DNA from: an uncultured Clostridia bacterium | GTDB lineage: Bacteria; Bacillota; Clostridia; Christensenellales; CAG-314 | Direction of reading: 5' to 3' | NCBI GenBank assembly: GCA_947630455.1 | Contig: CANRHP010000002.1 | Span: 29,544-93,543, forward strand | DNA length: 64,000 bases | In this document: piece after piece, positions 1-64,000 of the stretch | Position numbering within the stretch: the stretch's first letter is position 1 | Layout of the letters: each line of letters opens with the position of its first letter | Notes under the pieces: model-generated | Told to the model about the DNA's origin: nothing | What the model saw: the letters and a program-made list of their open reading frames with translations, nothing else | The model's database searches: none | Position numbers and translations under genes: made by a program

Positions 1-407
1 GGCTGCTTGTAAAGCTCGCAGATGCACAAATCAATACTGCAAATATTTCACTTGTAAGCCGTTTCAAAAGAGCCGGTTTGGACGCCGAGCAGCTTGCTTT
101 TTGGCTTATTGAGGGCGGAAGTATCAAACCCAGCGTTCTCGTTGCTTTTTTTGAGGGTAAGCTGACAGAAAAAGATTTGCCCGAAGAGTATCGTAAACAA
201 ATAATCGGCGGAGATGCCGAGATGACTCTTGCTTCCATACGCAAAAAGCTGGTCGCCGACTATGCCGATCCGCTTACACTGCAGCCCGCGTTGCAATATT
301 TTTATGCCAAAGTGTCGGAAACAGAGTTGATACGCCGTATAGTTGCGGATGTTAAAAACGGTGTTGATAAAGAGAAAATAAAGGAAATGATAAACGCCAA
401 TGCCTAA
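1..407 (+). CDS. atpC: V-type ATP synthase subunit C, C-terminal part (open at left window edge)
   Basis: The frame is open from nt 3 to the stop at 405-407, so the ORF-track TTG at 78 is internal. The gene overlaps the subunit F gene by 8 nt, in the canonical V-ATPase order C-F-A-B-D. The call rests on position, not on a motif. Confidence 0.6.
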   Translation, partial: LLVKLADAQINTANISLVSRFKRAGLDAEQLAFWLIEGGSIKPSVLVAFFEGKLTEKDLPEEYRKQIIGGDAEMTLASIRKKLVADYADPLTLQPALQYFYAKVSETELIRRIVADVKNGVDKEKIKEMINANA

Positions 408-732
408 CAAACTTGCAGTAATCGGAGATAAAGACAGCGTGCTGGCCTTCAAAGCGGTCGGAGTGGAAGTTTTCGACGCCACAACAGCCGAACAGGCAGC
501 ATCGCAGCTAAAAAAACTGACCGCCGAGCGCTATGCAGTGGTATTCATTGCGGAATCGCTTGCCGAGCAAATTCCCGAATTGCTCGCAAAAGCAAAGCTG
601 CAAGCCTATCCTGCAGTAGTGCCTATCCCCACAGGCAGACAGCCCTCGGGTTTTGGTATGCAAGGTATCAAAAGCGACGTGGAAAAGGCAATAGGAGTAG
701 ACATATTATTCAACAAAGAGGACAAACAATGA
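400..732 (+). CDS. atpF: V-type ATP synthase subunit F
   Basis: 110 aa. The N-terminus '[22 protein letters not shown]' is typical of V/A-ATPase F subunits. Its stop overlaps the subunit A start (ATGA). Confidence 0.85.
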
Positions 733-2486
733 TTGGAAAAATAGTAAAAGTCAGCGGACCGCTGATCGTAGCTGACGGGCTTGCCGATGTGGAAATGTAC
801 GACGTGGTCAAGGTCTCGGACAAAAAACTCATCGGTGAGGTTATCGAGCTGAGGGACGACAAGGCAAGTATACAGGTCTACGAAGAAACCAGCGGACTCA
901 AGGTGGGCGACGAGGTAGAGTCGACAGGATCTCCGTTATCCGTTGAATTGGGTCCCGGTCTCATCGAAAGCATTTTTGACGGTATACAGCGTCCGCTGAA
1001 CATGCTGATGCAGGTATCGGGTAACCGTATTGCCCGCGGCGTAGAGGTCAACTCACTGGATCGCAATCGTAAATGGCATTTTGTGCCTGCCGTAAAACAA
1101 GGTGACAGCGTTGTTGCCGGCGATGTTTTGGGCACGGTGCAGGAAACAAGAGTTGTGCTGCACAAAATAATGGTACCTGTGGGCGTCGGCGGAGAGGTCG
1201 ATTTTATCGCAGAAGAAGGCGATTACTCTGTGGCTGAATTGATTGCTATTGTAGACGGCAAAGACCTTACTATGTTGCAGCGTTGGCCCGTTCGCAAGGG
1301 ACGCCCGTACAAATCCAAGATGGCGCCCGATTTGCCGATGGTGACGGGACAGCGCGTCATAGATACGCTTTTCCCCATCGCTAAGGGTGGTGTGGCGGCG
1401 GTACCGGGGCCGTTCGGCAGCGGAAAAACAGTCGTTCAGCACCAGTTGGCAAAGTGGGCAGACGCCGACATAATCGTCTACGTCGGCTGTGGAGAGCGCG
1501 GCAATGAAATGACGGACGTACTTCGCGAGTTTCCCGAGCTAAAGGATCCTCGTACCGGCGAACCGTTGATGAAGCGCACGGTGCTGATTGCAAATACCAG
1601 CGATATGCCCGTTGCGGCACGCGAAGCAAGCATTTACACAGGCATAACGATAGCGGAGTATTTTCGCGATATGGGTTACACTGTGGCAATCATGGCGGAC
1701 AGCACATCACGCTGGGCGGAGGCTTTGCGCGAAATGAGCGGACGTTTGGAGGAAATGCCCGGTGAAGAGGGTTATCCTGCTTATCTTGCAAGCCGTATAG
1801 CCGAGTTCTATGAGCGAGCAGGCATAGTGCGCGTTTTGGGAAGCGGCGACACAGTAGGGGCGATATCCGCAATCGGGGCAGTGTCTCCTCCCGGCGGCGA
1901 TCTTTCCGAACCGGTCAGTCAAGGTACGCTACGCATAGTCAAGGTGTTTTGGGGACTTTCCGCTCAGCTTGCTTATCGCAGACACTTCCCCGCGATAGAT
2001 TGGCTTACAAGCTATTCTCTGTACGACAGCTCTCTTTCCGATTGGTATGCAGAGCATGTCGCGGAAGATTTCAACAGTCTCAAAACGGAGCTTAGCTTTG
2101 TGCTGCAGGAGGAAAATCAACTAAATGAGATTGTCCGCCTTGTGGGTATGGATGCGTTGGGTGCCCGCGATCGACTAACTATGGAAACGGCGAAGTCCAT
2201 TCGCGAGGACTATTTGCACCAAAACGCATTTCATGAGGTGGACACCTATTCCTCTCTTGACAAACAATACCGAATGATGAAGCTGATCTTGGGGTACTAC
2301 CACGAGGCATTGGACGCTCTCGACAAAGGTGTGGAGCTCACCGATCTGCTGAATCTGCCCGTAAGAGAGCAAATCGGCCGCAGCAAGTACATAGAGGAAT
2401 CGGCTCTTTCGCGTTTTGACGAAATTCAGCGCAACATCAAAAAACAAATCAATTCTCTTGTAAGCGGAGGAGGCGCCAATGCTTAA
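729..2486 (+). CDS. atpA: V-type ATP synthase catalytic subunit A
   Basis: 585 aa. Walker A 'GPFGSGKT', '[13 protein letters not shown]' and '[12 protein letters not shown]' match the V/A-type A subunit. Confidence 0.97.
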
Positions 2487-3861
2487 AGAATACAAAACCA
2501 TTCGCGAAGTGGTGGGCCCGCTTATGTTGGTGGACCATGTCAGCGGAGTCAGCTACAACGAGCTTGTCGAGATCAAGCAGGAAAACGGCGAAATTCGCAA
2601 GGGTAAAGTGCTTGAGGTCAGCGGTGACCGTGCGCTCGTTCAATTGTTCGAGGGTACTCAAGGACTAAAAATTTCCACGTCAAAAGCTCGTTTTTTGGGT
2701 AGAAGCTTGGAGCTTGCAGTAAGCGAGGATATGCTTGGACGGGTATTCAACGGAATGGGCGAGCCTATCGACGGCGGCGCCCCCGTAATTGCCGATGAAA
2801 GATTGGATATCAACGGTCAGCCCATCAATCCCTATGCGCGTGACTATCCAAATGAATTTATTCAAACGGGAATTTCCGCTATCGACGGATTGAATACCCT
2901 GGTACGCGGACAAAAATTGCCGGTATTTTCCGCAAGCGGACTGCCTCATGCACAGCTTGCGGCGCAGATTGCTCGTCAAGCGCGCGTTCTCGGCGATGAC
3001 GAGAAGTTTGCTGTAGTGTTCGGTGCAATAGGAATTACCTATGAGGAAGCGGACTTCTTTGTAAAAGACTTCAACAAGACGGGCGCAATAGAGCGTACCG
3101 TGATGTTTATCAATCTTGCCAACGACCCCGCAATCGAACGTATTTCCACTCCGCGTATGGCTTTGACAGCGGCAGAGTATCTTGCATTTGAAAAGGGCAT
3201 GCAGGTTTTGGTAATACTTACCGACATTACAAACTATGCCGAGGCACTGCGCGAAACTTCCGCGGCACGCAAGGAGGTGCCGGGGCGGCGCGGATATCCG
3301 GGATACATGTATACCGACCTTGCACAAATTTACGAACGCGCAGGGCGTATTCACGGCTGCAAAGGCAGTATAACTCAGATTCCAATTTTGTCCATGCCGG
3401 AGGATGACAAAACGCACCCCATCCCCGATCTGACGGGTTACATTACCGAGGGTCAAATCATTCTTTCCCGCGAGCTGTACAAGCGCGGTTACAACCCGCC
3501 GATAGATGTATTACCCAGCTTGTCCCGTTTGAAGGACAAGGGTATCGGTGTAGGCAAAACGCGTGAGGATCATGCCAGTACAATGAATCAGCTTTTTTCC
3601 GCTTATGCTCAGGGCAAAGAGGCAAAGGAGCTGTCTGCAATTTTGGGTGAAGCGGCATTGTCCGACATAGACAAGCTGTATGCAAAATTTGCCGCCGAAT
3701 TTGAAAAACGCTACATTTCTCAAGGATTTACCACTAACCGTACGATAGAGGAAACATTGGATCTCGGTTGGGAACTGCTCGGGATTTTGCCGCGCAGCGA
3801 GCTTAAACGTATTTCCGAAGAAATGCTGAACAAGTACTACAAACCGGAGCAAACGGAGTAA
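2479..3861 (+). CDS. atpB: V-type ATP synthase subunit B
   Basis: 460 aa. '[14 protein letters not shown]', '[11 protein letters not shown]' and '[13 protein letters not shown]' match the non-catalytic B subunit. It overlaps atpA by 8 nt. Confidence 0.97.
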
Positions 3862-3864
3862 CAC

Positions 3865-4488
3865 ATGGCAGTAATGAATGTCAACCCCACCCGTATGGAA
3901 ATGAAACGCCTTCAGGGACGTCTCAAAACCGCAACTCGTGGGCACAAACTACTAAAAGACAAGACGGATGAGATGATTCGTCGCTTCATCGATCTTGCCG
4001 AGCAAAACAAACGTTTGCGTGAGCAAACCGAGCAGGAGCTTTGTTCCGCTCTTAACGCTTTTGCCGAAGCCCGCGCTGTTACCGACGCCCGTGTGGTGGA
4101 CGAAGCGATTCTCATGCCGTCGCGCAAGGTAGAGCTTGTTTGTTCAAAGCGCAAGGTGATGGGGATTGATGTTCCGTCTATGCAAATCAACGACAGCGGA
4201 GGCGAGCTGTACCCGTATAGTTTTCTCACAGTCACCGCAAAGTTGGATGACAGTCTCCGCGGCTTGAACAATGTGCTGTTGCGGCTTGTGGAGCTTGCCG
4301 AAACGGAGAAAACATGCAATATGCTTGCAGAGGAAATCGAAAAAAACAAACGTCGCGTCAACGCATTGGAAAATATCATGATACCGCAGCTTACCGAAAC
4401 AATTCGTTATATAAAAATGAAGCTGGATGAAAGCGAACGTGCGGCAACAGTGCGTTTGATGAAAGTAAAAGATATCATCGGCAAATAA
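3865..4488 (+). CDS. atpD: V-type ATP synthase subunit D
   Basis: 207 aa. The N-terminus 'NVNPTRMEMKRLQGRLKTATRGHKLLKDK' is the conserved subunit D start, and the rest has coiled-coil composition. Confidence 0.93.
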   Translation: MAVMNVNPTRMEMKRLQGRLKTATRGHKLLKDKTDEMIRRFIDLAEQNKRLREQTEQELCSALNAFAEARAVTDARVVDEAILMPSRKVELVCSKRKVMGIDVPSMQINDSGGELYPYSFLTVTAKLDDSLRGLNNVLLRLVELAETEKTCNMLAEEIEKNKRRVNALENIMIPQLTETIRYIKMKLDESERAATVRLMKVKDIIGK

Positions 4489-4595
4489 ACAATCTGCGCG
4501 AATTTTGTTTTCAAAGCTATATCCTGTCAATTAGAACGTCAGTAAGGATAAAGTACAAAAGCTGGCATATACGTCGTACCACGATTCGTCGCTAA

Positions 4596-4627
4596 CCCAT
4601 CGAGTAAATTATCGGTGGGCTTTTTTA
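4596..4627 (+). terminator. Rho-independent terminator of the V-ATPase operon
   Basis: Hairpin 'cccatcg'(4596-4602)/'cggtggg'(4613-4619) is followed by 'cttttttac'. Confidence 0.6.
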
Positions 4628-4907
4628 CAACCGTTAATTTTTTCGGACGGCAAAAGTGACCAAACGCTTTTGACCGCAAGTTCAAGGTCGTTGTAATTCA
4701 TTTATTCGGCTCCTTCTGTTGAAAATATTTGATATATGCAAAAAATATGCTCGAAAATGAATCTTATTTTAGGGGATTTTTGTGTTTTTGTTTGTATTTA
4801 GTAATAGGAAAATTTCGAAATATGCGAATTTTAAAGGAAAATCTTTATTATTTTGCATAAATGCGCAGTTGCAAATAGTCGATTGGCGCGTTCTTTGAGG
4901 CAAACAA

Positions 4908-6674
4908 ATGGCAGATTGGTCGGATTTCATTCAACAAATCAAGAGAAACAACGACATAGTGGATGTTATCGGCAGTTATCTCGAACTTAGACGCACCGGC
5001 GCAAACTTTATGGCGCGCTGTCCTTTTCACGGTGAAAAAACGCCCAGCTTCAACGTAAATCGCAATCTGCAAATTTACAAGTGCTTCGGCTGCGGCGAAA
5101 GCGGCGATGTTATCAAGTTTGTTGAAAAGTACGAGTCCTGCAGTTTTGTCGAGGCGTGCGAGATCCTCGCCAAGCGCGCCGGTATACCAATGCCCGAAAC
5201 CTCGACGACACGTGATGAAAAGGAGTACAAGGAACGCAAGGCAAAAAAGGACGCTTATTTTGCAATATGCAAGGACGCGGCAAAATTTTACTGGAGTATA
5301 TATCGCAGCGAAAAGGGCGCTGTAGCCCGCAGCTATATGCAGGGGCGAGGCTTTGATGACGTCACCGTCAACAAGTTCGGCATAGGCTACTCCCCCGACA
5401 ACTTTTCGTTGCCGAGCTACCTTAGATCATTGGGATATAATATGCAGGACTGCGTTAAGTGCGGCGTTTTGCAGATCGGTCAACGCGGTTTCACAGACGC
5501 ATTGAGCGGCAGACTGATAGTGCCTATCTTCAATATGCAGGGACAGGTTATAGCTTTTGGCGGCAGAGGCTTGGACGAGTACACTATAGCGCGCGGCAAA
5601 TACAAAAACACTGCCGAAACGCCCATTTTTGTCAAGAAGGATAGTCTATTTGCCATCAATATCGCCAAGGAGCAAAAGCAACAAACAGCTTTGCCTTATT
5701 TGGTGGTGGTAGAGGGATATATGGATGTAATTGCCATGTATCAGGCGGGTTTCAAGGGCGCCGTTGCCAGCATGGGGACGTCGTTGACGGAACAGCAGGC
5801 AAAATGGCTGTCACGTCTTTCCGACACAGTGTACATCTGCTACGACGGCGATTCTGCGGGACAAAAAGCCACTGTGCGCGGTTTGGATATTTTGGATCGT
5901 GCCGGGCTCGAGGTTCGCGTAATGACCGTGCCCGAAAAACTGGATCCCGACGAGTACATAAAAAAATACGGCGCGGAAGCTTTTGTTGGGCTTATTGACG
6001 ACGCATTGCCGTTGCCCGATTACAAGCTTCGACTTTTGGAAAGAGCTTTTCCCATCAACAGCAGCGATCCCGCTCAACGAAACAACGCATTGCCAAAGTA
6101 TGTAAAGGGGGCAATTACGATGCTCAAAAGTCTTGACGATGTTCGTCAGGCGCGCTACATTACCGCAGTTTCGCTTACAACAGGGTACAGCGAGGACTAT
6201 TTCCGCCGCAAGCTGAATGAGGATGGTGCGGAAACGCAGGAAATTATTGCAGACAATATGTCCTCCGAGGATAAGGCAAAGTATTTTGTCGCGGCTTGTG
6301 TGCTGCATGGAGAGGATTACGCGTCGGTGGAGGACAAGCCATTGTGCAACACGGCATTTTTGTCCGATTTGTACGACTATTTGCTGGATTGCAAGTCTAA
6401 AGGCACAAAACCCTCCGTTGACATGCTTTATACGGTTTGTCCCAATGCAATCGAGCAGCAGTATGCGGAAATAATAGACGTAGATTTTTCAAAAGCAAAG
6501 TACGATGTCAACAAGCGTTATTTTGAAGAATGTAAGAGACTTATTACTGTGGAAAAATTGAAGTTGCGTCGAGAAGAGCTGATGAAGAAAATAAAAAACG
6601 ATCCCGGCAACGGCAAGCTGCTTGATGAACTTACCGCGTTGAGCAAAAAAATCACCGACATCAGATATGATTAG
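4908..6674 (+). CDS. dnaG: DNA primase DnaG
   Basis: 588 aa. Zinc ribbon '[13 protein letters not shown]...[11 protein letters not shown]', and TOPRIM motifs 'VVVEGYMDV' and '[12 protein letters not shown]'. Confidence 0.97.
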
Positions 6675-6682
6675 GAGGAAAT

Positions 6683-7732
6683 ATGGAAATTACACAAAAA
6701 TACCTTCAGGATTTGTTGGAGGATGTAAAAAGCGGAGGCGTGACCAAGATATCCTATGAAGATTTGGAATCACGTTTTGAGAAAACAGATCTGACCCCCG
6801 AGCAAAATGCCGAAATTTACCGATATCTGGAACAAAACGGAATCAAAATCGTAGACACCTTCGACAAGGATAACACCGCCCTATATCGAAACATCGGTGA
6901 CGTTGCGGTGGATGATCCCGTCAAGATGTATCTCAAGGATATAGGTAAAGTACCTCTTTTGTCCAGCGAGGAAGAGGCGGAGCTTGCCAAGCGTATGCTG
7001 GAGGGGGACGAGGAAGCAAAGCAAAAGCTCAGTGAAGCCAATTTGCGCTTAGTCGTGTCCATCGCAAAACGTTATGTGGGGCGCGGAATGTTGTTTCTCG
7101 ACCTCATTCAGGAAGGGAATTTGGGACTTATGAAGGCGGTAGAAAAATTCGACTACACCAAGGGCTTCAAATTCAGTACATATGCTACCTGGTGGATCAG
7201 GCAGGCCATTACGCGCGCTATCGCCGACCAAGCGCGTACTATTCGTATTCCCGTGCATATGGTTGAAACCATCAATCGTCAGGTGCGCGCGCAGCGCGCT
7301 CTGCTGCAGGAGTATGGACGTGAGCCCACTCCGCAGGAAATTGCCGATTACATGGGTATTTCGGTAGACAAGGTGGTGGAAATTCAAAAGATCGCGCAGG
7401 ATCCCGTCAGCTTGGAAACGCCTATAGGCGAAGAAGAGGACAGTCATCTCGTGGATTTCATCGAAGACACAAAGGCCGCTCCTCCAAGCGACGTCGCCGC
7501 TCAGGCGATGCTGAGAGAACAGCTTATTCAGGCGTTGCACAAGCTTACTCCGCGAGAGGAAAAGGTTATCCGCCTCAGATACGGTTTGGACGACGGAAAG
7601 CAGCGCACGCTGGAAGAGGTGGGCAAGGAATTTAACGTTACGCGTGAACGTATTCGTCAAATTGAAGCCAAGGCTCTCCGCAAGCTTCGCAATCCTACCA
7701 AGTCCAAGAAGCTCCGCGACTATCTCGACTGA
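6683..7732 (+). CDS. rpoD: Primary RNA polymerase sigma factor (SigA/RpoD)
   Basis: 349 aa. Region 2 '[27 protein letters not shown]' and region 4.2 '[28 protein letters not shown]'. An AGGAGG RBS precedes it, and it follows dnaG as in the classical MMS operon. Confidence 0.97.
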
Positions 7733-8376
7733 TGAGCAAGAGGTTGGACAAGCTGTCCGCACTCATACCGCAATGCCGGGTACTTGCAGATGTGGGTTGC
7801 GATCACGGATATGTGGGGATAGAAGCGTTGCGTACAGGCAAGGCGCGGCAAGTAGTGTTTGTGGATGTCTCTCCCTTGAGTCTCGACAAGGCCCGTGCCA
7901 ATTGTCCGCATGAGCTTATTGACAGCGTTAGGTTTGTTTGTCGGGACGGTCTCGGCGAATTGAACTCCGACTGTGCGGTAATTGCCGGAATGGGAGGGCT
8001 TGAGATCGTTTCGATACTTACAAAAGCGAAATTTCCTCCCCCGTGTCTTATATTACAGCCTAACCGCAATGCGCGCGAGGTACGCAATTATCTATGCGGG
8101 CAGTACGACGTCATATATGACGGTATGATATACGACGGCGGAATATTTTACAATATGATTTTTGCCGAACGCAGTGAAAAACCGCAAGCTCTCTCCAATT
8201 TGGAATTGGAGTTCGGCAAAACAAATCTCGCAAGTCCCACGCGGGACTTTAAGCTGTTTTTGCTAAAAGAACAGGCAAAATTTTCAAAAATACTTAATGA
8301 CTGCAGCGATCCCAAGATCGTTGAAAAACTTAGTCTTGTGGAACAGGCGCTGTCGGTCGTAGGAGGACAACAATGA
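7732..8376 (+). CDS. trmK: tRNA (adenine22-N1)-methyltransferase TrmK-like SAM methyltransferase
   Basis: 214 aa. 'LADVGCDHGYVGIEAL' is the SAM-binding start typical of TrmK/YqfN. It sits downstream of sigA as in Bacillus. Its start overlaps the sigA stop (TGATG). Confidence 0.75.
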   Translation: MSKRLDKLSALIPQCRVLADVGCDHGYVGIEALRTGKARQVVFVDVSPLSLDKARANCPHELIDSVRFVCRDGLGELNSDCAVIAGMGGLEIVSILTKAKFPPPCLILQPNRNAREVRNYLCGQYDVIYDGMIYDGGIFYNMIFAERSEKPQALSNLELEFGKTNLASPTRDFKLFLLKEQAKFSKILNDCSDPKIVEKLSLVEQALSVVGGQQ

Positions 8377-9080
8377 TACAACAGGAAATGCTAACTTATC
8401 AGCAATTGGACGGTGAACTCAATCGTATTGAGCGCGAACTGCGTAAAAATGAAAATTTTATCAAACGCCGTCAGTACAAGGCTGCAAGTCAGGATTGCGA
8501 AGAGACAATTGCCCGTCTTGATGCACGCGCCGCCGATCTCAAAACTCAGTTGGCGCAGGCGCAGCAAACCGTACAAAAGATCACAGAGGTCATTGAAGAG
8601 CATTCCAGGGAGATCGGAACTCTCGAGGATGTTGATGAGCTCAACTATATGAACAAAAAGCTAAATGAACAGCTAAACGAGCTCAGCGCGGTGGAAAAGG
8701 AAATCAAACGCATAGTGCGTGAGGGTGAAGATATTGCCCAATCCTTTGACGAAGCAAGCTCCAAGCTGCCTCGTTTGGTTGCAGGCTATCGCAAATGTGA
8801 CGAGGAATTTAACAAAGCCGCAGCAGAAGTCAAGCCGCGCGTCGCGGAAATACGCGCACGTCAGGCAGAATTGAAAAAGGTAATAGACGAAAATATCTTC
8901 AATGTTTACAAAAAGGTCTCCGACGGGGGATTGTATCCGGTTTTTGTTCCTCTCGAGGAGGGCACTCGCTGCGGCGGTTGTCGTATGGAAATGCCCAAAG
9001 CGGCAGTAGACGCACAGTTCGCAGGCAAATCATATATGCGTTGTGAGCATTGCGGGCGCATTATTTTCAAAAACGATTAG
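8373..9080 (+). CDS. Coiled-coil protein with C-terminal C4 zinc ribbon (COG1579-like)
   Basis: 235 aa. A long coiled-coil region is followed by 'CGGCRMEMP...MRCEHCGRI'. An AGGAGG RBS precedes it. Confidence 0.75.
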   Translation: MIQQEMLTYQQLDGELNRIERELRKNENFIKRRQYKAASQDCEETIARLDARAADLKTQLAQAQQTVQKITEVIEEHSREIGTLEDVDELNYMNKKLNEQLNELSAVEKEIKRIVREGEDIAQSFDEASSKLPRLVAGYRKCDEEFNKAAAEVKPRVAEIRARQAELKKVIDENIFNVYKKVSDGGLYPVFVPLEEGTRCGGCRMEMPKAAVDAQFAGKSYMRCEHCGRIIFKND

Positions 9081-9112
9081 TCGATTGCAACATTCTTACA
9101 TATATCTTACTT

Positions 9113-9146
9113 AAAAACGACTCTGAAATCAAGCAGAGTCGTTTTT
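9113..9146. terminator. Bidirectional rho-independent terminator
   Basis: A perfect 13-bp stem 'aaaaacgactctg'/'cagagtcgttttt' has an A-run on one side and a T-run on the other. It lies between convergent genes. Confidence 0.8.
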
Positions 9147-9279
9147 GCATTTTCACCGAACTGAAAATTGTGTGCTATCGGTTTTTTAATTTGGTTTCTA
9201 TGCAAATATTGGGGTGCAGAAGAAACAATCTTAATACAGTTTTCTACAGATGTATCACAACAATTGGCGTGGAACCGTT

Positions 9280-11250
9280 TTATTTGCGCGGTAGGCTTAC
9301 CTTTACGCACAAAGGAGTATCTGCGCTGCTTGCGCCGATGTATATTTCATATTCGCCGCCTTCCACCAAACGTTTGTCTGTTGCTGCGGAGTAGTAGGAA
9401 AAAGCGCTCATAGGCAGCAGTGTACTGACGGCAACTTTTTTGTGAGCGGGTATTGTTTTCCGTTCCCATCCGCCCAATTCCATAAAGGGACGGAAAACAC
9501 GAGGATTGACTTCATGTACATACAGCTGGGCTATTTCCGTGCCGTCAATGTCCGAATTGTTTTCTATTTCAAAGGTTACTGCGACTCCGTCTGCCGATAC
9601 ATTTGCCTTGGCGTTGGAGTAGGTAAAGGAAGAATAGCTCAAGCCGTAACCGAAAGGAAATCTTGGAAGTGGGAGCGCGTTTTTTAAGCCCTTATGCGCG
9701 GCTGTCGTATGATAGCGGTAACCTACAAGCAAACCGTCACTGTAAACGCTCACGGTGCTGTCACTGTAGCAGCTGCAAGCGGGATAATCAAATTCGGTAA
9801 ACGGAAAAGTCTCCGTTAGCTTGCCGCTTGGGTTCACCTTTCCTGTCAGCACGTCTGCCACGGCAAGATTTCCCATTTCTCCGGGATAACCCGCCCACAC
9901 AACGGCGGCTACGTCCTCTATCCATTCGGACATATCCACCGGCGCCCCGCAATACAGCACAACAACGGTATTGGGATTTTTTTGCGCGGTTTCCTTTATT
10001 ATCTGCTCCTGTGACTGCGGCAATCTCGCCGTCGCTCTGTCAAATCCTTCACAGTCGTGTAAGCCTACACAAACTATCGCCGCGTCTTTGCCGTACGCAT
10101 TTTCTATTTGCAGCAGCGGCGCTTCGGATACACCGTATTCCCACAAATCACGGTAGCTCACATGACCTTGAGGCAATATGTCTGTCAGCGCCTTGAGCAG
10201 CGTGACGGGAGGTTGACTCGGCACAACCGATGATGATCCGCCGCCGTTTATATAGTTGTTTGCAAAGTTGCCGCCCAAACTTATGCTTGCAGTGGATTTC
10301 AGCGGCAAAACTCCGTTGTTTTTAAGCAAAACGATGCCCTCTTCCTCTACTTGGCGCGCAATTGCACGACGATCTTCGACGGTCATTGTCACCTTGCGGA
10401 CTTCTTTTGCTTTTTGACATTTTTCAACAAATTCTACGACCCGTTCGGCACATTCGTCAATTTGTTCGTCGGATAATTCTCCTTGTTCGTATGCCGTTTC
10501 AAGCTGCGTTTCGCATTTGTCCGAGTAGGGCATGATCAGATCCAGACCGGCGCGTACCGCGGCTGCGGCGTCCGTTACCGCGCCCCAGTCGGACATGATG
10601 AGTCCGTTGTCGAAGTGCAGCTCTTTTCTCAACAGAGTAAACAGCTTTTTGTGCTGCGCCATGCGCACACCGTTTACTACATTGTAGGAACACATAACTG
10701 CCATCGGTTTAGCTTCACAAGCTATTTCAAAGGCTCTCAGGTAGATTTCGCGGAGAGTTCTGTCGTCCACTTCGGCGCTCAGCCACATGCGGCTGTTTTC
10801 CGCGTTGTTGCAGCAGTAGTGCTTCAATGTAGCGCCGACGCAGTTGTCCTGCAATCCGAGCACGTATTGTTTGCCGAGAGTTCCGGCAACAAGCGGATCC
10901 TCCGAAAGATATTCGAAGCTTCTGCCGCAGTGAGGGCTGCGCTTGATATTAAGCCCGGGAGCAAGCAATACGTCCACGTTTTTGTCTATTGCGTCATTTG
11001 CAAGCGCACAGCCCAAACGATAAGTGAGATCTCTATCCCAACTTTGACTTACTATTTGCATTGACGGATAGGCGACAGAAGGTTGATCCTCAAAGTGATC
11101 TCCCTTTAGTGTTGGGGTACGCAGCCCCAAAGGACCGTCGGATACAGTCACGCTGTACAGTTGTCCGTCAAGGTCCTCTGTATGCCAGCAATCTTTGCCC
11201 ATCAGCAGCTTCAGTTTTTGATTATAGCTCAATTTGTCAAGCACTTTCAT
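9280..11250 (-). CDS. GH3 family beta-glucosidase
   Basis: 656 aa. GH3 motifs 'LAPGLNIKRSPHCGRSFEYLSEDP', 'KHYCCNN' and the nucleophile region 'GLIMSDWGAV'. The C-terminus is FnIII-like ('FPFGYGLSYSSF'). No signal peptide. Confidence 0.9.
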   Translation of the reverse strand: MKVLDKLSYNQKLKLLMGKDCWHTEDLDGQLYSVTVSDGPLGLRTPTLKGDHFEDQPSVAYPSMQIVSQSWDRDLTYRLGCALANDAIDKNVDVLLAPGLNIKRSPHCGRSFEYLSEDPLVAGTLGKQYVLGLQDNCVGATLKHYCCNNAENSRMWLSAEVDDRTLREIYLRAFEIACEAKPMAVMCSYNVVNGVRMAQHKKLFTLLRKELHFDNGLIMSDWGAVTDAAAAVRAGLDLIMPYSDKCETQLETAYEQGELSDEQIDECAERVVEFVEKCQKAKEVRKVTMTVEDRRAIARQVEEEGIVLLKNNGVLPLKSTASISLGGNFANNYINGGGSSSVVPSQPPVTLLKALTDILPQGHVSYRDLWEYGVSEAPLLQIENAYGKDAAIVCVGLHDCEGFDRATARLPQSQEQIIKETAQKNPNTVVVLYCGAPVDMSEWIEDVAAVVWAGYPGEMGNLAVADVLTGKVNPSGKLTETFPFTEFDYPACSCYSDSTVSVYSDGLLVGYRYHTTAAHKGLKNALPLPRFPFGYGLSYSSFTYSNAKANVSADGVAVTFEIENNSDIDGTEIAQLYVHEVNPRVFRPFMELGGWERKTIPAHKKVAVSTLLPMSAFSYYSAATDKRLVEGGEYEIYIGASSADTPLCVKVSLPRK

Positions 11251-11295
11251 TTTTTATCTCCAGAATATTGTTTTTGATATTGAAATATAGCAGTC

Positions 11296-11322
11296 GTGCG
11301 GCCCGCCGAACGTTTGGGCGAA
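11296..11322. repeat. Direct repeat copy 1 ('gtgcGgcccgccgaacgtttgggcgaa')
   Basis: A 27-nt direct repeat (26/27 identical) with its second copy at 11497-11523. It contains the near-palindrome CCGAACGTTTGG. Confidence 0.9.
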
Positions 11323-11496
11323 ATGCAAATAATTTCCGCAAAGCTCGGGCGTGTACCGATCTTTGCAACCTTGCGGGGGTTGCCGGGGTTGGCTGCTCCC
11401 CGGCGAAGTTCAATCCGATAAGCCAATGTGTCATTGGCTTCCTTGATAGCTCGCCTTCGGCGGCACTTTGTGCCCGCAGGGGCGGCACACGTAGCC

Positions 11497-11523
11497 GTGC
11501 AGCCCGCCGAACGTTTGGGCGAA
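11497..11523. repeat. Direct repeat copy 2 ('gtgcAgcccgccgaacgtttgggcgaa')
   Basis: Second copy. It lies 3 nt from the LacI stop codon. Confidence 0.9.
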
Positions 11524-11525
11524 CC

Positions 11526-12461
11526 TCAATAATATTCTACAATTTCAACCGGAATTTTAATTTTTTTCTCCGTCATAACGTGATCGTACATTTGCAGCAT
11601 TGAGTAAGCCGCAATGGCGCCCCAATGCTTACGCTCTGCTTTGGCAGTTACATAGGGAAAATCCGTCGGAGGTTTCAAACCGTCGAATCCCGCCAACAGC
11701 ACTTTGCCGTCCAATCCCTTGCGGTTCAGTTCATTGTGGATACCCATAGCTGTTTCATCGTTTGCGCAGACTATTGCATCGGGCAAAACGGACTTTTCCA
11801 ACAAAAACCGTGAGACGCTCACGCCGCCCTCGAAGGTGAAATCGCTTTGCAAAACTATAGTGTTTTTGCTTTGCAGGTGATTGTCCGCTAATGCCTGACA
11901 AAAACCCTCGTAACGGTTTTTACTTTCCACCGAGCTGTTTGGACCGCCTACAAATGCAAAGCTTTTTGCTCCGCGATTTATTATTGAAGTAGTCACATCG
12001 TAACCGCCCTTGTAGTTGTCCAGTGTTACGTTGACTGCGCCGTCAACATCGTCATCTCTATCCATCATAACAACCGGTATACGTCTGTTTATCAATTCCT
12101 TGATGTCATCGGTGGATACGTTGCTGTTAAGCACAAATAGACCGTCGAGCCATTTAAGACGTGTTATGTTTTCTCCTACGTATATCACAAGCTCGCAGTT
12201 GCTCACATTAAGCACGCTTTTCAACGTGCTTACTATTTCCGGATATATAATACCGCTTATCGAATGTAGGCACAGTGCCAATTGCCGTTGATAGCCGTGG
12301 TTGTGCTTGCGGCCGCTTTTGCCCGTGTAGCCCAACTCCTGAGCCGCTGTCATTACGCGCTGTTTGGTTTCATTCGGTATACGCGGATCGTTGTTCAGCG
12401 CGTAACTTACGGTGGAAACGGCAACGTTAGCTTTTTGTGCTATATCCTTCAGTGTAATCAT
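11526..12461 (-). CDS. LacI family transcriptional regulator
   Basis: 311 aa. N-terminal HTH 'ITLKDIAQKANVAVSTVSYALNN' is followed by a periplasmic-binding-protein-like sugar-binding core. Confidence 0.93.
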   Translation of the reverse strand: MITLKDIAQKANVAVSTVSYALNNDPRIPNETKQRVMTAAQELGYTGKSGRKHNHGYQRQLALCLHSISGIIYPEIVSTLKSVLNVSNCELVIYVGENITRLKWLDGLFVLNSNVSTDDIKELINRRIPVVMMDRDDDVDGAVNVTLDNYKGGYDVTTSIINRGAKSFAFVGGPNSSVESKNRYEGFCQALADNHLQSKNTIVLQSDFTFEGGVSVSRFLLEKSVLPDAIVCANDETAMGIHNELNRKGLDGKVLLAGFDGLKPPTDFPYVTAKAERKHWGAIAAYSMLQMYDHVMTEKKIKIPVEIVEYY

Positions 12462-12636
12462 ACAATCACCTCTTTGTCAAGGTTGTAAATTGGTTTTTTT
12501 TGTTAATTTTGTTTAATATTGCAGTCTTACGACTTTTTTATCGTAATTATATCACTAATCCATTATTGTTGTCAAGATTTCGACAAAATCCACACAAATT
12601 CAATGAAATTTCAACAAATTAAACGTTCATACCGTC

Positions 12637-12664
12637 TTGACACCGCAATTTAGTATGGTAAACT
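12637..12664 (+). promoter_or_regulatory. Sigma-70-type promoter of the glycan operon
   Basis: TTGACA (12637-12642), a 16-nt spacer ending in TGg (extended -10), then TAAACT (12659-12664). The TTG the ORF track uses as a start codon is this -35 box. Confidence 0.5.
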
Positions 12665-12732
12665 TTAAATGTATGAATATGAAAAGTCAAATTCTGCCCT
12701 CGGGTAGTGAAATTGTTGAAATTGAGAAAGAA

Positions 12733-15081
12733 ATGTTAAATAGTAAATATGGCTACTTTTCCAAAGGGGGAAAAGAGTTTGTTATCACCAATCCATATAC
12801 TCCAAGACCTTGGATAAACGTCATAAGCAACGGAGACTATTCTATGATAGTTTCCCAAATGGGCGGCGGTTTTTCTTTTCGCGGCAATGCCGAACAAAAT
12901 CGTATTACTCGCTTGTATCAGGATATTGTCAAGGACAATTGGGGAAAGTATTTTTATATTAGAGACAAGCAAAGCGGACATTTTTGGAGTGCGGCGCTCA
13001 ATCCTGTCAAAAAGCATTTCGATAGTTACACTGTGCGTCACGGTTTAGGGTATTCCTCTTTTGTGCGTTCAACCGAGGGCGTCGAAAGTACTCTTACGGT
13101 TTTTGTCGCACGTGATAAATCCATGGAATATGCGCTGCTTACATTAAAAAACCTCACCGACGCACCGCGTACACTGGACGTGACGGGCTATTTCGAGTGG
13201 GCTTTGGGGATCGCCTATGACAATCACAGAGAGTTCCAGCGCTTATTTTACGATTTAAGCTACGATTCGCAACTGCAAGCAGTGGTAGCAAACAAATGCT
13301 TGTGGGGCTTTCCTGACAGCAAGGGACGCTACAACAATGACGACTACCCCTATACTGCGTTTTTTGCCAGCTCCGAAACGCCTTCGTCTTTTGACGGGGA
13401 CAAGGAGACATTTATCGGAATGTACCGCGATGAGGCAGAGCCCATTGCAATGCTGCAGGACAAGCTTGCGTGCACTTACGGAAGATATTGCGATCCAGTC
13501 GCCGCGCTTCGAGTGGATGTTGATCTTGCGCCAAGCGGCAGCAAAACACTGTGCTTTTCCATTGGACTTGCACAAAAGGACAAGGAAGATTACCGTGAGC
13601 TTGCGGCTTTGACGCGCGTAGATACCGCTCAGAGCGAGCTGCAGCGCGTTGTGGATTTTTGGACTGATTTGTGCGACAAAGAACACGTAGAAACTCCCGA
13701 TCCGGCATTTGATGTGATGACCAACTATTGGTGCAAATACCAAGCGCTGTCCTGTCGCATGTGGGCAAAAGCTGCCTACTATCAGATAAGCGGCGGTATA
13801 GGCTTCCGCGATCAATTGCAGGATAGTCTTGTGGCGTTGGAGACGGATCCGACAATTACGGAAAATCAAATTTTGCTGCATTCCACCAAACAATTCAGTC
13901 AAGGTGATGTGCTGCATTGGTGGCTTACCTACAACGGAGCCGGACCGCGCACAACCTGTTCGGACGACTTTTTGTGGTTGCCGTTTGCGGTTTTGTGCTA
14001 TATGGAAGAGGTTGGCAGCCGCGCCATTTTGGATAAAGTAACAAACTGGCTTGACGGCGGCAGCGCTACAATATACGAACATTGCAAGGCTGCGATCAAT
14101 CACAGTTTCGGTATGTTCAGTGAACGCGGTATTCCGCTTATGGGCGCGCACGATTGGAATGACGGTTTGTCGGCAGTCGGTCACGGCATGAAAGGGGAAA
14201 GCTTTTGGGTGGCGGAGTTTTTATACTACATTATCACTCGCTTTGCACCCATCGCTGCCGAACGCGGCGACAGTCAGTTTGGTAAATTGTTGATTGACAA
14301 GGCGGCAAAGCTCAAAATTGATTTCAATAAATACGGTTGGGACGGCGAGTGGTTTTTGCAAGCCACCAACGACTTGGGTGAAAAGCTGGGCAGCAAGGAC
14401 AACTCCGAGGGTAAAATATTCCTCAATCCCCAACTGTGGGCCGTAATAAGCGACATCACTACCGATGAGCGCAAGCAAAAAGCCATGAGCGCTGTGGAGA
14501 AATATTTATTAAAAGATTTCGGTGCCCTTTTGCTTACTCCCGAGTACTGTTCTCCCAACAGTGAAGTGGGCTACATTACCCGCTACGCTCCGGGACTTCG
14601 CGAAAACGGAGGCGTTTACACGCACGCGGCGACTTGGACGGTATGGGCGGCGGCTCTTATGGGTAAATCGGATATGGCTTACAAGGCGTACAGAGGTATT
14701 TGCCCTCCCAACAGAGGCGAGGATGCCGACGAATTCAAATCGGAACCTTACGCTCTTCCGGGCAACAGCGACGGACCCATTTCTCCCTATTTCGGCAAGG
14801 GCGGTTGGAGTTGGTATTCCGGCTCGGCGCAATGGCTGCATCGAGTTGCGGTAAACTGGATATTGGGAGTGCGCGCGACCTATGACGGACTTATTGTCGA
14901 TCCCTGTATCCCCGCAAATTGGCAGGGTTACCGTTACAAACGCAGCTTCCGCAATGCTCTCTACGACATTACGGTAAAGCGCACCGGTCAAAGGCAGCTT
15001 ACTGTAGACGGCAGGTTAACAAACGGCAGTATCCCCGATTTCGGTCAAGGAGAACATACTGTAGAATTAGAAATAGAGTAA
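12733..15081 (+). CDS. GH94 glycoside phosphorylase (cellobiose/chitobiose-phosphorylase-like architecture)
   Basis: N-terminus 'YGYFSKGGKEFVITNPYTPRPWINV', 'GIGFRDQLQDSL', catalytic-Asp region 'MGAHDWNDGLS', 'GYDGEWFLQATNDLGEKLGSKDNSEGKIF' and 'WILGVRATYDGLIVDPCIP'. All align by eye with cellobiose phosphorylases. The start is uncertain. ATG 12733 is chosen because family members start just before the 'YGYF..EYVIT' segment and because 12637 looks like a promoter. Confidence 0.88.
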   Translation: MLNSKYGYFSKGGKEFVITNPYTPRPWINVISNGDYSMIVSQMGGGFSFRGNAEQNRITRLYQDIVKDNWGKYFYIRDKQSGHFWSAALNPVKKHFDSYTVRHGLGYSSFVRSTEGVESTLTVFVARDKSMEYALLTLKNLTDAPRTLDVTGYFEWALGIAYDNHREFQRLFYDLSYDSQLQAVVANKCLWGFPDSKGRYNNDDYPYTAFFASSETPSSFDGDKETFIGMYRDEAEPIAMLQDKLACTYGRYCDPVAALRVDVDLAPSGSKTLCFSIGLAQKDKEDYRELAALTRVDTAQSELQRVVDFWTDLCDKEHVETPDPAFDVMTNYWCKYQALSCRMWAKAAYYQISGGIGFRDQLQDSLVALETDPTITENQILLHSTKQFSQGDVLHWWLTYNGAGPRTTCSDDFLWLPFAVLCYMEEVGSRAILDKVTNWLDGGSATIYEHCKAAINHSFGMFSERGIPLMGAHDWNDGLSAVGHGMKGESFWVAEFLYYIITRFAPIAAERGDSQFGKLLIDKAAKLKIDFNKYGWDGEWFLQATNDLGEKLGSKDNSEGKIFLNPQLWAVISDITTDERKQKAMSAVEKYLLKDFGALLLTPEYCSPNSEVGYITRYAPGLRENGGVYTHAATWTVWAAALMGKSDMAYKAYRGICPPNRGEDADEFKSEPYALPGNSDGPISPYFGKGGWSWYSGSAQWLHRVAVNWILGVRATYDGLIVDPCIPANWQGYRYKRSFRNALYDITVKRTGQRQLTVDGRLTNGSIPDFGQGEHTVELEIE

Positions 15082-15113
15082 CAAACAAGTACAAATAAAA
15101 TAGGAGGACAAAC

Positions 15114-16556
15114 ATGAAAAAATTAGCTATCGTATTGACGTTGGTTCTTGTGCTTGCGGCAACAGTAACGGTATTTGCCGCATGTGGCGAAGAGTACGAT
15201 CTCGTGTATGCCTGCTGGAACCTCGGTACCGATGCAGAGCCTACCGTTGAGGAGTATATGATCAGAGCTTTTGAGGAAGCTCACGACGTCAAGATCAAGC
15301 GCATGAATTATCCGTCCGGATATGATGACGCTATCAAGGCTGCGGTTGCCCGCGGTGACGCTCCCGATGTATTCATGATCAGCAACCTAAACTATGTTTT
15401 GAACAATGAATATGCATTGGATATCTCGCAGTATGCTCAAGCGGATGATGATTGGCAGGAAATACCTGCTTCACTCGAGCAATCCGCACACTACAAGAGC
15501 GGTATTTACGCTGTTCCTTTCGCTATGCATATGCAGGGCTTCTTTGTAAACGTGGATTTGCTCAAGAAAAACAACCTTACTGTTCCCGAGGATTTCACCT
15601 ACGAATGGCTTACTCAACAGGCATTCCCCAAAATCAAAACGATAGACGCGGAATCCCCCACGAAGGCAAAGGCGCTCAACTCCGAAGCTTCATTCTTTGA
15701 ATGGTATCCTTCGGCAGCCAATTCCGAATACGGTATGTTCACCTGGGACGGCAGCGAATATCACCTCAACAGCGATGAATTTAAGACGGGTTTGGCGCAG
15801 GCCAAGGAAATTCGTCGTGCAGGATACTCTTACGATTCTCTTTCTCAGGAAGAGCGTGACGATGATTTCGGCGGTGCCGAAATAAATGCCGCTTTTAACC
15901 AGGGAAGGATCGCATTCCGCTACGGCTACAGCTTCGAGGCTCCGGATATGTTCAAAAATGTAAACAATGCATTTGAAATCCGTTTTGTCGGTATTCCGTA
16001 TGTTTCCGAATCCAAGAGTGAACACAAGCGTACCGAAAGATTTTCCATTCTGATCCCCGACTACACATCTATATACAAAGGAACCAAAAATCCCGAGCTT
16101 GCATTTGAATTCGCAAAGTGGATGGGCTACGGACCGGAAGGTATCACAAAGCGTATAGAGCTTGCGGCAGAAGGCGAAACCGCTGCGGACAGAGTTCCCA
16201 ACACACTGCCTATGACCACAGACCCAACAGTAGTGGAAAAGTACTTTGACGTCTATCCTGTTGATGGGGTCAAGGAAATGTATGACAAGCTTGACAACGC
16301 TGTGATGGAACCCACCAAGATTGTTCCGGGATATCAAGGTGCAAGATGGAACGCTACTACCGGTCAATCCGTAGTGATTATCGAAAACGGCGCGGAAACG
16401 ACGGTTCCCAACGCAAATATGGGACAGTTCTTGGACGCTTGCTGGAACGGTATCAGCGACGTCGAATATTCGGCGGCTCTTGCAGAATCCTGCAACACAT
16501 TGGCAAATAAGCAGTACGCAAATACTGTTGCCAAGTACGAAAACAAGTACAACTGA
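15114..16556 (+). CDS. ABC transporter sugar-binding lipoprotein (SBP 1)
   Basis: 480 aa. Lipoprotein signal 'LVLAATVTVFAAC|GEE'. AGGAGG RBS. Composition is typical of a family-1 extracellular solute-binding protein. Confidence 0.8.
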   Translation: MKKLAIVLTLVLVLAATVTVFAACGEEYDLVYACWNLGTDAEPTVEEYMIRAFEEAHDVKIKRMNYPSGYDDAIKAAVARGDAPDVFMISNLNYVLNNEYALDISQYAQADDDWQEIPASLEQSAHYKSGIYAVPFAMHMQGFFVNVDLLKKNNLTVPEDFTYEWLTQQAFPKIKTIDAESPTKAKALNSEASFFEWYPSAANSEYGMFTWDGSEYHLNSDEFKTGLAQAKEIRRAGYSYDSLSQEERDDDFGGAEINAAFNQGRIAFRYGYSFEAPDMFKNVNNAFEIRFVGIPYVSESKSEHKRTERFSILIPDYTSIYKGTKNPELAFEFAKWMGYGPEGITKRIELAAEGETAADRVPNTLPMTTDPTVVEKYFDVYPVDGVKEMYDKLDNAVMEPTKIVPGYQGARWNATTGQSVVIIENGAETTVPNANMGQFLDACWNGISDVEYSAALAESCNTLANKQYANTVAKYENKYN

Positions 16557-16564
16557 TATTTGAA

Positions 16565-16598
16565 CAATAGAGTCGTAAAAGCGATTACGGCTCTATTG
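16565..16598 (+). promoter_or_regulatory. Intercistronic stem-loop after the SBP gene
   Basis: A 14-bp stem 'caatagagtcgtaa'/'ttacggctctattg' (one G-U pair) with a 6-nt loop and no U-tract. Confidence 0.5.
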
Positions 16599-16656
16599 GT
16601 GTTGAATACTAACTTATCAACTATTATTGCAAATTGCAAAAAATAAGGAAAAAGCT

Positions 16657-19554
16657 ATGAAAAAAGCATTAGTCGTGATACTCGCCGTTGTGTTGACGTT
16701 GGCAATTGTCTTGTTAGTGGGTTGCCAAGGCGAGGCATACGATTTTTCCATTGCGAGCGCGGATTTTTCAGAGGTTGAGCAATCCGCAACCGACCAAAGG
16801 GTCAACGCCGTTTTAATTAAAACTAGCGGCGACAATGTGACGGAACCCTCCGATTTGTATGGGTACGATCACGGCGCCGTACGTTTGAATGAAGGCGATA
16901 CCGTTGAATATACCGTTACGTTGGACTCTGCCGACAAGCTGGCTATCTATGCGGACTGGTATATATTGCACAACGGGCTTTCCGACAGCGAGGTGGAAAT
17001 AACCGTAAACGGCGAAGTGGCGTCCGAACGTTCGGGATTGAAGGCTCTGTGGCGCAACCAATCCGAAAGCTTCAGCAAGGACAGCTATGGCAACGAAATC
17101 GTTCCCACGCAGCAAAAGATCGACCAATGGACTAAAGACGGTGCTCTCTACGAATATGACGCACTTACGGCAATAGCGCCTGTGTACAATTTCAAGGCGG
17201 GCGAAAATACCGTCATGTTTACGGTAATTACCGCAGGCGAGCTGTTGTTGGGAGATGTTTCTGTACGTGCCGAAAAGCTCCCTCAAAGCTATACGGAGTA
17301 CGCCAAGGCTCATCCTACTACCGCAGGCAGCGGCAATTGTACGGTGGAGGCTGAACATGTTTACAGCAAAAACAGTACCTCTGTCGTTCCCACCTATGCT
17401 GCAGATGTCAACGTGACGCCCTATGAAACTTATGTTTCTCCCCTCAACACGATGTCGGGAATGACATCTCCTACGCAAACGCTCACTTATGAGATTGACG
17501 TCAAAAAGACAGGGGTTTACAACATCGCTTTCAATTACAACAACGAAAACGCCAATCGCGTCACCTTCGCCAAGATAGAAATAGATGGGCAAACGCCTTT
17601 TAGAGAGTTGTTGCGTTATCCCTTCGTAAATGGGGACAACTACAATGTAGAGACGCTGAGCGACGGAACAAGCGGGGAGGCGTACGGTATATACCTAACG
17701 CAAGGTACACACTTGCTTTCGGTAAAGATCGACGGCAGCATGACCGCTAAGCATCTTGACGAGCTTTCCGAATCCATAGATGATCTCAACGGAATTTATC
17801 TCGATCTCAAAAAGATAGCGGGTACCATTCAGGACAACAACAGAGAATGGAACCCCGACAGCGACTATCCGGGAGTGGTGGACAGACTCAAAGAGATAAA
17901 CGCGCAGCTGTATGAGCTCAGCGATGTCTTACGTTCCATCAACGGCTCGGAAAATGTCAACTATCAAGCAATAATCTATTTTGAAGCGGCGATAAACGCC
18001 ATCGAGGGCTTGTTGGAGAAGCCGCAGTTTATAGCAAACAATTACGCGCAGCTATCCGAGGGCAGCGGCTCCATTGTACAAACGTTGGCAAACGCTCGCT
18101 CCGACATAGAGTCTACACCGCTAAATTTGGACAAAATTGTGGTCTATGCCGAGGGTGAGGACGCCGGCTTGACATATCGCAGCGGTTTCTACAGCTTTTG
18201 GGAAGGCGTCAAAAAATTCTTCCACAGCTTTGTAACCGATTACTCGGTCGTAAGTGCCGACGATGACACCATCGAAGTGTGGGTGGCGCGCAGCCGTCAG
18301 TATGTGGATCTTATGCAGCAGTTGATCGACGCGAGCGATTTTACATCCCGCACGGGATACAAGGTTCGTTTCTCGATACTCGCCGACGAGGGCAAGCTGA
18401 TATTGAGCAACGCTGCAAACATTTCTCCCAATGCGGTAATGGGAATATCCAACTGGCTGCCCTACGAAATGGGTATCAGAGATTTGACGGTAGATCTTAC
18501 AAGCTTTTCCGACTACGGCGATGTAATTTCCCGTTTCAGCAGCGGCGCGCTGATCTCACTGATAGCGGACGGACGCGGTTTGGCTCTGCCTGAAACGCAG
18601 GACTTCTACGTGATGTACTATCGCAAGGATGTTTTGGAACGCTACAACATTCCTCTTCCCGACACGTGGGACGATGTAATCAGAATATTACCTGAGCTGC
18701 AGCGCCTTGGACTAAACTTTTATGTGCCGCTCAGCAGTTCAACTTCCAGTAAGTCGATCATGACTACTGCTCCCTTCATCTATCAATATGGTGGCAACTT
18801 GTTCTCTGACGATGCAACGCGAACTACGATATCGGAAGAAAACAGTCTCAATGCCATCAAGCTGATGACGGAATTGTACACACTCTACGGACTGCCGCAG
18901 CAAATCAGCAACTTTTTCGACAACTTCCGCAACGGCAGTTTGCCGATAGGTATATCTACCTTTGATACCTACATACGTTTGTCGATGGCAGCGCCGGAAA
19001 TTTCCGGAAAGTGGGGAGTGGCTTTATCGCCGGGCGTTAAAAATTCCGAAGGCGTGGTAGAGCGTTGGCAGACAGGCAGCGCAACATCTATGACATTGAT
19101 GAAGAGCGGTGACGACAAAAAGGATAAGTCCGGTTGGGAGCTGCTCAAATGGTGGTCAAGCGCAGACATTCAAACGGAGTTTATGAACCGTTTGACGATG
19201 CTCTACGGCAAGGCTTACATTTGGAACAGCGCCAACCTCGAAGCATTCAACAATTCAGTTGCCTTTGCAAGCGCGGACAAAAAGATTATTCTCGAGCAAT
19301 GGGAGTGGCTGAGAGAGATTCCCAAAGTACCCGGATGGTACATGCTTGAACGTGAATTGAGCAATGCTTGGAACAACATTGTTATCAATGGACAAAACAC
19401 ACGTTCGGCAGTAGAGGATGCAGTCACAAAAATCGACAAGGAACTGATGCGTAAGCTGGAGGAATTCGGCTATGTACAGAACGGCAAGCTGGTCAAACAA
19501 TACAAACTGACCACACTCGAGGATATTGAAGCGCTTAAGCGCGGCAATAACTGA
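16657..19554 (+). CDS. 965-aa lipoprotein: two CBM6/35-like beta-sandwich modules, a helical region and a C-terminal solute-binding-protein domain
   Basis: Lipobox 'LLVGC|QGE'. Two segments have CBM-like signatures ('[24 protein letters not shown]...VEITVNGE' and 'CTVEAEHVY...[26 protein letters not shown]'). The C-terminal ~420 aa resembles a sugar SBP ('[20 protein letters not shown]...'). The domain calls come from pattern recognition only. Confidence 0.65.
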
Positions 19555-19570
19555 TTTTGGGAGATTAACT

Positions 19571-20536
19571 ATGACAGAAGTTACAATCGAAAAGAAACAG
19601 GCCGCGCGACTTCCATCGAGGCAGGAACTGAAAAAGAAGAGCAAAATAGGCGGCAAGCGAAGCGGATTTACCACTGCGTTGTTGATAACGCCGTACATTT
19701 TGTCCTTTGTAGTGTTCATCGTCTTGCCCGTAATAATCGCTATCGGTTTGTCCTTCACCGACTTTAACAGCATAAGCTCGCCGCATTTTGTGGGCTTCGG
19801 AAATTATATTCGGCTGCTGACAAGCGACGAAGAATTTATGCAAAAGGTTTTGCCCAACACCATTAAGTTTGCGCTTATTGCAGGACCGACGGGATATTTG
19901 CTTTCCTTTTTGCTTGCTTGGATGTTGGCGCAAATTCCCAAGCTGCCCCGTACGATATTGGCGTTGCTAATCTATTCTCCCTCGCTTACCGCGGGCGTTG
20001 CAATGCAGGTGGTGTGGACAACGATTTTCTCCGGTGACCCCAACGGTTACCTCAACGCCATTCTGCTCAAGTGGGGAGTGATTTCCGAGGCGATCCAATG
20101 GCTGCAAAGCGAGCAGTACCTGATGACGATCATGATCATAGTCACCGTTTGGTCAAGTATGGGCGTCGGATTTTTGGCAATGCTTTCCGGTATTCTTAAC
20201 ATCGACCCCGAGCTTTACGAAGCGGCGTATATGGACGGAATGAAAAACCGTGCACAGGAAATTTGGTACGTCACTTTGCCCTCCATGAAGCCGCAGCTGC
20301 TATTCGGTGCGGTCATGGCGGTGGTCAACACCTTCCAGGCAGGCGCGATAGGCGTGCAGTTGTCCGGCTCCAACCCGACGCCCAACTATGCAGGTCAGCT
20401 GATGGTCAACCACATTGAGGACTACGGTTACATTCGTTACGAAATGGGCTACGCTGCAGCGATAAGCGTTGTACTGCTGTTGCTTATCTATTTGTTAAGC
20501 AAGATCATACGTGCAATACTCACGGAAAAAGACTGA
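19571..20536 (+). CDS. Carbohydrate ABC transporter permease (MalF/UgpA-like), pair 1
   Basis: 321 aa from ATG 19571. Multi-pass membrane protein with EAA-loop region '[24 protein letters not shown]'. Confidence 0.88.
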
Positions 20537-20551
20537 TAAGGAGGTTTTCAA

Positions 20552-21424
20552 ATGGCTTCATTTCAAGGTAAAAAGATAAATCCCAAGCACTTTCATATCA
20601 GTCAGCTTAAATTCTACATAATTTTGCTGCCGTTTGCCGTGTTTATGGTATTGCCTATTATTTACATCTTTACGACGGCATTCAAGCCGGCTGACGAGCT
20701 TTTCAAGTTTCCTCCCAGCTTTTTTGTAAAAAATCCAACCTGGGACAACTACAAGGCGTTGTTCGAATTGATGGCAGGCTCCTCTGTGCCGGCATCGAGA
20801 TATTTGTTCAACTCCGTCATAGTCACCGTGCTGACCGTAATAATAAGTATTTTCCTCGCCGTATCGGCGGGCTACGTGCTCAGTAAAAAGAATTTCAAGG
20901 GCAGAAACGTTCTGTTTGAAATCAATACCCTGGCGTTGATGTTTGTGCCAATTGCCGTGTCGATACCGCGCTTTATCATCATCGTCAATCTGGGGTTGGT
21001 GGACAGATTTATTGCCAACATTTTGCCAATTATCGCAATGCCCATAGGCGTATTTCTTTTAAAGCAGTTTGTCGATCAAATTCCCGACCCGCTTATAGAA
21101 GCCGCCAAAATGGACGGCGCAGGAGAGTGGACCATTCTGTTCAAGGTTATTATTCCAATGGTTCGTCCGGCTCTTGCAACGGTGGCGATACTGTCATTCC
21201 AGTCGGCATGGGGTAATGTTGAGGCGTCCACGTTGTATCTAAACAACGAAAGTCTCAAAACATTTGCCTACTACATCACGACCTTCTCATCCAGTAGCTC
21301 GTCTACTGTGACGCAAGGTATTACAGCGGCAAGCGCTTTGATTATGTTTTTGCCTAACCTTATCATTTTCATCTGTATGCAAAGCAAGGTTATGGACACC
21401 ATGGCGCATTCCGGTATCAAGTAA
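20552..21424 (+). CDS. Carbohydrate ABC transporter permease (MalG/UgpE-like), pair 1
   Basis: 290 aa. AAGGAGG RBS. EAA loop 'LIEAAKMDGAGEWTILFKVIIP'. Confidence 0.9.
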   Translation: MASFQGKKINPKHFHISQLKFYIILLPFAVFMVLPIIYIFTTAFKPADELFKFPPSFFVKNPTWDNYKALFELMAGSSVPASRYLFNSVIVTVLTVIISIFLAVSAGYVLSKKNFKGRNVLFEINTLALMFVPIAVSIPRFIIIVNLGLVDRFIANILPIIAMPIGVFLLKQFVDQIPDPLIEAAKMDGAGEWTILFKVIIPMVRPALATVAILSFQSAWGNVEASTLYLNNESLKTFAYYITTFSSSSSSTVTQGITAASALIMFLPNLIIFICMQSKVMDTMAHSGIK

Positions 21425-21468
21425 CGCAAAAGGCAAATTTACAAAAAGCAAGTTACGGAGGTTTCCTT

Positions 21469-23502
21469 GTGAAACGTTGGTATATAGTGATAGCAATCCT
21501 TGTATTGGCGACGATAACGGTATTCGCCATGCCTTCGATTGCCTTTGCCGTACCCTATTCCACCGAAACAATCGGTCCCGAGGGCAGTGTTGTTCCCACA
21601 CAGACGGCATACACTCCCGTTGGCAAGATCGCCATTACAAATTCCGAAGCGGACAAAAGACCGGCTCCGGAGGATATGGCAATCGACGAAGACGCGGGAT
21701 TGGTCTATGTGGCGGAATCTTCATCGCAGTGCGTAGTTGTACTCACATTGGACGGAGAACGGAAACAGGTGATAGGCAAGGGTACATTGAACCGTCCTAC
21801 AGGCGTGGCTTTGGATGACGAACGGCTGTTTGTCGCAGATAGAGGCAGCAACAAAATTTACGTTTACTCCAAAGACGGTTACGTACTGCAAAAAGAAATT
21901 ACCAAGCCCACCAATCCTTTGGTCGGTGCGGACACGCCGTTTGTACCCACCAAGCTGACGGTGGACAGTCGCGGTAATTTGTACGTAGTAAGCGAAGGAT
22001 GTTCGAGCGGACTGATGCAGCTCAATCTGGACGGCGAGTTTATCGGCTATGTGGGAGCAAACGAAACGCAAGCCACATTTCAATCACTGCTTCAGGATCT
22101 ATTCTTCTCTGAGGAACAAAAGAGTACATTCCTTGCGGCGCCCCGTTCGCCTACGAATGTCGCAATAAACAGCAGAGGCTTGATTTACACGGTTACAAAT
22201 ACCGCCTCGCGCAACGCTGTCAAAAAGCTCAATACTTTAGGTAACGCTATTATGTCGCCTGCGGTCAACTACGCGCGTACGGTAGCGGTGAGTATTGACG
22301 AAGCGGAGAATATCTATTCGGTAGACAACGACGGCAATATTGCGGTATTTGACAGCTACGGCGATCTGCTCTTCCGTTTTGGCGGCAAGGATGTGGACGA
22401 GCGTTTGGGAAGCTTGTCTAATCCGGTGGCAATCGAAGTGCTCAAGGACGGTACAATCATCGCACTGGACAAGCAGTACGGTATGGCAGTGGTTTACGAG
22501 CGTACCGAATTTGCCGACAAGGTTTTCGAAGCTGTCGGCTACTACAAGGATGGACTGTATCTCGAGGGCGAACGTCTTTGGAAAGACATCTTGCAGCTCA
22601 ACAGCAGTTTCATTGTATCCTACAAGGCGCTTGCGCGTGCAAGTATGAAGCGCGGCGATTACGAAACGGCTTTGAGACAGTTCAAGCTTGCCGAAGACAA
22701 GCAGGGCTATTCCGAAGCGTATTGGGAAATCAGAAACGATTGGCTGCAAAAGAATGTCGGTTGGATAGTTGCCGTTTTGCTGGTTTTGGTTGCCATTGTT
22801 GTTGTTTGGAAAATAATCGACAAAAAGAAGCCAAAGCTGCTTGCGCCGATAAAAAATGGTGTCGGCAAGGTTACCAATGTCAAGATAGTACGCGAGCTGC
22901 TCTACACCAAAAGCTTTTTCAAATCCGCACCGGAGGCCGTGTATCAAACCAAATATCACAATGCGACAAGCATTTGGTCGGCATTGGTACTGTATGTGTG
23001 GTTCATTATTTTGCAGCTGCTTGACGTGTTGGTTACAGGCTATCTGTTCAACAACAACAGCGTTTACAGCAGCAATGCGCTGCGTATAGTGCTTACATCC
23101 ACCGCCGTATTGTTCGCATTGGTATTGTGCAATTATTTTGTCAGTACTGTCACAGACGGCGAAGGCAAGCTCAAATACTGCTTCATTACATTCATATACG
23201 CGTTGGCGCCCTATCTTATTTTGGCGTTGCCAATGTTTATCATCAGCAGATTCCTTACATACAACGAGCAGATAATTTACGATTTGCTGATGATAGTAAT
23301 ATACGGTTGGAGCGCCGTGTGTGTATTCAGAACAATTATGGAACTTCATGACTACACATTCTGGCAGGCAATAAAAAATATTATACTGACGCTGTTTGCC
23401 TTTCTGATGGCAATACTCTTTGTCATTGTACTGCGCATGCTGCTAACCCAATTCTTCGGTTACTTTGCGTCACTGTTCAGGGAGATTTTCACTCATGCGT
23501 AA
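21469..23502 (+). CDS. Secreted NHL-repeat beta-propeller / TPR-like / ~6-TM (Yip1-like) membrane protein
   Basis: 677 aa. GTG start after a GGAGG RBS. Signal peptide 'AMPSIAFA|VP'. NHL-type repeats ('LNRPTGVALDDERLFVADRGSNKIYVYSKDG', 'PTKLTVDSRGNLYVVSEG', 'PVAIEVLKDGTIIALD'). A helical repeat segment ('YKALARASMKRGDYETALRQFKLA'). About six hydrophobic helices follow in the last 250 aa. Confidence 0.6.
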   Translation: MKRWYIVIAILVLATITVFAMPSIAFAVPYSTETIGPEGSVVPTQTAYTPVGKIAITNSEADKRPAPEDMAIDEDAGLVYVAESSSQCVVVLTLDGERKQVIGKGTLNRPTGVALDDERLFVADRGSNKIYVYSKDGYVLQKEITKPTNPLVGADTPFVPTKLTVDSRGNLYVVSEGCSSGLMQLNLDGEFIGYVGANETQATFQSLLQDLFFSEEQKSTFLAAPRSPTNVAINSRGLIYTVTNTASRNAVKKLNTLGNAIMSPAVNYARTVAVSIDEAENIYSVDNDGNIAVFDSYGDLLFRFGGKDVDERLGSLSNPVAIEVLKDGTIIALDKQYGMAVVYERTEFADKVFEAVGYYKDGLYLEGERLWKDILQLNSSFIVSYKALARASMKRGDYETALRQFKLAEDKQGYSEAYWEIRNDWLQKNVGWIVAVLLVLVAIVVVWKIIDKKKPKLLAPIKNGVGKVTNVKIVRELLYTKSFFKSAPEAVYQTKYHNATSIWSALVLYVWFIILQLLDVLVTGYLFNNNSVYSSNALRIVLTSTAVLFALVLCNYFVSTVTDGEGKLKYCFITFIYALAPYLILALPMFIISRFLTYNEQIIYDLLMIVIYGWSAVCVFRTIMELHDYTFWQAIKNIILTLFAFLMAILFVIVLRMLLTQFFGYFASLFREIFTHA

Positions 23503-25645
23503 AAAATTGTTAATTTTACTGTTGTGCGTGGTAGTTGTGTGTTCTGTCACTATCGGTATAGTGTACGCCGACGATGCCGATCCCGGTTCACAAGCGGATG
23601 GCGGCGAAACAGCGGCTAAGCTATATACGGTTCAAGTCGGCGGCGCAACCTTGACGGTGAACACGCACAACCTCAATATGAGTATCACAAAGGGTGGGCG
23701 CACTTGGTACAGCGGGCAAAGACACGTCGACGAGAATGGCGAAATAGACGACGGTTTGGAGTACAACGGCGCCCGTATAACAGACGGTATAACCGTTAGC
23801 TACCGCAATGCCGACAGCGTAAACAAAATTCAACAAACGGATTCCATCACCAATCTTGCAGACGATCCCGTGCGTGAATTTAAGGAGCTTGACAATGGTT
23901 TTGACGCCAAGATCCGTCTCAAAAGCAACGTTGGTATAAGCTTTACGCTGAAGGTACGCTTTGACGGTACCAAGCTTACCGCCACAGTTCCGAGCAGCTC
24001 CATCACGGAAACTACCGACAACATGCGTTTGGAACAAATTTCGCTGTTTCCCTATTTTGACAGCAGTTATCAGCAAACGGACGGGCAGATATTTATTCCC
24101 GACGGAAGCGGAGCTTTGATAGATTTATCCGTACAGTCCAATGCTACGCAAGCTTACTCGCAGCGTATCTATGGAGAAGATTACGGTCTTTCCACACCGT
24201 CAACGCGCGCAAATCAACCCAAACGTGCAACTATGCCTGTGATGGCAACGCTCTACCCGGACGGAGGAACCACAATGATGGTAACCGGCGGTGCCGAGTA
24301 TTCCAGGGCAAACGCAAGCGTCAGCGGCATAGGGCAATACCCCTACAATCGTGCCGGTTTCACGTTTATTTACCGCGAGCCCTACACCCGTTTTTACGAT
24401 GACAGCGGCGACACGAGTAAGAGTACTTACGAATTGCAAACAGACCGCAATGAATTTGACGCTCAAATTACATACACGTTGATGGACGCTGGTGTAAATA
24501 TCGCAGATGTAGCCAAAGTGTATCGCGATTCAATTGCAATAAAAAAGACGAGTATCGAAAATGTAGGCATGCGTTTGCAATTTTTGATGGTTGAAAACAA
24601 ACAAAGTATGTTCGGCAGGACAAAGATCGTCATGACCACCCCGGACTACGTTGAAACGGTTGCGCGCGACGTCTGTTACTATTGCAATGGATTGTCAGTT
24701 GCGTTGACGGGATATCAACGCGGCGGGCTCGGCGGTGCGTCACCTTCTGTGTTCCCCATGGCAAACAAATCCGCCTATCGCGCTCTCGGTGAAAAATTGG
24801 CAATGATGGACGTGTCGCTCAACTATACGGTCGACTACATGCGCGCACACGAGAGGGCAAGCTTTTCCAACGGCAATTTGCTGCAAAATGTTTCGGAGCA
24901 ATTCGTTACTCTTGCGGATACTCGCGCCGGTTCGGGCGTCACATTCCGTCTGATAAAGCCTTCATACAGCGAAAAGATGCTTTATTCCGATATCGACAAG
25001 TTGTCAGATTTCAATGCGGGCATTGAAGCTGCAAATATCGGTGCAATGCTTTTCTCCGGTTACAAATCGGAAGTATTTTCGCGAACCGATATGAAGGAAA
25101 ACAATGTGCGCGTTATTGATGGCGTACAATTGCCGGTGGCGCTCTCCAATCCCAACGATTACATGTTCGGAGTGTTGGACAGTTATGTGGACGCACCTAT
25201 AGAATATTCGGCATATCTCATTGAGACGGAAAGTGTTCCTTTCCTGCAAATGGTGCTTGGCGGCAGTGTTCCGATGTATTCCGAGGCGCTCAACCTCGAC
25301 TACACAGGCACGCAGCTTGTACTTAGACTCATAGACAGCAATGTGTATCCGTCGTTTATACTTACGGAGCAGGACGCAATAGAGTTGTACGGCACTGACA
25401 GTCAGGGAATATTCACATCTTCCTTTGATGTTTGGAAGTACAGCATCAGAACAACATACGAACAAGTTAACAATGTGCTCAAAGAGGTTGTCGGGCAGCA
25501 GATTGTACGCCGCGAAGCGGTGGCAAACAATGTATACGTCAACACTTACTCCAACGGAGTCAAAACGGTCGTCAACTATTCCTCGAACCCCGTCACATAC
25601 CAAGGTGTGTTGATTGAAGCAATGTCGGCAGCGGCAGTTCGCTGA
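23495..25645 (+). CDS. 716-aa N-terminally anchored extracellular protein of unknown function (DUF5696-like by recollection)
   Basis: ATG 23495 overlaps the upstream stop (ATGCGTAA). N-terminal anchor 'KKLLILLLCVVVVCSVTIGIVYA'. No motif I can tie to a characterised family. Segments such as 'IFIPDGSGALIDL' and 'LTGYQRGGLGGASP' suggest a carbohydrate-active fold. Confidence 0.5.
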   Translation: MRKKLLILLLCVVVVCSVTIGIVYADDADPGSQADGGETAAKLYTVQVGGATLTVNTHNLNMSITKGGRTWYSGQRHVDENGEIDDGLEYNGARITDGITVSYRNADSVNKIQQTDSITNLADDPVREFKELDNGFDAKIRLKSNVGISFTLKVRFDGTKLTATVPSSSITETTDNMRLEQISLFPYFDSSYQQTDGQIFIPDGSGALIDLSVQSNATQAYSQRIYGEDYGLSTPSTRANQPKRATMPVMATLYPDGGTTMMVTGGAEYSRANASVSGIGQYPYNRAGFTFIYREPYTRFYDDSGDTSKSTYELQTDRNEFDAQITYTLMDAGVNIADVAKVYRDSIAIKKTSIENVGMRLQFLMVENKQSMFGRTKIVMTTPDYVETVARDVCYYCNGLSVALTGYQRGGLGGASPSVFPMANKSAYRALGEKLAMMDVSLNYTVDYMRAHERASFSNGNLLQNVSEQFVTLADTRAGSGVTFRLIKPSYSEKMLYSDIDKLSDFNAGIEAANIGAMLFSGYKSEVFSRTDMKENNVRVIDGVQLPVALSNPNDYMFGVLDSYVDAPIEYSAYLIETESVPFLQMVLGGSVPMYSEALNLDYTGTQLVLRLIDSNVYPSFILTEQDAIELYGTDSQGIFTSSFDVWKYSIRTTYEQVNNVLKEVVGQQIVRREAVANNVYVNTYSNGVKTVVNYSSNPVTYQGVLIEAMSAAAVR

Positions 25646-25670
25646 ATCACGGAAAATTTCGTAAACTAAC

Positions 25671-26549
25671 ATGAAAAAATCTAAAAAACCTAAAATTCAA
25701 TATTCACGTTCGGAAGTGCTGTCGGGATATGCGTTTTGCGCCCTTTGGCTCGTGGGCTTTATGGCATTTACACTGTATCCCATAATTCAGACATTTATCT
25801 TCAGCTTCAACGATGTAACGGTGCAGGAGGGCGCATTCAATCTTAGCAACGTGGGATTTTCTCACTATGTACAAGCGCTCTCACAGGACGCCGACTTCCT
25901 GCAGGGGTTGGAAGATTACGCCATAAAGCTGATACTTTATGTGCCAGTCATCACCGTCGTATCGCTGATACTTGCAATGTTGCTCAACAGCAAGCTCAAG
26001 GGCACCGGATTTTTCCGCACGGTATTCTTCCTTCCCGTCATTATTACCAGCGGTCCCGTTATGAGCATCTTTATTGATCAAGGCGTTGCGTCTTTCCCCG
26101 GTATAGAAAAGCTGATCAACTTCGATTCACTTGCCGGCACCGTTCCCGCATTTTTGCTGGAAGCGCTGCGATTCTTGACCAGTGAGTTCATCATGATACT
26201 TTGGTTCAGCGGCATACAGATACTTGTATTTATGACAGGACTGCAAAAGATGGACAAAAATATGTACGAGGCAGCGCAAATAGACGGCGCGTCCAAGTGG
26301 GAAATGTTCTGGAAGCTCACGCTGCCTGCGCTCAATCCTACGATAGTTCTAAACGTTGTGTTCACTGTTGTAATGCAGTCGGTATTTTCACTGAATCCCA
26401 TCATTACACGCATTACGGGATATATGAACGGTGACGGCGGTTACGGCTATGCGTCGGCAACGGCGTGGATCTATTTCATTGTGATGATAGCTTTGTTGGG
26501 ACTTGCCGTGCTTGTCTTCAAGAAACACGAAAGGAGGGTAAGAAGATGA
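25671..26549 (+). CDS. Carbohydrate ABC transporter permease (MalF-like), pair 2
   Basis: 292 aa. EAA loop 'NMYEAAQIDGASKWEMFWKLTLP'. Confidence 0.88.
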   Translation: MKKSKKPKIQYSRSEVLSGYAFCALWLVGFMAFTLYPIIQTFIFSFNDVTVQEGAFNLSNVGFSHYVQALSQDADFLQGLEDYAIKLILYVPVITVVSLILAMLLNSKLKGTGFFRTVFFLPVIITSGPVMSIFIDQGVASFPGIEKLINFDSLAGTVPAFLLEALRFLTSEFIMILWFSGIQILVFMTGLQKMDKNMYEAAQIDGASKWEMFWKLTLPALNPTIVLNVVFTVVMQSVFSLNPIITRITGYMNGDGGYGYASATAWIYFIVMIALLGLAVLVFKKHERRVRR

Positions 26550-28063
26550 GTAAAAAACGTACTCCTTCCATGCAAGTTGAAAACGAACAGCTTGCTCCCG
26601 AACAAAATGAAGCTGCCTTGCAGGAGCAGCAAACTCCGCAGGAGGTCAGTGCCGAACAAATATCGGCGCAGCCTGTCGACGCTTCCGTGGAAGAAAAGGA
26701 AAGCTTCGGTACTCGTTTGAAAAACGTCTTTGTTGCTCTCGGTCGCAAAATTCGCACTTATTTTGTCAATCTGGGCAAACGTTTCTGCAATTTTTGGGTA
26801 AATGCTTGGCGTAAAACGGTCAAATTTTTCAAAAATGTTGGAATTTTCTTCCGTATGCTTTGGTCGCTTTGCGTAGAAGCAAAGCTCAAATTGGACGACA
26901 AACGAGCCGCACGCAAGCAAAAACGTGCCGCCGGTGAAGTCGGTGAAGCTGTTCAGTCCGATGAAACGGTACAGCAAGCTCCGGACAATGTCCAAACCGA
27001 CAGCGAACCCGAAGCATTGCCTGTTGCGGAAGCGAATGATCAATCGGAGCAAGCGGGCGATGCGCTTTCCCTCGATACCGAAGAGTCCGAAGAAATTGAC
27101 GAAGTTAAGCTTATGCGTAGTCGTTTCGCATATTTCTTCCGCAAGCGCACCAAGGACGAATGGAAAACGGCGATGCTCGGCAACAACGAAAAGAAGGGCG
27201 CTGTTCAGCTGATAGTATGCTACGCGTTGTTGATACTTTTCGGCTTTGTGTACATATACCCGATGTTGTATATGCTTGCCTATTCGTTGATGGGCGAAAG
27301 CGATGTCGCAAACCCCATGGTTACTTATTGGCCTACCGAGTGGAAATGGAGCAACTACCGCGAAGCGTCGCAAACGCTCAATTTCTTCAACACTTTGCTG
27401 CAAACGGCATATATTTCCGTTTTGCCTTCGCTTTTCCAAACAGTTGCCTGCGGCTTGACCGCATACGGACTTGCTCGGTTCCGTTTTCCCGGTAAAAAGC
27501 TTATATTCGGATTGATAATTCTCACCTTTATCATTCCTCCGCAGCTAACCATGATGCCGCAGCTGATAACCTTCACTAAATTCGGCTTTGCAGGCAACGT
27601 GCTCAGCTACATTGTTCCTGCGGCAATGGGACAGGGTATCAAATCTGCCGTATTTATCCTCATCTTCTATCAATTTTTCCGCGGAATACCCGATTCGGTG
27701 GTAGAAGCGGCAAAGATAGACGGTGCCAACTCCTTCCAGATATTTGTACGTATCGGAATTCCCGCGGCTGTACCTGCAATTCTGCTCAGCTTTTTGTTGT
27801 CGGTTGTGTGGTACTACAATGAAACTGTGCTTGCCTCTGTTTATTTGGGCGATACAGTTAAGCTGTTGCCTTTGGAGCTGGAAAAATTTCAAGCCACCTA
27901 TTCTCAGCTGTTCCCGGGAGCCACGTCGGGCGGCAAATCCGTCAACGAAGCCATCTACATGGCGGGCACCTTGCTCAATGTGCTGCCTCTGATAATTATG
28001 TACTTCTTCACTCAAAAGTACTTTGTTGACGGCATTGACAAGGCAGGTATCACGGGCGAATAA
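26546..28063 (+). CDS. Carbohydrate ABC transporter permease (MalG-like), pair 2, with ~215-aa N-terminal extension
   Basis: 505 aa from ATG 26546. AAGGAGGG RBS 7 nt upstream, and an ATGA overlap with the upstream stop. C-terminal core has EAA loop 'VVEAAKIDGANSFQIFVRIGIP'. The N-terminus is Q/E-rich and acidic, with a basic-aromatic amphipathic segment. Confidence 0.85.
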   Translation: MSKKRTPSMQVENEQLAPEQNEAALQEQQTPQEVSAEQISAQPVDASVEEKESFGTRLKNVFVALGRKIRTYFVNLGKRFCNFWVNAWRKTVKFFKNVGIFFRMLWSLCVEAKLKLDDKRAARKQKRAAGEVGEAVQSDETVQQAPDNVQTDSEPEALPVAEANDQSEQAGDALSLDTEESEEIDEVKLMRSRFAYFFRKRTKDEWKTAMLGNNEKKGAVQLIVCYALLILFGFVYIYPMLYMLAYSLMGESDVANPMVTYWPTEWKWSNYREASQTLNFFNTLLQTAYISVLPSLFQTVACGLTAYGLARFRFPGKKLIFGLIILTFIIPPQLTMMPQLITFTKFGFAGNVLSYIVPAAMGQGIKSAVFILIFYQFFRGIPDSVVEAAKIDGANSFQIFVRIGIPAAVPAILLSFLLSVVWYYNETVLASVYLGDTVKLLPLELEKFQATYSQLFPGATSGGKSVNEAIYMAGTLLNVLPLIIMYFFTQKYFVDGIDKAGITGE

Positions 28064-28079
28064 TACAAGAGGACGCAGA

Positions 28080-29411
28080 ATGAAAAAATTTTGGACAATA
28101 ATTTGTTCGTTAATTTTGATAACGACAACGGTTTTCTGTCTTGTCGGATGCAGTACACCAACAAAAGAGCAGCTGCTCAATAAATATTCCGAACAAATAG
28201 AACGGGAAATGAAGGGCAGCTTCGACTTCTTTTGGAATGAAGCGCAAACCGCCGAAAATTCTCCTGCTTACGGTCTGATAGCCGATCGTGCAGGCTCCAC
28301 CAAGGGCTCCAATGCGTCCATTGCTTCCGTTGGATTCGGACTTGCGGCATACGTTGTGGGCGCCGAGGAGGGTTATGTTGCCGCACAACAGGCGGAAGAG
28401 CGTGCCAAAGGCACATTGCAAGCATTGCTTAATCTGCAAACGAACGGCAGCAGAGCAACACAGCATGGATTCTTTACGCACTTTCTGAATATGAATACCG
28501 CTGTACCGGCGTCGGGCAGTGAAATTTCCTCTATCGACACAGCGATCATGCTGTGCGGCGCACTGACGGCAGCCGAGTACTTCGGCGGCGAAGTGGAAAC
28601 GCTTGCAAATCAAATATACGCCAACGTTGATTGGACGTCGATGCGTATGACGAGAAACGGAAAGCACTACATTGCAATGACGTTTGACGGCAACGGAAAG
28701 CCCAAGCAACCCTGGGATTTTTACGCGGAGCAGCTGATGATTTATGTTCTCGGTGCGGGCAGCCCCAATGAGCAGTATCGTCTCGACGACGCGGAGTACT
28801 ACGATTTCACACGTGCCGAGGGCAAATACAACGGACACAATTTCTATTACAGTTGGTTTGGCAGTATATTTACTTATCAATTCAGTCATGCCTTCATAGA
28901 TTTTAGAGACAAGACGGATAAAAACGGCACAAACTGGTGGAACAACTCCGTCGAAGCTTCGCAGGCTGCCTACGACTATTGCCGCAACAACGCCAAGCTG
29001 TCTCAAAGCTACAAGGAAGGCGGCTGGGGCTTGACTGCGTGCGATTCGCCCTCCGGCTATAGCGGAGATCTCGGTTGTCCGCCGAGAGGCTGGACGCCGG
29101 ATGCGGCTTATGAACGAATTCAGGGCACAATAGCTCCCTGCGGAGCGATAGGCAGCGTAGTGTTCACCCCCGAGCAATCGCTCAAGGCGCTGCAATACTA
29201 TCAGACCATTCGTTTAATCAACGGTACCTACGGTCTGCTGGACAGCTACAACCTGGACAGAAAGTACTATGCTACCGACTATATCGGCATTGACAAGGGA
29301 ATATCTCTGTTGATGCTCTACAACTACAAGTGTGACGGCGTGTGGGAGCTTACAAACGGCAACGAGTACCTCCAAAACGGACTTAAAGCTTTGGGTTTCA
29401 CCGCTGCTTAG
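28080..29411 (+). CDS. Glucoamylase-like (alpha/alpha)6 protein, PF10091/GH144-like, lipoprotein
   Basis: 443 aa. Lipobox 'FCLVGC|STP'. Motifs remembered from the putative-glucoamylase family: 'SSIDTAIMLCG', 'YAEQLMIYVLGAGSP', 'FTYQFSHAFIDFRD', 'GGWGLTACDSP', 'GTIAPCGAIGS' and 'YIGIDKGISLLMLYN'. Confidence 0.6.
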   Translation: MKKFWTIICSLILITTTVFCLVGCSTPTKEQLLNKYSEQIEREMKGSFDFFWNEAQTAENSPAYGLIADRAGSTKGSNASIASVGFGLAAYVVGAEEGYVAAQQAEERAKGTLQALLNLQTNGSRATQHGFFTHFLNMNTAVPASGSEISSIDTAIMLCGALTAAEYFGGEVETLANQIYANVDWTSMRMTRNGKHYIAMTFDGNGKPKQPWDFYAEQLMIYVLGAGSPNEQYRLDDAEYYDFTRAEGKYNGHNFYYSWFGSIFTYQFSHAFIDFRDKTDKNGTNWWNNSVEASQAAYDYCRNNAKLSQSYKEGGWGLTACDSPSGYSGDLGCPPRGWTPDAAYERIQGTIAPCGAIGSVVFTPEQSLKALQYYQTIRLINGTYGLLDSYNLDRKYYATDYIGIDKGISLLMLYNYKCDGVWELTNGNEYLQNGLKALGFTAA

Positions 29412-29417
29412 GAATAT

Positions 29418-30680
29418 ATGAAAACATTTCGCGACATTTACAATGAGCAGATCGAGAGCAAATCAATTCATACTCGTAAATACATGAAAGCAAAAGAATG
29501 TGATATGCCTATGTTGGAAGAAATGCAGGCATGCTTCCGTTACTTTTCAGACAACATTTCCCGTGATGATACGACCTACGGATTGATGCCGGATCGTATT
29601 CCGGATATCAAAAATCAATGCTCAATAGCGGCAACAGGCTTTATGTTGGCGGCAATGGCGGTAGGAGCGGATTTTAAATGGATCGAGTTCGGCAATGCTA
29701 AGGCAATTTGCGACGCCACCCTCAAGACATTGGCGGAATTGGAGCAAGATCACGGCTTTTACTATCATTTTTACGATATCAACACGGGTAAACGCTGGCA
29801 CAACTGCGAGTTGTCCACGATCGACAGTGCATTGTTGTTTTGCGGTGTGCTTACCGCAGGCAATTATTTCGGCGGCAACACACTAAAGCTTGCACGACAG
29901 CTTGTGGGACGCGCCGATTGGGACTACTTTTACGATTCGGAAAGTAAGCTTTTCCACATGGCGCGCTATGACGAGCATGGCATGATCGCGCATTGGGATT
30001 ACTATGCCGAGCAGCTTATCATTTACGTTTTGGCTGCGGCAAATGGTGCAAATTGCGCACGTGAAGCGTATGAAAATTTTGGACGCCTTCATGGAAAAGC
30101 CGCAAACGGTGAAGATTTCGTGTACACGTGGTGCGGCACCCTGTTCACCTATCAATTCAGTCACGCTTTTGTGGATTTTGAAAAGAAAGTAGATTCGCAC
30201 GGATTTGATTGGTTTGCCAATTCCGTCACGGCGTGCGTAAATGACCGGCTGTTTTGCGCATCGCAGCCCGATTTGTACCCCAATGGCATTTGGGGACTTA
30301 CAAGCTGTGCAATACCGGGTGGTTACCGCGGTCACATAGGCTCTGTGCCAAGTGGAAACAACAACACCGAAAATCTTTCCGATGGTACTGTGGCGCCATG
30401 CGCTGCGCTGGGCAGTATCGTATTTACTCCGCAGGAAGCGATATCGGCGTTGGATAAGTTCAGAAATTACGACGGTCTTACGGGCGAATATGGACTCTAC
30501 GACAGCTTCAATGCCGCAGAGGGCTGGATAGCGAATTGTTATATCAGCATTGACAAGGGAGTTACGCTTCTGATGGGAGCCAACTACTACAAACGTACGG
30601 TGTGGAAATACTTCAATTCTCTCAGCGAAATACGCAGCGCGATGCAGGTATTGGGTTTCCGCCCCAAGCAAACAGACTGA
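29418..30680 (+). CDS. Glucoamylase-like (alpha/alpha)6 protein, PF10091/GH144-like, cytoplasmic paralogue
   Basis: 420 aa with no signal peptide. Same motif set: 'STIDSALLFCG', 'YAEQLIIYVLAAANG', 'FTYQFSHAFVDFEKK', 'GTVAPCAALGS' and 'YISIDKGVTLLMGAN'. Confidence 0.6.
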   Translation: MKTFRDIYNEQIESKSIHTRKYMKAKECDMPMLEEMQACFRYFSDNISRDDTTYGLMPDRIPDIKNQCSIAATGFMLAAMAVGADFKWIEFGNAKAICDATLKTLAELEQDHGFYYHFYDINTGKRWHNCELSTIDSALLFCGVLTAGNYFGGNTLKLARQLVGRADWDYFYDSESKLFHMARYDEHGMIAHWDYYAEQLIIYVLAAANGANCAREAYENFGRLHGKAANGEDFVYTWCGTLFTYQFSHAFVDFEKKVDSHGFDWFANSVTACVNDRLFCASQPDLYPNGIWGLTSCAIPGGYRGHIGSVPSGNNNTENLSDGTVAPCAALGSIVFTPQEAISALDKFRNYDGLTGEYGLYDSFNAAEGWIANCYISIDKGVTLLMGANYYKRTVWKYFNSLSEIRSAMQVLGFRPKQTD

Positions 30681-30755
30681 AACAACCGCCTTGTGCGGAA
30701 AAAATACAAATCAAAAATTTATGACGGTGCAACCGTCACCATTTAGGAGGAGCAA

Positions 30756-31889
30756 ATGGCAAACATATCACTCAAAAACATTGCAAAGGTGTACCCCGGC
30801 GGAGTCCGTGCGGTTCACGACTTCAACCTCGAAATCCACGACAAGGAGTTTGTCGTATTCGTAGGTCCATCGGGTTGCGGTAAATCCACAACTCTCCGTA
30901 TGATCGCCGGGTTGGAAGAGATCAGCGAAGGCGATCTCTACATCGACGACAGACGAGTAAACAATGTAGAACCGAAGGATCGCGACATAGCGATGGTGTT
31001 CCAAAACTACGCTTTGTATCCGTATATGACCGTGTTCGAAAATATGTCCTTCGGTCTGCGTCTCAGGAAGGTTCCCAAAAAGGAAATCGAGCAAAAGGTA
31101 AAAGCTGCGGCAAAGATATTGGGCTTGGAGGACTACCTCGATCGTAAACCCAAGAACCTTTCCGGTGGTCAGCGTCAGCGTGTCGCTTTGGGACGCGCAA
31201 TTGTACGCGACCCCAAGGTATTCCTTTTGGACGAGCCTCTGTCCAACTTGGACGCCAAGATGCGTACTCAAATGCGGACGGAGATCATCAAGCTGCACAA
31301 TCAATTGCAGGCAACCTTCATCTACGTCACCCACGACCAGACGGAAGCAATGACAATGGGTACCCGTATTGTCGTGATGAAGGACGGCCTCATCCAACAG
31401 GTGGATACCCCCGACAATCTGTACACCTATCCCGCCAACAAGTTTGTAGCCGGCTTCATAGGTACTCCGCAGATGAACTTCCTTGATGTCACAATGGAAG
31501 AAGAAGGCGAGGGCAAGGAGCGCAAGCTTTATGCGCGTATTGGGCGCAACCGTCTGCTCATCCATCCGGAAACAGTCAAGCGTCTCACCGTTGAGGAAGT
31601 CAACAAGCGTCAATTTGTGTTGGGCGTTCGTCCCGAGGACGTGCATTTCGGCAGCGAATATGCTGAGCAATTCCCCGATGCGGTCATCAAAGCAACCGTC
31701 AATGTTACCGAAAAATTGGGCAACGAAACTCTTATCTACTGTTCCATCGACGGCACCGATGCAGAGCTTGTTGTAAGAGGAGGTTCTCGCTGCAAAGTGG
31801 AACAGGAGGACAAAATTTTGGCATACGTTGACACGCAGCACATTCAATTGTTCGATTACGATACCGAACAAACATTGCTAAAGCGTTAA
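30756..31889 (+). CDS. Multiple-sugar ABC transporter ATP-binding protein (MsiK/UgpC/MalK type)
   Basis: 377 aa. Walker A 'GPSGCGKST', signature '[14 protein letters not shown]', Walker B 'VFLLDEPLS'. C-terminal regulatory TOBE-like domain. Confidence 0.95.
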
Positions 31890-31971
31890 AAAACGTTGCA
31901 TACTAAAGGTAATTCTTTCGGTATTTGCCGAATGTAATACAAAACAAAAAACTTTATAAGGAGAAAAAACA

Positions 31972-33900
31972 ATGAAAACAAAAAAGTTAGCGCTTGCCAT
32001 TTTGCTTAGCGTAGTAATGGTTGTTTCCGCTGTTCTTATCGTTGCTTGCGGCGAAAAGGAAGTAAAGATCGACCTGCTCGGTGCAAAAGATTGGGAAGGC
32101 TTCAATGACGAAGTTGCCTACACGATCAAGGACAACTCTGACGGATCCTTGCAGGTAGACTACGAAAAGAACGACACTTGGCAACTTTTCACTCGTACTA
32201 TGGTCGAATCCGTCGAAGACCTTGCCAAGGTCAAAAAGCTTGTTGCAAAGGTCAAGATGACCTCCGATCAAACAACGCCCGAACTGATGTTTAAGTTCGA
32301 AGGCAGTGACGATCCCGCCACTGCGGAAGTAACGATCCAGGTAGGCAGCGAATATAAGATCTATGAATGGACGCTCGGTCAGTACACGACAAGCAAAGCA
32401 TACGACCTCACCAAGGCATCGGCTTTGCGTATCTTTGCGGATCCCGGTGACGCAACTGCAAAGGGCAGCATCACCTTTGCCGAGCTGTATTTGTCCAGCA
32501 AAGAAGTCAATGAGGAAAATGCAGTCGAGCTGCCCGCACCTCCGGAGCCTCCCAAACCGGAAGTTCACGAGTGGAACGAGATCACAGCCGACAAAGCCGC
32601 GCTTTCCGTATGGGAAGACGGTGGATCTGGCGTATACAAGCTTACAAAGGACGGCACAACGTTAAAGGTTGCTGTTGACAAAGACGCTGTTGAAGGCGAT
32701 GACGCTTGGGCGGCAATGGTTGCCTATATCCACGGCGACGCTTTGAAGACTATGAAATCCTTCAAGATCGTTATCAAGGGAACAGCCGGTACCAGTGCTT
32801 TGGTTAAGCCTTTTGACGCATGTGAAACTCGTGTAAACTTTAACGGTATGCAACAAGAAGTGATCATAAACGTTGCAGCTCACGCTGCCGACGCCGCAAG
32901 AGATTTCTCCAAGAAAGACTTCCCCACAGGGGACAACAAACTGGCTATTTTGGCGTTGCCGAACAGCAACGAAGGCAAAACCGATATTGAAATAATATCT
33001 GCCGAATTCTCGACAGCAGAAGCACCCGAACCCGAGGCTGTTTCCTATCCCGGTGATTTGCTCAGTGGATTCAATACCGGTTGGAAAGATGGCGGCGACG
33101 GTCATTGGACAGTTGGTGATACTGAGGGTGTTCCCACTCTCACCTACAACGCAGGAAACAGCTGGTCCTCCGTTACTACGACGGCACTTATCGAAGGCGC
33201 TCCTTTGAACTACATTCTTTGGGAAGTAAAGGGCACCAAGGATACAGTCGGTATTCTCAGCGTGGAATTTTCCGACGGAGTGAAAGCCGAAGCTCACTTT
33301 GAGGGCAATGGCGCAGCCGGAGATCACGGCAAATTTACCGGTGAATGGCAAACGGTTGCCGTTCCTCTTGATAAGGCAAGATCCGGCGATGTAACCGTGC
33401 GTATTTTTGCCGGCTTCAATGATGGTGACCCCGCCGGTGAAATTCAAGTTAGACGTGCACAGTTTATGTATGTTGCAGCAGTAGCCGACACGACAAAAGA
33501 TTTTAATGCTAACGGTCTCTGGCTTAATGCAGTCAAGGACAGCGAACGCAACACGATCAAATATGAGAATGGCAAGACAACTATCACTTACAATACGGCA
33601 AGTTGGGACAGCGTTCTTGCTTGGATCGACCTCGGTGAAGGCGGCTACGATCATATCACAATCACCATCAAGGGATTGAAGGATCACACCGCAATAATCA
33701 AGGTTGGCACAACCGAAAAGAAATTTGAAGGCAACCCGGGGGATGAAGGTCGCTTTACAGGTGATGAACAGACAATTACCATTGATGTTTCCGGACTCAC
33801 GGGAATTGTGGAATTCAGAATGTTCTTTGACTTCAATTCGCTTGAAGGCGAAAGCGGCAGTGTGGAGATCACACAAGCTTTGTTCTCAAAAGCTGCCTAA
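31972..33900 (+). CDS. 642-aa lipoprotein made of four tandem beta-sandwich (CBM-like) modules
   Basis: Lipobox 'LIVAC|GEK'. Four ~140-aa units are separated by Pro-rich linkers ('PAPPEPPKPE', 'AEAPEPEA'). Each ends in a similar strand ('SITFAELYLS', 'IEIISAEFS', 'IQVRRAQFMY', 'VEITQALFS'). Units 3 and 4 share 'HFEGNGAAGDHGKFTGEWQTV' / 'KFEGNPGDEGRFTGDEQTI'. Confidence 0.6.
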   Translation: MKTKKLALAILLSVVMVVSAVLIVACGEKEVKIDLLGAKDWEGFNDEVAYTIKDNSDGSLQVDYEKNDTWQLFTRTMVESVEDLAKVKKLVAKVKMTSDQTTPELMFKFEGSDDPATAEVTIQVGSEYKIYEWTLGQYTTSKAYDLTKASALRIFADPGDATAKGSITFAELYLSSKEVNEENAVELPAPPEPPKPEVHEWNEITADKAALSVWEDGGSGVYKLTKDGTTLKVAVDKDAVEGDDAWAAMVAYIHGDALKTMKSFKIVIKGTAGTSALVKPFDACETRVNFNGMQQEVIINVAAHAADAARDFSKKDFPTGDNKLAILALPNSNEGKTDIEIISAEFSTAEAPEPEAVSYPGDLLSGFNTGWKDGGDGHWTVGDTEGVPTLTYNAGNSWSSVTTTALIEGAPLNYILWEVKGTKDTVGILSVEFSDGVKAEAHFEGNGAAGDHGKFTGEWQTVAVPLDKARSGDVTVRIFAGFNDGDPAGEIQVRRAQFMYVAAVADTTKDFNANGLWLNAVKDSERNTIKYENGKTTITYNTASWDSVLAWIDLGEGGYDHITITIKGLKDHTAIIKVGTTEKKFEGNPGDEGRFTGDEQTITIDVSGLTGIVEFRMFFDFNSLEGESGSVEITQALFSKAA

Positions 33901-33942
33901 CAGCAAATAAAACCGTATTTGCTCCTCTGCAAATAAAGGTAT

Positions 33943-33976
33943 CAAGAGCCTCGATTTACGAGGCTCTTGTTTGTTG
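33943..33976 (+). terminator. Rho-independent terminator of the glycan operon
   Basis: A perfect 11-bp stem 'caagagcctcg'/'cgaggctcttg' with a 5-nt loop, followed by 'tttgttg'. Confidence 0.8.
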
Positions 33977-34232
33977 CCCGGAGATCCCAAACACTTGACG
34001 CAGAGCCACTTTGACTCACTAATTATCGGCTTTACAGTCGTTGCAAATGTTTTTATTTTGAGTATACAGAGTGTAAAGAAAGCTTATTCAACCGCAGGTT
34101 GAGCGAAAATTCCCCGTTTGGTTGAGTAAATTGATGTCAATTCGCCAAATTATCGCTGTTTTTTCTTGATAAATTATCGTATAATGTATTCGTACAGATC
34201 GGTACAACATTATTTTTACAAGGAGATCAACA

Positions 34233-34721
34233 ATGCAAGAAACTTTCGGTCAACGCCTGCAGCGGCTGCGTAAGCAGGCAAACCTAACTCAGGAAGATGT
34301 TGCAGCCAAGCTTAATATCACATATCAGGCAGTATCAAAATGGGAAAACGACGTATCCGCTCCGGATATATCCGTACTCAATGAGCTGTCGGATATTCTC
34401 GACGTGTCTTTGGACGAGCTGCTGGGCAAGCAGCCTTCCATGCAGTACGTTTCCGAGCAAAACCGCAAGGACATCAACAAGATGTTTTTACGCATCAAGG
34501 TACTCAGCTCCGACGGCGACAAAGTCAATGTCAATTTGCCCCTTGCCGTGGTAAAGGTGTTTTTGGATAGCGGTATGGAAATTCCCGTTTCCGCAGGCAA
34601 GGTATCTCTCGACGGGATAAATTTCAAGCAGATTTACGAATTGGTAGAGAGCGGTGTGGTAGGCAAAATAGTAGAGGTGGAAAGCTCCGATGGCGATCGT
34701 GTGGAAATTTGGGTGGAGTGA
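34233..34721 (+). CDS. XRE-family HTH transcriptional regulator with C-terminal uncharacterised domain
   Basis: 162 aa. HTH 'FGQRLQRLRKQANLTQEDVAAKLNITYQAVSKWENDVSAPD'. Confidence 0.85.
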   Translation: MQETFGQRLQRLRKQANLTQEDVAAKLNITYQAVSKWENDVSAPDISVLNELSDILDVSLDELLGKQPSMQYVSEQNRKDINKMFLRIKVLSSDGDKVNVNLPLAVVKVFLDSGMEIPVSAGKVSLDGINFKQIYELVESGVVGKIVEVESSDGDRVEIWVE

Positions 34722-35092
34722 TGTATATCCGAGTAAATAAAAAGGGCAGATTGGGTATTCGTCTGTGGGTACCGTTGTCGCTGCTGAAAAGCAGATTTGT
34801 TGTAAGCTTGATTCGCAGATCTATCAAAGAGGACTGCGCCGAGCCTAACGAGTCGGCAGCAAATGATATCAGCGATGTCTCGAAACTGCCCGAACGATCC
34901 GATACCCATTCGGACGAAATAGAAAACGGTTGCAGTCAACAACAGCCGAGCGACGGCAAAGCCAAGCTGCCGACGCAAGAGCAGCTTACCGCTCTGTATC
35001 GTGCGCTTCGAAGTACGGTAAAATCATGCGGACACTTTGATCTTGTGCGCGTTTCGTCCGCCGACGGTGAAAACGTGTGTATAAGAATATAA
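34721..35092 (+). CDS. Small protein (123 aa) translationally coupled to the XRE regulator
   Basis: The ATG overlaps the upstream TGA (TGATG). Its N- and C-terminal segments resemble the regulator's C-terminal domain (see findings). Confidence 0.5.
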   Translation: MYIRVNKKGRLGIRLWVPLSLLKSRFVVSLIRRSIKEDCAEPNESAANDISDVSKLPERSDTHSDEIENGCSQQQPSDGKAKLPTQEQLTALYRALRSTVKSCGHFDLVRVSSADGENVCIRI

Positions 35093-35183
35093 AAAAGGTT
35101 CTACAAGCCGTGGAGCAAAAGAGACAATTTTAACACTGCTTTTTACGATCTGCATAGTAAAGCTTAAATGGTGTCTAAAAATT

Positions 35184-35220
35184 GACAGCGCCCTCCGAAA
35201 GGAGTGCGCTGTCTTTGTTT
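35184..35220. terminator. Bidirectional terminator between the XRE unit and nifJ
   Basis: Stem 'gacagcgccctcc'/'ggagtgcgctgtc' with a GAAA loop. T-runs follow on both strands. Confidence 0.75.
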
Positions 35221-35251
35221 TGTTGTAGTAAGCTTATCAAACAAATGGACA

Positions 35252-38911
<3,660 letters not shown>

Positions 38912-38971
38912 TTATGAGCAAAAACACGCTGATTATGTCAAAGTCTTTCGGAATGGTGTTTTTTGCTAAAC

Positions 38972-39003
38972 AAAAAAGGAGTATCGACAACGCGTACTCC
39001 TTT
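38972..39003 (-). terminator. Rho-independent terminator of the TetR/GPH/GH36/GT-B operon
   Basis: On the minus strand, the hairpin 'aaaggagta'/'tactccttt' is followed by 'tttttg'. Confidence 0.65.
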
Positions 39004-39022
39004 GATATTACTAAATAGTCAG

Positions 39023-40465
39023 TCAATCTTGTTTTTGTGTAGCCAATCGAACGCATTCGTATGCCCCATTATAGTAGCCCTGCGATTTCAGCTCTGTTAT
39101 TCTGTCGCAAATATGTGCAAGAATTTCTCCGTCTGTTATCACCTTATCAAGCATAGCGTTGATACTTTCTGCCGTAGGGTATTCGTTGAGCGAATCGCCC
39201 AATTCTCTGCCGTTTATTGCTCCGTAAACCTCGTGTCCGCCGATGTGGCGCATAAATATTTTCGGGATGGGGTAGTAGGCGAGCTCACTGGGTTTTGTGA
39301 TCAGCAAATCGCACACCGGCATCAACAAATTGGTGGAATACACCGCGCGGAAAATATCGTCATTGCACACGGCATACACGCCTTCGGCGTCATCGTCCTT
39401 GAGCTTATTGACAAGCGATTTGAGCCCATCGTAATCGTTGAAATAAGCCTTCAACGACGTCAGTCCTGTCTTTTTTACCAACTTTTCACACACATCCATA
39501 TGGTCGCCGAAGTTGATGAACAGAGCGGCCTTTTGCGAACGTATATATGGCATCAAATGCTTGACAATTGCCGCGAACATATCAAGTCCCGCTCCTGCAC
39601 CGCCTACAGTCATCAGCAGACGCAGCGGTTTGCCCTTTGAAATTCGCTCGATCCGTTTTTTGTTGTCCTCCTCAATGTTAACCAAAAGCTCATGATCCAC
39701 ATACCGCCCAACCGTTTTCAGATCGCATTCCGGAATGCCCTTCAGCGGCTTTTTGTCAAATCCGTCCAGCGTTTTGTAACCGAGATAAGCAAAAGGCGTC
39801 TGTACGGCATGTATCGCGCCTTCCGAAAGATGCAGACCCATCGGCCAATTGTCGGGGATAGCGTTTACTACGTGTTTCATTCCCGCATGTACCGCTGCCT
39901 GTGACGGCCAAACGTGCGTTGCAATGTACGGTATATTTTTATCTATATTTTTAAATATCGGTACAAGCAGCTCACTGTTTTTTTGGTCTACCGCATTGTA
40001 AGTAATTTTTTTGAAGCCCTCGCTATTCATCGGTTCCCACACCAATTTGTTGAATAGTCGCGATTTTTGCGAAATACGGGAAGCGAGAGAGTACAAATCA
40101 TTTTGTGCGCGTATCATTTTCGAGCCTGTGGCGTCGAATGATGCAAGATCCAGCCAATAAGGGGTATATCCGAGCGCACGTGCGCATGACGCCATAGCCA
40201 TCGAGATACGGTAGTGTCCAAAGCCCATACGTATGTTGCCTACGACGAGTGCGTTGTCGGCGAAATTCTCGTTGACGTTTCCGAATACAACATTCTGCGC
40301 ACCGATGAAATCCAGCGTTGTGATGGGCTCAAATGATATTTTGTAGTCCTTTCCCGAGTCATCGCCGAATTTTTTTATATATTTCTTTTTGCTTTTTTCC
40401 GCTTTTTTGACTGTATTTTTGTCTATTTCGTTGCCGAAAACAACCTTGGTTTTGTCAATATTCAC
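39023..40465 (-). CDS. GT-B fold glycosyltransferase-like protein (MurG/MGDG-synthase-like)
   Basis: 480 aa. GTG start overlapping the upstream stop (GTGA). N-terminal Gly-loop 'VGNIRMGFGHYRISMAMA'. C-terminal half 'LLMTVGGAGAG' and 'LLITKPSELAYYPIP...GGHEVYGAINGRELG' resemble the GT28-type nucleotide-sugar pocket. The assignment is by eye. Confidence 0.5.
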   Translation of the reverse strand: MNIDKTKVVFGNEIDKNTVKKAEKSKKKYIKKFGDDSGKDYKISFEPITTLDFIGAQNVVFGNVNENFADNALVVGNIRMGFGHYRISMAMASCARALGYTPYWLDLASFDATGSKMIRAQNDLYSLASRISQKSRLFNKLVWEPMNSEGFKKITYNAVDQKNSELLVPIFKNIDKNIPYIATHVWPSQAAVHAGMKHVVNAIPDNWPMGLHLSEGAIHAVQTPFAYLGYKTLDGFDKKPLKGIPECDLKTVGRYVDHELLVNIEEDNKKRIERISKGKPLRLLMTVGGAGAGLDMFAAIVKHLMPYIRSQKAALFINFGDHMDVCEKLVKKTGLTSLKAYFNDYDGLKSLVNKLKDDDAEGVYAVCNDDIFRAVYSTNLLMPVCDLLITKPSELAYYPIPKIFMRHIGGHEVYGAINGRELGDSLNEYPTAESINAMLDKVITDGEILAHICDRITELKSQGYYNGAYECVRLATQKQD

Positions 40466-42072
40466 AGTAATTTACCTCTTTTGGTATTGTATTTAACGGT
40501 TTGTTTGCAGCCATTGAGAGCGTAGTGGATTTCTATGATTTCACCGCGGCGCGTGTAATCAAGTACTTCCGCATGATAGAACAGCTCCAACATATCCGCA
40601 AGCAGCTTAAGCTTCACTTGGCTGTACTCGCGTATATTGTCCGAAGTCATCAAGACGTTGCCGAACAATGCGTTTATTGTGATCAAAGCTTCCTTTTGCT
40701 TTGGTGAAAGAGAAATATTGTCATCTCTCAGCAAAAACACGTCGGGATCGTTGGCGAACAATCTATTGTTGAAAAACGAGCGGTACACCGTGTTTTGCAG
40801 CGTTACTTTTGTGGAAATGCGTTCGCGGTGCATAAAACGCATATACCAAACATCGTCAAACTTCAGCGAAACGTCCGGACCGACACGCAAATAGTCAAAT
40901 TTTCCGATACAGTTGAAAACGGTTGCGCCGCAGCCCAAGATCAACTTGCTGCCCAAACATTCGCGCAAAAAAGCGTACGCTTTTTCTGCCGCGGCGCTGC
41001 GGCTTGTGCCTTTTTTAACATAAATGTTGGCGGCGTAAAGAAAATCAAGCTTAAAAAAGTCAAACCCCATATCCACATAGTGCTGCAGACAGCTTTTTAT
41101 ATAATTTCTTGCGTCCTCGTTGTTCAAATCCAAGGCATAAAATCCGCCCCAGTTGGAGCCGCATTTTACATAATCTCCGTTGTCAAAGCGTAAAAACCAT
41201 TCTTTGTGTAGTGTAAACAGCTCGCTGCTTTCCTGTGCGACAAATGGAGCCAGCCAAATTCCCGCTTTTAATCCTTTTGCATGCGCCGCGTCAGCAATCG
41301 GTTTCAAGCCGTCGGGGAACTTTGTTTTATCTACTTGCAGCCAGTCGCCAACCTTTGTTTCATAGCCGTCGTCAATCTGGAACAAGTCGAATCTTTTGTC
41401 CAGTGCCTCGAGATCTCGCAGCAACGTGTCTTGAGAGATATTTTGATAGTAATTATACCATGAGGTGTAGCCGAACAGCTTGGCGGTGTTTTTGCGCGGA
41501 AACATGCTTTCGAAACAAGCCATTCCTTGGGCAACACTGTCAAAAATACAGTAGTCGGCTACTGCCCATCTGTTTCCGATAGCTATCTCCGTTCCGTTGT
41601 AGTCATATGACAGCGTCAGCGTTTTGTCTTTTTTGTTTAATTCTATTATCAGGTAAGCGGCAGTGTAATTGAGATTGAAAACAAATTTTTCCCGTTTACC
41701 TTTGCAGTAAAATATGTCGTAGCCGTGCAATTTGTTTTTATCGTAACGGTAAAAGCCTGCGTCGCCGTAACGGTCAAATGAAAAAGCGTTTATCAGAAAT
41801 TGCGGCAGTCTGTTTACATTCTTTTCCCTTTCGTAGATATAAAACTCTTTGGTGTCTGTCCAGGATTGGTATCCGTTGAAAAAACACGCATCGTTTTTGT
41901 CGGGAGCAAAATTCAAATGCTGTTCAAAGCTCAGAAGCTTGATGCTTTTTTTTGCTTCGAGCAGAATTTTTGTGCGGCTGCCTTCTTCCGTATATATAAT
42001 AATGTCCTCGTTGCTTTCCGACGCGCTTTTTACTTCCTCGCCTATTTCGTAGCAAACCGTAAATTTAATCAT
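40462..42072 (-). CDS. GH36-clan alpha-galactosidase-like glycoside hydrolase (short, TmGalA-like form)
   Basis: 536 aa. 'FQIDDGYETKVGDWL', nucleophile region 'GFDFFKLDFLYAA' and acid/base region 'YLRVGPDVS'. Confidence 0.8.
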   Translation of the reverse strand: MIKFTVCYEIGEEVKSASESNEDIIIYTEEGSRTKILLEAKKSIKLLSFEQHLNFAPDKNDACFFNGYQSWTDTKEFYIYEREKNVNRLPQFLINAFSFDRYGDAGFYRYDKNKLHGYDIFYCKGKREKFVFNLNYTAAYLIIELNKKDKTLTLSYDYNGTEIAIGNRWAVADYCIFDSVAQGMACFESMFPRKNTAKLFGYTSWYNYYQNISQDTLLRDLEALDKRFDLFQIDDGYETKVGDWLQVDKTKFPDGLKPIADAAHAKGLKAGIWLAPFVAQESSELFTLHKEWFLRFDNGDYVKCGSNWGGFYALDLNNEDARNYIKSCLQHYVDMGFDFFKLDFLYAANIYVKKGTSRSAAAEKAYAFLRECLGSKLILGCGATVFNCIGKFDYLRVGPDVSLKFDDVWYMRFMHRERISTKVTLQNTVYRSFFNNRLFANDPDVFLLRDDNISLSPKQKEALITINALFGNVLMTSDNIREYSQVKLKLLADMLELFYHAEVLDYTRRGEIIEIHYALNGCKQTVKYNTKRGKLL

Positions 42073-42083
42073 AATTTCACCGT

Positions 42084-43622
42084 TCAGCTGTTTTCTTCGT
42101 CGGATCCGGCAATTTGAGCAGCATTTGCAGCTTCTTCGGGAGCTTGCTCTGCATTTTCCGTAGCGAGTTGCTGTTCAACATTGCTTTCGGGAGAATTGCT
42201 TTGTTCTTTTGCAATGGTTTTCATAATCTTTTTTTCGTTGTAGAAGAACAAAATCACTGCGCCGACTATACAAAAAGCTACGGCAACGGCGCCTACGATG
42301 GTCATTCCGAGTGTGGAAGCGGTTATATCGTTGCTTTGGGCATTTTGCGTAGTGCTGCCGATAATAGCCAGCGAAGTAAACAGCAGCATTGCAAGAGACT
42401 GACCGAATTTCATTGCGAATGTGCGCGCGGCAAAGAACATACCTTCGCGTTTTTCCCCTGTGGTTATTCCCTCTGCTTCTGCGACGTCCGCTACTATGGA
42501 TTGCGGAATAATGCCGAGCAGCGCCATGGGAAATGCCGCTATTACACATATAAGCACACCGAAAACCACGCCGGGGATAGTGCCTATTCCCAACAAACCG
42601 GTATTTTCCTTTGTGCCCAATATGCCTATCAGTGTGGCTATCATATAGGCGAGAGCCAATCCTAAAAATCCGGTGATCGTAAGCTTCTTTTTACCGAATT
42701 TTCTTACCAATCCGGACACAACGGGGTAAAATGCCGCCGAAAGCACCGTCATTCCGCCGAGGAAGTACATTGTAAAGGATTCGTCAATGTTCATCGACAC
42801 CTTTACAAAGAAAGGCAGACCTGTCTGGAACAGCGTCAATCCCACCCAGTACATGATGTCGGACAGTGCAAATGTGCGGAAATCCTTGTTTTTAAATGTG
42901 GCGGCAAGCGATCTGAACATATTCGATTCGGACGGTACGGCGTCCACAAAGTCCTTTTCTTTAAGAAGGAAAGTAGGCAGCATCATACATACCGCGGCGA
43001 TCACAGCCAGTACAATGAAGCAAATGCGGTAGCTCCAGGCAAAGCCTACGCTTTCGCGCAACATTCCCGCAAAAACAAATGGTGTGTATGCAAGCAAGGT
43101 GCCGGCAAAGTAAGTGAGGGAAATAGCGGTGGAAATGAACATTCTGTCCTCCTGCGTTTTGCCGAACTCGGATATCAGCGCATTGTAAGGAGTACAGTAC
43201 ATTGTCATAAACAGGTAAAACAATACGATGAAAATCGAAATCCAGGCAACGTTCCATCCGCTGATTGTCTCTACGGGTGCGCAGAAAAGCAGCACTGTTA
43301 CAACCGCCAAGGGAATAGCCGCGTATTGCATAAACGGTATGCGCCTGCCGCGCTTGTTTTTGCTTCTGTCCGAAAGCGAAGCGATCAAGGGATCCGTCAC
43401 CGCGTCAAAAACACGGCTCAAAGCTGTTATCAAACCCAAAATAGTCAAAAAACCGCCGATTATCAAGCCGGGTTTGATGTATTGCAGAGCGCCGCCCTCT
43501 ATGTCGCTTTGCGTCGGCAGATAAAAAGTCACAAGCCAAGCGCTGATAATACCGCTAAGCGTTGACCAGCCAAGCTGACCTATGGCAAATATCCACATTT
43601 GCTTTTTTGTTAGTCGTTTCAT
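42084..43622 (-). CDS. GPH-family glycoside/cation symporter (MelB-like MFS)
   Basis: 512 aa with ~12 TM helices. GPH signature 'DPLIASLSDRSKNKRGRRIPF'. Acidic C-terminal tail. Confidence 0.88.
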   Translation of the reverse strand: MKRLTKKQMWIFAIGQLGWSTLSGIISAWLVTFYLPTQSDIEGGALQYIKPGLIIGGFLTILGLITALSRVFDAVTDPLIASLSDRSKNKRGRRIPFMQYAAIPLAVVTVLLFCAPVETISGWNVAWISIFIVLFYLFMTMYCTPYNALISEFGKTQEDRMFISTAISLTYFAGTLLAYTPFVFAGMLRESVGFAWSYRICFIVLAVIAAVCMMLPTFLLKEKDFVDAVPSESNMFRSLAATFKNKDFRTFALSDIMYWVGLTLFQTGLPFFVKVSMNIDESFTMYFLGGMTVLSAAFYPVVSGLVRKFGKKKLTITGFLGLALAYMIATLIGILGTKENTGLLGIGTIPGVVFGVLICVIAAFPMALLGIIPQSIVADVAEAEGITTGEKREGMFFAARTFAMKFGQSLAMLLFTSLAIIGSTTQNAQSNDITASTLGMTIVGAVAVAFCIVGAVILFFYNEKKIMKTIAKEQSNSPESNVEQQLATENAEQAPEEAANAAQIAGSDEENS

Positions 43623-43697
43623 CTGTCTTATGGGCTTTTCCGTCCGAAAGAAATGCCCGCCTCCTTTTGTGTTTTTATTTACGTCGGACGCGTAAAT

Positions 43698-44303
43698 TTA
43701 TTGTTTTTTCAAACTGTGCAAAATAATATTTGTCAGTGCGTAAATTTCCTCTTCTTTTCTTGCCGCTGTATCCTGTATAACAATGTCCGCGGCGGAAAGC
43801 TTTTTGCACAGCTCCAGCATGGCGTGAGTGGTGGCGTAGTAAAAAATTTCCCAATCCGGCAGCGATTGTACGCTTCCGTCGTTTACTCCCATACTGTAAG
43901 CGGAATAAAATACAGATTTAAAAAGCTCCAAGCCGTTAGCGTAGGCTTCGCCGTCCGTTCTTCCTTCACTTATCATATATGCGTCAAATTCATTTATAAA
44001 TTTAAAAAGCTCTTTTTTTTCATGAAAAATTTTGCCGTACTGTTCGTAGAAGGAGCATAGCTTCGACAAGCCGTTTCCCGATTGACGCAAATTGAAATAT
44101 TCGTCGAAGATCATCTTTTCCAATTTGACTGCAACGGCGCAAACAAGATTCTGCTTAGAGGAAAAGTAGCGGTACACAGTCGCTTCACCTACGTCCGCGC
44201 GAAGCGCGATAGCTTTTATGGTAACCTCCGCTATGGATCTTTCCAAAAAAAGCTGCGCTGCGGTGTCTACAATATAGTTTTCTTTTACATCCTTTATCGC
44301 CAT
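43698..44303 (-). CDS. TetR/AcrR family transcriptional regulator
   Basis: 201 aa. HTH 'VTIKAIALRADVGEATVYRYFSSKQNL'. Confidence 0.9.
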   Translation of the reverse strand: MAIKDVKENYIVDTAAQLFLERSIAEVTIKAIALRADVGEATVYRYFSSKQNLVCAVAVKLEKMIFDEYFNLRQSGNGLSKLCSFYEQYGKIFHEKKELFKFINEFDAYMISEGRTDGEAYANGLELFKSVFYSAYSMGVNDGSVQSLPDWEIFYYATTHAMLELCKKLSAADIVIQDTAARKEEEIYALTNIILHSLKKQ

Positions 44304-44314
44304 GTCAACCTCAT

Positions 44315-44357
44315 TTTTGATAGTTCATCTTTCATTTTGATATTTCAACTATCAAAA
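44315..44357. promoter_or_regulatory. Inverted repeat upstream of the TetR gene (candidate operator)
   Basis: 'ttttgatagtt' (44315-44325) and 'aactatcaaaa' (44347-44357) form perfect 11-bp inverted arms. A third 'ttttgata' lies between them. The site is 12 nt from the tetR start codon. Confidence 0.5.
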
Positions 44358-44484
44358 GTGTAGTATAAATAAAACTGAATGTCAATAGGGTTTTGAAATT
44401 TTTTATGAGGCTGTATTTGTTGGGTATCACCAAGCTGAAAGTCATTTTGTGGGCATATAGGGCAAGCTAATAAATTTATCGGCG

Positions 44485-44511
44485 AAAAAAAAGTACGCAT
44501 TGAGCGTACTT
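44485..44511 (-). terminator. Rho-independent terminator of the MATE gene
   Basis: On the minus strand, the hairpin 'aagtacgc'/'gcgtactt' is followed by T8. It overlaps the stop codon. Confidence 0.75.
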
Positions 44512-45928
44512 ACTTTGAGATTATCGGACTTTGTTCCGGTGCCGAGCTTTGAGACAGTAAATTGATTTTGCAGAGGGCAACCTTTTGCAGCAACGCCGCG
44601 GATATTGCCGCAGTCAAAGCTTCCGCTATGGGAAAAGCCCACCAAAAGCAGCCTATGGGATTTGGCGCAAATGAGAATAGCCAAACCGAAGGAAACACAA
44701 AAATTGCCAGCCGCAAAGCGGAAATCAGCAGAGGCCAAAGCGCAAACCCGAGAGCCTGCATTATACCTTGAACGGCAATGCTGAAGCCCATAAAAATATA
44801 TCCCGTGCTTGCAATGCGTATAGCCGACGTTACGGTGCGTATGATTTCTTCACTGCTTTCACCGCTGGCTATACCAAACAGCTTTGCCAACGGATCCGCA
44901 AGCGCCTCAAACAGCGCGGTAATGATTGCGCATACCGCAAGCGTGCTCACAATTCCCCATTTGACGCATTGTTTTGAGCGCAGCAAATTCCTTGTGCCGT
45001 AATTGAAGGAGAGTACGGAAATTATTGTATTTGACAGTCCGAAGCAGGCAAACAGCGCAAATTGCATTATTTTGTAGTACACGCCGAAGCTGCCCTGGGC
45101 AAGTGCGGAGCTTTGCCCGAATGTGCCGAGTATAAGGTTTACACCCAGCATCATCACCGACAGCAATCCCTGCATCAGTGCCGCGGACAAACCGATTCGG
45201 TAAATTTCTTTGATTGTTTTGCCGCTGGGAACGATGTTTTTGATATTGTTGTGCAATTCCTTGTTTGTAAAATAGTGGAAAATCATCGCAACGGCAAGCG
45301 AAAGTATCTGTCCGATAACGGTTGCCCAAGCTGCGCCTGCTACCCCTCGGTTCAACGGATAGATAAACACCCAATCCAAAAGGATATTTGCCGCCGCTCC
45401 TGATATCTGCGCAATAGTGGAGTACAGCGTTTTTCCCGTGCTTTGCAAAAAGCGTTCGTAAATGGTAAAACCAATGGCTCCGAAACTGCAAGTGCAGCAA
45501 ATAGTAAGGTATTGAGTGCCCATTTCTATTACTTTTTCGTTGCCCTGTGCCTGCATTTCTACAAAAGGACGCGATCCAAACAACCCGAAAAGCAAAAAGA
45601 CTGCGTAAATGCACAAGCCGAGGAAAATTCCGTTTCCCACCGTTTTGTCCGCTTTGATAAAGTTTTTTTCACCGAGCGATTTGGACAACAGGGCATTAAG
45701 TCCTACTCCCGTGCCTACGCCGATAGCGATTATCAGCAGCTGTATGGGAAAAGCGTATGTAAGCGCCAGATTTCCCGCTACGCCGTCCTCGCCCATATTT
45801 ATCACAAACGCCGTGTCCACAATGTTGTAGACCGCTTGCAGCACCATGGAAACTATCATCGGCAATCCCATTTGCCAAATGAGTTTGTTTACCGGTACAT
45901 ATGACATTTTATTTTGATTATCCTGCAT
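44510..45928 (-). CDS. MATE family efflux transporter
   Basis: 472 aa with 12 TM helices. The N-terminus 'PVNKLIWQMGLPMIVSMVLQAVYNIVDTAFV' is typical of MATE (NorM/DinF). Confidence 0.92.
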   Translation of the reverse strand: MQDNQNKMSYVPVNKLIWQMGLPMIVSMVLQAVYNIVDTAFVINMGEDGVAGNLALTYAFPIQLLIIAIGVGTGVGLNALLSKSLGEKNFIKADKTVGNGIFLGLCIYAVFLLFGLFGSRPFVEMQAQGNEKVIEMGTQYLTICCTCSFGAIGFTIYERFLQSTGKTLYSTIAQISGAAANILLDWVFIYPLNRGVAGAAWATVIGQILSLAVAMIFHYFTNKELHNNIKNIVPSGKTIKEIYRIGLSAALMQGLLSVMMLGVNLILGTFGQSSALAQGSFGVYYKIMQFALFACFGLSNTIISVLSFNYGTRNLLRSKQCVKWGIVSTLAVCAIITALFEALADPLAKLFGIASGESSEEIIRTVTSAIRIASTGYIFMGFSIAVQGIMQALGFALWPLLISALRLAIFVFPSVWLFSFAPNPIGCFWWAFPIAEALTAAISAALLQKVALCKINLLSQSSAPEQSPIISK

Positions 45929-45946
45929 TTTTTTACCTCAAACAGC

Positions 45947-45986
45947 AAAAAAACAGGCGCAAATCCACAATTGGATTTACGCCTGT
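45947..45986 (-). promoter_or_regulatory. Terminator-like hairpin plus U7 in the MATE 5' leader (candidate attenuator)
   Basis: On the minus strand, a 15-bp interrupted stem (45953-45967 / 45972-45986, one C.A mismatch) is followed by TTTTTTT. It lies 18 nt upstream of the MATE ATG. Confidence 0.55.
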
Positions 45987-46007
45987 ATTGCCACACATTG
46001 TACAGTT

Positions 46008-46036
46008 ATTATACGTTTTTTTTTCTAAAATGTCAA
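46008..46036 (-). promoter_or_regulatory. Consensus sigma-70 promoter for the MATE gene
   Basis: The minus strand reads TTGACA (46036-46031), exactly 17 nt, then TATAAT (46013-46008). Confidence 0.7.
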
Positions 46037-46159
46037 CCAAAAAAATTTTTGATCAGATTGCTTACTCTTTTTTTGATACGGTTTTACCGTTATTATAATA
46101 AATCACAAAATCCGGAGTGGTGGGTCAAAAGGGGATGAAAATTGCGGCAATGCTTAGCT

Positions 46160-48169
46160 TTATGCAAGCGGCAGCGTTGCGGAAAAGATCGTAAAATTAT
46201 CCTTGCGTTCATACGTCAATTCCCCATGCATTGTCTTGATCGCGTTCTTTGCCAAAAACAGACCCAGTCCGGAGTTGTTTTCGGAGGGATTGCCCGAAAC
46301 GAACGGGGCAAAGACATTTTTATCGGTAGTAATTCCCTTCCCGTCGTCTATGACGTCGAGGCGGCATACCCCCTTGTGTTTGACGGCGGACACAGTTAAA
46401 TGCGAACAAAACGCGTGTTCGATCGCGTTCATTACCAAATTGAGTATCACGCTTTCCAAAGCAATTTTTTTTGCATATACGTTTAATATTTCGGGCAGCA
46501 CAACCGTCAGAACAATTCCGTTTGCTTCGCAGTCGGGGCGCAAATCGTTTGTTACGCTTTGCACGATCTGACTCAAGTTTATCACCTCGGACTGTTCCGC
46601 CACGTAGTTTTGCTTGTTGTACTTTCCCAAATCGGCAAAGTCTTTTTTCAGCTCCGCATTTTTTTGTAACAAGTAATCCACCTTTGAGACCAATTCGGGC
46701 TCGGATAGATTTTGCCGCAGATCCGTCAGAGAATCGTTCATCCCGACGACGGTCCTTTTCATATCATGGCTCACATACAGCAAGATCTTATCCCGTTCGG
46801 CAATAACATTCTGCAGGCTTTGAGTCTGCCGCTCGACCTCCTGTTCCAGATTGGTCGTAAGATAGCGATTGTGTACTTCTGCAGAGGCAAATTCGCGAAG
46901 TCCCAACACAAGCGTGATCCCCAGCGCCCCATAACACAACCAAAACGCCGGAGAAAACATGATCAATGGGATCGGCTGAGTCGCAAACAGAGCCATAGCG
47001 GTCAAAACGCCTGCGATTATCGAATTGAGGCGCAGTCCCAAGGGCTTATTTTGATATACGTCCCATATGGTAGACGAATAGATGACAACAATGCAGGCAA
47101 ACACCAGGACGATATAGGTATAGCAAACAGCGGTATAAGCGGCTATGCTCGTGCAAAAGGGGGACAGAAATGCCGATACGGTTGCGGTAATCGCGGCAAT
47201 GCTTGTCAAGTACAAAACCGGGACTTTTCCTATTTTTTTCGGAAGATACAGCGTCGCGGCAAAGAGAATAAATCCAACCGAAAAACGTCGCATTCCAAGC
47301 AGAAAGTACGGAACGGTCGTATAACCGAACAACATATACGTTGAAAACAGCACCGAAAAAATTCCTGCGGCAAACAGTAGCTGCGGAATGAAGGAAAAAG
47401 ACCGTTTCAAAATACATATCAAAAGAAACAACAGCAGCGTAACCGCTCCGAGGATAGCGCCGATCAAAAGGACGGAGCGGTTCTCATTGACGGCTCTGTG
47501 TACTGCCGCGTCTTCCCCGATCAAAACGGGTCCCATAAATCCCACAAAGTTATCGTTGTCCGCCTCGTAATGGATTGTCACTCTGCATTCTCTTGAATAT
47601 TTACCTTCAGAGGAAATAGGTATATCTATAAATAAAGGCTCCGTTGCCGTTTGGTGCAGGACGGTGTCGTCAAATTCAGATGGCGATGAGTAATTGATAT
47701 AGTAGTTGATATTGTATCTGTCTATCGCGCCTACGTATTCTTCATTTTCGTACTGCACAAACACGCTGCATGCGGCATATACGGGAGGGATGTACATTGT
47801 CAGGTGCCAATTTCCGTCCGGCTGCAAAAGCCGGTTCAAGCTTTCCTTTTCTGCCCATTCTTCCGTCGTCAAAGTGTCTATAAAAAATTGGTACGTTCCC
47901 CGTTTCGCAGGCTTTGCGCCCTCGTTTTCATTGGATACGACATTGTTAAGCTCCGCAAATTTATTGGGAAGATAGTTGAACGCCGTCATTTCCATCACGC
48001 CCTTCACGTCTGCAATGGAAACGGTGTTGACCGAAACGCCCGCAAGCTCTTTTGTGCGTACGGGCGTCTCCGCTATGGCGTTCTGCCCCGTAAACAGCAA
48101 AACGAGTGAAAATGTCAGGCAGATAACAAACAAACCTACCAACACAAGCACGTTTCCTACTTTTTTCAT
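46160..48169 (-). CDS. Sensor histidine kinase with extracellular domain and 7-TM module (7TMR-DISM type)
   Basis: 669 aa. A signal/anchor and a ~230-aa ectodomain are followed by seven hydrophobic helices. HisKA 'LLYVSHDMKRTVVGM'. HATPase 'IDDGKGI...NSGLGLFLAKNAI'. Confidence 0.88.
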   Translation of the reverse strand: MKKVGNVLVLVGLFVICLTFSLVLLFTGQNAIAETPVRTKELAGVSVNTVSIADVKGVMEMTAFNYLPNKFAELNNVVSNENEGAKPAKRGTYQFFIDTLTTEEWAEKESLNRLLQPDGNWHLTMYIPPVYAACSVFVQYENEEYVGAIDRYNINYYINYSSPSEFDDTVLHQTATEPLFIDIPISSEGKYSRECRVTIHYEADNDNFVGFMGPVLIGEDAAVHRAVNENRSVLLIGAILGAVTLLLFLLICILKRSFSFIPQLLFAAGIFSVLFSTYMLFGYTTVPYFLLGMRRFSVGFILFAATLYLPKKIGKVPVLYLTSIAAITATVSAFLSPFCTSIAAYTAVCYTYIVLVFACIVVIYSSTIWDVYQNKPLGLRLNSIIAGVLTAMALFATQPIPLIMFSPAFWLCYGALGITLVLGLREFASAEVHNRYLTTNLEQEVERQTQSLQNVIAERDKILLYVSHDMKRTVVGMNDSLTDLRQNLSEPELVSKVDYLLQKNAELKKDFADLGKYNKQNYVAEQSEVINLSQIVQSVTNDLRPDCEANGIVLTVVLPEILNVYAKKIALESVILNLVMNAIEHAFCSHLTVSAVKHKGVCRLDVIDDGKGITTDKNVFAPFVSGNPSENNSGLGLFLAKNAIKTMHGELTYERKDNFTIFSATLPLA

Positions 48170-48852
48170 AATACCTCTCCTGTAAAGCAGTAACCCCTGT
48201 TAAATTCGGTGCGGATTATATCGCTTTCGGGCATAGCGGCTTTTAGTTTTCTGCGCAGCGATGACAAATGCGTTCGTATAGTTGTGGTGTGCAGACTTGG
48301 CGCACACCAAATTTTTTCATAAATTTCGTCCGAAGTAAAATATTGACCGCGGTTTTTTACCAAAAAGAATAAAATGTTGAATTCGGACGGTGTAAGCGAA
48401 ATGGGCATATTTTTATATTTTACGGTACGTGTGTTGGCGTCCACGGAAAAATCCCCGAAAACTTCTATTGCGTCCGCTTTGGGTAAAAGCCGCATTGCGA
48501 TATGCGTTTCCAAAAGGCGCATAGAACAGGGCTTTATCACGTAATCGGTCGCACCCGAGGTAAGCCCCGTGAGAATGGTGTCCTCACTGTCCAAAGAGGA
48601 CAAAATAATTACAGGCGGCAATTCGGGAAATGCGCTGAAAAGCTCTATCCCCATGCTGTTTTTGAGTATCAGATCCAACACAACAGCGTCGAAGTCCCCC
48701 TTCTCTGTCAAAAGCTCGACGGCTTCTTCCACGTCAGACGCTGTATAAACGGCATTTGTGGGAGAAAAATATGCGATCATTTCCTTTTTTAATTTTTCAT
48801 CGTCCTCAATAAACAGCAGATTTCTTTCGTAAACAGTATAATTCATATGCAC
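48166..48852 (-). CDS. OmpR-family response regulator
   Basis: 228 aa. Receiver domain ('LLFIEDDEKL', phospho-Asp 'AVVLDLIL', 'DYVIKPC'). Winged-helix output domain ('LTPSEFNILFFL...IRTHLSSLRRKL'). It overlaps the kinase gene by 4 nt. Confidence 0.92.
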   Translation of the reverse strand: MHMNYTVYERNLLFIEDDEKLKKEMIAYFSPTNAVYTASDVEEAVELLTEKGDFDAVVLDLILKNSMGIELFSAFPELPPVIILSSLDSEDTILTGLTSGATDYVIKPCSMRLLETHIAMRLLPKADAIEVFGDFSVDANTRTVKYKNMPISLTPSEFNILFFLVKNRGQYFTSDEIYEKIWCAPSLHTTTIRTHLSSLRRKLKAAMPESDIIRTEFNRGYCFTGEVL

Positions 48853-48974
48853 TTCCGTTTTCTTATAGTTTTATTATATCAAACAAATAAAATACACGCA
48901 AGCCGGATAACTGTTTCACCGTTAAATAATCTCGTAAAGAATTGTTAAGGTTGCGTTTGGAGCGGGTTTTAATA

Positions 48975-49003
48975 TTGCCTCAAAAATGAATTTACGCTAA
49001 AAT
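48975..49003 (+). promoter_or_regulatory. Candidate promoter of the giant surface-protein gene
   Basis: TTGCCT (48975-48980), a 17-nt spacer, then TAAAAT (48998-49003). This placement puts the G18 tract in the 5' UTR. Confidence 0.45.
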
Positions 49004-49046
49004 ATTTCATGAAAAAACACTCGGAACAAAACCGAAGAAAAAAAAT

Positions 49047-49064
49047 GGGGGGGGGGGGGGGGGG
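49047..49064 (+). repeat. Homopolymeric G18 tract (preceded by A8) 6 nt upstream of the start codon
   Basis: Counted directly: 18 consecutive G at 49047-49064 and 8 consecutive A at 49038-49045. The sequence reads 'aaaaaaaaTGGGGGGGGGGGGGGGGGGcgctttATG'. Confidence 0.95.
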
Positions 49065-49070
49065 CGCTTT

Positions 49071-52000
49071 ATGACCACAAAGAAAAGATATTTCACAGCA
49101 ATACTCATTGCTGTTGCAGCATTGTGCCTTTTGGCGGGCACATTGTTTTTTAATACTGCCAACGCGAGCAACAGTGCAAGCGGAACAAATACCGCAGATG
49201 AATGGAAAGGTGCGCAAACCACAGGCAATCTCATTTATTACACCGATAACAATTCCAGCGGTAAGTCTAAAAAAACTTTGGCAGATTTTGGCTGGCAAGG
49301 TCTTGGCAATGTTGACCCATATGCGTTACGCTACAATCACAGTGATGTTGGTTTAGGAAATTCGAGTTTTGGCTGGGTCATACATGCAAACACGAATGAT
49401 GGTCTTGGTAACGATAATTACACCGGCGGTGTGTGGTACACGATCACGCTTTCCGAAGCAGACAGGGTCAAAGCCAATAAGGGGGATTTGACTATTTCTG
49501 CATCCTCTGTAAACTGGCACCAAACATCGTCAGGTATTCACGCTCGTTTACAGCTGATTTTTTACGATGCCGCTGGTTCGGAAATTGCGTCAAAAGATCA
49601 TAGCCGGTTTCTTAATATCTTCCAAAATACAAATCCGGTAAATCTATCTATATCCGATTACAAAGTTCCTGCGAACACGGCGACGATACGTTACTATATT
49701 TCCAATAATAATAGCTTAGCAGGAAAGCCCTCTATTGGTGCTTTGACATGTACTCTTACCGACAAAACAGCGCCTGCGGTTACGGGTAATGTTTTTTTGG
49801 AAAAGACGAACGTTGCGGACAGCAACAATAATATTGTCGTTGCGGGCAACACGATAAAATACAGCGTAGAATTTAACGAAAAGGTAAGCATTACTGCCAA
49901 CGGCACGGCGAATATCACGTTAAACGGAAACGCTTTTGTTTCTTCAAGCACCGCTGAACTCGTTACCGAAAACGGTAAAAGCAGGGTTTGTTACACGTTC
50001 ACATTGCCCGACAAAAACGAAAACGGCGAGGTAAAATTTTCCTCCGTTTCGGGGCTTGCCGTCAAAGACGAGGCGGGCAATGCCTATACTTACAATAACA
50101 GCGGCCTTTCCGCCCCGACCTTGCAATATTACAGGGCAATGACCGTCTCTTCGAGTTTGACACATCTGAACTTTTCGGGCGGAGGAAAGGCGACGTACAA
50201 TACCAACTATTCGGCAGCTTTGTCGACGGTGCGCGGCTATAACCTGCCGAATTCCATCACCGTCAAAGTGGGCGGCAGTACGCTTGCGCAGGGCAGTGAC
50301 TATACCTACAACTCCGGGACGGGCGCGATCACGATTACCGGCTCCAAGATCACGGACGATATTGTCATCAATGCGTCGGGCGTTGCAAAGAAAATTGACG
50401 TCACATTGAACCCGCAAAGCGGTTTCGGCGGAACGGACAAAGTGACGGCGACTTTCGACAGCGCAATGCCTGGCGTGGTGGTGCCGACGCGCACGGGCTA
50501 CACCTTTGACGGTTACTACACGCAAGCCGACGGCGAAGGCGTGAGATATTACGACGCAAAAGGACAAAGCGTTAAAAGTTGCGATTTCGTAGATGCGTTG
50601 ACCCTGTATGCGCATTGGGTCGCACATACCTATACGATAACATTTAACAAAAACAAACCCGGAAACGCAAGTGAGGATGTGCAGGGAACGATGTCCGATG
50701 TTCCGCGCACCTACGACGACGGTAGCAAAGCTCTGCCGAAAAACGGCTTTACGCTGACGGGCTGGACCTTCCTGGGCTGGGCAACGAACGCACTAGGCGG
50801 ATCGGTTACTTATGATAACGAAAAAGCGGTACAGAATCTGACGGATAGAGATGGCGATACGTTCACACTTTACGCCGTATGGAGGGCAAATACCTACACA
50901 GTAAACTATCATTCCAACAAGCCTTCGGGCGCGAGCAGCGAGGTCGTTGGTGCGACCAACGAGTCATCGCACACCTACGACGTGCAGAGAGCGCTTACTA
51001 CTAACGGCTTTTCGCTCACTGGTTGGACCTTCCAAGGCTGGGCAGCGAGCGCCGAAAGCAGCAATATTGTGCATAGAAACGACGCGTCGGTCAAAAACCT
51101 TACGGCAGTGGACGGCGCCACAATCCACCTTTACGCCGTATGGACCGCAAATACATATACAATAAGGTTTAACGAAAACAAACCTAAAAATGCAAGTGCG
51201 AATGTGCAAGGAAGCATTTCCGATGTACCGCGCGTTTACGACGACGGCAGCAAAGCTTTGCCGCACAACGACTTTACGCTGCATGGCTGGACCTTCCAGG
51301 GTTGGACAACAAGTGTAGCAAGCGACAGCGTAACTTACACAAACGGTCAACCGGTGCAGAATTTGACGGAGAAAAATGACGAAACAGTCACGCTTTACGC
51401 CGTATGGAAGGCAAATTCGCACACGATCACCCTCAACGCAATGGGCGGTACCAACGCGGGCGCGCTCACGGCAACCTTTGACAGCGCGCTTCCCGGTATC
51501 ACTCTTCCCGAGCGACACGGCTACAATTTCCGCGGTTATTTCAATTCGGAATCGGGCGGCGAGCAATATTACAAGTCGGATGGTACTGCGGTTGACAATA
51601 AAACCTTTACGATAGATGACAACATTACGCTCTATGCTCAGTGGACGCCCATCACTTATACGATCCGTCTGTACAGCGAGGGCAAATATATCAAGGATAT
51701 TACAGGCGTCGTATTCGGCGTGCTCAATTTGCCCGCGGCGGAAACGTGCGGTCTCTCACGGAAGAATTTTGATTTTGTCGGTTGGAACATATATGATGAA
51801 CAGAACTGGGCAATGTACCATGCCGACACCCTCTATACTACCGGACTTACCGGCGAGCAGGGCGGAGTTGTGGTGCTGTATGCGGCATGGCAGGAAAAGC
51901 CTATCCACTCTTTGTTCTACGACGCAAACGGAGGCTTCGGAGCCCCTGCAACAGAACAGCTGCACGAGGAGGAAGAGATCACTCTTTCGGATGTCCTTCC

Positions 52001-55000
52001 CGCCAAAGACGACCACACCTTTGTGGGCTGGGCAGTGACGGCGGAGGCAACAGAGGCGAAATATTCCCGCGGCGATAAGTTTACCATGGGCAGCGCTGCC
52101 GTAACCTTGTATGCTGTGTGGAAGCACAATCCGTCCTTTACATACAATGCCAACGAGGGCACCTTTAACTACAACGTTGCGACAACTTATCCTGCGCCGG
52201 AGTCGTTGATTAAGATTACGGAAATGCAGCCCGTTCGTACCGGATATGAATTTATCGGTTGGGCTGCAGACAAAGACGCCGAAAAGGCGGATTATAACAG
52301 CGGCGACAGCTTTACAATGCACGACGAAGATATCGTTCTTTATGCCGTATGGAAACGAAATGATTTTACCGTTTTCAAAAATATAGCGGATGGTTACGGC
52401 GTTTCGGGGCTTAAGGACAGCTATTCCTACGGCGATGACCTCAAATTTACCGTTAGCGGCGAATATCCCAAGGTGTATATCAACGGCACGCTTGTTTCTC
52501 TCGACGAAGATGGATACTATTCGTTCAAGGTCACCGGAAATATCTCCGTCACCGTTGTCGATGTTTCGTCGCTTGTTCTACTGTATTCGGCGAACGGCGG
52601 CGAGGACGCTCCGACGGACGAGACTATTTATTCCATGGGCAAAGAGGCAACCGTTTCGGAAATCGCTCCCGTGCGTTTGGGCTATACGTTCTGCGGTTGG
52701 TCCGACAACAAAAACGCCGAAGCGGCAAACTACAATGCGAAAGACAGTCTTACTTTTTCGGATAAGGACATGACCCTGTACGCGGTATGGCGCGCCAACT
52801 CTTATACGGTCACCTACAACGCGGCGGGCTGCGCAGGCACGATGCCGAGCAATGTTTATACTTACGGGACCATCGGTACCCTTTCGGAAAATGCGTTTGA
52901 AAGGCAAGGCTTTATCTTTGTCGGTTGGGCGCTTTCGGAGGGCGGAGAATGTCTGTTTGCAGACGGTGACGAGGTTTTGAATCTTTCGGTCAACGACGGC
53001 GACGAAGTCACACTCTATGCTGTCTGGGAACAGCTGAAAACCTTGATCACGTTTGATTCGAACGGCGGCGGCGGTGGAAGTGCAAATCTTTCGGTAGGTT
53101 ACGGCGAAACTCTTCCCGCAAGCGGGTATATGGCTCCCGTACGCAGAGGCTATACCTTCGCCGGCTATTATACGCAAAAAGGCGGCAATGGAGATAAGTT
53201 GTTCGATGAGAATATGTGCCCCATAAATGATGCGGCAAGCAATTGGCACAGATCCGAACAGTACCTCACGCTCTATGCCTATTGGATCCCCACACCGGAA
53301 ACGATCGAGGACACAATCGACACGGTTCAAGACAATCTCAACAAGGCGACAGAGGAGCTTCAATCGGCAATCGACTCAAACCAGACGGATATAAAGGGAA
53401 AAATTTCAGCGTTGGATTCGGCATATCAAGCGGCGGACGAGCTTTTGCGTTCGGAGTTAACGTCGACAGACGATGCACTGGAGGCTAAAATAGCCGCTCT
53501 CGAAAAAAAGATGGAAGCTGCGGATTCCACATTGCAGTCGGCGATCGACGCGGTACAAATAAAATTGGAACAAGCTGCAAAGGATCTTCAAGCAGCAATT
53601 GATGCAAATGAGAAGGATATAGAGGCAAAGGTTGCGGCGCTGGATGCGGCGTATCAAGCGGCGGACGAGCTTCTTCGCTCGGAAATGATGGCGGCAGACA
53701 CTATGATTGACGCCAAAATAGATGCTCTCGAACAAGCAATGCACAATTTGGATTCCACATTGCAGTCGGCGATCGACGCTGTACAAAGCAATTTGGATAA
53801 GGCGGCAAAGGATCTGCAAGCTACAATCGACGCAAACGAGACGGATATCGAGGCAAAGTTCTCTGCGCTGGATGCAGCGTATCAATTGGCAGACAAGCTT
53901 CTTCGCTCGGATATGACGACGGCAGACGATGCACTTGACGCCAAAATAGCCGCTCTCGAACAAGCAATGAAAGGTGTGGATTCCGCATTGCAGTCGGCAA
54001 TAGACGCCGTACAAAGCAATTTGGACAAGGCTGCAAAGAATCTTCAGGCTACAATCGACGCAAATGAGACGGATATCGAGGCAAAGTTCTCTGCGTTGGA
54101 TGCAGCGTATCAATTGGCAGACAAGCTTCTTCGCTCGGATATGACGACGGCAGACGATGCGCTTGACGCCAAAATAGCCGCTCTCGAAAAAGCAATGAAA
54201 AACGTGGATTCCGCATTGCAGTCGGCAATAGACGCCGTACAAAGCAATTTGGACAAGGCGGCAAAGGATCTGCAAGCTACAATTGATGCAAACGAGACGG
54301 ATATAGAAGCAAAGGTTGCGGCTCTGGATGCAGCATATCAATTGGCAAACAAGCTTCTTCGCTCGGATATGACGGCGGCAGACGATGCGCTTGACGCCAA
54401 AATAGCCGCTCTCGAACAAGCAATGAAAAGTGTGGATTCCGCGTTGCAGTCGGCGATAGACGCCGTACAGAGCAATTTGGACAAGGCGGCAAAGGATCTG
54501 CAAGCTACAATTGATGCAAACGAGACGGATATAGAAGCAAAGGTTGCGGCGCTGGATGCAGCGTATCAAGCGGCAGACACACTCCTTCGTTCGGATATGA
54601 CGGCGGCAGATGATTTGCTTGACGCCAAAATAGAGGCGCTTAAAAAAGCAATGAAAAATTTGGATTTCGCATTGCAAGCGTCGATCGATAACGTACAAAG
54701 AAATTTGGACAGGGCGGCAAAGAAGCTTCAGGCGGCAATTGATGCAAACGAAACGGATATCGAGGCAAAGGTCGCGGCGCTGGAGGCAGCGTACAAAGCG
54801 GCGGACGCACTCATCAACAGCGACATTGCAGGGTTAAAAGCACAGGATAGCGTGCTTGCGCAAAGCATTTCCGCACTCGATTCCGCGTATAAGGCGGCGG
54901 ATGAGGCTCTCTGGAAGGGAATCAGGCAAGTAGAGCAGAAACATGATGCATTGGAGCAGCAAAGCGAGAAAACCGCACTTATTTATATGATCATCAATAT

Positions 55001-55079
55001 TGTCCTCGGTTGCATTGCAGTAGCATTGATTGTCACTCTGGTTGTAAAAGTGGTCAAGAAAAAGAATTCGCAGCAGTAA
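49071..55079 (+). CDS. 2002-aa cell-surface protein: signal peptide, novel N-terminal region, about a dozen Listeria-Bacteroides (InlB B-repeat/Flg_new) modules, coiled-coil repeat stalk, C-terminal TM anchor
   Basis: Signal peptide 'AVAALCLLAGTLFFNTANA|SN'. Repeated 'GYTFxGWxxxxxG...Y.....V....D.TLYAVW' modules. Seven ~76-aa helical repeats. C-terminal 'LIYMIINIVLGCIAVALIVTLVVKVVKKKN'. Confidence 0.9.
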   Translation: MTTKKRYFTAILIAVAALCLLAGTLFFNTANASNSASGTNTADEWKGAQTTGNLIYYTDNNSSGKSKKTLADFGWQGLGNVDPYALRYNHSDVGLGNSSFGWVIHANTNDGLGNDNYTGGVWYTITLSEADRVKANKGDLTISASSVNWHQTSSGIHARLQLIFYDAAGSEIASKDHSRFLNIFQNTNPVNLSISDYKVPANTATIRYYISNNNSLAGKPSIGALTCTLTDKTAPAVTGNVFLEKTNVADSNNNIVVAGNTIKYSVEFNEKVSITANGTANITLNGNAFVSSSTAELVTENGKSRVCYTFTLPDKNENGEVKFSSVSGLAVKDEAGNAYTYNNSGLSAPTLQYYRAMTVSSSLTHLNFSGGGKATYNTNYSAALSTVRGYNLPNSITVKVGGSTLAQGSDYTYNSGTGAITITGSKITDDIVINASGVAKKIDVTLNPQSGFGGTDKVTATFDSAMPGVVVPTRTGYTFDGYYTQADGEGVRYYDAKGQSVKSCDFVDALTLYAHWVAHTYTITFNKNKPGNASEDVQGTMSDVPRTYDDGSKALPKNGFTLTGWTFLGWATNALGGSVTYDNEKAVQNLTDRDGDTFTLYAVWRANTYTVNYHSNKPSGASSEVVGATNESSHTYDVQRALTTNGFSLTGWTFQGWAASAESSNIVHRNDASVKNLTAVDGATIHLYAVWTANTYTIRFNENKPKNASANVQGSISDVPRVYDDGSKALPHNDFTLHGWTFQGWTTSVASDSVTYTNGQPVQNLTEKNDETVTLYAVWKANSHTITLNAMGGTNAGALTATFDSALPGITLPERHGYNFRGYFNSESGGEQYYKSDGTAVDNKTFTIDDNITLYAQWTPITYTIRLYSEGKYIKDITGVVFGVLNLPAAETCGLSRKNFDFVGWNIYDEQNWAMYHADTLYTTGLTGEQGGVVVLYAAWQEKPIHSLFYDANGGFGAPATEQLHEEEEITLSDVLPAKDDHTFVGWAVTAEATEAKYSRGDKFTMGSAAVTLYAVWKHNPSFTYNANEGTFNYNVATTYPAPESLIKITEMQPVRTGYEFIGWAADKDAEKADYNSGDSFTMHDEDIVLYAVWKRNDFTVFKNIADGYGVSGLKDSYSYGDDLKFTVSGEYPKVYINGTLVSLDEDGYYSFKVTGNISVTVVDVSSLVLLYSANGGEDAPTDETIYSMGKEATVSEIAPVRLGYTFCGWSDNKNAEAANYNAKDSLTFSDKDMTLYAVWRANSYTVTYNAAGCAGTMPSNVYTYGTIGTLSENAFERQGFIFVGWALSEGGECLFADGDEVLNLSVNDGDEVTLYAVWEQLKTLITFDSNGGGGGSANLSVGYGETLPASGYMAPVRRGYTFAGYYTQKGGNGDKLFDENMCPINDAASNWHRSEQYLTLYAYWIPTPETIEDTIDTVQDNLNKATEELQSAIDSNQTDIKGKISALDSAYQAADELLRSELTSTDDALEAKIAALEKKMEAADSTLQSAIDAVQIKLEQAAKDLQAAIDANEKDIEAKVAALDAAYQAADELLRSEMMAADTMIDAKIDALEQAMHNLDSTLQSAIDAVQSNLDKAAKDLQATIDANETDIEAKFSALDAAYQLADKLLRSDMTTADDALDAKIAALEQAMKGVDSALQSAIDAVQSNLDKAAKNLQATIDANETDIEAKFSALDAAYQLADKLLRSDMTTADDALDAKIAALEKAMKNVDSALQSAIDAVQSNLDKAAKDLQATIDANETDIEAKVAALDAAYQLANKLLRSDMTAADDALDAKIAALEQAMKSVDSALQSAIDAVQSNLDKAAKDLQATIDANETDIEAKVAALDAAYQAADTLLRSDMTAADDLLDAKIEALKKAMKNLDFALQASIDNVQRNLDRAAKKLQAAIDANETDIEAKVAALEAAYKAADALINSDIAGLKAQDSVLAQSISALDSAYKAADEALWKGIRQVEQKHDALEQQSEKTALIYMIINIVLGCIAVALIVTLVVKVVKKKNSQQ
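53300..54930 (+). repeat. Tandem array of seven 228-bp (76-aa) repeats inside the surface-protein gene
   Basis: The marker 'gattcc' recurs at 53523, 53751, 53979, 54207 and 54435, and as 'gatttc' at 54663, giving an exact 228-nt period. The central units are near-identical at DNA level. The outer units are degenerate. Confidence 0.92.
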
Positions 55080-55092
55080 GGAGGTGCATATT

Positions 55093-55821
55093 ATGTGGGC
55101 ATTTCTGCTCAATATTTTCGCAATCGAGGCACAGTATATATGCACTGCCGCATTGATATTGATATGTACTCTTGCCGGCGCACATCTTTATTTGATGCAT
55201 ATACGAAAAACCGACGCGCCTCATGCAGCGGATACGAAGCTGTCGGAACAAAATAAGCAGGCTGAGGAAGAACACTCCGAGAGTAAGAACGGCAGTGGAG
55301 AAATCGCCGCCCTGCCATTTGCCGACAAGGAGCTTGCTCGTAGCGAAATTGAATCAGTAAAATTGTCTGATTATCCGTACGAAGCTGCAACAAACCTTTT
55401 GGAACGCGGGCTTATTAAGTTGGAAAACGAGGAAGAGTCGTCAACCGACTCGGACAGTCCTATCGGGGCAGATTTTGAAAAACGCGAACACGTGTTTGTG
55501 ATGGAAGCTCGAAATTTGATTTCCGATGAGGTCGCAGTATCCTTAATTGAAGAAACGGAAGAAACAGTATTATCAACACCGAAAGCAGTTATCAATATCG
55601 ACGCGCTTTCCGAAAACTATCAGGCAAACGAGACGGTCACGTTGAAATCCCTGAAAGAAAAGAAACTTATTGCAACTTCTGTAAATTACGTAAAGGTGCT
55701 TGCGCGCGGTGTTCTTGACAAGCCCTTGATAGTAAAAATGCCGGATTTTTCTGTTGACGCGGTAAAAATGATACTATTGACAGGCGGTACAGTGATTAAA
55801 TTGAAAACCAAAAGTAAATAG
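55093..55821 (+). CDS. Membrane-anchored protein with acidic linker and ribosomal uL15-like C-terminal domain
   Basis: 242 aa from ATG 55093, with an AGGAGG RBS 8 nt upstream. One N-terminal TM helix ('AQYICTAALILICTLAGAHLYLM'). The C-terminus 'INIDALSENYQANETVTLKSLKEKKLIATSVNYVKVLARGVLDKPLIVKMPDFSVDAVKMILLTGGTVIKL' aligns by eye with the C-terminal half of bacterial L15 ('..[37 protein letters not shown]'). Confidence 0.65.
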   Translation: MWAFLLNIFAIEAQYICTAALILICTLAGAHLYLMHIRKTDAPHAADTKLSEQNKQAEEEHSESKNGSGEIAALPFADKELARSEIESVKLSDYPYEAATNLLERGLIKLENEEESSTDSDSPIGADFEKREHVFVMEARNLISDEVAVSLIEETEETVLSTPKAVINIDALSENYQANETVTLKSLKEKKLIATSVNYVKVLARGVLDKPLIVKMPDFSVDAVKMILLTGGTVIKLKTKSK

Positions 55822-56016
55822 GAACAGCATGCGATAATTTTTATTTGGTTTGACAACTCGGTTTTCGGGGAAATGTTTTGAATACAAATAAACTCGAGTA
55901 GTAAAAAAATGTATCTTGCCAGGGTCACGCCCAATACCTGTTTACAACGGTTAAAGAAGTCGACGCTGTATATTGAATAATTTAGATTTCTAATGCAACT
56001 ATAAAGAAAACCACAA

Positions 56017-56054
56017 TCCCGATGGCACAAACTACCATCGGGACTTTTTGTTTT
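56017..56054 (+). terminator. Rho-independent terminator downstream of the surface-protein operon
   Basis: A 9-bp stem 'tcccgatgg'/'ccatcggga' is followed by 'ctttttgtttt'. Confidence 0.75.
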
Positions 56055-56160
56055 ATAAGGTAAAATTGTCGGTAGAGGCAGACAGATGAACATTCGACGG
56101 CGAAGCGGATAAAACAGGTGTTATGCAACGCTCTTTGCATATAAAAACAGCGAATACTCA

Positions 56161-56198
56161 AAAAAACAACAGAACCTATTTACTGGTTCTGTTGTTTT
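56161..56198. terminator. Bidirectional terminator hairpin
   Basis: A 12-bp perfect stem 'aacaacagaacc'/'ggttctgttgtt' is flanked by A6 and T4. On the minus strand it is followed by T6. Confidence 0.75.
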
Positions 56199-56200
56199 GG

Positions 56201-56224
56201 CTTGGTGACTCCAATGGGACTCGT
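56201..56224 (-). other. Orphan copy of the last 21 nt of tRNA-Glu plus 3 nt of trailer (tRNA 3' fragment / att-like direct repeat)
   Basis: 'gcttggtgactccaatgggactcg' is identical at 56201-56224 and 56380-56403. The upstream part does not fold as a tRNA: there is no matching acceptor 5' strand, and GAC replaces TTC in the T-loop. Confidence 0.8.
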
Positions 56225-56322
56225 CCCCACAAAGTGGGGTAAGCGGAGAGAAGCGGAGCGCTACGTCATTTCGACATCGCATTGGCAGGAAGGATTGGCG
56301 TGGCAAGCATATAGGAACAATG

Positions 56323-56352
56323 AAAAAAGAACACGTTGCTGCGTGTTCTTTT
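56323..56352 (-). terminator. Terminator immediately downstream of tRNA-Glu
   Basis: On the minus strand, the hairpin 'aagaacacg'/'cgtgttctt' is followed by T6. Confidence 0.7.
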
Positions 56353-56381
56353 CATTGCGACTCGAAGCGCCGCCGCTTGCT

Positions 56382-56457
56382 TGGTGACTCCAATGGGACT
56401 CGAACCCATGTTATCGGCGTGAGAGGCCAACGTCCTAGGCCGCTAGACTATGGAGCC
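56382..56457 (-). tRNA. tRNA-Glu (anticodon CUC), CCA encoded
   Basis: The reverse complement GGCTCCATAGTCTAGCGGCCTAGGACGTTGGCCTCTCACGCCGATAACATGGGTTCGAGTCCCATTGGAGTCACCA folds by hand into a cloverleaf. It has a 7-bp acceptor stem, D stem GTCT/GGAC, anticodon stem TTGGC/GCCGA with loop CT-CTC-AC, and T stem ATGGG/CCCAT with loop TTCGAGT. Confidence 0.88.
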
Positions 56458-56473
56458 AAATCTAAGCTTATTT

Positions 56474-56502
56474 AGTATAGCACAAGTTTTAGTTTGGCGC
56501 AA
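56474..56502 (-). promoter_or_regulatory. Candidate promoter for tRNA-Glu
   Basis: The minus strand reads TTGCGC (56502-56497), 17 nt, then TATACT (56479-56474). It lies ~16 nt upstream of the mature 5' end. Confidence 0.5.
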
Positions 56503-56646
56503 CTGTTTGAGAGCAACTCGTAAAACTAAGTTTTAGTTGAGCATAGGCAGCGTTTAAAACAGTAAATATTTAAACGAAAAATAAAAATAATGCCAAGCTT
56601 ATGTGTAAATCACGCACAACATAAATTTGAGAAAAAAATAATCAAC

Positions 56647-57192
56647 CTACATTATGGCGCAAATATCGACAGTTTTATCGTAGAGATATGCCGTTTTAGC
56701 CATTTCATAGCTGTTTAGATAGTCTGATTTATCCGTTTTATTAAGCAATACCGGAATGCGGTGGTGATACTCCGCAACCGGCATAGTGGCGGGTTTTGTA
56801 AGAATTATGAAACGCTCGGTGTCTTGACGCTTGCAAAATCCGGCAAGATACAGCACTCCTCCGTCCTTACGCATAAACAAGTGTTTGTTTTTGTCGTTGT
56901 CCCATTCGTAAAACCCGCTGCACGGTATCACGCAGCGCGCGCGGGCAAAGTCGTCTGCGAAAAACGGCTTTTCCGCAACAGTTTCCGCACGTGCGTTGAT
57001 GAGCAGCTGTTTGCCGTACGGTCCGTCAAAACCCCATTTTACAAATTTGGGCAATGCGTTATCCGCGATAAACACCGGCGCTTGCTGCGAAGGGTAAATT
57101 TCCAGCCGCAGCAGAGGCGGAATTTCCTGTAAATTTCGATAAATTTCCGAGATTTCCGCATGTCCCATATCCATTACATATCTTCCGCACAT
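56647..57192 (-). CDS. SOS-response-associated peptidase (SRAP/YedK family), short form
   Basis: 181 aa. It starts 'MCGRY', with the catalytic Cys2 that is the hallmark of SRAP abasic-site sensors. Confidence 0.8.
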   Translation of the reverse strand: MCGRYVMDMGHAEISEIYRNLQEIPPLLRLEIYPSQQAPVFIADNALPKFVKWGFDGPYGKQLLINARAETVAEKPFFADDFARARCVIPCSGFYEWDNDKNKHLFMRKDGGVLYLAGFCKRQDTERFIILTKPATMPVAEYHHRIPVLLNKTDKSDYLNSYEMAKTAYLYDKTVDICAIM

Positions 57193-57422
57193 ATCGTTAG
57201 GTTGTGCAATTTATCTGAAAACTATGCTTTTACCGTATATGACACAAAAATTTTTTCGATATATGGGACAAAAACGCCGTTAAATGTGTTGTGTAGACTG
57301 AAGAGACAAGAAAACCTTCGAAAGCTGCGATAATATCGGTAATTTCGGCAAACCACGCATTGCGGTTGCGGAATATATGATGTTTATTTTGGGAAACAGT
57401 TGACAACAAGGAGGCTATTATC

Positions 57423-58736
57423 ATGAAAAAAACTTTTACGATAGCATTGGCGGCAATGTGCGTACTTACCATATTGGGTACGTTGTGTTCCTGTGGGATG
57501 GGCGGAGCCGCTTTGTTGGACCAGCCTGCAAGCGCAGAAGCATTGCGTTGGGATGAAAGACAAAGTGAGACCACAAAAAATATTCTTTCTGCGTCCAACA
57601 GTTTTGCGGCTGCCTTTTCCGACGCGGTGTACAAGCAGTTTGGTGAAAAAGGCAGCTTCGCTGTTGCGCCCGTTTCCGTCTATATGGCGTTGTCACTTGC
57701 CGCGGAGTGCGCTTCGGGTGAAACGCGCAATGAGTTGCTCAATGCGTTGGGACTTGATTATGAGGCGCTGCAAAGCAGCTTTGCCACGCTGTACGGCTCG
57801 CTTATCGCAGAGTACAAGGATGACAACAACAAAACAGCCGGCATGTTGGAGTTGTCCAATTCCGTTTGGATGGACGATCGCACGCATGTAAAGGACGCAT
57901 GCATCGACAAGCTTGCAAATAGATATTTTTGCTATCCCTATCGGACGGATTTCGACGGCAACAACAAAGCAGCCAATCGCGCGATACGTGAGTTTGTAAA
58001 GCAGCATACCCACGGACTTATCGATCAGGGTTTCGATTTATCCGAAGATGTTTTGTTTACTCTCATCAACGCGCTGTATCTCAAGGATATATGGAACGAC
58101 GGCGGCAGGGATCTGGGCTTTGCTTCGGGACAGTATTCCTTTGTCAACGGCGACGGCAGCGTCACGTCCACTCCGTTGCTCAGCGGTTACTATTATCGCG
58201 GCAGGGTAGTGGCAACGGAAGCATATCGTCACTTTTTCACTCAAACGGAGCACGGGTACACGCTCAAATTCATTGTTCCCAACGACGGCTACACGATAGC
58301 TGATGTATTCGATGCCGAGACATTGTGCGAAGTCAACGGGATCGACGACTACAAAGCCGACGATGAGGAAAATAAAATTCATTACAGTACGCGCTGCCTG
58401 TTCCCTGAATTCGAAACCAAGTTCGACGAGAACTTAAATGATGTACTGCAAAACAAATTCGGCGTGCACAGGTTGTTTGATCCCTACTCATGCGAATTTT
58501 CCAATCTGACAAACGATGCCGTTTATTGTTGCAAGGTGCAGCACGTCACCGATTTGAAAGTGGATAAGACTGGTATCGAAGGTGTTGCTGTGACAATAAT
58601 GGCAAACGCAGAGTCAGCAGGACCTGACGATTGGGCTGACGTATATGAGGATTTTGTCGTGGATCGCGCGTTTGGCTTTGTACTTACGGACAGATACGGT
58701 ACGATTATTTTCAGCGGTGTTGTGGACAGCTTGTAA
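57423..58736 (+). CDS. Serpin-family protease inhibitor, lipoprotein
   Basis: 437 aa. Lipobox 'LGTLCSC|GMG'. Serpin N-terminal motif 'FAVAPVSVYMALSLAAECASGETRNELLNALG'. Hinge/RCL 'GIEGVAVTIMANAESAGPDDW' and 'FVVDRAFGFVL'. Confidence 0.85.
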   Translation: MKKTFTIALAAMCVLTILGTLCSCGMGGAALLDQPASAEALRWDERQSETTKNILSASNSFAAAFSDAVYKQFGEKGSFAVAPVSVYMALSLAAECASGETRNELLNALGLDYEALQSSFATLYGSLIAEYKDDNNKTAGMLELSNSVWMDDRTHVKDACIDKLANRYFCYPYRTDFDGNNKAANRAIREFVKQHTHGLIDQGFDLSEDVLFTLINALYLKDIWNDGGRDLGFASGQYSFVNGDGSVTSTPLLSGYYYRGRVVATEAYRHFFTQTEHGYTLKFIVPNDGYTIADVFDAETLCEVNGIDDYKADDEENKIHYSTRCLFPEFETKFDENLNDVLQNKFGVHRLFDPYSCEFSNLTNDAVYCCKVQHVTDLKVDKTGIEGVAVTIMANAESAGPDDWADVYEDFVVDRAFGFVLTDRYGTIIFSGVVDSL

Positions 58737-59254
58737 TTATATTCGTGTGACGAAAAAAACAAAACGGAGACAAAATACACAAAAAAGCGGCACAAAATGC
58801 CACTTTTTTGCCGTCAACTGTTGATAAACGGATTTTGCTATGTTACAATTGATTTGTTAGTTGTGTTTGGAACCGAGCTGCTTGCAAAATATTCTATTGC
58901 ATCTATGCCGGTTCCGCTTGTTTGGCATAAGGATCCTACAAACCCAAACCGTCTTGTTCGATTCGTGCTTTGTGTAACGCTTGCTGCAAGGTATATTTTG
59001 AAAAATGTTGATACACACTGATTTTGCATTGCATTTTTCCCAAACCTGTGATAAACTAAAATCAACCCTGCCTTGTACGATAGTTTTACATTTTGCGTCA
59101 ACTACAGTTCGTAAAAGGGAATTGCGTCCGAGCGTTGATGTCAGGTTACTAAGGCTTCCGTGTGGAGTCAAAGAGTTCTCTCCGGTAAAAGACTGATAAC
59201 GTTTGGCAGATTACCCACCCTATTTTTTAGGTTGAACGTCGGTAAAACACGGCT

Positions 59255-59791
59255 ATGGCGGGGCTTTTTACTGCAATGAAAGGACGGTTATTTACAACCG
59301 TTATTTTTTTACTCATTATGTGTATTGCTTTGGCAGGATGCACTGACTTTCCTTATGCGCCCAAAGCATTGCCCAACGGCAAAACCGAGAGCTTTTCGGT
59401 GTATGTTTGCGGTGCGGTCGCTCACGAAGGTTATTTTACGGCAGCGGTGGGGACAAGCTGCATTTCCGTGATAGAGCAGGCGGGACTGTTGCCGCAAAGC
59501 ATATTGCCCTCTCTCTACACCGATACCGTGGACGGTTCGGTTACCGTTCTTGTCGTCAACTATTACGACGGAAAAAAGCAATGCTATTGCGTAAATGCCA
59601 ACAGCCCGATGATCGAATTGCGTATGCCCGTTGACGGTTTATCCGACGAAGTTGTGCGCTTGCTTGCCGATTGGATCGAAGCAAACGGTCGTTTCCGCAA
59701 CAAACGACAGGTTATTTCCGCCTTGGGCGAATATGCCTCTGACTACCATTACCGTCTGTTTGTGGCAAAGGAGGATTATGCGGCTGGTTAA
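59255..59791 (+). CDS. comEA: ComEA-like competence protein (SLBB domain, degenerate HhH)
   Basis: 178 aa. SLBB-type 'FSVYVCGAVAHEGYFTAAVGTSCISVIEQAGLL'. It sits immediately upstream of, and overlaps, comEC. The start is uncertain (59255 or 59276). Confidence 0.65.
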   Translation: MAGLFTAMKGRLFTTVIFLLIMCIALAGCTDFPYAPKALPNGKTESFSVYVCGAVAHEGYFTAAVGTSCISVIEQAGLLPQSILPSLYTDTVDGSVTVLVVNYYDGKKQCYCVNANSPMIELRMPVDGLSDEVVRLLADWIEANGRFRNKRQVISALGEYASDYHYRLFVAKEDYAAG

Positions 59792-61907
59792 TATTCGCGT
59801 ATCTCTTGTTGCTGCCGTTGCATTCATTGCGGGTATTTTTGCCTTTTATGAAGCGCTTTTTGCTGAGATCTGGTTTGGATTGGCAGCAGTCGTCCTGTTG
59901 AGTGTTATGTTGATCGTTTGTGCGGCGAAACGCTTTTCTACGTGGAAAATCTTTTTGATCGCGCTTATCTTTCTTTTGTTGGGCTTCGGCAGAAGCTGGA
60001 TTTGCTACGGAGTAAATACCGCAAACGAAAAACTCGGAGAGCAGGTTACAATTTCCGGCAGGGTGACGGATCTCAGCCGTAATGGCGCCGATTTCAATTC
60101 CGTCTATTATTTGGAAGAATGTGCGGACAGCGAGGGCAATACCTATGACGGCAGGATAAAGGCGAAATTTACAGCCGATTTTCCCGTTGAAGTAGGAAAT
60201 GTGGTCACGTTGAAGGGCAATATTTATTCCGTCTATCCCATAAAAAGCGAAATACAAACCTACTATTTGCGCAACAAAGTCAGATATGAAATTGTCGATG
60301 TCACGGCACTGACGGTCAAGGAGGGCAGCTTAAAGCCGGATGAACGTGTGCGCAGATATGTGTATGATGTAACAAAGGAATATATGCCCAACAATGGTGG
60401 ACTTATGTTCGCGCTGCTTACAGGCGATCGCGGCGCAGTGGACAGCACGACGCAGTGGGCGTTCAGCCGCGCAGGTATAGCTCATTTGTTGGCTGTCAGC
60501 GGGCTGCATGTGGGATTTGTTGCGGCGGTGCTTTGTTTTATGCTCAGAAGGCTTCATTTGCGCGCGTGGTTGGAGTGTCTGATTGTAACCGTTCCGCTGC
60601 TGTTTTATGCTTATATATGCGGCTTTTCACCGTCTGTTATGCGTGCAATAACAATGCTGATTTGCACCTATGCCGCTCGAATGTTGTTATCCCGTTATGA
60701 TATGCTTTCGTCCATTTCTTGGGCGGCGCTGATAACGCTTGTGGTTTGTCCGTTTTATCTGTTTGACGTTGGATTTCAGTTGTCCTTTATGTCCGTTTTC
60801 GGCATCGCAACTCTATACGCTCCGCTAAACAGGTATCTCACGCGCAAAAACATCAAAAAAACGGTACGTTATCTGTTGGATAGTGTCGCTGTTTCTATGT
60901 GCTGCATACTTGCAACGCTGTTCGTATTGGCTTCTCACGGCGGCGAAGTGGCGCTGTTCGGAATTTTTCTTAATATTTTGGCAATTCCGGTTGTATCTGC
61001 GGCGTTTGTGTTGAGCATGATTGGATTACTGCCTTGGGTATTCCATTATCTGCTGCTTATATCCGACGCGCTGTTGCAGATTACGGTGCGCATATCGGAA
61101 ATTGTCGCGCAAGTGAGTTTTGCAACGGTATCCTTCAGAGCAATGTTTTTGTCCATCGCGGTGGTCGCCGTGTTGCTGTTCGCTTTGGGCGGTTATATCA
61201 ACTTAAACAAACTTGGGAAAAAATTTTTCTATCCGCTTTGCATTGCTTTATTGGTTATTAGCATTGTGTTCTCGTATATTCCGCGTAAGTCAAAAAACGG
61301 TGTTTTCGTCGTACAAAGCGCTAACGATACCGTTGTGGCGGCCATATCCGACAGCGGCAATGGTGCTCTTGTCGGTGATTTTGTTGATTATCAAGCAGTT
61401 ATGGATGCGCTAAGCTATTTGCAGAAATACCGATTGAACAAGCTCACGCTGTATTTTAGTCATTGCTCGTCCGCCGACCCGGCAGTAGTGAATGAGCTGC
61501 TGCATCGCTTTGATATACAAAATGCTTTTTTGCTTTCCACCGACGCTAACGACGCGGTGACGGGATTGCTCAACGACAACAGCGTACAGGTCTCGCGACT
61601 GTATCCAAACGAGAACACAAACGAAGTTATTTCCGTTCGCTCCGTCTACAATGCGGCGCTTGCCGCGGTTACCGTTCATACGGGCGAGTTGGACGTGTGT
61701 ATCGTATATGGTACTCTCGACGCCGTTGCGGATATGGGATTGGGCGCCGATATCTACCTGCTCCCAATGCCGAACGATAATTTCGCTGACGGACAAACAA
61801 CTCTTACGCCCTATCAAAGCGAATTGTCTCACAATTACGGTGCAAACAAGTACGGAAACTTTACAATAATTCAAAAAGGTGATAAAATAAGTTTGAAATT
61901 CAGGTGA
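59778..61907 (+). CDS. comEC: ComEC/Rec2 DNA internalisation channel protein
   Basis: 709 aa from ATG 59778, with an AAGGAGG RBS. N-terminal OB-fold region. Competence domain 'LLTGDRGAVDSTTQWAFSRAGIAHLLAVSGLHVGF'. Multi-pass membrane core. The C-terminal domain is degenerate. Confidence 0.88.
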   Translation: MRLVNIRVSLVAAVAFIAGIFAFYEALFAEIWFGLAAVVLLSVMLIVCAAKRFSTWKIFLIALIFLLLGFGRSWICYGVNTANEKLGEQVTISGRVTDLSRNGADFNSVYYLEECADSEGNTYDGRIKAKFTADFPVEVGNVVTLKGNIYSVYPIKSEIQTYYLRNKVRYEIVDVTALTVKEGSLKPDERVRRYVYDVTKEYMPNNGGLMFALLTGDRGAVDSTTQWAFSRAGIAHLLAVSGLHVGFVAAVLCFMLRRLHLRAWLECLIVTVPLLFYAYICGFSPSVMRAITMLICTYAARMLLSRYDMLSSISWAALITLVVCPFYLFDVGFQLSFMSVFGIATLYAPLNRYLTRKNIKKTVRYLLDSVAVSMCCILATLFVLASHGGEVALFGIFLNILAIPVVSAAFVLSMIGLLPWVFHYLLLISDALLQITVRISEIVAQVSFATVSFRAMFLSIAVVAVLLFALGGYINLNKLGKKFFYPLCIALLVISIVFSYIPRKSKNGVFVVQSANDTVVAAISDSGNGALVGDFVDYQAVMDALSYLQKYRLNKLTLYFSHCSSADPAVVNELLHRFDIQNAFLLSTDANDAVTGLLNDNSVQVSRLYPNENTNEVISVRSVYNAALAAVTVHTGELDVCIVYGTLDAVADMGLGADIYLLPMPNDNFADGQTTLTPYQSELSHNYGANKYGNFTIIQKGDKISLKFR

Positions 61908-61916
61908 GGTGAGTTT

Positions 61917-62912
61917 TTGATTAAATTTCTCGAATTACGGGAAAAACTCCAATCGGCAAATTTTTCAGCGCTGTGTCTTTACGGCAATGATAGTTGGGTA
62001 AAGCATAGGGCGTTGTCCAATGTGCTGGATTTTTTCGGCATACAGGACGACGGTTTCAGTGTTGATCGTCTCGAGCAGCCTACAATGGAGGAGCTTACGC
62101 TTGCCTGTATGACGCCTGCCATGTTCAGTCCCAAAAAGCTGGTTGTGTGCGAGCAGCCCTTCTTCCCGGAAAAAAAGGATGACGGCTACGGCGACAAAAC
62201 CAAAACGAACAGCAAAAAGCTTGCCGAGCTGCGTCAAGGGTTGACAAACCTGCTGTCTCATGCAGACGGAAGCTTTTGCATTGTGTTTTTTGCGGACAGC
62301 GACAAAAATTTTCTCGGCATCAACGGACTTGAAACAGTGGATTGCAACAGGTTGGATAAGCCCAGCGTCATAAAGTGGATCGTTGCCTTTGCCCGTAGAC
62401 AGGGGGTGCAGATTGACTCGCTTTGTGCCGACAGAATCGCCGCATATTGTTTGTTGGATATGTCACGTGTCGCCGTCGAGACGCAAAAGCTCATTGATCA
62501 CGGTGACGTTACAACGGAAACGGTGGAAATGCTTGTTCACAAAGATACCGAATTTGCCGTATACGATTTATCAAGCGCAATAGCCGCCAAAAATGCCGCC
62601 CGTGCAACGGAAATTTACCGTGGTTTGATTGCGCGCGGAGAGGAACCTCGAGCGCTTTTTTCGCTTATTTACAACTTTTACAGGCGTGTTTACTATGTCA
62701 AAACATCCTCCTTTTCTACAGAGGAAATCGCAGGATATTTGGGTGTCAAGCCTGCTGCCGTTTTTTTTGCAGGAGAAACCGCCGAGCGCTACAAACCCAT
62801 GCAGCTCAAACGCGCTTTGGATTTTCTTTCTTTGGCGGATGCCCGTCTGAAAGCGTTTGTGGATGACGGAGAAGTGATGAATATATTGATAATGCAGCTT
62901 ATTTCGCTGTAA
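61917..62912 (+). CDS. holA: DNA polymerase III delta subunit (HolA)
   Basis: 331 aa. It follows comEC in the conserved position. Size and helical C-terminus fit. TTG start after 'ggtgaggtgag'. Confidence 0.7.
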   Translation: MIKFLELREKLQSANFSALCLYGNDSWVKHRALSNVLDFFGIQDDGFSVDRLEQPTMEELTLACMTPAMFSPKKLVVCEQPFFPEKKDDGYGDKTKTNSKKLAELRQGLTNLLSHADGSFCIVFFADSDKNFLGINGLETVDCNRLDKPSVIKWIVAFARRQGVQIDSLCADRIAAYCLLDMSRVAVETQKLIDHGDVTTETVEMLVHKDTEFAVYDLSSAIAAKNAARATEIYRGLIARGEEPRALFSLIYNFYRRVYYVKTSSFSTEEIAGYLGVKPAAVFFAGETAERYKPMQLKRALDFLSLADARLKAFVDDGEVMNILIMQLISL

Positions 62913-62924
62913 AGTGAGGTAATT

Positions 62925-63461
62925 TTGTTTAACAAACTCAGGCAAAACTACAAATTGAGTGACGTGCTCATTCGAATCGCATTTGTTTTGGCGTACGTCT
63001 TTTATTCTTGGCAAACGTGTTTGGCGTCTGTTCAGCTTGTAAAATTGCAATATGGTTCATTGTTGCATTTCACTGACACGCTGGTACTGTTTACGGCACT
63101 GTTTACCGCTTTGATAATGGGTATCATCATTATGCTGTTGGTTCCGTTTGTGACAAGGCTTTTCCTAAACAGCTCTCGTTTTTACACTGTGCCCCGAGCA
63201 GAGTATGTATTGCTGGCGCATGTTTTTTGCACGATCTACTTTGCCGTGTGCGGTGCGCTGCGATTGATCAATTTGGTAACGCCGCTGCTTTTAGGATGGG
63301 GCGGGGTGCTGTTCCCGTTTTTAGTATCCCTCGCATGCGTAATATGGTTCTATCATGTTACGTCTCAGTTGTATTTCAATGATCTGACCCGACCCTATTA
63401 TTTTCGCAATTTAGCCATCGTCTACTTTGTGTGTGCATTAGTTTTCGAGGTGGTGCTGTGA
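62925..63461 (+). CDS. Hypothetical integral membrane protein (~5 TM)
   Basis: 178 aa and strongly hydrophobic. TTG start after a GAGG RBS. No recognisable motif. Confidence 0.5.
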   Translation: MFNKLRQNYKLSDVLIRIAFVLAYVFYSWQTCLASVQLVKLQYGSLLHFTDTLVLFTALFTALIMGIIIMLLVPFVTRLFLNSSRFYTVPRAEYVLLAHVFCTIYFAVCGALRLINLVTPLLLGWGGVLFPFLVSLACVIWFYHVTSQLYFNDLTRPYYFRNLAIVYFVCALVFEVVL

Positions 63462-64000
63462 AAAAGATACTTGTCGCGCTGTTAACGGCGTTGGTTATCA
63501 CTTTTGCATGCTTCGGCTCCGCTGCCTTTGCCGAAAGCGATACTGCTAATTCGGATATTGCACAACAGTCCGATTTGTTGAGCGCAGACGCCTTTGTGCA
63601 ACAGCTGTGCAGTCTCAACAAAGCGGTCGCGGATGCGGACAGCGTACAGGATACGGCGCTTGCCAAGGAAAATGTGCGCTTATTCCTGCTTCAACAGATG
63701 CGGTCGGCGCTTGGAAACGATACTCCGCAAGCTATATCCTTCGGCGAGGGAGACACTGGCGGTTACAATATCGAGGGCAAGCTTGATGTCGTAGGAACAG
63801 ACAAGTGCATTGTTGTCGGCGCTCATTATGATACGGTAGGTGAGGGCGCAATGGACAACGCCGTGGGCGTAGCCGTATTGCTTGCGGCGGCAAAGCAATT
63901 GGCGGACAACAAGGGGCAATTGCCCTTTGACGTATATTTTGTAGCTTTCGATTGCGAAGAGGCAGGTATGATAGGCTCGCAATATTACGTCAATCGTATC
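63458..64000 (+). CDS. M28-family metallopeptidase, N-terminal part (open at right window edge)
   Basis: Absent from the ORF track because it has no stop in the window. GTG 63458 overlaps the upstream stop. Translated by hand: signal peptide 'KKILVALLTALVITFACFGSAAFA|ES', then 'CIVVGAHYDTVGEGAMDNAVGVAVLLAAAKQL' and 'FVAFDCEEAGMIGSQYY', which match M28 zinc-ligand motifs. Confidence 0.8.
   Translation, partial: MKKILVALLTALVITFACFGSAAFAESDTANSDIAQQSDLLSADAFVQQLCSLNKAVADADSVQDTALAKENVRLFLLQQMRSALGNDTPQAISFGEGDTGGYNIEGKLDVVGTDKCIVVGAHYDTVGEGAMDNAVGVAVLLAAAKQLADNKGQLPFDVYFVAFDCEEAGMIGSQYYVNRI

What the first reader, a model, noticed from the sequence alone, without database searches (positions are those of the whole stretch)
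49038..49074. A8-T-G18 homopolymer at the ribosome-binding position of a 2002-aa surface-protein gene, creating a length-sensitive mini-uORF
Seen in sequence: 18 consecutive G (49047-49064) end 6 nt before the ATG (49071). An ATG at 49045 uses the first G of the tract. In the present state it reads ATG-(GGG)5-GGC-GCT-TTA-TGA (M-G6-A-L-stop). Its TGA (49072-49074) overlaps the main start codon as ATGA, which is the geometry of termination-reinitiation coupling. One extra G (G19) would fuse the uORF in frame to the main ORF (MGGGGGGRF-MTTKK...). One fewer G would make a long out-of-frame overlapping uORF. With the candidate promoter at 48975-49003, the tract lies in the 5' UTR. There it is the only SD-like purine run, and its 3' end stays a fixed 6 nt from the ATG. 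Established knowledge: long homopolymers undergo slipped-strand mispairing and drive phase variation of surface proteins, and G-runs can form G-quadruplexes. Inference: this is a candidate translational phase-variation switch for the adhesin-like protein and the gene after it.
Basis: partly seen in the sequence, partly recalled or inferred. Interest (0 to 1): 0.65.

Follow-up and report, generated by a model that had tools for sequence, protein, structure and literature searches.

The report
Poly-G run replacing a ribosome-binding site
An uncultured gut Clostridia bacterium has 18 consecutive G's where its relatives have a normal ribosome-binding site in front of a giant surface-protein gene; this is probably a slippage-prone expression dial of a known general kind, but length variation has not been shown.

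Summary
A8-T-G18 lies at 49038-49064, 6 nt before the ATG of a 2002-aa surface-protein gene, and no other G or C run in the 64 kb exceeds 5. The tract is real: three assemblies carry it, including a strain about 2% diverged. Comparing 15 homologous loci places it downstream of a conserved regulator box and -10 element, so it is in the 5' UTR at the Shine-Dalgarno (SD) position. Every relative has a normal SD there, and the closest sister species has AAAGGGGG (G5). G18 is therefore a lineage-specific expansion of the SD's own G's. It is predicted to bind the anti-SD as well as canonical sites, in about 10 registers, so a one-base change should not alter SD spacing. However, the uORF has no SD, its ATG is missing from a near-identical assembly, and no relative has it. 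The downstream gene has its own strong SD. My best reading is a hypermutable SD tract that grades translation, possibly through an RNA G-quadruplex. No tract-length polymorphism was seen. Related species carry G8-G9 tracts at other control points of the same module. I rate this a new variant of a known kind, of moderate interest.

The parts
49047..49064 (+). G18 homopolymer at the Shine-Dalgarno position; its 3' end is 6 nt from the ATG
   Evidence: It aligns to the G5 of the SD AAAGGGGG in the sister species L018 and to AAGGAG-type SDs in the other homologs. The predicted anti-SD duplex is -12.4 kcal/mol in 10 registers.
49038..49046 (+). A8 run plus a single T; the last A, the T and the first G form the upstream ATG (49045-49047)
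   Evidence: The T is present in the window and in L001 and absent in L002. L004 and L009 have A9 directly before GGAGA.
49045..49074 (+). Mini-uORF M-G6-A-L-stop whose TGA overlaps the main ATG; probably incidental
   Evidence: It has no SD, is not conserved.
49065..49070 (+). Fixed 6-nt spacer CGCTTT between the tract and the start codon
48975..49003 (+). Probable promoter of the surface-protein gene (TTGCCT-17-TAAAAT), putting the transcription start near 49010 and giving a leader of about 60 nt
   Evidence: One search gives a consensus match, which alone is not above chance. In one search the -10 element lies 57-70 nt after the start of the aligned segment (8 nt upstream of the regulator box) in every box-bearing locus, and at offset 69 in the window, as in L007 and L015 (68-69 in L004, L008 and L009).
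48933..48952 (.). Conserved direct-repeat box CGTAAAGAATTGTTAAGGTT between the two divergent promoters; probable binding site of the adjacent OmpR/PhoB-type response regulator
   Evidence: TAAAGAnTTGTTAAG occurs once in the window. It is found in 8 of the 12 homologous loci searched, with near variants in more.
48873..48901 (-). Probable promoter of the regulator-kinase operon (TTGCGT-17-TATAAT on the minus strand)
   Evidence: a TTGCAT-like hexamer (TTGCGT in the window, TTGCAA in L006), 17 nt, then TATAAT (TATACT in L007), conserved in all 12 loci examined.
48166..48846 (-). OmpR/PhoB-family response regulator, transcribed divergently
   Evidence: It is 73-88% identical in more than 150 relatives.
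46160..48169 (-). Sensor histidine kinase; its start overlaps the regulator's stop
49071..55079 (+). 2002-aa surface protein: signal or N-terminal membrane segment, a unique N-terminal domain, 9 Listeria-Bacteroides (Flg_new) repeats, coiled-coil repeats and a C-terminal membrane anchor
   Evidence: No solved structure matches the N-terminal domain.
53341..54806 (+). In-frame 228-bp tandem repeat, 6.4 copies at 85% identity, encoding the coiled-coil part; a second element that could vary in length
55093..55821 (+). Downstream 242-aa gene (N-terminal hydrophobic stretch, likely a membrane segment (my reading of the translation), C-terminal uL15-like domain) with its own SD AAGGAGGTG and an 8-nt spacer

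Best explanation
The G18 tract is a lineage-specific expansion of the G's of the gene's own Shine-Dalgarno sequence. It sits in the roughly 60-nt leader of a giant surface-protein gene that is probably controlled by the adjacent two-component system. It still serves as the SD, because a G run pairs with the CCUCC anti-SD through G-C and G-U pairs. Its 3' end is fixed 6 nt from the ATG, so a one-base change cannot switch the gene through SD spacing. A pure 18-nt homopolymer should slip frequently during replication, and probably during transcription too. A population should therefore hold a spread of tract lengths. I propose that tract length grades translation of the surface protein like a rheostat rather than an on/off switch. 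The most likely route is an RNA G-quadruplex that sequesters the SD. This structure becomes possible at 11 G's or more and is predicted to be more stable at 15 and at 19. Non-productive upstream anti-SD registers may add to the effect. Shown here: the position, the origin by expansion, the SD competence (by calculation), the conserved promoter and regulator box, and persistence in a diverged strain. Inferred: hypermutability, any effect on expression, and its direction.
For: The position in the leader is set by the conserved box and -10 element. Every homolog has a canonical SD 5-12 nt before the start. The sister species L018 aligns base for base and has GAAGAA-A-GGGGG-TCCTTTT-GTG where the window has A8-T-G18-CGCTTT-ATG. 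The anti-SD duplex of the tract is -12.4 kcal/mol, against -6 to -12.7 for the homologs. Genes in the window generally use GGAGG-type SDs. ViennaRNA with quadruplex terms predicts two tiers at G11-14, three at G15-18 and four at G19 or more. The minimum free energy is -56.5 against -21.1 kcal/mol at G18, and the structure consumes the SD. The tract is uninterrupted in the window, in L002 and in L001. L001 is about 2% diverged, yet its 214 nt of intergenic sequence are identical to the window. This argues that the tract is maintained rather than decaying. Two of three metagenome contigs break at or just before the tract. Other species carry G8-G9 tracts at other control points of the same module. 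In L007 the tract is in the spacer of the conserved regulator promoter, in L005 it is inside the homolog's coding sequence and out of frame, and in L011 it is at the end of the regulator gene. The gene is the kind usually placed under such control, a large repeat-rich surface protein whose sequence diverges fast (48% identity where the regulator keeps 87%). Precedents exist for repeat tracts in leaders or upstream regions of adhesin genes (PMC7302503, PMC12721329, PMC11898584, PMC7098570, PMC2715451). There is also precedent for RNA quadruplexes inhibiting bacterial translation (PMC10801317).
Against: No length polymorphism was seen. The two assemblies that span the tract both read G18 and are essentially the same strain. 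The species is rare, so only three extra contigs were found, and the JGI metagenome scans found no contig of this species (none; only two distant homologs). Contig breaks at low coverage (about 2.3-2.5x) also have trivial explanations. A tract that remains a good SD at any length above about 8 has no obvious step-wise readout. The quadruplex prediction is a thermodynamic model only, and a quadruplex in an E. coli 5' UTR has been reported to enhance translation (PMC11087576), so even the sign of the effect is unknown. The anti-SD sequence was assumed, because no 16S gene lies in the window.
Confidence: 0.45

Rival explanations
1. Neutral or mildly harmful runaway slippage. The G5 SD expanded by chance and is tolerated because any G run of about 5 or more at a fixed distance still works as an SD. 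It has no regulatory role.
For: SD function is predicted to be independent of length. No length variation was observed. Only this one species has the expansion among 15 homologous loci. The surface gene is accessory and is absent from several close relatives.
Against: The tract is pure and long in a strain about 2% diverged, whereas unselected long tracts are expected to contract or acquire interruptions (general knowledge of repeat dynamics). G tracts recur at other control points of the same module in other species. An 18-G run at a ribosome-binding site is predicted to fold very stably, so it is unlikely to be without effect.
Confidence: 0.3
2. An effect at the transcript level, as for the G(n) tract upstream of uspA1 in Moraxella catarrhalis. 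The G-rich non-template strand or the nascent poly-G RNA would form a G-quadruplex, R-loop or hybrid quadruplex, or would cause polymerase pausing or slippage. Tract length would then set mRNA level rather than translation.
For: The tract lies about +37 to +54 from the inferred transcription start, on the non-template strand. The uspA1 G(n) tract lies upstream of the ORF and alters transcription in a graded way (PMC7302503). The intergenic homopolymer in S. pyogenes changes transcript levels (PMC7098570).
Against: Nothing in the sequence tests this. The tract is outside the promoter's -35/-10 spacer. Its overlap with the SD makes a translational effect the more direct expectation.
Confidence: 0.12
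3. The ATG at 49045 starts a mini-uORF whose frame, set by the number of G's, decides between termination-reinitiation at ATGA, an in-frame N-terminal extension, and an overlapping inhibitory uORF.
For: The geometry and the three-periodic frame outcomes are correct. It is the only proposed mechanism that is sensitive to single-base steps. The T is present in the window and in the diverged strain L001.
Against: There is no SD before the uORF ATG, in an organism whose genes use strong SDs. The ATG lies upstream of the SD-like tract, so 30S subunits bound there would be placed downstream of it. The T is absent in L002. No uORF exists in any homolog. Transcriptional slippage on an 18-nt run would blur the frame at the RNA level (inference from established knowledge).
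Confidence: 0.08
4. A sequencing or assembly artefact, for example poly-G from two-colour Illumina chemistry.
For: Long G runs are a known artefact class. Contigs L001 and L003 end at or near the tract, and coverage in L002 and L003 is about 2.3-2.5x.
Against: The same tract has the same flanks in the window, in L002 and in a 2%-diverged strain from a different accession series. Both flanks are syntenic with homologs, and the tract aligns to the sister species' G5 SD. Removing it would leave the gene without an SD.
Confidence: 0.03

Closest known systems
Moraxella catarrhalis uspA1 G(n) tract (PMC7302503)
   Same: A poly-G tract upstream of the ORF of a large adhesin gene. It gives graded rather than on/off expression and depends on sequence context.
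   Different: That tract is G9-G12 and is reported to act on transcription. It is not the SD itself, the host is a Gram-negative pathogen, and length variation and phenotype have been shown experimentally.
Mycobacterium tuberculosis espR 5'-UTR G homopolymer (PMC11898584)
   Same: A G homopolymer in a 5' UTR whose one-base insertion changes leader folding, ribosome-binding-site accessibility and translation.
   Different: [quoted passage not shown] It controls a regulator gene, not a surface protein.
Haemophilus influenzae hmw1A 5'-UTR heptamer repeats with RNase III (PMC12721329)
   Same: A repeat tract transcribed as part of an adhesin leader, acting after transcription through RNA structure. 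Expression scales with repeat number.
   Different: The repeat is a 7-nt unit forming a long hairpin with a G-rich partner. No complementary partner for the G18 tract was found here.
Streptococcus pyogenes M28 Spy1336/R28-Spy1337 intergenic homopolymer (PMC7098570)
   Same: A Firmicute locus with a homopolymer between a repeat-rich surface-protein gene and a divergently transcribed regulator. That coding sequence also has large tandem repeats that vary in number.
   Different: That tract is a T run acting on transcript levels of both genes, the regulator is of a different type, and polymorphism has been documented.
Helicobacter pylori sabA: repeat tracts plus the ArsRS two-component system (PMC2715451, PMC4081817)
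   Same: An adhesin under both a two-component system and a slippage tract, with rheostat-like output.
   Different: Those tracts are in the promoter region and in the coding sequence, not at the SD.
Bifidobacterium breve pilus G tracts (PMC9187656)
   Same: A Gram-positive gut commensal in which a G tract controls a surface structure by replication slippage.
   Different: That tract is inside the gene and works as a frameshift on/off switch. The L005 homolog here resembles it more than the window does.
Promoter-spacer repeat tracts (Neisseria porA, opc and fetA type; from my own knowledge)
   Same: A homopolymer upstream of a surface-protein gene.
   Different: The window tract is about 44 nt downstream of the -10 element, so it does not fit this layout. 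The G9 in L007 does fit it, for the regulator promoter.

Membership tests
Simple-sequence-repeat contingency (phase-variable) locus | A repeat tract long enough to be hypermutable | tested here: met
   A pure G18; all other G or C runs in 64 kb are 5 or shorter. That tracts of this length are hypermutable comes from established knowledge and was not measured here.
Simple-sequence-repeat contingency (phase-variable) locus | The tract is placed where a length change alters expression (coding sequence, promoter spacer, or leader) | tested here: inconclusive
   The tract is in the leader at the SD. However, the SD spacing is fixed and SD strength does not depend on length. Only quadruplex thresholds or the uORF frame would respond to length.
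Simple-sequence-repeat contingency (phase-variable) locus | Tract-length polymorphism within or between strains | tested here: inconclusive
   The window and L002 both read G18 and differ only by the flanking T. L001 is cut after 14 G's. No further samples of the species were found.
Simple-sequence-repeat contingency (phase-variable) locus | Reversible, heritable change in expression or phenotype | not testable with these tools
   This needs cultures, reporters or read-level population data.
Simple-sequence-repeat contingency (phase-variable) locus | Association with a surface or host-interaction gene | tested here: met
   The product has a signal peptide, Flg_new repeats, coiled coil and a C-terminal membrane anchor.
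uORF-mediated translational coupling (termination-reinitiation) | A uORF with a start codon and its own ribosome-binding site | tested here: not met
   An ATG is present in the window and in L001 but absent in L002. The best anti-SD duplex upstream of it is -2.5 to -3.5 kcal/mol.
uORF-mediated translational coupling (termination-reinitiation) | The uORF stop overlaps or abuts the main start codon | tested here: met
   ATGA at 49071-49074 when n=18.
uORF-mediated translational coupling (termination-reinitiation) | Conservation of the uORF among relatives | tested here: not met
   None of the 15 homologous loci has it.
RNA G-quadruplex translational regulator | A sequence able to form at least two G-tetrads within one molecule | tested here: met
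   ViennaRNA with quadruplex terms predicts three tiers at G15-18. This is a prediction only.
RNA G-quadruplex translational regulator | Overlap with the ribosome-binding site | tested here: met
   The quadruplex uses 15 of the 18 G's that make up the only SD.
RNA G-quadruplex translational regulator | Folding in vivo and an effect on translation | not testable with these tools
   This needs K+/Li+ reverse-transcriptase stop assays, 7-deaza-G controls and reporters.
Promoter-spacer repeat-tract switch (porA/opc/fetA type) | The tract lies between the -35 and -10 hexamers | tested here: not met
   The tract begins 44 nt after the -10 element that comparison supports.

The most novel reading that the evidence does not exclude
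The tract is a hypermutable Shine-Dalgarno sequence. The ribosome-binding site itself has become a slippage tract, and its length sets how many G-quadruplex tiers form (thresholds near 11, 15 and 19 G's). That would set the translation level of a giant surface protein regulated by a two-component system. Related uncultured gut Clostridia have independently placed G tracts at other control points of the same module: the regulator promoter spacer and the coding sequence. This would make the module a recurrent contingency locus in commensal Firmicutes, a group in which slippage-based phase variation has hardly been studied.
Probability: 0.2. Interest if true: 0.65.

Novelty: new variant of a known kind. 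Interest (0 to 1): 0.42.

Why it matters
Slippage-based phase variation is well described in mucosal pathogens. It is barely charted in the strictly anaerobic Firmicutes that dominate the gut, where work so far has centred on invertible promoters. If this tract works as proposed, it would be a case in which the ribosome-binding site itself is the hypermutable element. That would tie heritable cell-to-cell variation of a large surface protein to translation initiation, and possibly to RNA quadruplex folding. It would also suggest that homopolymers, which short-read assemblies tend to break at, hide a class of contingency loci in uncultured commensals. If the tract proves to be only a tolerated expansion, it still shows that a pure G run can stand in for a Shine-Dalgarno sequence.

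Tried and rejected
1. A DNA pattern scan of JGI metagenome contigs for both flanks with a variable gap found nothing. The second scan, with the N-domain alignment, found two distant homologs only, so it gave no population data.

2. Exact-protein look-ups found no record of the 2002-aa product or of the GTG-start form of the regulator. The ATG-start form of the regulator gave three short contigs.

3. The regulator and kinase each form a single-member cluster, so no further strains are available.

4. I tested an attenuator or antiterminator idea, in which the tract would pair with the terminator-like hairpin at 49123-49152. On the full leader that hairpin forms whatever the tract length, and the tract does not pair with it. 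Similar hairpins in 3 of 13 homologs look like a by-product of signal-peptide codons. I rejected the idea.

5. The promoter-spacer model for the window tract is rejected on position.

6. Rfam found only a tRNA in the window. There is no riboswitch or leader family, and no 16S gene from which to read the true anti-SD.

7. Sequence search of solved structures with the N-domain alignment gave nothing significant.

8. Full-text searches found no published case of a repeat tract that is itself the SD. The library is open-access only, so this does not prove absence.

9. Close regulator relatives L020, L022-L024, L025 and L026 either lack the surface gene or have contigs that end too early.
Full report
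**Observation**

The window reads GAAG-A8-T-G18-CGCTTT-ATG. A8 is at 49038-49045, T at 49046, G18 at 49047-49064, and the start codon of a 2002-aa ORF (49071-55079) at 49071. The G18 is a clear outlier: the 64 kb are 47.5% G+C and no other G or C run exceeds 5. From the base composition, about 6e-7 such runs are expected by chance. The upstream ATG (49045-49047) reads M-G6-A-L-stop, and its TGA overlaps the main ATG.

**Is the tract real?**

The exact response-regulator protein next door is found on three metagenome contigs.
- L002 spans the tract. It is identical to the window from 48159 to 50585 except that the T at 49046 is missing, so it reads A8-G18.
- L001 is a different strain, with 62 differences in 3.1 kb. 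All of them lie in the kinase, the regulator or downstream, and none in the 214 nt of intergenic DNA. It reads A8-T and then 14 G's, where the contig ends.
- L003 ends 7 nt before the A8.

The tract is therefore not an artefact of one assembly, although the exact number of G's is only as good as low-coverage short-read data. The species is rare: the regulator and the kinase each form a single-member cluster. Two scans of JGI metagenomes gave no further copies.

**Genes around the tract**

The ORF encodes a surface protein. It has a signal or N-terminal membrane segment, an N-terminal domain with no Pfam or PDB match, nine Listeria-Bacteroides (Flg_new) repeats, a long coiled coil and a C-terminal membrane anchor. 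The coiled coil is built from a 228-bp tandem repeat present in 6.4 copies. An OmpR/PhoB-type response regulator and a histidine kinase are transcribed divergently upstream. The next gene downstream really starts at ATG 55093, behind its own AAGGAGGTG Shine-Dalgarno (SD) sequence. The wider context is ordinary chromosome, with PFOR, ComEC, holA and a serpin.

**Comparative anatomy**

I collected 15 homologous loci from uncultured gut Clostridia MAGs, metagenomes and Ructibacterium gallinarum.
- *Shared layout.* Most loci that keep the regulator share the same intergenic plan. A direct-repeat box TGTAAAGAnTTGTTAAGnTT (window 48933-48952) lies between two divergent promoters.
- *Surface-gene promoter.* On the surface-gene side, an extended -10 (TGnTAnAAT) follows at a conserved offset. 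It starts at position 69 of the aligned segment in the window, as in L007 and L015, and at 68-69 in L004, L008 and L009.
- *Regulator promoter.* On the regulator side, a TTGCAT-like hexamer (TTGCGT in the window, TTGCAA in L006), 17 nt and TATAAT (TATACT in L007) are present in all 12 loci examined.
It puts the transcription start near 49010, so the tract lies in a leader of about 60 nt.

Every homolog has a canonical SD 5-12 nt before the start, of the type AAGGAG, GGGAGG or AAAGGAGA. The closest relative that has the gene is L018/L019, where the regulator is 87% identical. Its leader aligns to the window at nucleotide level. Where the window has A8-T-G18-CGCTTT-ATG, it has GAAGAA-A-GGGGG-TCCTTTT-GTG. 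The G18 is therefore an expansion of the SD's own G's, by 13 G's relative to the sister species, and is confined to this lineage.

**Can the tract still act as an SD?**

I assumed a typical Firmicute 16S 3' tail, because no rRNA gene lies in the window. Nine G's then give a predicted duplex of -12.4 kcal/mol in ten equivalent registers. The homologs' SDs give -6 to -12.7. Other genes in the window mostly carry GGAGG-type SDs, with a median of -8 kcal/mol. The registers nearest the 3' end give spacings of 6-10 nt. Any tract longer than about 8 G's therefore offers the same SD at the same distance. One-base slippage cannot act through SD strength or spacing.

**The mini-uORF**

- Nothing SD-like precedes its ATG (-2.5 to -3.5 kcal/mol).
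- The ATG lies 5' of the only SD-like element, so 30S subunits bound there are positioned downstream of it.
- The T that creates the ATG is missing in L002.
- No homolog has a uORF.

In addition, an 18-nt homopolymer is expected to cause transcriptional slippage, which would scramble the frame at the RNA level (my inference). I give this model 0.08. Its one merit is that it is the only proposal with single-base sensitivity.

**What could sense tract length?**

ViennaRNA with quadruplex energies predicts no quadruplex up to G10, two tiers at G11-14, three at G15-18 and four from G19. At G18 the minimum free energy falls from -21.1 to -56.5 kcal/mol, and the structure uses up the SD. RNA quadruplexes have been reported to inhibit translation of mycobacterial PE/PPE mRNAs (PMC10801317). 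A quadruplex upstream of the ribosome-binding site in E. coli was reported to enhance translation in a size-dependent way (PMC11087576). The sign of any effect here is therefore open. Extra upstream anti-SD registers could also act as decoys. A transcript-level effect, as reported for uspA1 (PMC7302503), cannot be excluded. I looked for a partner sequence or an attenuator and found none. The terminator-like hairpin at 49123-49152 forms whatever the tract length.

**Is this a contingency locus?**

Evidence in favour:
- The tract is pure and long in a strain 2% diverged.
- The gene is a fast-evolving, repeat-rich surface protein: 48% identity where the regulator keeps 87%.
- Other lineages carry G8-G9 tracts at other control points of the same module.
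  - In L007, a G9 fills the 17-nt spacer of the conserved regulator promoter, which is the classical promoter-spacer layout.
  - In L005, an intragenic G8 throws the homolog out of frame, and G9 would restore it.
  - In L011, a G9 sits in the last codons of the regulator gene.
  - These three, together with the copies of the window's own tract in L001 and L002, are the only G or C runs of 7 or more in 112 kb of related loci.

Evidence against:
- No length polymorphism was seen.
- The two assemblies that span the tract are the same strain and agree on G18.
- Contig breaks at coverage of about 2.3-2.5x are not diagnostic.

**Verdict**

The best explanation (0.45) is a hypermutable tract derived from the SD that grades translation of the surface protein. 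The rivals are a tolerated neutral expansion (0.30), a transcript-level effect (0.12), the uORF switch (0.08) and an artefact (0.03).

The nearest known systems are repeat tracts in leaders or upstream regions of adhesin genes. They include uspA1, hmw1A, espR, sabA with ArsRS, and the S. pyogenes R28-Spy1337 intergenic homopolymer. I found no described case in the open-access library searched in which the tract is the SD itself. I therefore rate it a new variant of a known kind, with moderate interest pending read-level or reporter evidence.

Noticed in passing
L007 3817-3845 (minus strand): In a 57% G+C gut MAG whose surface protein is 47% identical, the conserved regulator-kinase promoter reads TTGCAT-17 nt-TATACT. 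Its 17-nt spacer is G9 plus TAATTTGC, which is the classical promoter-spacer phase-variation layout, here on the regulator rather than the surface gene.
   Followed up: partly
L005 4246-4253: A homolog in GCA_964317965.1 has a G8 inside the gene, followed by a stop 30 nt later. The shifted frame continues with homologous sequence, and G9 would restore it. This is either an OFF phase variant or a homopolymer sequencing error. The contig ends 58 nt further on.
   Followed up: partly
L011 3107-3115: A G9 (on the gene's strand) lies in the last codons of the response-regulator gene, 19 nt before the start of the kinase gene.
   Followed up: no
window 48933-48952, with 48873-48901 (minus strand) and 48975-49003 (plus strand): A conserved direct-repeat box TGTAAAGAnTTGTTAAGnTT sits between two conserved divergent promoters in most relatives. 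It is probably the binding site of the response regulator, which would then control both itself and the surface gene. In L020 the same box and promoter drive a STAS-domain gene instead.
   Followed up: partly
window 53341-54806: A 228-bp in-frame tandem repeat, 6.4 copies at 85% identity, encodes the coiled-coil stalk of the surface protein. Its copy number could vary.
   Followed up: no
window 49123-49152: A terminator-like hairpin (7-bp stem, then TTGTTTTTT) lies inside the signal-peptide coding region, 52 nt after the ATG. Similar structures occur at +51 to +73 in 3 of 13 homologs. It is probably a by-product of Ala/Leu/Phe codons, and it does not interact with the G tract in folding predictions.
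   Followed up: partly
window 55093-55821: The downstream 242-aa protein has an N-terminal hydrophobic stretch, probably a membrane segment (my reading of the translation), with a C-terminal domain resembling ribosomal protein uL15 (Pfam 1.6e-11, below the NCBIfam cut-off). This is an odd combination of unknown role.
   Followed up: no
L004 5254-5277: The orthologous surface gene is split into 751-aa and 1499-aa ORFs by a frameshift that is not at a homopolymer. It may be a pseudogene or an assembly error.
   Followed up: no
L018 1769-2037: The sister species has a leader of about 270 nt in front of the regulator gene. It contains CCCCCCGCG and CGCGGGGGGGG, which could form a long hairpin. The window has no such insert, and the gene caller extended the regulator to a TTG start just after the G8.
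   Followed up: no
(window 48166-48846 against 49071-50650): The response regulator is 73-88% identical across more than 150 relatives. The neighbouring surface protein's N-terminal region is only 38-48% identical, and the gene is missing from several close relatives. It looks like a fast-evolving accessory gene beside a conserved regulator.
   Followed up: partly
window 57423-58736: A serpin-family gene (Pfam 8.3e-38) lies 2.3 kb downstream of the surface-protein gene.
   Followed up: no

Follow-up and report, generated by a model that had tools for sequence, protein, structure and literature searches.

A giant fibrillar adhesin-like protein with a predicted lectin-like head and a helical, membrane-anchored stalk in an uncultured gut Clostridia lineage

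RESULTS

Architecture of the giant protein

A single open reading frame from 49071 to 55079 on the forward strand, by far the longest in the window (the whole 64-kb stretch of DNA analysed here), appears to encode a fibrillar adhesin-like protein at the cell surface of an uncultured Clostridia lineage from the gut, with a lectin-like tip and a membrane-anchored rod. We put the probability of this reading, drawn from the sequence, at about 0.65. The protein belongs with the known fibrillar adhesins and is unusual in its build; it is not a new type of system. Starting at an ATG, the frame encodes 2002 aa laid out as a signal peptide, an N-terminal region of ~400 aa, 11 Flg_new modules, a helix of ~555 aa, a C-terminal transmembrane (TM) helix and a KKKN tail. 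A first-pass annotation made from the letters alone had described this build almost as we found it, and the Pfam and hydropathy layout supports its proposal of a very large exported protein whose N-terminus is unannotated and which carries an InlB-B-repeat array. It had also reported the absence of LPXTG, SLH and choline-binding motifs, which was borne out: regular expressions for LPXTG-like, NPQTN, SLH-like and choline-binding motifs found nothing in the 2002-aa protein, and Pfam gave no such domain. The head, the Flg_new array and the Pro-free helix are shared with 15 full-length relatives, all of which end in a hydrophobic segment and a basic tail.

Signal peptide and head domain

The signal peptide claimed earlier (aa 1–33; 49071..49169, forward strand) was recognised by hydropathy and consists of a basic N-terminus, a hydrophobic stretch at aa 6–30 and then A-N-A|S, where cleavage probably takes place; the motif A-x-A|S-[RN]-S..GT[ND]T is kept in relatives. 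For aa 1–440 there were no Pfam or NCBIfam matches, even at E<=5, so far in keeping with the earlier description of an unassignable N-terminus of ~400 aa, and the head (aa 36–235, ~200 aa; 49176..49775, forward strand) had no sequence or profile match among PDB chains. The head forms a small family of 59 representatives among 1.84 billion proteins (46 at E<=1e-10), and it is N-terminal in giant proteins for all of them except one weak match (P0064). Nine loci of this family were labelled as MAGs of uncultured Clostridia (eight) or as uncultured Firmicutes (one), from sources including human gut, Hadza and rabbit, and one member of the head cluster carries the name 'InlB B-repeat-containing protein [Candidatus Coproplasma sp.]'.

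The earlier description of this region as novel needs revising as regards the fold. An AlphaFold2 (AF2) model of the head from 32 sequences reached a pLDDT of 93.1 and a pTM of 0.90, and its best Foldseek neighbours were the sugar-binding domain of Fbs1/FBA, CBM22 and the C-terminal lectin-like domains of depolymerase tailspikes from Klebsiella phages; other neighbours include an alginate-binding CBM, CenC-type CBMs and phage tail-fibre receptor-binding/lectin-like domains. The AF2 and Foldseek check that had been proposed for the N-terminal region thus returned a confident head model and matches to sugar-binding folds at low identity (E 2.6e-6 to 1e-3, TM ~0.43–0.57, identity ~9–19%). The head is predicted with high confidence to be a lectin/CBM-like beta-sandwich jelly roll and, as modelled, is new only as a sequence family, its fold being a common one of the lectin/CBM type. 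The jelly roll is very common and serves non-lectin functions too, which tempers a glycan-binding reading of the head.

The head and the C-terminal anchor gave different pictures of relatedness. Compared with L009 and L010, the head is 35% identical, the anchor 75–78% and the response regulator of the adjacent two-component system (TCS) 85–87%. Compared with L003, P0010 and P0008, the head is 49–52% identical, with an anchor identity of 30–36% in L003 and P0010 (the anchor lies outside the P0008 fragment). As judged by these identities, head and anchor relatedness is discordant, which amounts to mosaicism; the pattern fits a tip that is diversifying under pressure or is swapped by recombination.

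Ig-like domain, small beta domain and Flg_new array

After a D-K-T-A-P linker comes one predicted Ig-like beta-sandwich (aa 236–352; 49776..50126, forward strand), in line with the Ig-like segments noticed earlier; its AF2 model, built from only 3 sequences, is all-beta with a pLDDT of ~80–86 at about aa 255–335. A small beta domain with the signature 'GYNLPxxITV...YTYNSxTGxITI...DIVI' follows (aa 353–440; 50127..50390, forward strand). Neither domain has a Pfam match. The small beta domain matches repeat units of the unrelated proteins P0003–P0007 (56–62% identity over 9–17% of the query) and occurs in Bacteroides proteins too.

The array itself (50391..53285, forward strand) comprises 11 Flg_new (Listeria-Bacteroides/InlB B-repeat) modules and an insert domain of ~70 aa (aa 1095–1165). 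The Pfam and NCBIfam searches gave Flg_new PF09479 at E=7.5e-68 in 9 stretches, together with TIGR02543 at E=6.7e-35; Flg_new_2, at 24.0 bits, was just over its gathering cut-off of 23.6 bits. With 11 'LYAxW' module ends between aa 512 and 1401, the estimate of about a dozen modules at 50390–53290 was close. The three near-duplicate double modules of ~85 aa proposed within the array were not recovered as such, since the corresponding modules of ~88 aa (aa 517–779) share only 45–66% identity.

Helical stalk and C-terminal anchor

The predicted alpha-helical stalk (aa 1406–1965; 53286..54965, forward strand) is made of seven 76-aa units, recognised by tandem repeat detection, composition and periodicity. 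TRF reported a 228-bp (76-aa) tandem repeat with 6.4 copies at 53341–54806, and the four central units are 85–92% identical at the nucleotide level. The 593-aa stretch up to the C-terminus has no Pro and 0.8% Gly, and the 553-aa stalk within it has 0 Pro and 4 Gly. Ala (23%), Asp (14%) and Leu (11%) dominate the helical region, in agreement with the first description of ~530 aa of Ala/Asp/Leu-rich repeats. Their heptad character was not upheld: hydrophobic periodicity peaks at 3.62 residues and not 3.5 (76/21, or 76 aa in 21 turns), and the values of 3.55–3.62 in all 16 family stalks exclude a heptad reading. A single hydrophobic stripe runs along the 553 aa with a phase that is constant to about +/-30 degrees; only the last window, next to the membrane, departs from this. 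By hydrophobic moment, phase coherence was R=0.95 as against 0.20+/-0.10 in shuffles, a test that used the period from the spectrum of the same sequence and in which only the within-repeat coherence is independent, because coherence from one repeat to the next follows automatically from the 76-aa period. The stalk is most likely a straight, non-heptad, multi-stranded alpha-helical rod, which would measure up to ~80 nm when fully extended.

The claimed single C-terminal TM helix with a KKKN stop-transfer signal was readily located by hydropathy at aa ~1969–1995, followed by the basic tail KVVKKKNSQQ, predicted to be cytoplasmic, and the stop codon (54975..55079, forward strand); hydropathy reaches 2.97 in what is the sole C-terminal hydrophobic helix. 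The term 'tail-anchored' used for it earlier is a misnomer: a cleavable-type signal peptide combined with a stop-transfer helix and a positive-inside tail points to a type I topology in the membrane. L009 and L010 are 75–78% identical in the membrane-proximal segment and TM helix, which follow the family pattern 'IYMIINIVLG...VVK..KKK'. Among 18 full-length Flg_new-type relatives, 15 have a Pro-free helical region of about 230–910 aa, and 14 of these 15 pass a strict threshold for a C-terminal hydrophobic segment, the remaining one (P0038) having a weaker segment and a basic tail. The other three (P0028, P0033 and P0045) keep the head and the Flg_new array and terminate in SLH domains (PF00395, E=1e-26 to 1e-31). 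This replacement supports an anchoring role for the module of stalk and TM helix, and gives comparative support to the earlier proposal that it stands in for LPXTG or SLH anchoring.

Two-component system, control region and downstream gene

A two-component operon lies upstream on the reverse strand, divergent from the giant gene. Its OmpR/PhoB-family response regulator (48166..48852, probable ATG at 48846) was identified by Pfam Response_reg and Trans_reg_C, with an NCBIfam PhoB-like match below cut-offs; orthologues of 75–87% identity occur in 7/7 related loci, and its exact 226-aa product was called in 3 further assemblies. The second gene (46160..48169) encodes a sensor histidine kinase (Pfam HATPase_c, E=2e-16) with an N-terminal signal/TM segment, an extracytoplasmic region of ~200 aa, a multi-TM block and HATPase_c, and an orthologue of 57–80% identity is directly upstream of the giant gene in all seven related loci. 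A putative promoter of this operon, TTGCGT-17-TATAAT (48873..48901, reverse strand), was read by eye from a conserved block in an alignment of 8 intergenic regions; it is missing from the list of the consensus scan because its -35 element matches only 3/6.

Between the TCS and the giant gene, the 16-nt box GTAAAGAATTGTTAAG (48934..48949, forward strand) contains the direct half-sites GTAAAG and GTTAAG 10 bp apart, and the pattern GTRAAGAWTTGTTAAG matches exactly once in each of the 7 related loci, always in this position. In the window the box has one exact match, with 0.18 expected by chance at <=2 mismatches, and of the 37 columns that are invariant in the intergenic alignment, 14 fall within the box as the longest near-continuous invariant run. 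We infer a candidate binding site for the adjacent OmpR-type regulator. For the giant gene itself, TTGCCT-17-TAAAAT (48975..49003, forward strand) is a candidate sigma-70 promoter; it scored 9/12 in the consensus scan, and its -10 region aligns with TATGATAAAAT or TATGATACAAT in relatives.

A tract of 18 G (49047..49064, forward strand) lies 6 nt ahead of the ATG, over the Shine-Dalgarno position, and is the sole G/C homopolymer of >=8 within 64 kb; relatives have GGGGG or GGAGG-type sequences here. With G18 on its ribosome-binding site (RBS), the giant gene could be poorly translated in this strain. Together, the dedicated TCS and the poly-G tract suggest conditional rather than constitutive expression.

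The gene that starts 5 nt past the stop of the giant gene (55084..55821, forward strand), and is probably co-transcribed with it, encodes a small membrane protein whose C-terminus carries a uL15-like domain (PF00828, E=1.6e-11, aa 169–237). It follows the giant gene immediately in L005, L009 and L010, and in L003 the match is ~660 nt past the stop; its distant relatives are found in housekeeping contexts without a giant gene, and a functional link to the giant protein is uncertain. The other neighbours are a MATE transporter, SRAP, a serpin and ComEC.

DISCUSSION

Proposed function and alternatives

The N-terminal signal peptide would send the chain through Sec, and the C-terminal helix with its KKK tail would halt transfer, leaving a type I protein with a body of 1930 aa outside the cell, a topology suggested by family conservation and the SLH swap. 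The Pro-free rod of ~555 aa, periodic throughout and presumably oligomeric, would carry the remaining protein through and past the wall, where the 11–12 modules, assigned to Flg_new by family membership, would lengthen the fibre. At its distal end the Ig-like domain and the predicted jelly-roll head of ~200 aa may bind a ligand, most likely a glycan to judge from the fold neighbours; wall-spanning display and adhesion are what we infer from this arrangement. The adjacent OmpR-type TCS probably controls expression via the conserved direct-repeat box, and the 18-G tract on the RBS may also modulate it in this strain.

The protein might instead be a structural part of the envelope and not an adhesin, a 'parasol' unit whose oligomeric, membrane-anchored stalks hold up a canopy of beta-rich arms (the Flg_new array and the head) in lateral contact as a surface layer. 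Its three-part logic is that of tetrabrachion (PMC5744192), in which arms rich in beta structure at the N-terminus are followed by a long stalk of non-heptad type and a membrane anchor at the C-terminus; Corynebacterium glutamicum PS2 (PMC11398520), with a coiled-coil of C-terminal helices and a TM anchor, follows it too. The stalk period of 3.62 rather than 3.5 agrees with this, as does the conservation of the membrane-proximal segment and TM helix in several relatives, which would fit specific oligomerisation, and the SLH-anchored relatives make the passenger compatible with an S-layer-type attachment. S-layer proteins, however, are usually single-copy, highly expressed and length-conserved, whereas stalk length in this family varies about four- to five-fold (186–861 aa analysed), the head is mosaic as expected of adhesins or variable antigens, and expression seems conditional. 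An in-frame stop in one orthologue (L002/L007) moreover implies that at least some lineages can do without the giant gene. We consider a surface-layer role unlikely.

We hold it just as improbable that the fibre serves nutrient capture, its CBM-like head tethering the cell to particles of polysaccharide from the diet or from microbes and not to host tissue or other cells, much as scaffold CBMs do in cellulosomes and amylosomes. The xylan-binding CBM22, the alginate-binding CBM and the CenC-type CBMs are among the fold neighbours, the host lineage is gut-dwelling, and the sizeable extracytoplasmic sensor region of the histidine kinase could detect a substrate; but Fbs1, which binds N-glycans, and the phage tailspikes, which bind capsular polysaccharide, are just as close in fold, a mosaic head is seen more typically in surface antigens that are exposed to host or phage, and no glycoside hydrolase, cohesin/dockerin or transporter gene is adjacent to the giant gene. 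Far less credible still is an assembly artefact or decaying pseudogene, with collapsed or expanded repeats and an artefactual poly-G run. Repeats and homopolymer do break assemblies (L012 begins within the stalk repeats, L017, a 98%-identical strain, stops inside the G tract and L019 stops 15 nt before it), and the exact 2002-aa product has no entry in the gene catalogue; the frame is nevertheless intact over 6 kb, domain order and junctions are co-linear with 15 independent full-length relatives, 3 other assemblies are 98–100% identical to this locus where they overlap, and G18 recurs at equal length, internal to the contig, in L018, which was assembled independently from a 99.7%-identical strain that lacks the preceding T. 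The copy number of the stalk repeats could still be mis-assembled.

Comparison with known systems

In the work of Monzon & Bateman (PMC9210967) on fibrillar adhesins, Flg_new is counted as a stalk domain, unannotated stretches distal to the anchor are taken as candidates for adhesion, and the jelly roll is a class also reported for new adhesive domains; as read from its sequence, the giant protein matches their definition. Like the fibrillar adhesins of Firmicutes, it is very long and secreted, with tandem Flg_new modules and an unannotated distal N-terminus that models as a jelly roll. Unlike them, it has a head family without a Pfam model and, in place of a sortase motif or known anchor domain, a 555-aa helical rod with a TM helix. 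The relatives P0028, P0033 and P0045 keep the order from head through Ig-like domain and small domain to Flg_new array, but carry additional Flg_new and other beta modules and three SLH domains, with no helical stalk or TM helix. As for the head, Fbs1/FBA, CBM22 and the tailspike lectin domains are its best structural neighbours, yet at 9–18% identity and with no PDB or Pfam profile match, in a comparison of fold alone and not of ligand-binding residues.

Tetrabrachion is anchored in the membrane at its C-terminus. This S-layer protein of the archaeon Staphylothermus marinus has a beta-rich N-terminal part and a non-heptad coiled-coil stalk of 70 nm with undecad repeats (PMC5744192). The giant protein resembles it in the beta-rich N-terminus, the long Pro-free non-heptad stalk (3.62) and the C-terminal membrane anchor, although no sequence relationship between the two was detected. 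It differs in its bacterial, presumably peptidoglycan-walled host, in a period that is a heptad/hendecad mix and not pure 11/3, and in belonging to a family of variable stalk length and mosaic head. In the S-layer protein PS2 of C. glutamicum, a C-terminal TM helix ends a coiled-coil of C-terminal helices (PMC11398520). Both are bacterial surface proteins with a C-terminal TM helix after a helical region; PS2, however, is all-alpha, of ~500 aa, with a stalk of ~7 nm and a mycomembrane anchor, whereas in the giant protein the rod is about ten times as long and is joined by an array of beta modules and a predicted lectin-like head. In streptococcal M proteins, dimeric coiled coils of heptads are fixed covalently to the surface by sortase through LPXTG; their tandem repeats vary in number and their distal end is variable. 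Like such LPXTG-anchored coiled-coil fibrils, the giant protein would project an alpha-helical fibril from a Gram-positive surface, with number-varying repeats and a variable distal end, but it lacks LPXTG, is non-heptad, and its helix would be a membrane-proximal spacer and not the functional tip. In sum, Flg_new fibrillar adhesins are already known, and a close relative has been named 'InlB B-repeat-containing protein' by NCBI; what appears to be new here is a head family without a Pfam model and a helical stalk with a TM anchor on an Flg_new fibrillar protein.

Architecture of the giant predicted surface protein

The giant gene at 49071-55079 on the forward strand was confirmed as an uninterrupted open reading frame of 2002 codons, the longest in the 64 kb, and an exact look-up returned no identical sequence on record for its 2002-aa product. 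The features that a first-pass annotation of this DNA had listed for the protein were all found to be present. A hydrophobic segment at aa 6-30, followed by A-N-A/S, agrees with the proposed signal peptide, and the first ~440 aa, which had been left unassigned, had no Pfam or NCBIfam match even at E ≤ 5. This N-terminal region divides into three domains, namely a head (aa 36-235; nt 49176-49775), an Ig-like domain and a small beta domain. The Ig-like segment expected here was modelled confidently as an Ig-like sandwich at aa 236-352 (pLDDT ~80-86). The small beta domain (aa 353-440; nt 50127-50390), which has no Pfam model, carries the signature 'GYNLPxxITV...YTYNSxTGxITI', which is repeated as tandem units in the unrelated proteins P0003-P0007, one of them carrying PF04773, which we take to be a FecR-like domain.

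About a dozen InlB-B-type repeats had been proposed for the next region, and 11 LYAxW module ends were found at aa 512-1401. The Pfam scan suggested for these repeats placed the tandem modules in the Flg_new/List_Bact_rpt families, with PF09479 at E = 7.5e-68 over 9 stretches (225 bits against a cut-off of 27) and TIGR02543 at E = 6.7e-35 (119 bits against 20.95). Three ~88-aa modules at aa 517-779 had been called near-duplicates; they are only 45-66% identical and therefore do not deserve that name.

A head family with a lectin-like predicted fold

A word-seeded search of 5.8 billion clusters, a method insensitive for the head family (7 matches for the N-terminus and 4 for the anchor, the membrane-proximal C-terminal segment with its TM helix), recovered only two real relatives of the head. 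An exhaustive profile search of 1.84 billion representatives yielded 59 representatives at E ≤ 1e-3, 46 of them at E ≤ 1e-10. The proteins bearing the head are usually 1600-2900 aa long, and, the weak match P0064 (residue 364) excepted, the head starts no further in than about residue 150. In the one-genome-per-species GTDB data the head was present in nine loci, eight labelled as uncultured Clostridia MAGs and one as an uncultured Firmicutes. To judge by isolate names, the samples behind these loci include human gut, Hadza and rabbit ones, and the P0024 cluster includes a member named 'InlB B-repeat-containing protein [Candidatus Coproplasma sp.]'.

Structure prediction of the N-terminal region, as the first-pass annotation had advised, depended on alignment depth. 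With 3 sequences for aa 1-445, the head reached a pLDDT of 25-65 and this part was set aside; with 32 family sequences, the head was modelled by AlphaFold at pLDDT 93.1 and pTM 0.90 as an all-beta sandwich with one short helix. Foldseek searches of this model against the PDB retrieved sugar-binding jelly rolls with E down to 2.6e-6, TM scores of 0.43-0.57 and 9-18% identity, including the N-glycan-binding domain of Fbs1/Fbs2, CBM22, an alginate CBM and the lectin-like C-terminal domains of Klebsiella phage depolymerase tailspikes. Among predicted viral structures, the neighbours were tail-fibre, minor-tail and CenC/F5-8C-type domains.

At the sequence level, a profile of 32 sequences found nothing in the PDB at E ≤ 10. 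Single-sequence searches of the PDB gave cyclophilin only (E > 0.1), which we regarded as noise, and the Pfam entries listed for the head at E ≤ 5 (DUF7850, BclA_C, Sgo0707_N2 and others) were all insignificant. The lectin/CBM-like jelly-roll model was accompanied by no match to known adhesive-domain HMMs, and sequence profiles did not place the head in the CBM22 or FBA (Fbs1 sugar-binding domain) families, the likeness to which lies at the fold level only (TM ~0.5). The lack of a sequence match together with sugar-binding fold neighbours argues that the head, as modelled, joins a sequence family that is new to a fold that is old and typically binds carbohydrate. The novelty claimed earlier for the N-terminal region, set against a possible match to a known adhesin or enzyme domain, is thereby retained for the sequence and lost for the fold.

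A long proline-free stalk with a 3.62-residue periodicity

The stalk at aa 1406-1965 contains zero prolines and four glycines and has the Ala/Asp/Leu-rich composition described earlier for the helical repeats. In the DNA, a 228-bp tandem repeat of 6.4 copies (53341-54806) lies within a 593-aa proline-free stretch that reaches the C-terminus, and the stalk in the window assembly comprises seven 76-aa units, the central four being 85-92% identical in DNA. The term 'heptad-like', which had been applied to these repeats, did not survive spectral analysis. The hydrophobic spectrum peaks at 3.62 residues, or 76/21, with almost no power at 3.5 (z = -1.1), and the stalk is not a canonical left-handed heptad coiled coil with a 3.5-residue period; a periodicity of 76/21 per unit corresponds arithmetically to three heptads plus five hendecads. 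The stalks of the family, 186-861 aa long, behaved likewise, with a peak at 3.55-3.62 in 16 of 16 and proline in none.

The phase of the hydrophobic moment, computed at 99.5 degrees per residue, varied by no more than about ±30 degrees over the stalk, the last, membrane-proximal window excepted. Its weighted concentration was R = 0.95 compared with 0.20 ± 0.10 (maximum 0.46) in shuffles, in a test that included four windows inside each unit, that took its period from the same data and in which coherence between repeats is a consequence of the repeat itself. A long, straight, multi-stranded alpha-helical rod would be expected to show one such stripe running unbroken along the helix axis; fold-back bundles would be expected to reset the phase at their loops. 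Fully extended at 0.15 nm per residue, a stalk of 555 residues would measure ~80 nm.

Pfam matches of the stalk to Apolipoprotein, SHE3, ZorA and Mu Gam, with few or no individually significant stretches, were attributed to composition and not to homology, as was Baculo_PEP_C (52 bits against a cut-off of 38, without an individually significant stretch). An antisense ORF of 413 aa (53457-54698, reverse strand) lies wholly within the stalk repeats and is most likely a by-product of their codon composition and no gene. In short-read assemblies of this strain or of near-identical ones, contigs break in the 76-aa stalk repeats (locus L012, window 54496-57893) and at a poly-G tract (loci L017 and L019), and the number of repeat copies in the window is therefore provisional.

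Predicted membrane anchoring and topology

The single C-terminal hydrophobic helix reported earlier was found at about aa 1969-1995, followed by KVVKKKNSQQ. An LPXTG-type motif, an SLH domain and a choline-binding domain are all absent from the protein, as had been stated, and a CWB domain is absent too. A hydrophobic segment and a basic tail are present, as in sortase substrates, but LP.T[GASN] and NP.TN occur nowhere in the protein, and PF00395 was not found in it. The label 'tail-anchored' had to be withdrawn: the signal peptide-like segment with its AXA site is present and conserved, and the bulk of the protein is predicted to lie outside rather than in the cytoplasm. Because a signal peptide stands at one end and a stop-transfer helix with a basic tail at the other, a type I membrane topology is predicted.

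The proline-free helix is present in 15 of 18 full-length Flg_new-type family members, 14 of which have a C-terminal hydrophobic segment above the strict threshold, while in the fifteenth, P0038, the segment is weaker and a basic tail follows it. P0028, P0033 and P0045, which make up the remainder, retain the head and the Flg_new array but carry three SLH domains at the C-terminus (PF00395, E = 1e-26 to 1e-31). Two alternative C-terminal cassettes are thus carried by the same passenger, from which we argue that both serve envelope attachment; the predicted anchoring role of the stalk and TM module is in this way supported by comparison.

Discordant relatedness along the giant protein

Comparison of alleles with the related loci L003, L009 and L010 gave discordant relatedness for the head (49176-49775) and the anchor (54756-55076). 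In L009 and L010, the closest relatives, conservation within the C-terminal module is highest over the membrane-proximal ~100 aa and the TM helix (75-78% identical to the window's). The stalk units of these two loci are 71-73% identical and their Ig-like and small domains 60-66%; their response regulators are 85-87% identical to that of the window and their heads just 35%. The heads most similar to that of the window are found in L003, P0010 and P0008 (49-52%; 52% in L003), and the anchors of L003 and P0010 are only 30-36% identical (30% in L003), P0008 being a fragment without an anchor. This segment-wise discordance suggests that the tip has either been exchanged between lineages or evolved much faster than the remainder, and either would fit an exposed ligand- or antigen-facing domain.

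In the orthologue L002/L007 (GCA_949294845.1, CASFJH010000001.1, ~nt 2050-2310), an in-frame TAG lies between the signal peptide and the head, and the gene call begins inside the head, possibly reflecting a pseudogene or a sequencing error.

A conserved two-component system and a candidate operator

Upstream of the giant gene, a divergent pair on the reverse strand encodes an OmpR/PhoB-type response regulator (48166-48852) and a histidine kinase (46160-48169), the latter with HATPase_c as its sole recognised Pfam domain. The kinase consists of a signal/TM segment, an extracytoplasmic region of ~200 aa, about six TM helices and a kinase core, the sensor part being unannotated. Each of the seven related loci with enough flank has this pair directly upstream of its giant gene, and in them regulators (75-87% identical) and kinases (57-80%) are conserved far above the head (35-53%).

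The regions between regulator and giant gene have diverged across the loci apart from a common 16-nt box, GTRAAGAWTTGTTAAG, which occurs exactly once per locus and always between the two-component system and the giant gene. It lies at 48934-48949 in the window, where 0.18 matches are expected by chance at ≤2 mismatches, and at 4721-4736 in L003, 9761-9776 in L005, 3359-3374 in L006, 9776-9791 in L008, 5621-5636 in L009, 9747-9762 in L010 and 7486-7501 in L011. The degenerate 16-nt pattern was matched without mismatch in 8 of 8 loci, and of the 37 columns that are invariant in the intergenic alignment, 14 fall within the box and form the longest near-continuous run. Its half-sites, GTAAAG and GTTAAG, are direct repeats 10 bp apart; the -35 of a candidate giant-gene promoter (48975-49003) starts 25 nt downstream of the end of the box, which also lies upstream of the inferred minus-strand promoter of the two-component system. 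OmpR/PhoB-family activators use such direct-repeat geometry upstream of the -35. The box is accordingly placed as a candidate tandem direct-repeat site upstream of the -35 and conserved together with its regulator, as in an OmpR/PhoB-type regulon, and judged from sequence it is likely to be the operator bound by the adjacent regulator. Control by a c-di-GMP riboswitch was considered and rejected, since the Rfam scan gave only a tRNA at 56385-56457 and no riboswitch or other RNA element upstream of the giant gene.

Downstream, a gene for a small membrane protein with a uL15-like C-terminal domain (55084-55821, forward strand; PF00828, E = 1.6e-11), an N-terminal TM segment and an acidic linker starts 5 nt past the giant gene's stop. 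It comes directly after the giant gene in L005, L009 and L010, and in L003 it is found ~660 nt further downstream. More widely, its family comprises >200 clusters annotated as 'uL15 family ribosomal protein', usually of 370-420 aa and in housekeeping neighbourhoods elsewhere. A role as a dedicated partner of the giant protein is weakened by such distant members in housekeeping contexts without giant genes, and the link is therefore treated as lineage synteny. A bacterial serpin gene (57423-58736, forward strand; PF00079, E = 8e-38) lies 2.3 kb downstream of the giant gene, adjoining an SRAP peptidase gene (56647-57192) and the tRNA, both on the reverse strand.

A poly-G tract at the ribosome-binding site

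Eighteen G residues at 49047-49064, the only G/C homopolymer of at least 8 nt in the window, occupy the Shine-Dalgarno (SD) position 6 nt before the ATG of the giant gene. At this position the relatives have ordinary purine-rich SD sequences; L010, the closest relative, has AAAGGGGGT, and the tract therefore resembles an expanded form of the G-run of the SD. It is not an isolated assembly artefact because L018, an independent assembly of a 99.7%-identical strain, contains G18 with both flanks, lacking the preceding T, and because the L017 contig from a 98%-identical strain stops inside the tract after 14 G; the L019 contig stops 15 nt before it. An ATG at 49045 in the window opens a 9-codon uORF that runs across the tract and ends in a TGA overlapping the start codon of the giant gene; in the L018 allele, with its missing T, this uORF ATG does not exist. 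Tracts of at least 8 nt upstream of surface-protein genes, including those of InlB-B-repeat proteins, are slipped-strand phase-variation sites in Gardnerella (PMC11287997), and the G18 tract is a candidate switch of this kind. Two scans of JGI metagenomes, made with length polymorphism in mind, found no further copies of the tract.

Interpretation and comparison with known systems

These observations are best read, at a probability of roughly 65%, as a fibrillar adhesin-like surface fibre. The signal peptide would send the protein through Sec and the C-terminal TM helix would retain it; a long straight alpha-helical rod would lift it off the membrane, about 12 beta modules would lengthen the fibre, and the Ig-like domain and lectin-like head would form its tip, with the gene placed under conditional expression by a dedicated two-component system.

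The long non-heptad stalk on a membrane helix would also suit a structural canopy of the tetrabrachion or PS2 kind; beside the varying stalk lengths and the discordant relatedness of the head, such a canopy appears improbable. The CBMs among the fold neighbours of the head raise a fibre for polysaccharide capture, which we consider equally improbable, the same neighbours including an N-glycan-binding domain and phage lectin-like domains. An assembly artefact or a pseudogene is very improbable: contig breaks in the repeats and at the tract are outweighed by the uninterrupted frame in the window and the independent recovery of the tract. The adhesin-like fibre remains our preferred reading. A wider reading, unlikely as a whole, is that Coproplasma-like uncultured gut Clostridia display a bacterial counterpart of archaeal tetrabrachion. 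Oligomeric straight stalks of 3.6-residue periodicity, 30-130 nm long and rooted in the cytoplasmic membrane, may cross the wall and support Flg_new arms that form a canopy and end in exchangeable lectin heads; the stalk and TM cassette may be a wall-independent anchoring alternative interchangeable with SLH; and the two-component system, together in the window strain with the slippage-prone G18 on the ribosome-binding site, may act as the switch.

Our literature search found nothing that describes this family or its domain combination. Two things are new: the head family, for which there is no database model, and, in Clostridia, a very long 3.6-periodicity rod with a TM helix that would take the place of SLH or LPXTG anchoring. 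Precedents exist for each element taken singly: Flg_new stalks, jelly-roll tips, TM-anchored surface proteins, non-heptad stalks, two-component control and homopolymer switches. The abundant gut Clostridia are for the most part uncultured, and little is known of their attachment to mucus, food particles or other cells. With this locus comes a family of giant surface proteins that is small, confined to one lineage and tipped by a lectin-like domain, whose ligand, if identified, would offer a way into the niche specificity of these bacteria. The locus would add a means, independent of sortase and SLH, by which a Firmicute displays a fibre; its stalk is a predicted natural example of a straight coiled coil of several hundred residues, and its conserved two-component system, candidate operator and homopolymer tract make up a testable regulatory circuit.

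Among known systems, tetrabrachion is alike in its long uninterrupted non-heptad stalk, C-terminal membrane anchor and beta-rich N-terminal part, to which correspond here 553 aa free of proline with one in-phase hydrophobic stripe, a terminal TM helix and a beta-rich N-terminal 1400 aa; the likeness is by analogy alone, and no homology was found. In the scheme for fibrillar adhesins of Monzon and Bateman, Flg_new is a stalk domain (PMC9210967), and the giant protein shares with these adhesins a large length and repeated stalk domains (2002 aa, 11 Flg_new modules). It differs from them in having a TM helix in place of a recognised anchor, that is, a sortase motif or anchor domain, and its head, as modelled, is a putative binding domain at the place, distal to the anchor, where their definition expects one. 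Since the concept of an adhesive tip, a repeat stalk and an anchor is well established, the giant protein refines current views rather than overturning them.

Follow-up and report, generated by a model that had tools for sequence, protein, structure and literature searches.

Gene Arrangement at the Locus

The gene under study lies on the plus strand at positions 55093–55821 of the window (the whole stretch of DNA that was analysed, 64,000 nt in length). It runs from an ATG at 55093 to a TAA at 55819–55821, the stop included, and encodes a membrane-anchored protein of 242 aa with a C-terminal domain (CTD) resembling that of ribosomal protein uL15. A ribosome-binding site (AAGGAGG, plus strand, 55078–55084) was read directly from the sequence; it overlaps the stop codon of the upstream gene (TAA, 55077–55079), and the ATG follows 8 nt further on. 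The motif is kept in the DNA alignment with three related loci (L012, L013 and L001). An earlier note on this DNA had credited the gene with a ribosome-binding site of its own, as is the case, and had placed its start 14 nt after the upstream stop, which is right to within one base, the spacing being 13 nt by our count. The open reading frame listing also offers a GTG start at 55084; homologues begin at the ATG at 55093 instead.

The upstream partner (49071–55079, plus strand) encodes a surface protein of 2002 aa, consisting of a signal peptide, nine Flg_new (Listeria-Bacteroides) repeats and a long coiled coil, and ending in a transmembrane (TM) segment encoded at about 54975–55046 followed by the tail KVVKKKNSQQ. 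Divergent from this gene is a two-component system on the minus strand (46160–48852), made up of a response regulator (48166–48852) and a histidine kinase (46160–48169). On the other side, downstream of the 242 aa gene, there is a GC-rich hairpin at 56015–56045 with T-runs on both strands; the scan lists it for the minus strand, and the plus strand reading was made from the sequence. This hairpin is the first plausible terminator downstream and likely ends a two-gene plus strand operon, and the 2002 aa and 242 aa genes do look like one operon. Apart from the hairpin, the promoter and terminator scan of the window gave results at background level. No leader RNA turned up close to the operon in Rfam and tRNA scans, whose only hit was a tRNA-Glu downstream; the other genes nearby in the window encode SRAP, a serpin and ComEC. 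The same 242 aa protein, identical in sequence, is present in two further ENA metagenome assemblies (three assemblies in total), which rules out an assembly artefact.

A C-Terminal Domain Descended from uL15

Residues 166–234 of the protein (55588–55794) match Pfam family PF00828 (Ribosomal_L27A) with a score of 45 bits (gathering score, 21.5; E-value, 1.5e-11), and the match covers profile positions 1–71 of 72. A phmmer search of PDB sequences aligned residues 164–234 with residues 74–143 of L15 from E. faecalis, S. aureus and B. subtilis (E-values of 7e-4 to 4e-3). The AlphaFold2 model, for which 59 family sequences were supplied as input, has a pLDDT above 94 at residues 134–240, and when it was used as the query in a Foldseek search of the PDB, all of the top matches were uL15 chains (probability 1.00), superposing with an rmsd of 1.1–1.8 Å over 71–81 residues at 28–38% identity. 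The uL15 resemblance of the C-terminal domain is real and far beyond chance. The earlier note had seen an L15-type C-terminus in the letters and had suggested a profile search and a structural superposition on L15 as checks, and both of these match.

The folded domain as a whole comprises residues 134–240 (55492–55812, plus strand). Ahead of the Pfam match, the AlphaFold2 model shows two acidic helices (residues 136–150) and then a beta hairpin (residues 153–168). A domain start at about residue 165, as first suggested, is correct for the uL15 match but not for the folded unit, which begins near residue 134. The domain contains the family invariants KVLARG and KMILLTGG, and shares with bacterial uL15 (rplO) a homologous alpha/beta fold and the motifs VNxD, KVLxxG, FSxxA and GG. 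This well-folded, basic domain descends from the C-terminal half of uL15.

The protein itself is not ribosomal protein uL15, and carries the PF00828 domain only. Its score against the rplO model TIGR01071 is 38.9 bits, short of the cutoff of 77.95, and the match is confined to profile positions 70–143 of 144, that is, to the C-terminal half. The Gly/Arg/Lys-rich N-terminal extension of uL15 (about residues 1–70) is absent, and in its place are a TM helix and an acidic linker; the extra helices and hairpin of the folded domain are further additions relative to uL15. Within the spc ribosomal-protein operon, rplO lies between rpmD and secY, whereas the window gene is outside any ribosomal operon and is adjoined by the Flg_new surface protein and the two-component system. 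A genuine or spare uL15 is ruled out, as these three defining features fail. A divergent second uL15 paralogue that enters ribosomes, for which the above-threshold PF00828 match and the NCBI name of the relatives ('uL15 family ribosomal protein') might be cited, is exceedingly improbable on the same three grounds and because relatives of the protein are fused to extracellular repeat proteins. The earlier description of a co-opted uL15-type domain that is tethered to the membrane, lacks the Gly/Arg-rich N-terminal half and does not belong to the ribosome is borne out by the profile matches, the fold, the anchor helix and the genomic setting.

Membrane Anchor, Linker and Topology

Residues 1–40 (55093–55212, plus strand) form a hydrophobic N-terminus and TM helix, followed by HIRK. 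AlphaFold2 models this region as a single long hydrophobic helix (residues 2–40), in agreement with the one N-terminal TM helix that had been proposed. Within it, the polar residues E12, Q14 and Y15 are conserved. In the fused proteins described below, the counterpart of the anchor is a hydrophobic hairpin segment.

The linker that follows (residues 41–133; 55213–55491, plus strand) has a net charge of −14 by charge count and is mostly disordered in the AlphaFold2 model, the disorder falling at residues 41–90 and 114–124. Inside it is a conserved motif, SDYPYE..LLERGLIKL, at residues 92–110. Its acidity had been recognised from the sequence, but it cannot be regarded as an original linker, being what is left over after the deletion of a whole domain (see below).

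According to the positive-inside rule, the K/R-rich side of a TM segment faces the cytoplasm. Lys and Arg residues follow the last TM segment of the module, and the fused forms P0244 and P0250, which have an N-terminal signal peptide, carry a single TM segment and then RRRKK. From these sequence features the tail of the module would lie in the cytoplasm, and the predicted topology of the 242 aa protein is N-out, C-in. An extracellular tail is disfavoured by the K/R residues after the TM segment together with the single-TM fused forms.

A Widespread Family with a Basic Central Domain

The 242 aa protein is a truncated member of an unnamed and unpublished family. No published function for the family was found in the searchable literature on membrane uL15/L15-like proteins, PF00828, or the giant surface proteins of Christensenellales. 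A search of 5.8 billion proteins recovered 118 relatives, all of them with PF00828 and most of them 365–415 aa in length; wherever the source gives a name (NCBI pipeline), it is 'uL15 family ribosomal protein'. Entries so labelled come from MAGs of Clostridia and Anaeroplasmataceae, and the window protein belongs to the same family, minus a domain of ~125 aa. It matches full-length members with E-values of 1e-83 to 1e-60. When one genome per GTDB species was scanned, at least 505 genomes were found to encode a relative. The hosts are for the most part gut Clostridia of the Christensenellales type; judged by record title, they are mostly uncultured Clostridia, Christensenella/Christensenellaceae, Borkfalkiaceae and Coproplasma, with some Bacilli and Anaeroplasmataceae.

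Alignment of the family revealed a common plan. The N-terminal part consists of a hydrophobic N-terminus, K/R residues and a variable linker that is either acidic or Pro-rich. The middle is occupied by a central domain of ~125 aa (RYxKSFxAKL...SW...GR...RGK...), followed by a PYDT..L..R.LIK motif, and the proteins end with a second acidic stretch containing helices (V.A.EV..L..DE.A) and the uL15-like domain, where N, D, KVLARG, K, S and KMIxLxGG are invariant across the family. The window protein keeps the anchor with its K/R residues, the PYD motif, the acidic helices and all of the C-terminal-domain invariants.

The central domain belongs to no Pfam or NCBIfam family, save for a single sub-threshold DUF1801 match in one of the copies carried by P0149 (PF08818, 23.8 bits; cutoff 27.2), and its sequence profile gave no match to PDB sequences even at an E-value of 10. 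Its AlphaFold2 model is of high quality (pLDDT 91), and the best Foldseek matches in the PDB are to DUF1801/YdhG (B. subtilis Fra, PDB 2oc6) and YjbR (PDB 2fki); the likeness is weak (probability 0.9–0.98, E-value 0.03–0.1, TM-score 0.43–0.53) and concerns the central domain of the relatives, which is absent from the window copy. Unlike DUF1801/YdhG and YjbR, the family domain is strongly basic and occurs in tandem, and its settings include surface-protein tails as well as soluble DUF2357 proteins. Among 1.84 billion cluster representatives, 3419 proteins match the central-domain profile (1510 at E ≤ 1e-30), which puts the domain in over 3400 clusters formed at 50% identity. The best 150 of these 3419 have 2–7 copies each, and 52 of the 150 end in a uL15-like domain. 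Several central domains are also found together with DUF2357 in soluble proteins that have no anchor, showing the domain to be a portable module.

Loss of the Central Domain from the Window Copy

Close full-length relatives are ~70% identical to the window protein, the close clade spanning 60–75% identity. In the DNA alignment with L012, L013 and L001, the window gene shows an in-frame gap of 381 nt (127 codons) that corresponds exactly to the DUF1801-like central domain. From the DNA and protein alignments, the deletion junction is at Arg83 (55339–55347, plus strand), with an Arg codon at both borders. A tblastn search of the window found neither a second copy of the gene nor a remnant of the central domain elsewhere. 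The earlier note overlooked this family context, in which the gene derives by in-frame deletion from a longer and widespread family.

At least four other short forms occur in the clade (P0021, P0022, P0026 and P0034). Their deletion borders differ, and each of them retains anchor, helices and C-terminal domain; their existence shows that members of the clade can do without the central domain. At about 70% protein identity synonymous sites have reached saturation, so conservation was gauged by identity to the clade relatives region by region: this is 68–78% for the anchor, 30–50% for the linker, 59–71% for the helices and 77–85% for the uL15-like domain.

A copy that lacks 127 codons compared to all of its closest full-length relatives, and whose exact form is known from one cluster member only, could be a decaying, non-functional remnant that persists behind the giant gene. 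This is very unlikely, since the deletion is in frame, the ribosome-binding site and start codon are intact, every family-invariant residue of the C-terminal domain is retained, and that domain is much closer to its counterparts in the relatives than is the linker. The same parts persist in the other short forms, whose borders differ, and the identical protein was recovered from three assemblies, all of which argues against artefact or decay. The pattern of retention points to the anchor and the uL15-like domain as the probable minimal functional unit.

Genomic Association with Large Surface Proteins

In the close clade, the arrangement of the window is conserved as a cassette: the histidine kinase and response regulator genes face away from the gene for the giant protein, which is followed by the gene for the uL15-like protein after a gap of 4–17 nt. 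Homologous giants are found at position −1 in 17 loci. For a wider survey of neighbourhoods, ORFs were called on 87 loci. A gene for a product of 650–2586 aa lies directly upstream on the same strand in 19 of the 87 (gap of −1 to 66 nt), a fraction that may be overestimated as the 80 genome loci surveyed were those most similar to a giant-adjacent member of the clade. These 19 upstream products end in a TM helix and a basic tail, and a few more loci have fragmented giants; overall, roughly a quarter of the 87 have a C-terminally anchored surface protein encoded directly upstream. In other genomes the surface protein in this position is an unrelated one, and the ectodomains are of at least three kinds: Flg_new repeats with a coiled coil; DUF285/BspA-type LRR (L063, L080 and L088); and one without a Pfam match (L081).

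Fusion of the module to the surface protein is seen in seven loci (L022, L024, L066, L070, L075, L089 and L091), where the parts run ectodomain, TM segment, KKKK, a hydrophobic segment of ~40 aa, acidic linker, central domain and uL15-like domain. Many of the metagenomic relatives that carry the central domain are themselves giant, reaching 6312 aa, with a signal peptide at the N-terminus and the uL15-like domain at the C-terminal end.

Most members stand alone, however, and about 54 of the 87 loci are without a large surface-protein neighbour; 10 of these are within rpsO-pnp-X-uvrB-uvrA. Either the family has a function that is independent of such a partner, or the partners are encoded elsewhere. 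The link with surface proteins is real but not universal, and the earlier expectation that membrane-tethered L15-like genes adjoin genes for giant surface proteins is upheld by the conserved cassette and the fusions, and fails for the more than half of the surveyed loci that have no such neighbour. The best reading is that the 242 aa gene is a stand-alone, shortened version of the cytoplasmic-tail module of large, C-terminally anchored surface proteins.

Proposed Role and Alternatives

The two folded domains of the family are basic and the linkers acidic, with mean net charges of +12 for the central domain, +6 for the uL15-like domain, and −7.5 and −8.6 for the linkers. The C-terminal domains of genuine uL15 have a net charge of 0, compared with +6 to +7 in the uL15-like domain. 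The invariants of the uL15-like family are also stricter than those among true uL15, and they include family-specific residues (the R of KVLARG and the KM of KMILLTGG), which suggests that one ligand has been conserved.

With slightly less than even confidence, we propose from these sequence data that the 242 aa protein acts as a split-off cytoplasmic tail or adaptor, presenting its uL15-derived domain to a cytoplasmic and probably polyanionic partner. Its anchor would pair within the membrane with the C-terminal TM segment of the giant protein, as polar residues are conserved in both TM segments (E/Q/Y in the small protein's anchor, Y..N in the C-terminal TM of the giants). The uL15-derived domain, placed at the tip of a flexible acidic tether, would hold a conserved cytoplasmic partner, and the surface protein would be coupled to the cytoplasm in trans, serving its anchoring, positioning or local supply. 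Such coupling would not serve the export of the nascent chain in cis.

A polyanion is favoured as the partner by the ancestry of the domain and by the positive charge it has gained. Structured RNA or ribosomal particles would be the single likeliest putative ligand, although the chance of this is below even. The positive charge would fit the binding of anionic lipids as well. Genuine uL15 gets much of its rRNA contact via its N-terminal extension, and this extension is the part absent from the uL15-like protein.

A stronger version of this proposal, rather unlikely in our estimation, is that the uL15-derived domain, along with the DUF1801-like domains of full-length relatives, constitutes a dedicated RNA- or ribosome-capturing device by which gut Firmicutes would tie giant surface proteins to ribosomal particles or specific RNAs beneath the membrane. 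The device would be either the adhesin's own tail or, as in the window, a separate partner subunit.

Alternatively, the basic domains could bind anionic lipids or one another rather than RNA, and serve as an intracellular stopper or clustering device by which the membrane anchors of long surface fibres are stabilised or patched. Both folded domains are net positive, a membrane tether is combined with central domains in tandem (2–7 copies), and the module is associated with very long, presumably load-bearing surface proteins. Long acidic linkers would, on the other hand, hold the domains at a distance from the membrane, anionic lipids would repel such linkers, and the strict retention of KVLARG and KMILLTGG in distant lineages suggests a specific partner over generic electrostatics. 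The soluble proteins with multiple central domains and DUF2357 have no membrane anchor at all. Lipid or self-binding is considered unlikely.

The earlier note had speculatively put forward a different model: at the membrane, the uL15-like domain would engage ribosomes in the course of translation and aid the co-translational export of the giant protein. The descent of the domain from an rRNA-binding ribosomal protein, its basic character and long flexible tether, and the repeated adjacency to, or fusion with, very large secreted proteins are all consistent with such a role, as is the anecdotal occurrence of some stand-alone members near translation genes (rpsO-pnp, infC-rpmI-rplT or an EngB-like GTPase). 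In the fusions, however, the domain is at the extreme C-terminus, behind the ectodomain and the TM segment. It is consequently made last and could not help in cis with the export of its own chain, leaving action in trans. The protein is without the N-terminal extension of uL15, a giant neighbour is absent for most of the family, and on the mature 50S subunit genuine uL15 already takes up the uL15 site, which lies away from the tunnel exit. The analysis gave no direct support for the export model, and it is judged quite unlikely.

Comparison with Known Systems

Returning to the proposed adaptor, its nearest analogues are the C-terminal tails of the membrane insertion factors YidC/Oxa1 and the eukaryotic ER ribosome receptor p180/RRBP1, whose basic regions, unstructured or made of repeats, bind close to the tunnel exit. 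Like them, the window protein has a membrane anchor and a flexible, charged cytoplasmic region that may be able to reach ribosomes. It differs in that a folded domain derived from a ribosomal protein is carried on an acidic tether, and in that ribosome contact is putative. The giant partners have parallels in Ebh/Embp of staphylococci, which are giant surface proteins of Gram-positive bacteria with a C-terminal membrane anchor. The 2002 aa neighbour and the fused relatives similarly possess a signal peptide, a long repeat ectodomain, a C-terminal TM segment and a basic tail. We know of no Ebh/Embp-type protein that carries, or has as its partner, a folded module of ribosomal-protein origin in the cytoplasm.

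The cytoplasmic tails of bacterial adhesins are generally held to be short and inert, and few bacterial ribosomal proteins have, to our knowledge, a paralogue that works outside the ribosome. Here, one uL15 domain has been recruited into a large family on what is probably the cytoplasmic side of the giant surface proteins of gut anaerobes, the Christensenellales and their relatives, which have repeatedly been linked to host health. A folded, strictly conserved and basic domain at the tip of a long acidic tether suggests a coupling of the surface proteins to some component of the cell interior. Were this partner RNA or ribosomes, there would be a testable route to the question of where bacteria place, or how they supply, the making of huge exported proteins, and capture of RNA or ribosomes, if true, would represent a new link between the cell surface and translation as well as a rare non-ribosomal job for a ribosomal-protein domain.

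Labelling these sequences 'uL15 family ribosomal protein' is misleading, and pipelines that rely on PF00828 for the quality assessment or phylogeny of MAGs could miscount them as ribosomal markers.

Possible regulation and probable variable stalk of the surface protein

A two-component pair, made up of a 669-aa histidine kinase (HATPase_c) and a 228-aa OmpR-type response regulator, is encoded at 46160–48852 on the minus strand and is transcribed divergently from the gene for the 2002-aa surface protein (49071–55079, plus strand). In those loci of the close clade that were examined (L001, L002, L009 and L010), this pair likewise adjoins the large surface-protein gene, and across the survey it clusters at positions −2/−3 (11 and 9 loci). 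This recurrence suggests that the operon of the surface protein and the uL15-like protein (55093–55821, plus strand) is controlled by the neighbouring two-component system.

The gene for the 2002-aa protein contains tandemly repeated DNA at 53341–54806 (plus strand), with 6.4 copies of 228 nt at 85% matches, or alternatively 3.2 copies of 456 nt. Its product is a series of 76-aa coiled-coil units (…LQSAIDAVQSNLDKAAKDLQATIDANETDIEAK…), which likely form a stalk of variable length; in relatives, the corresponding giant proteins are between 650 and 2586 aa long. Two paralogues of the uL15-like family can occur in one genome, as in the MAGs CASFJH01 (L017 and L025) and CAQTYU01 (L048 and L082), and in CASFJH01 each lies behind a different large surface-protein gene (1618 and 1068 aa).

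Domain copy number and stand-alone family members

The number of DUF1801-like central domains is zero in the window copy, one in typical members and two to seven in others. The module of the uL15-like family thus grows and shrinks; the domain is duplicated in four stand-alone members of 546–851 aa (L039, L081, L090 and L040, two copies each). The central domain also has a second architecture, in soluble proteins of 1100–1750 aa without transmembrane segments; seven metagenomic representatives (P0143, P0147, P0158, P0160, P0169, P0171 and P0176) each carry three to six copies, together with DUF2357 above the Pfam threshold.

Translation or RNA genes are often found near stand-alone family members, for example at L005/L006, L011, L007 and L004. 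Among these loci, rpsO-pnp or an EngB-like GTPase gene lies upstream, infC-rpmI-rplT lies downstream, or a PUA-domain SAM methyltransferase gene (Methyltrans_SAM) adjoins the member, in the last case with Obg about 3.5 kb downstream. These anecdotal contexts are suggestive of a possible link to RNA or the ribosome.

Genes downstream of the operon

A bacterial serpin of 437 aa (57423–58736, plus strand; Pfam Serpin, E 8e-38) is encoded a short distance downstream of the uL15-like locus. Two minus-strand genes lie between the operon and the serpin gene: tRNA-Glu(CTC) (56382–56457) and a gene of the SRAP/YedK type (56647–57192; SOS response associated peptidase, E 5e-33). Two terminator-like hairpins on the same strand (56353–56324 and 56045–56015) lie past the tRNA-Glu.
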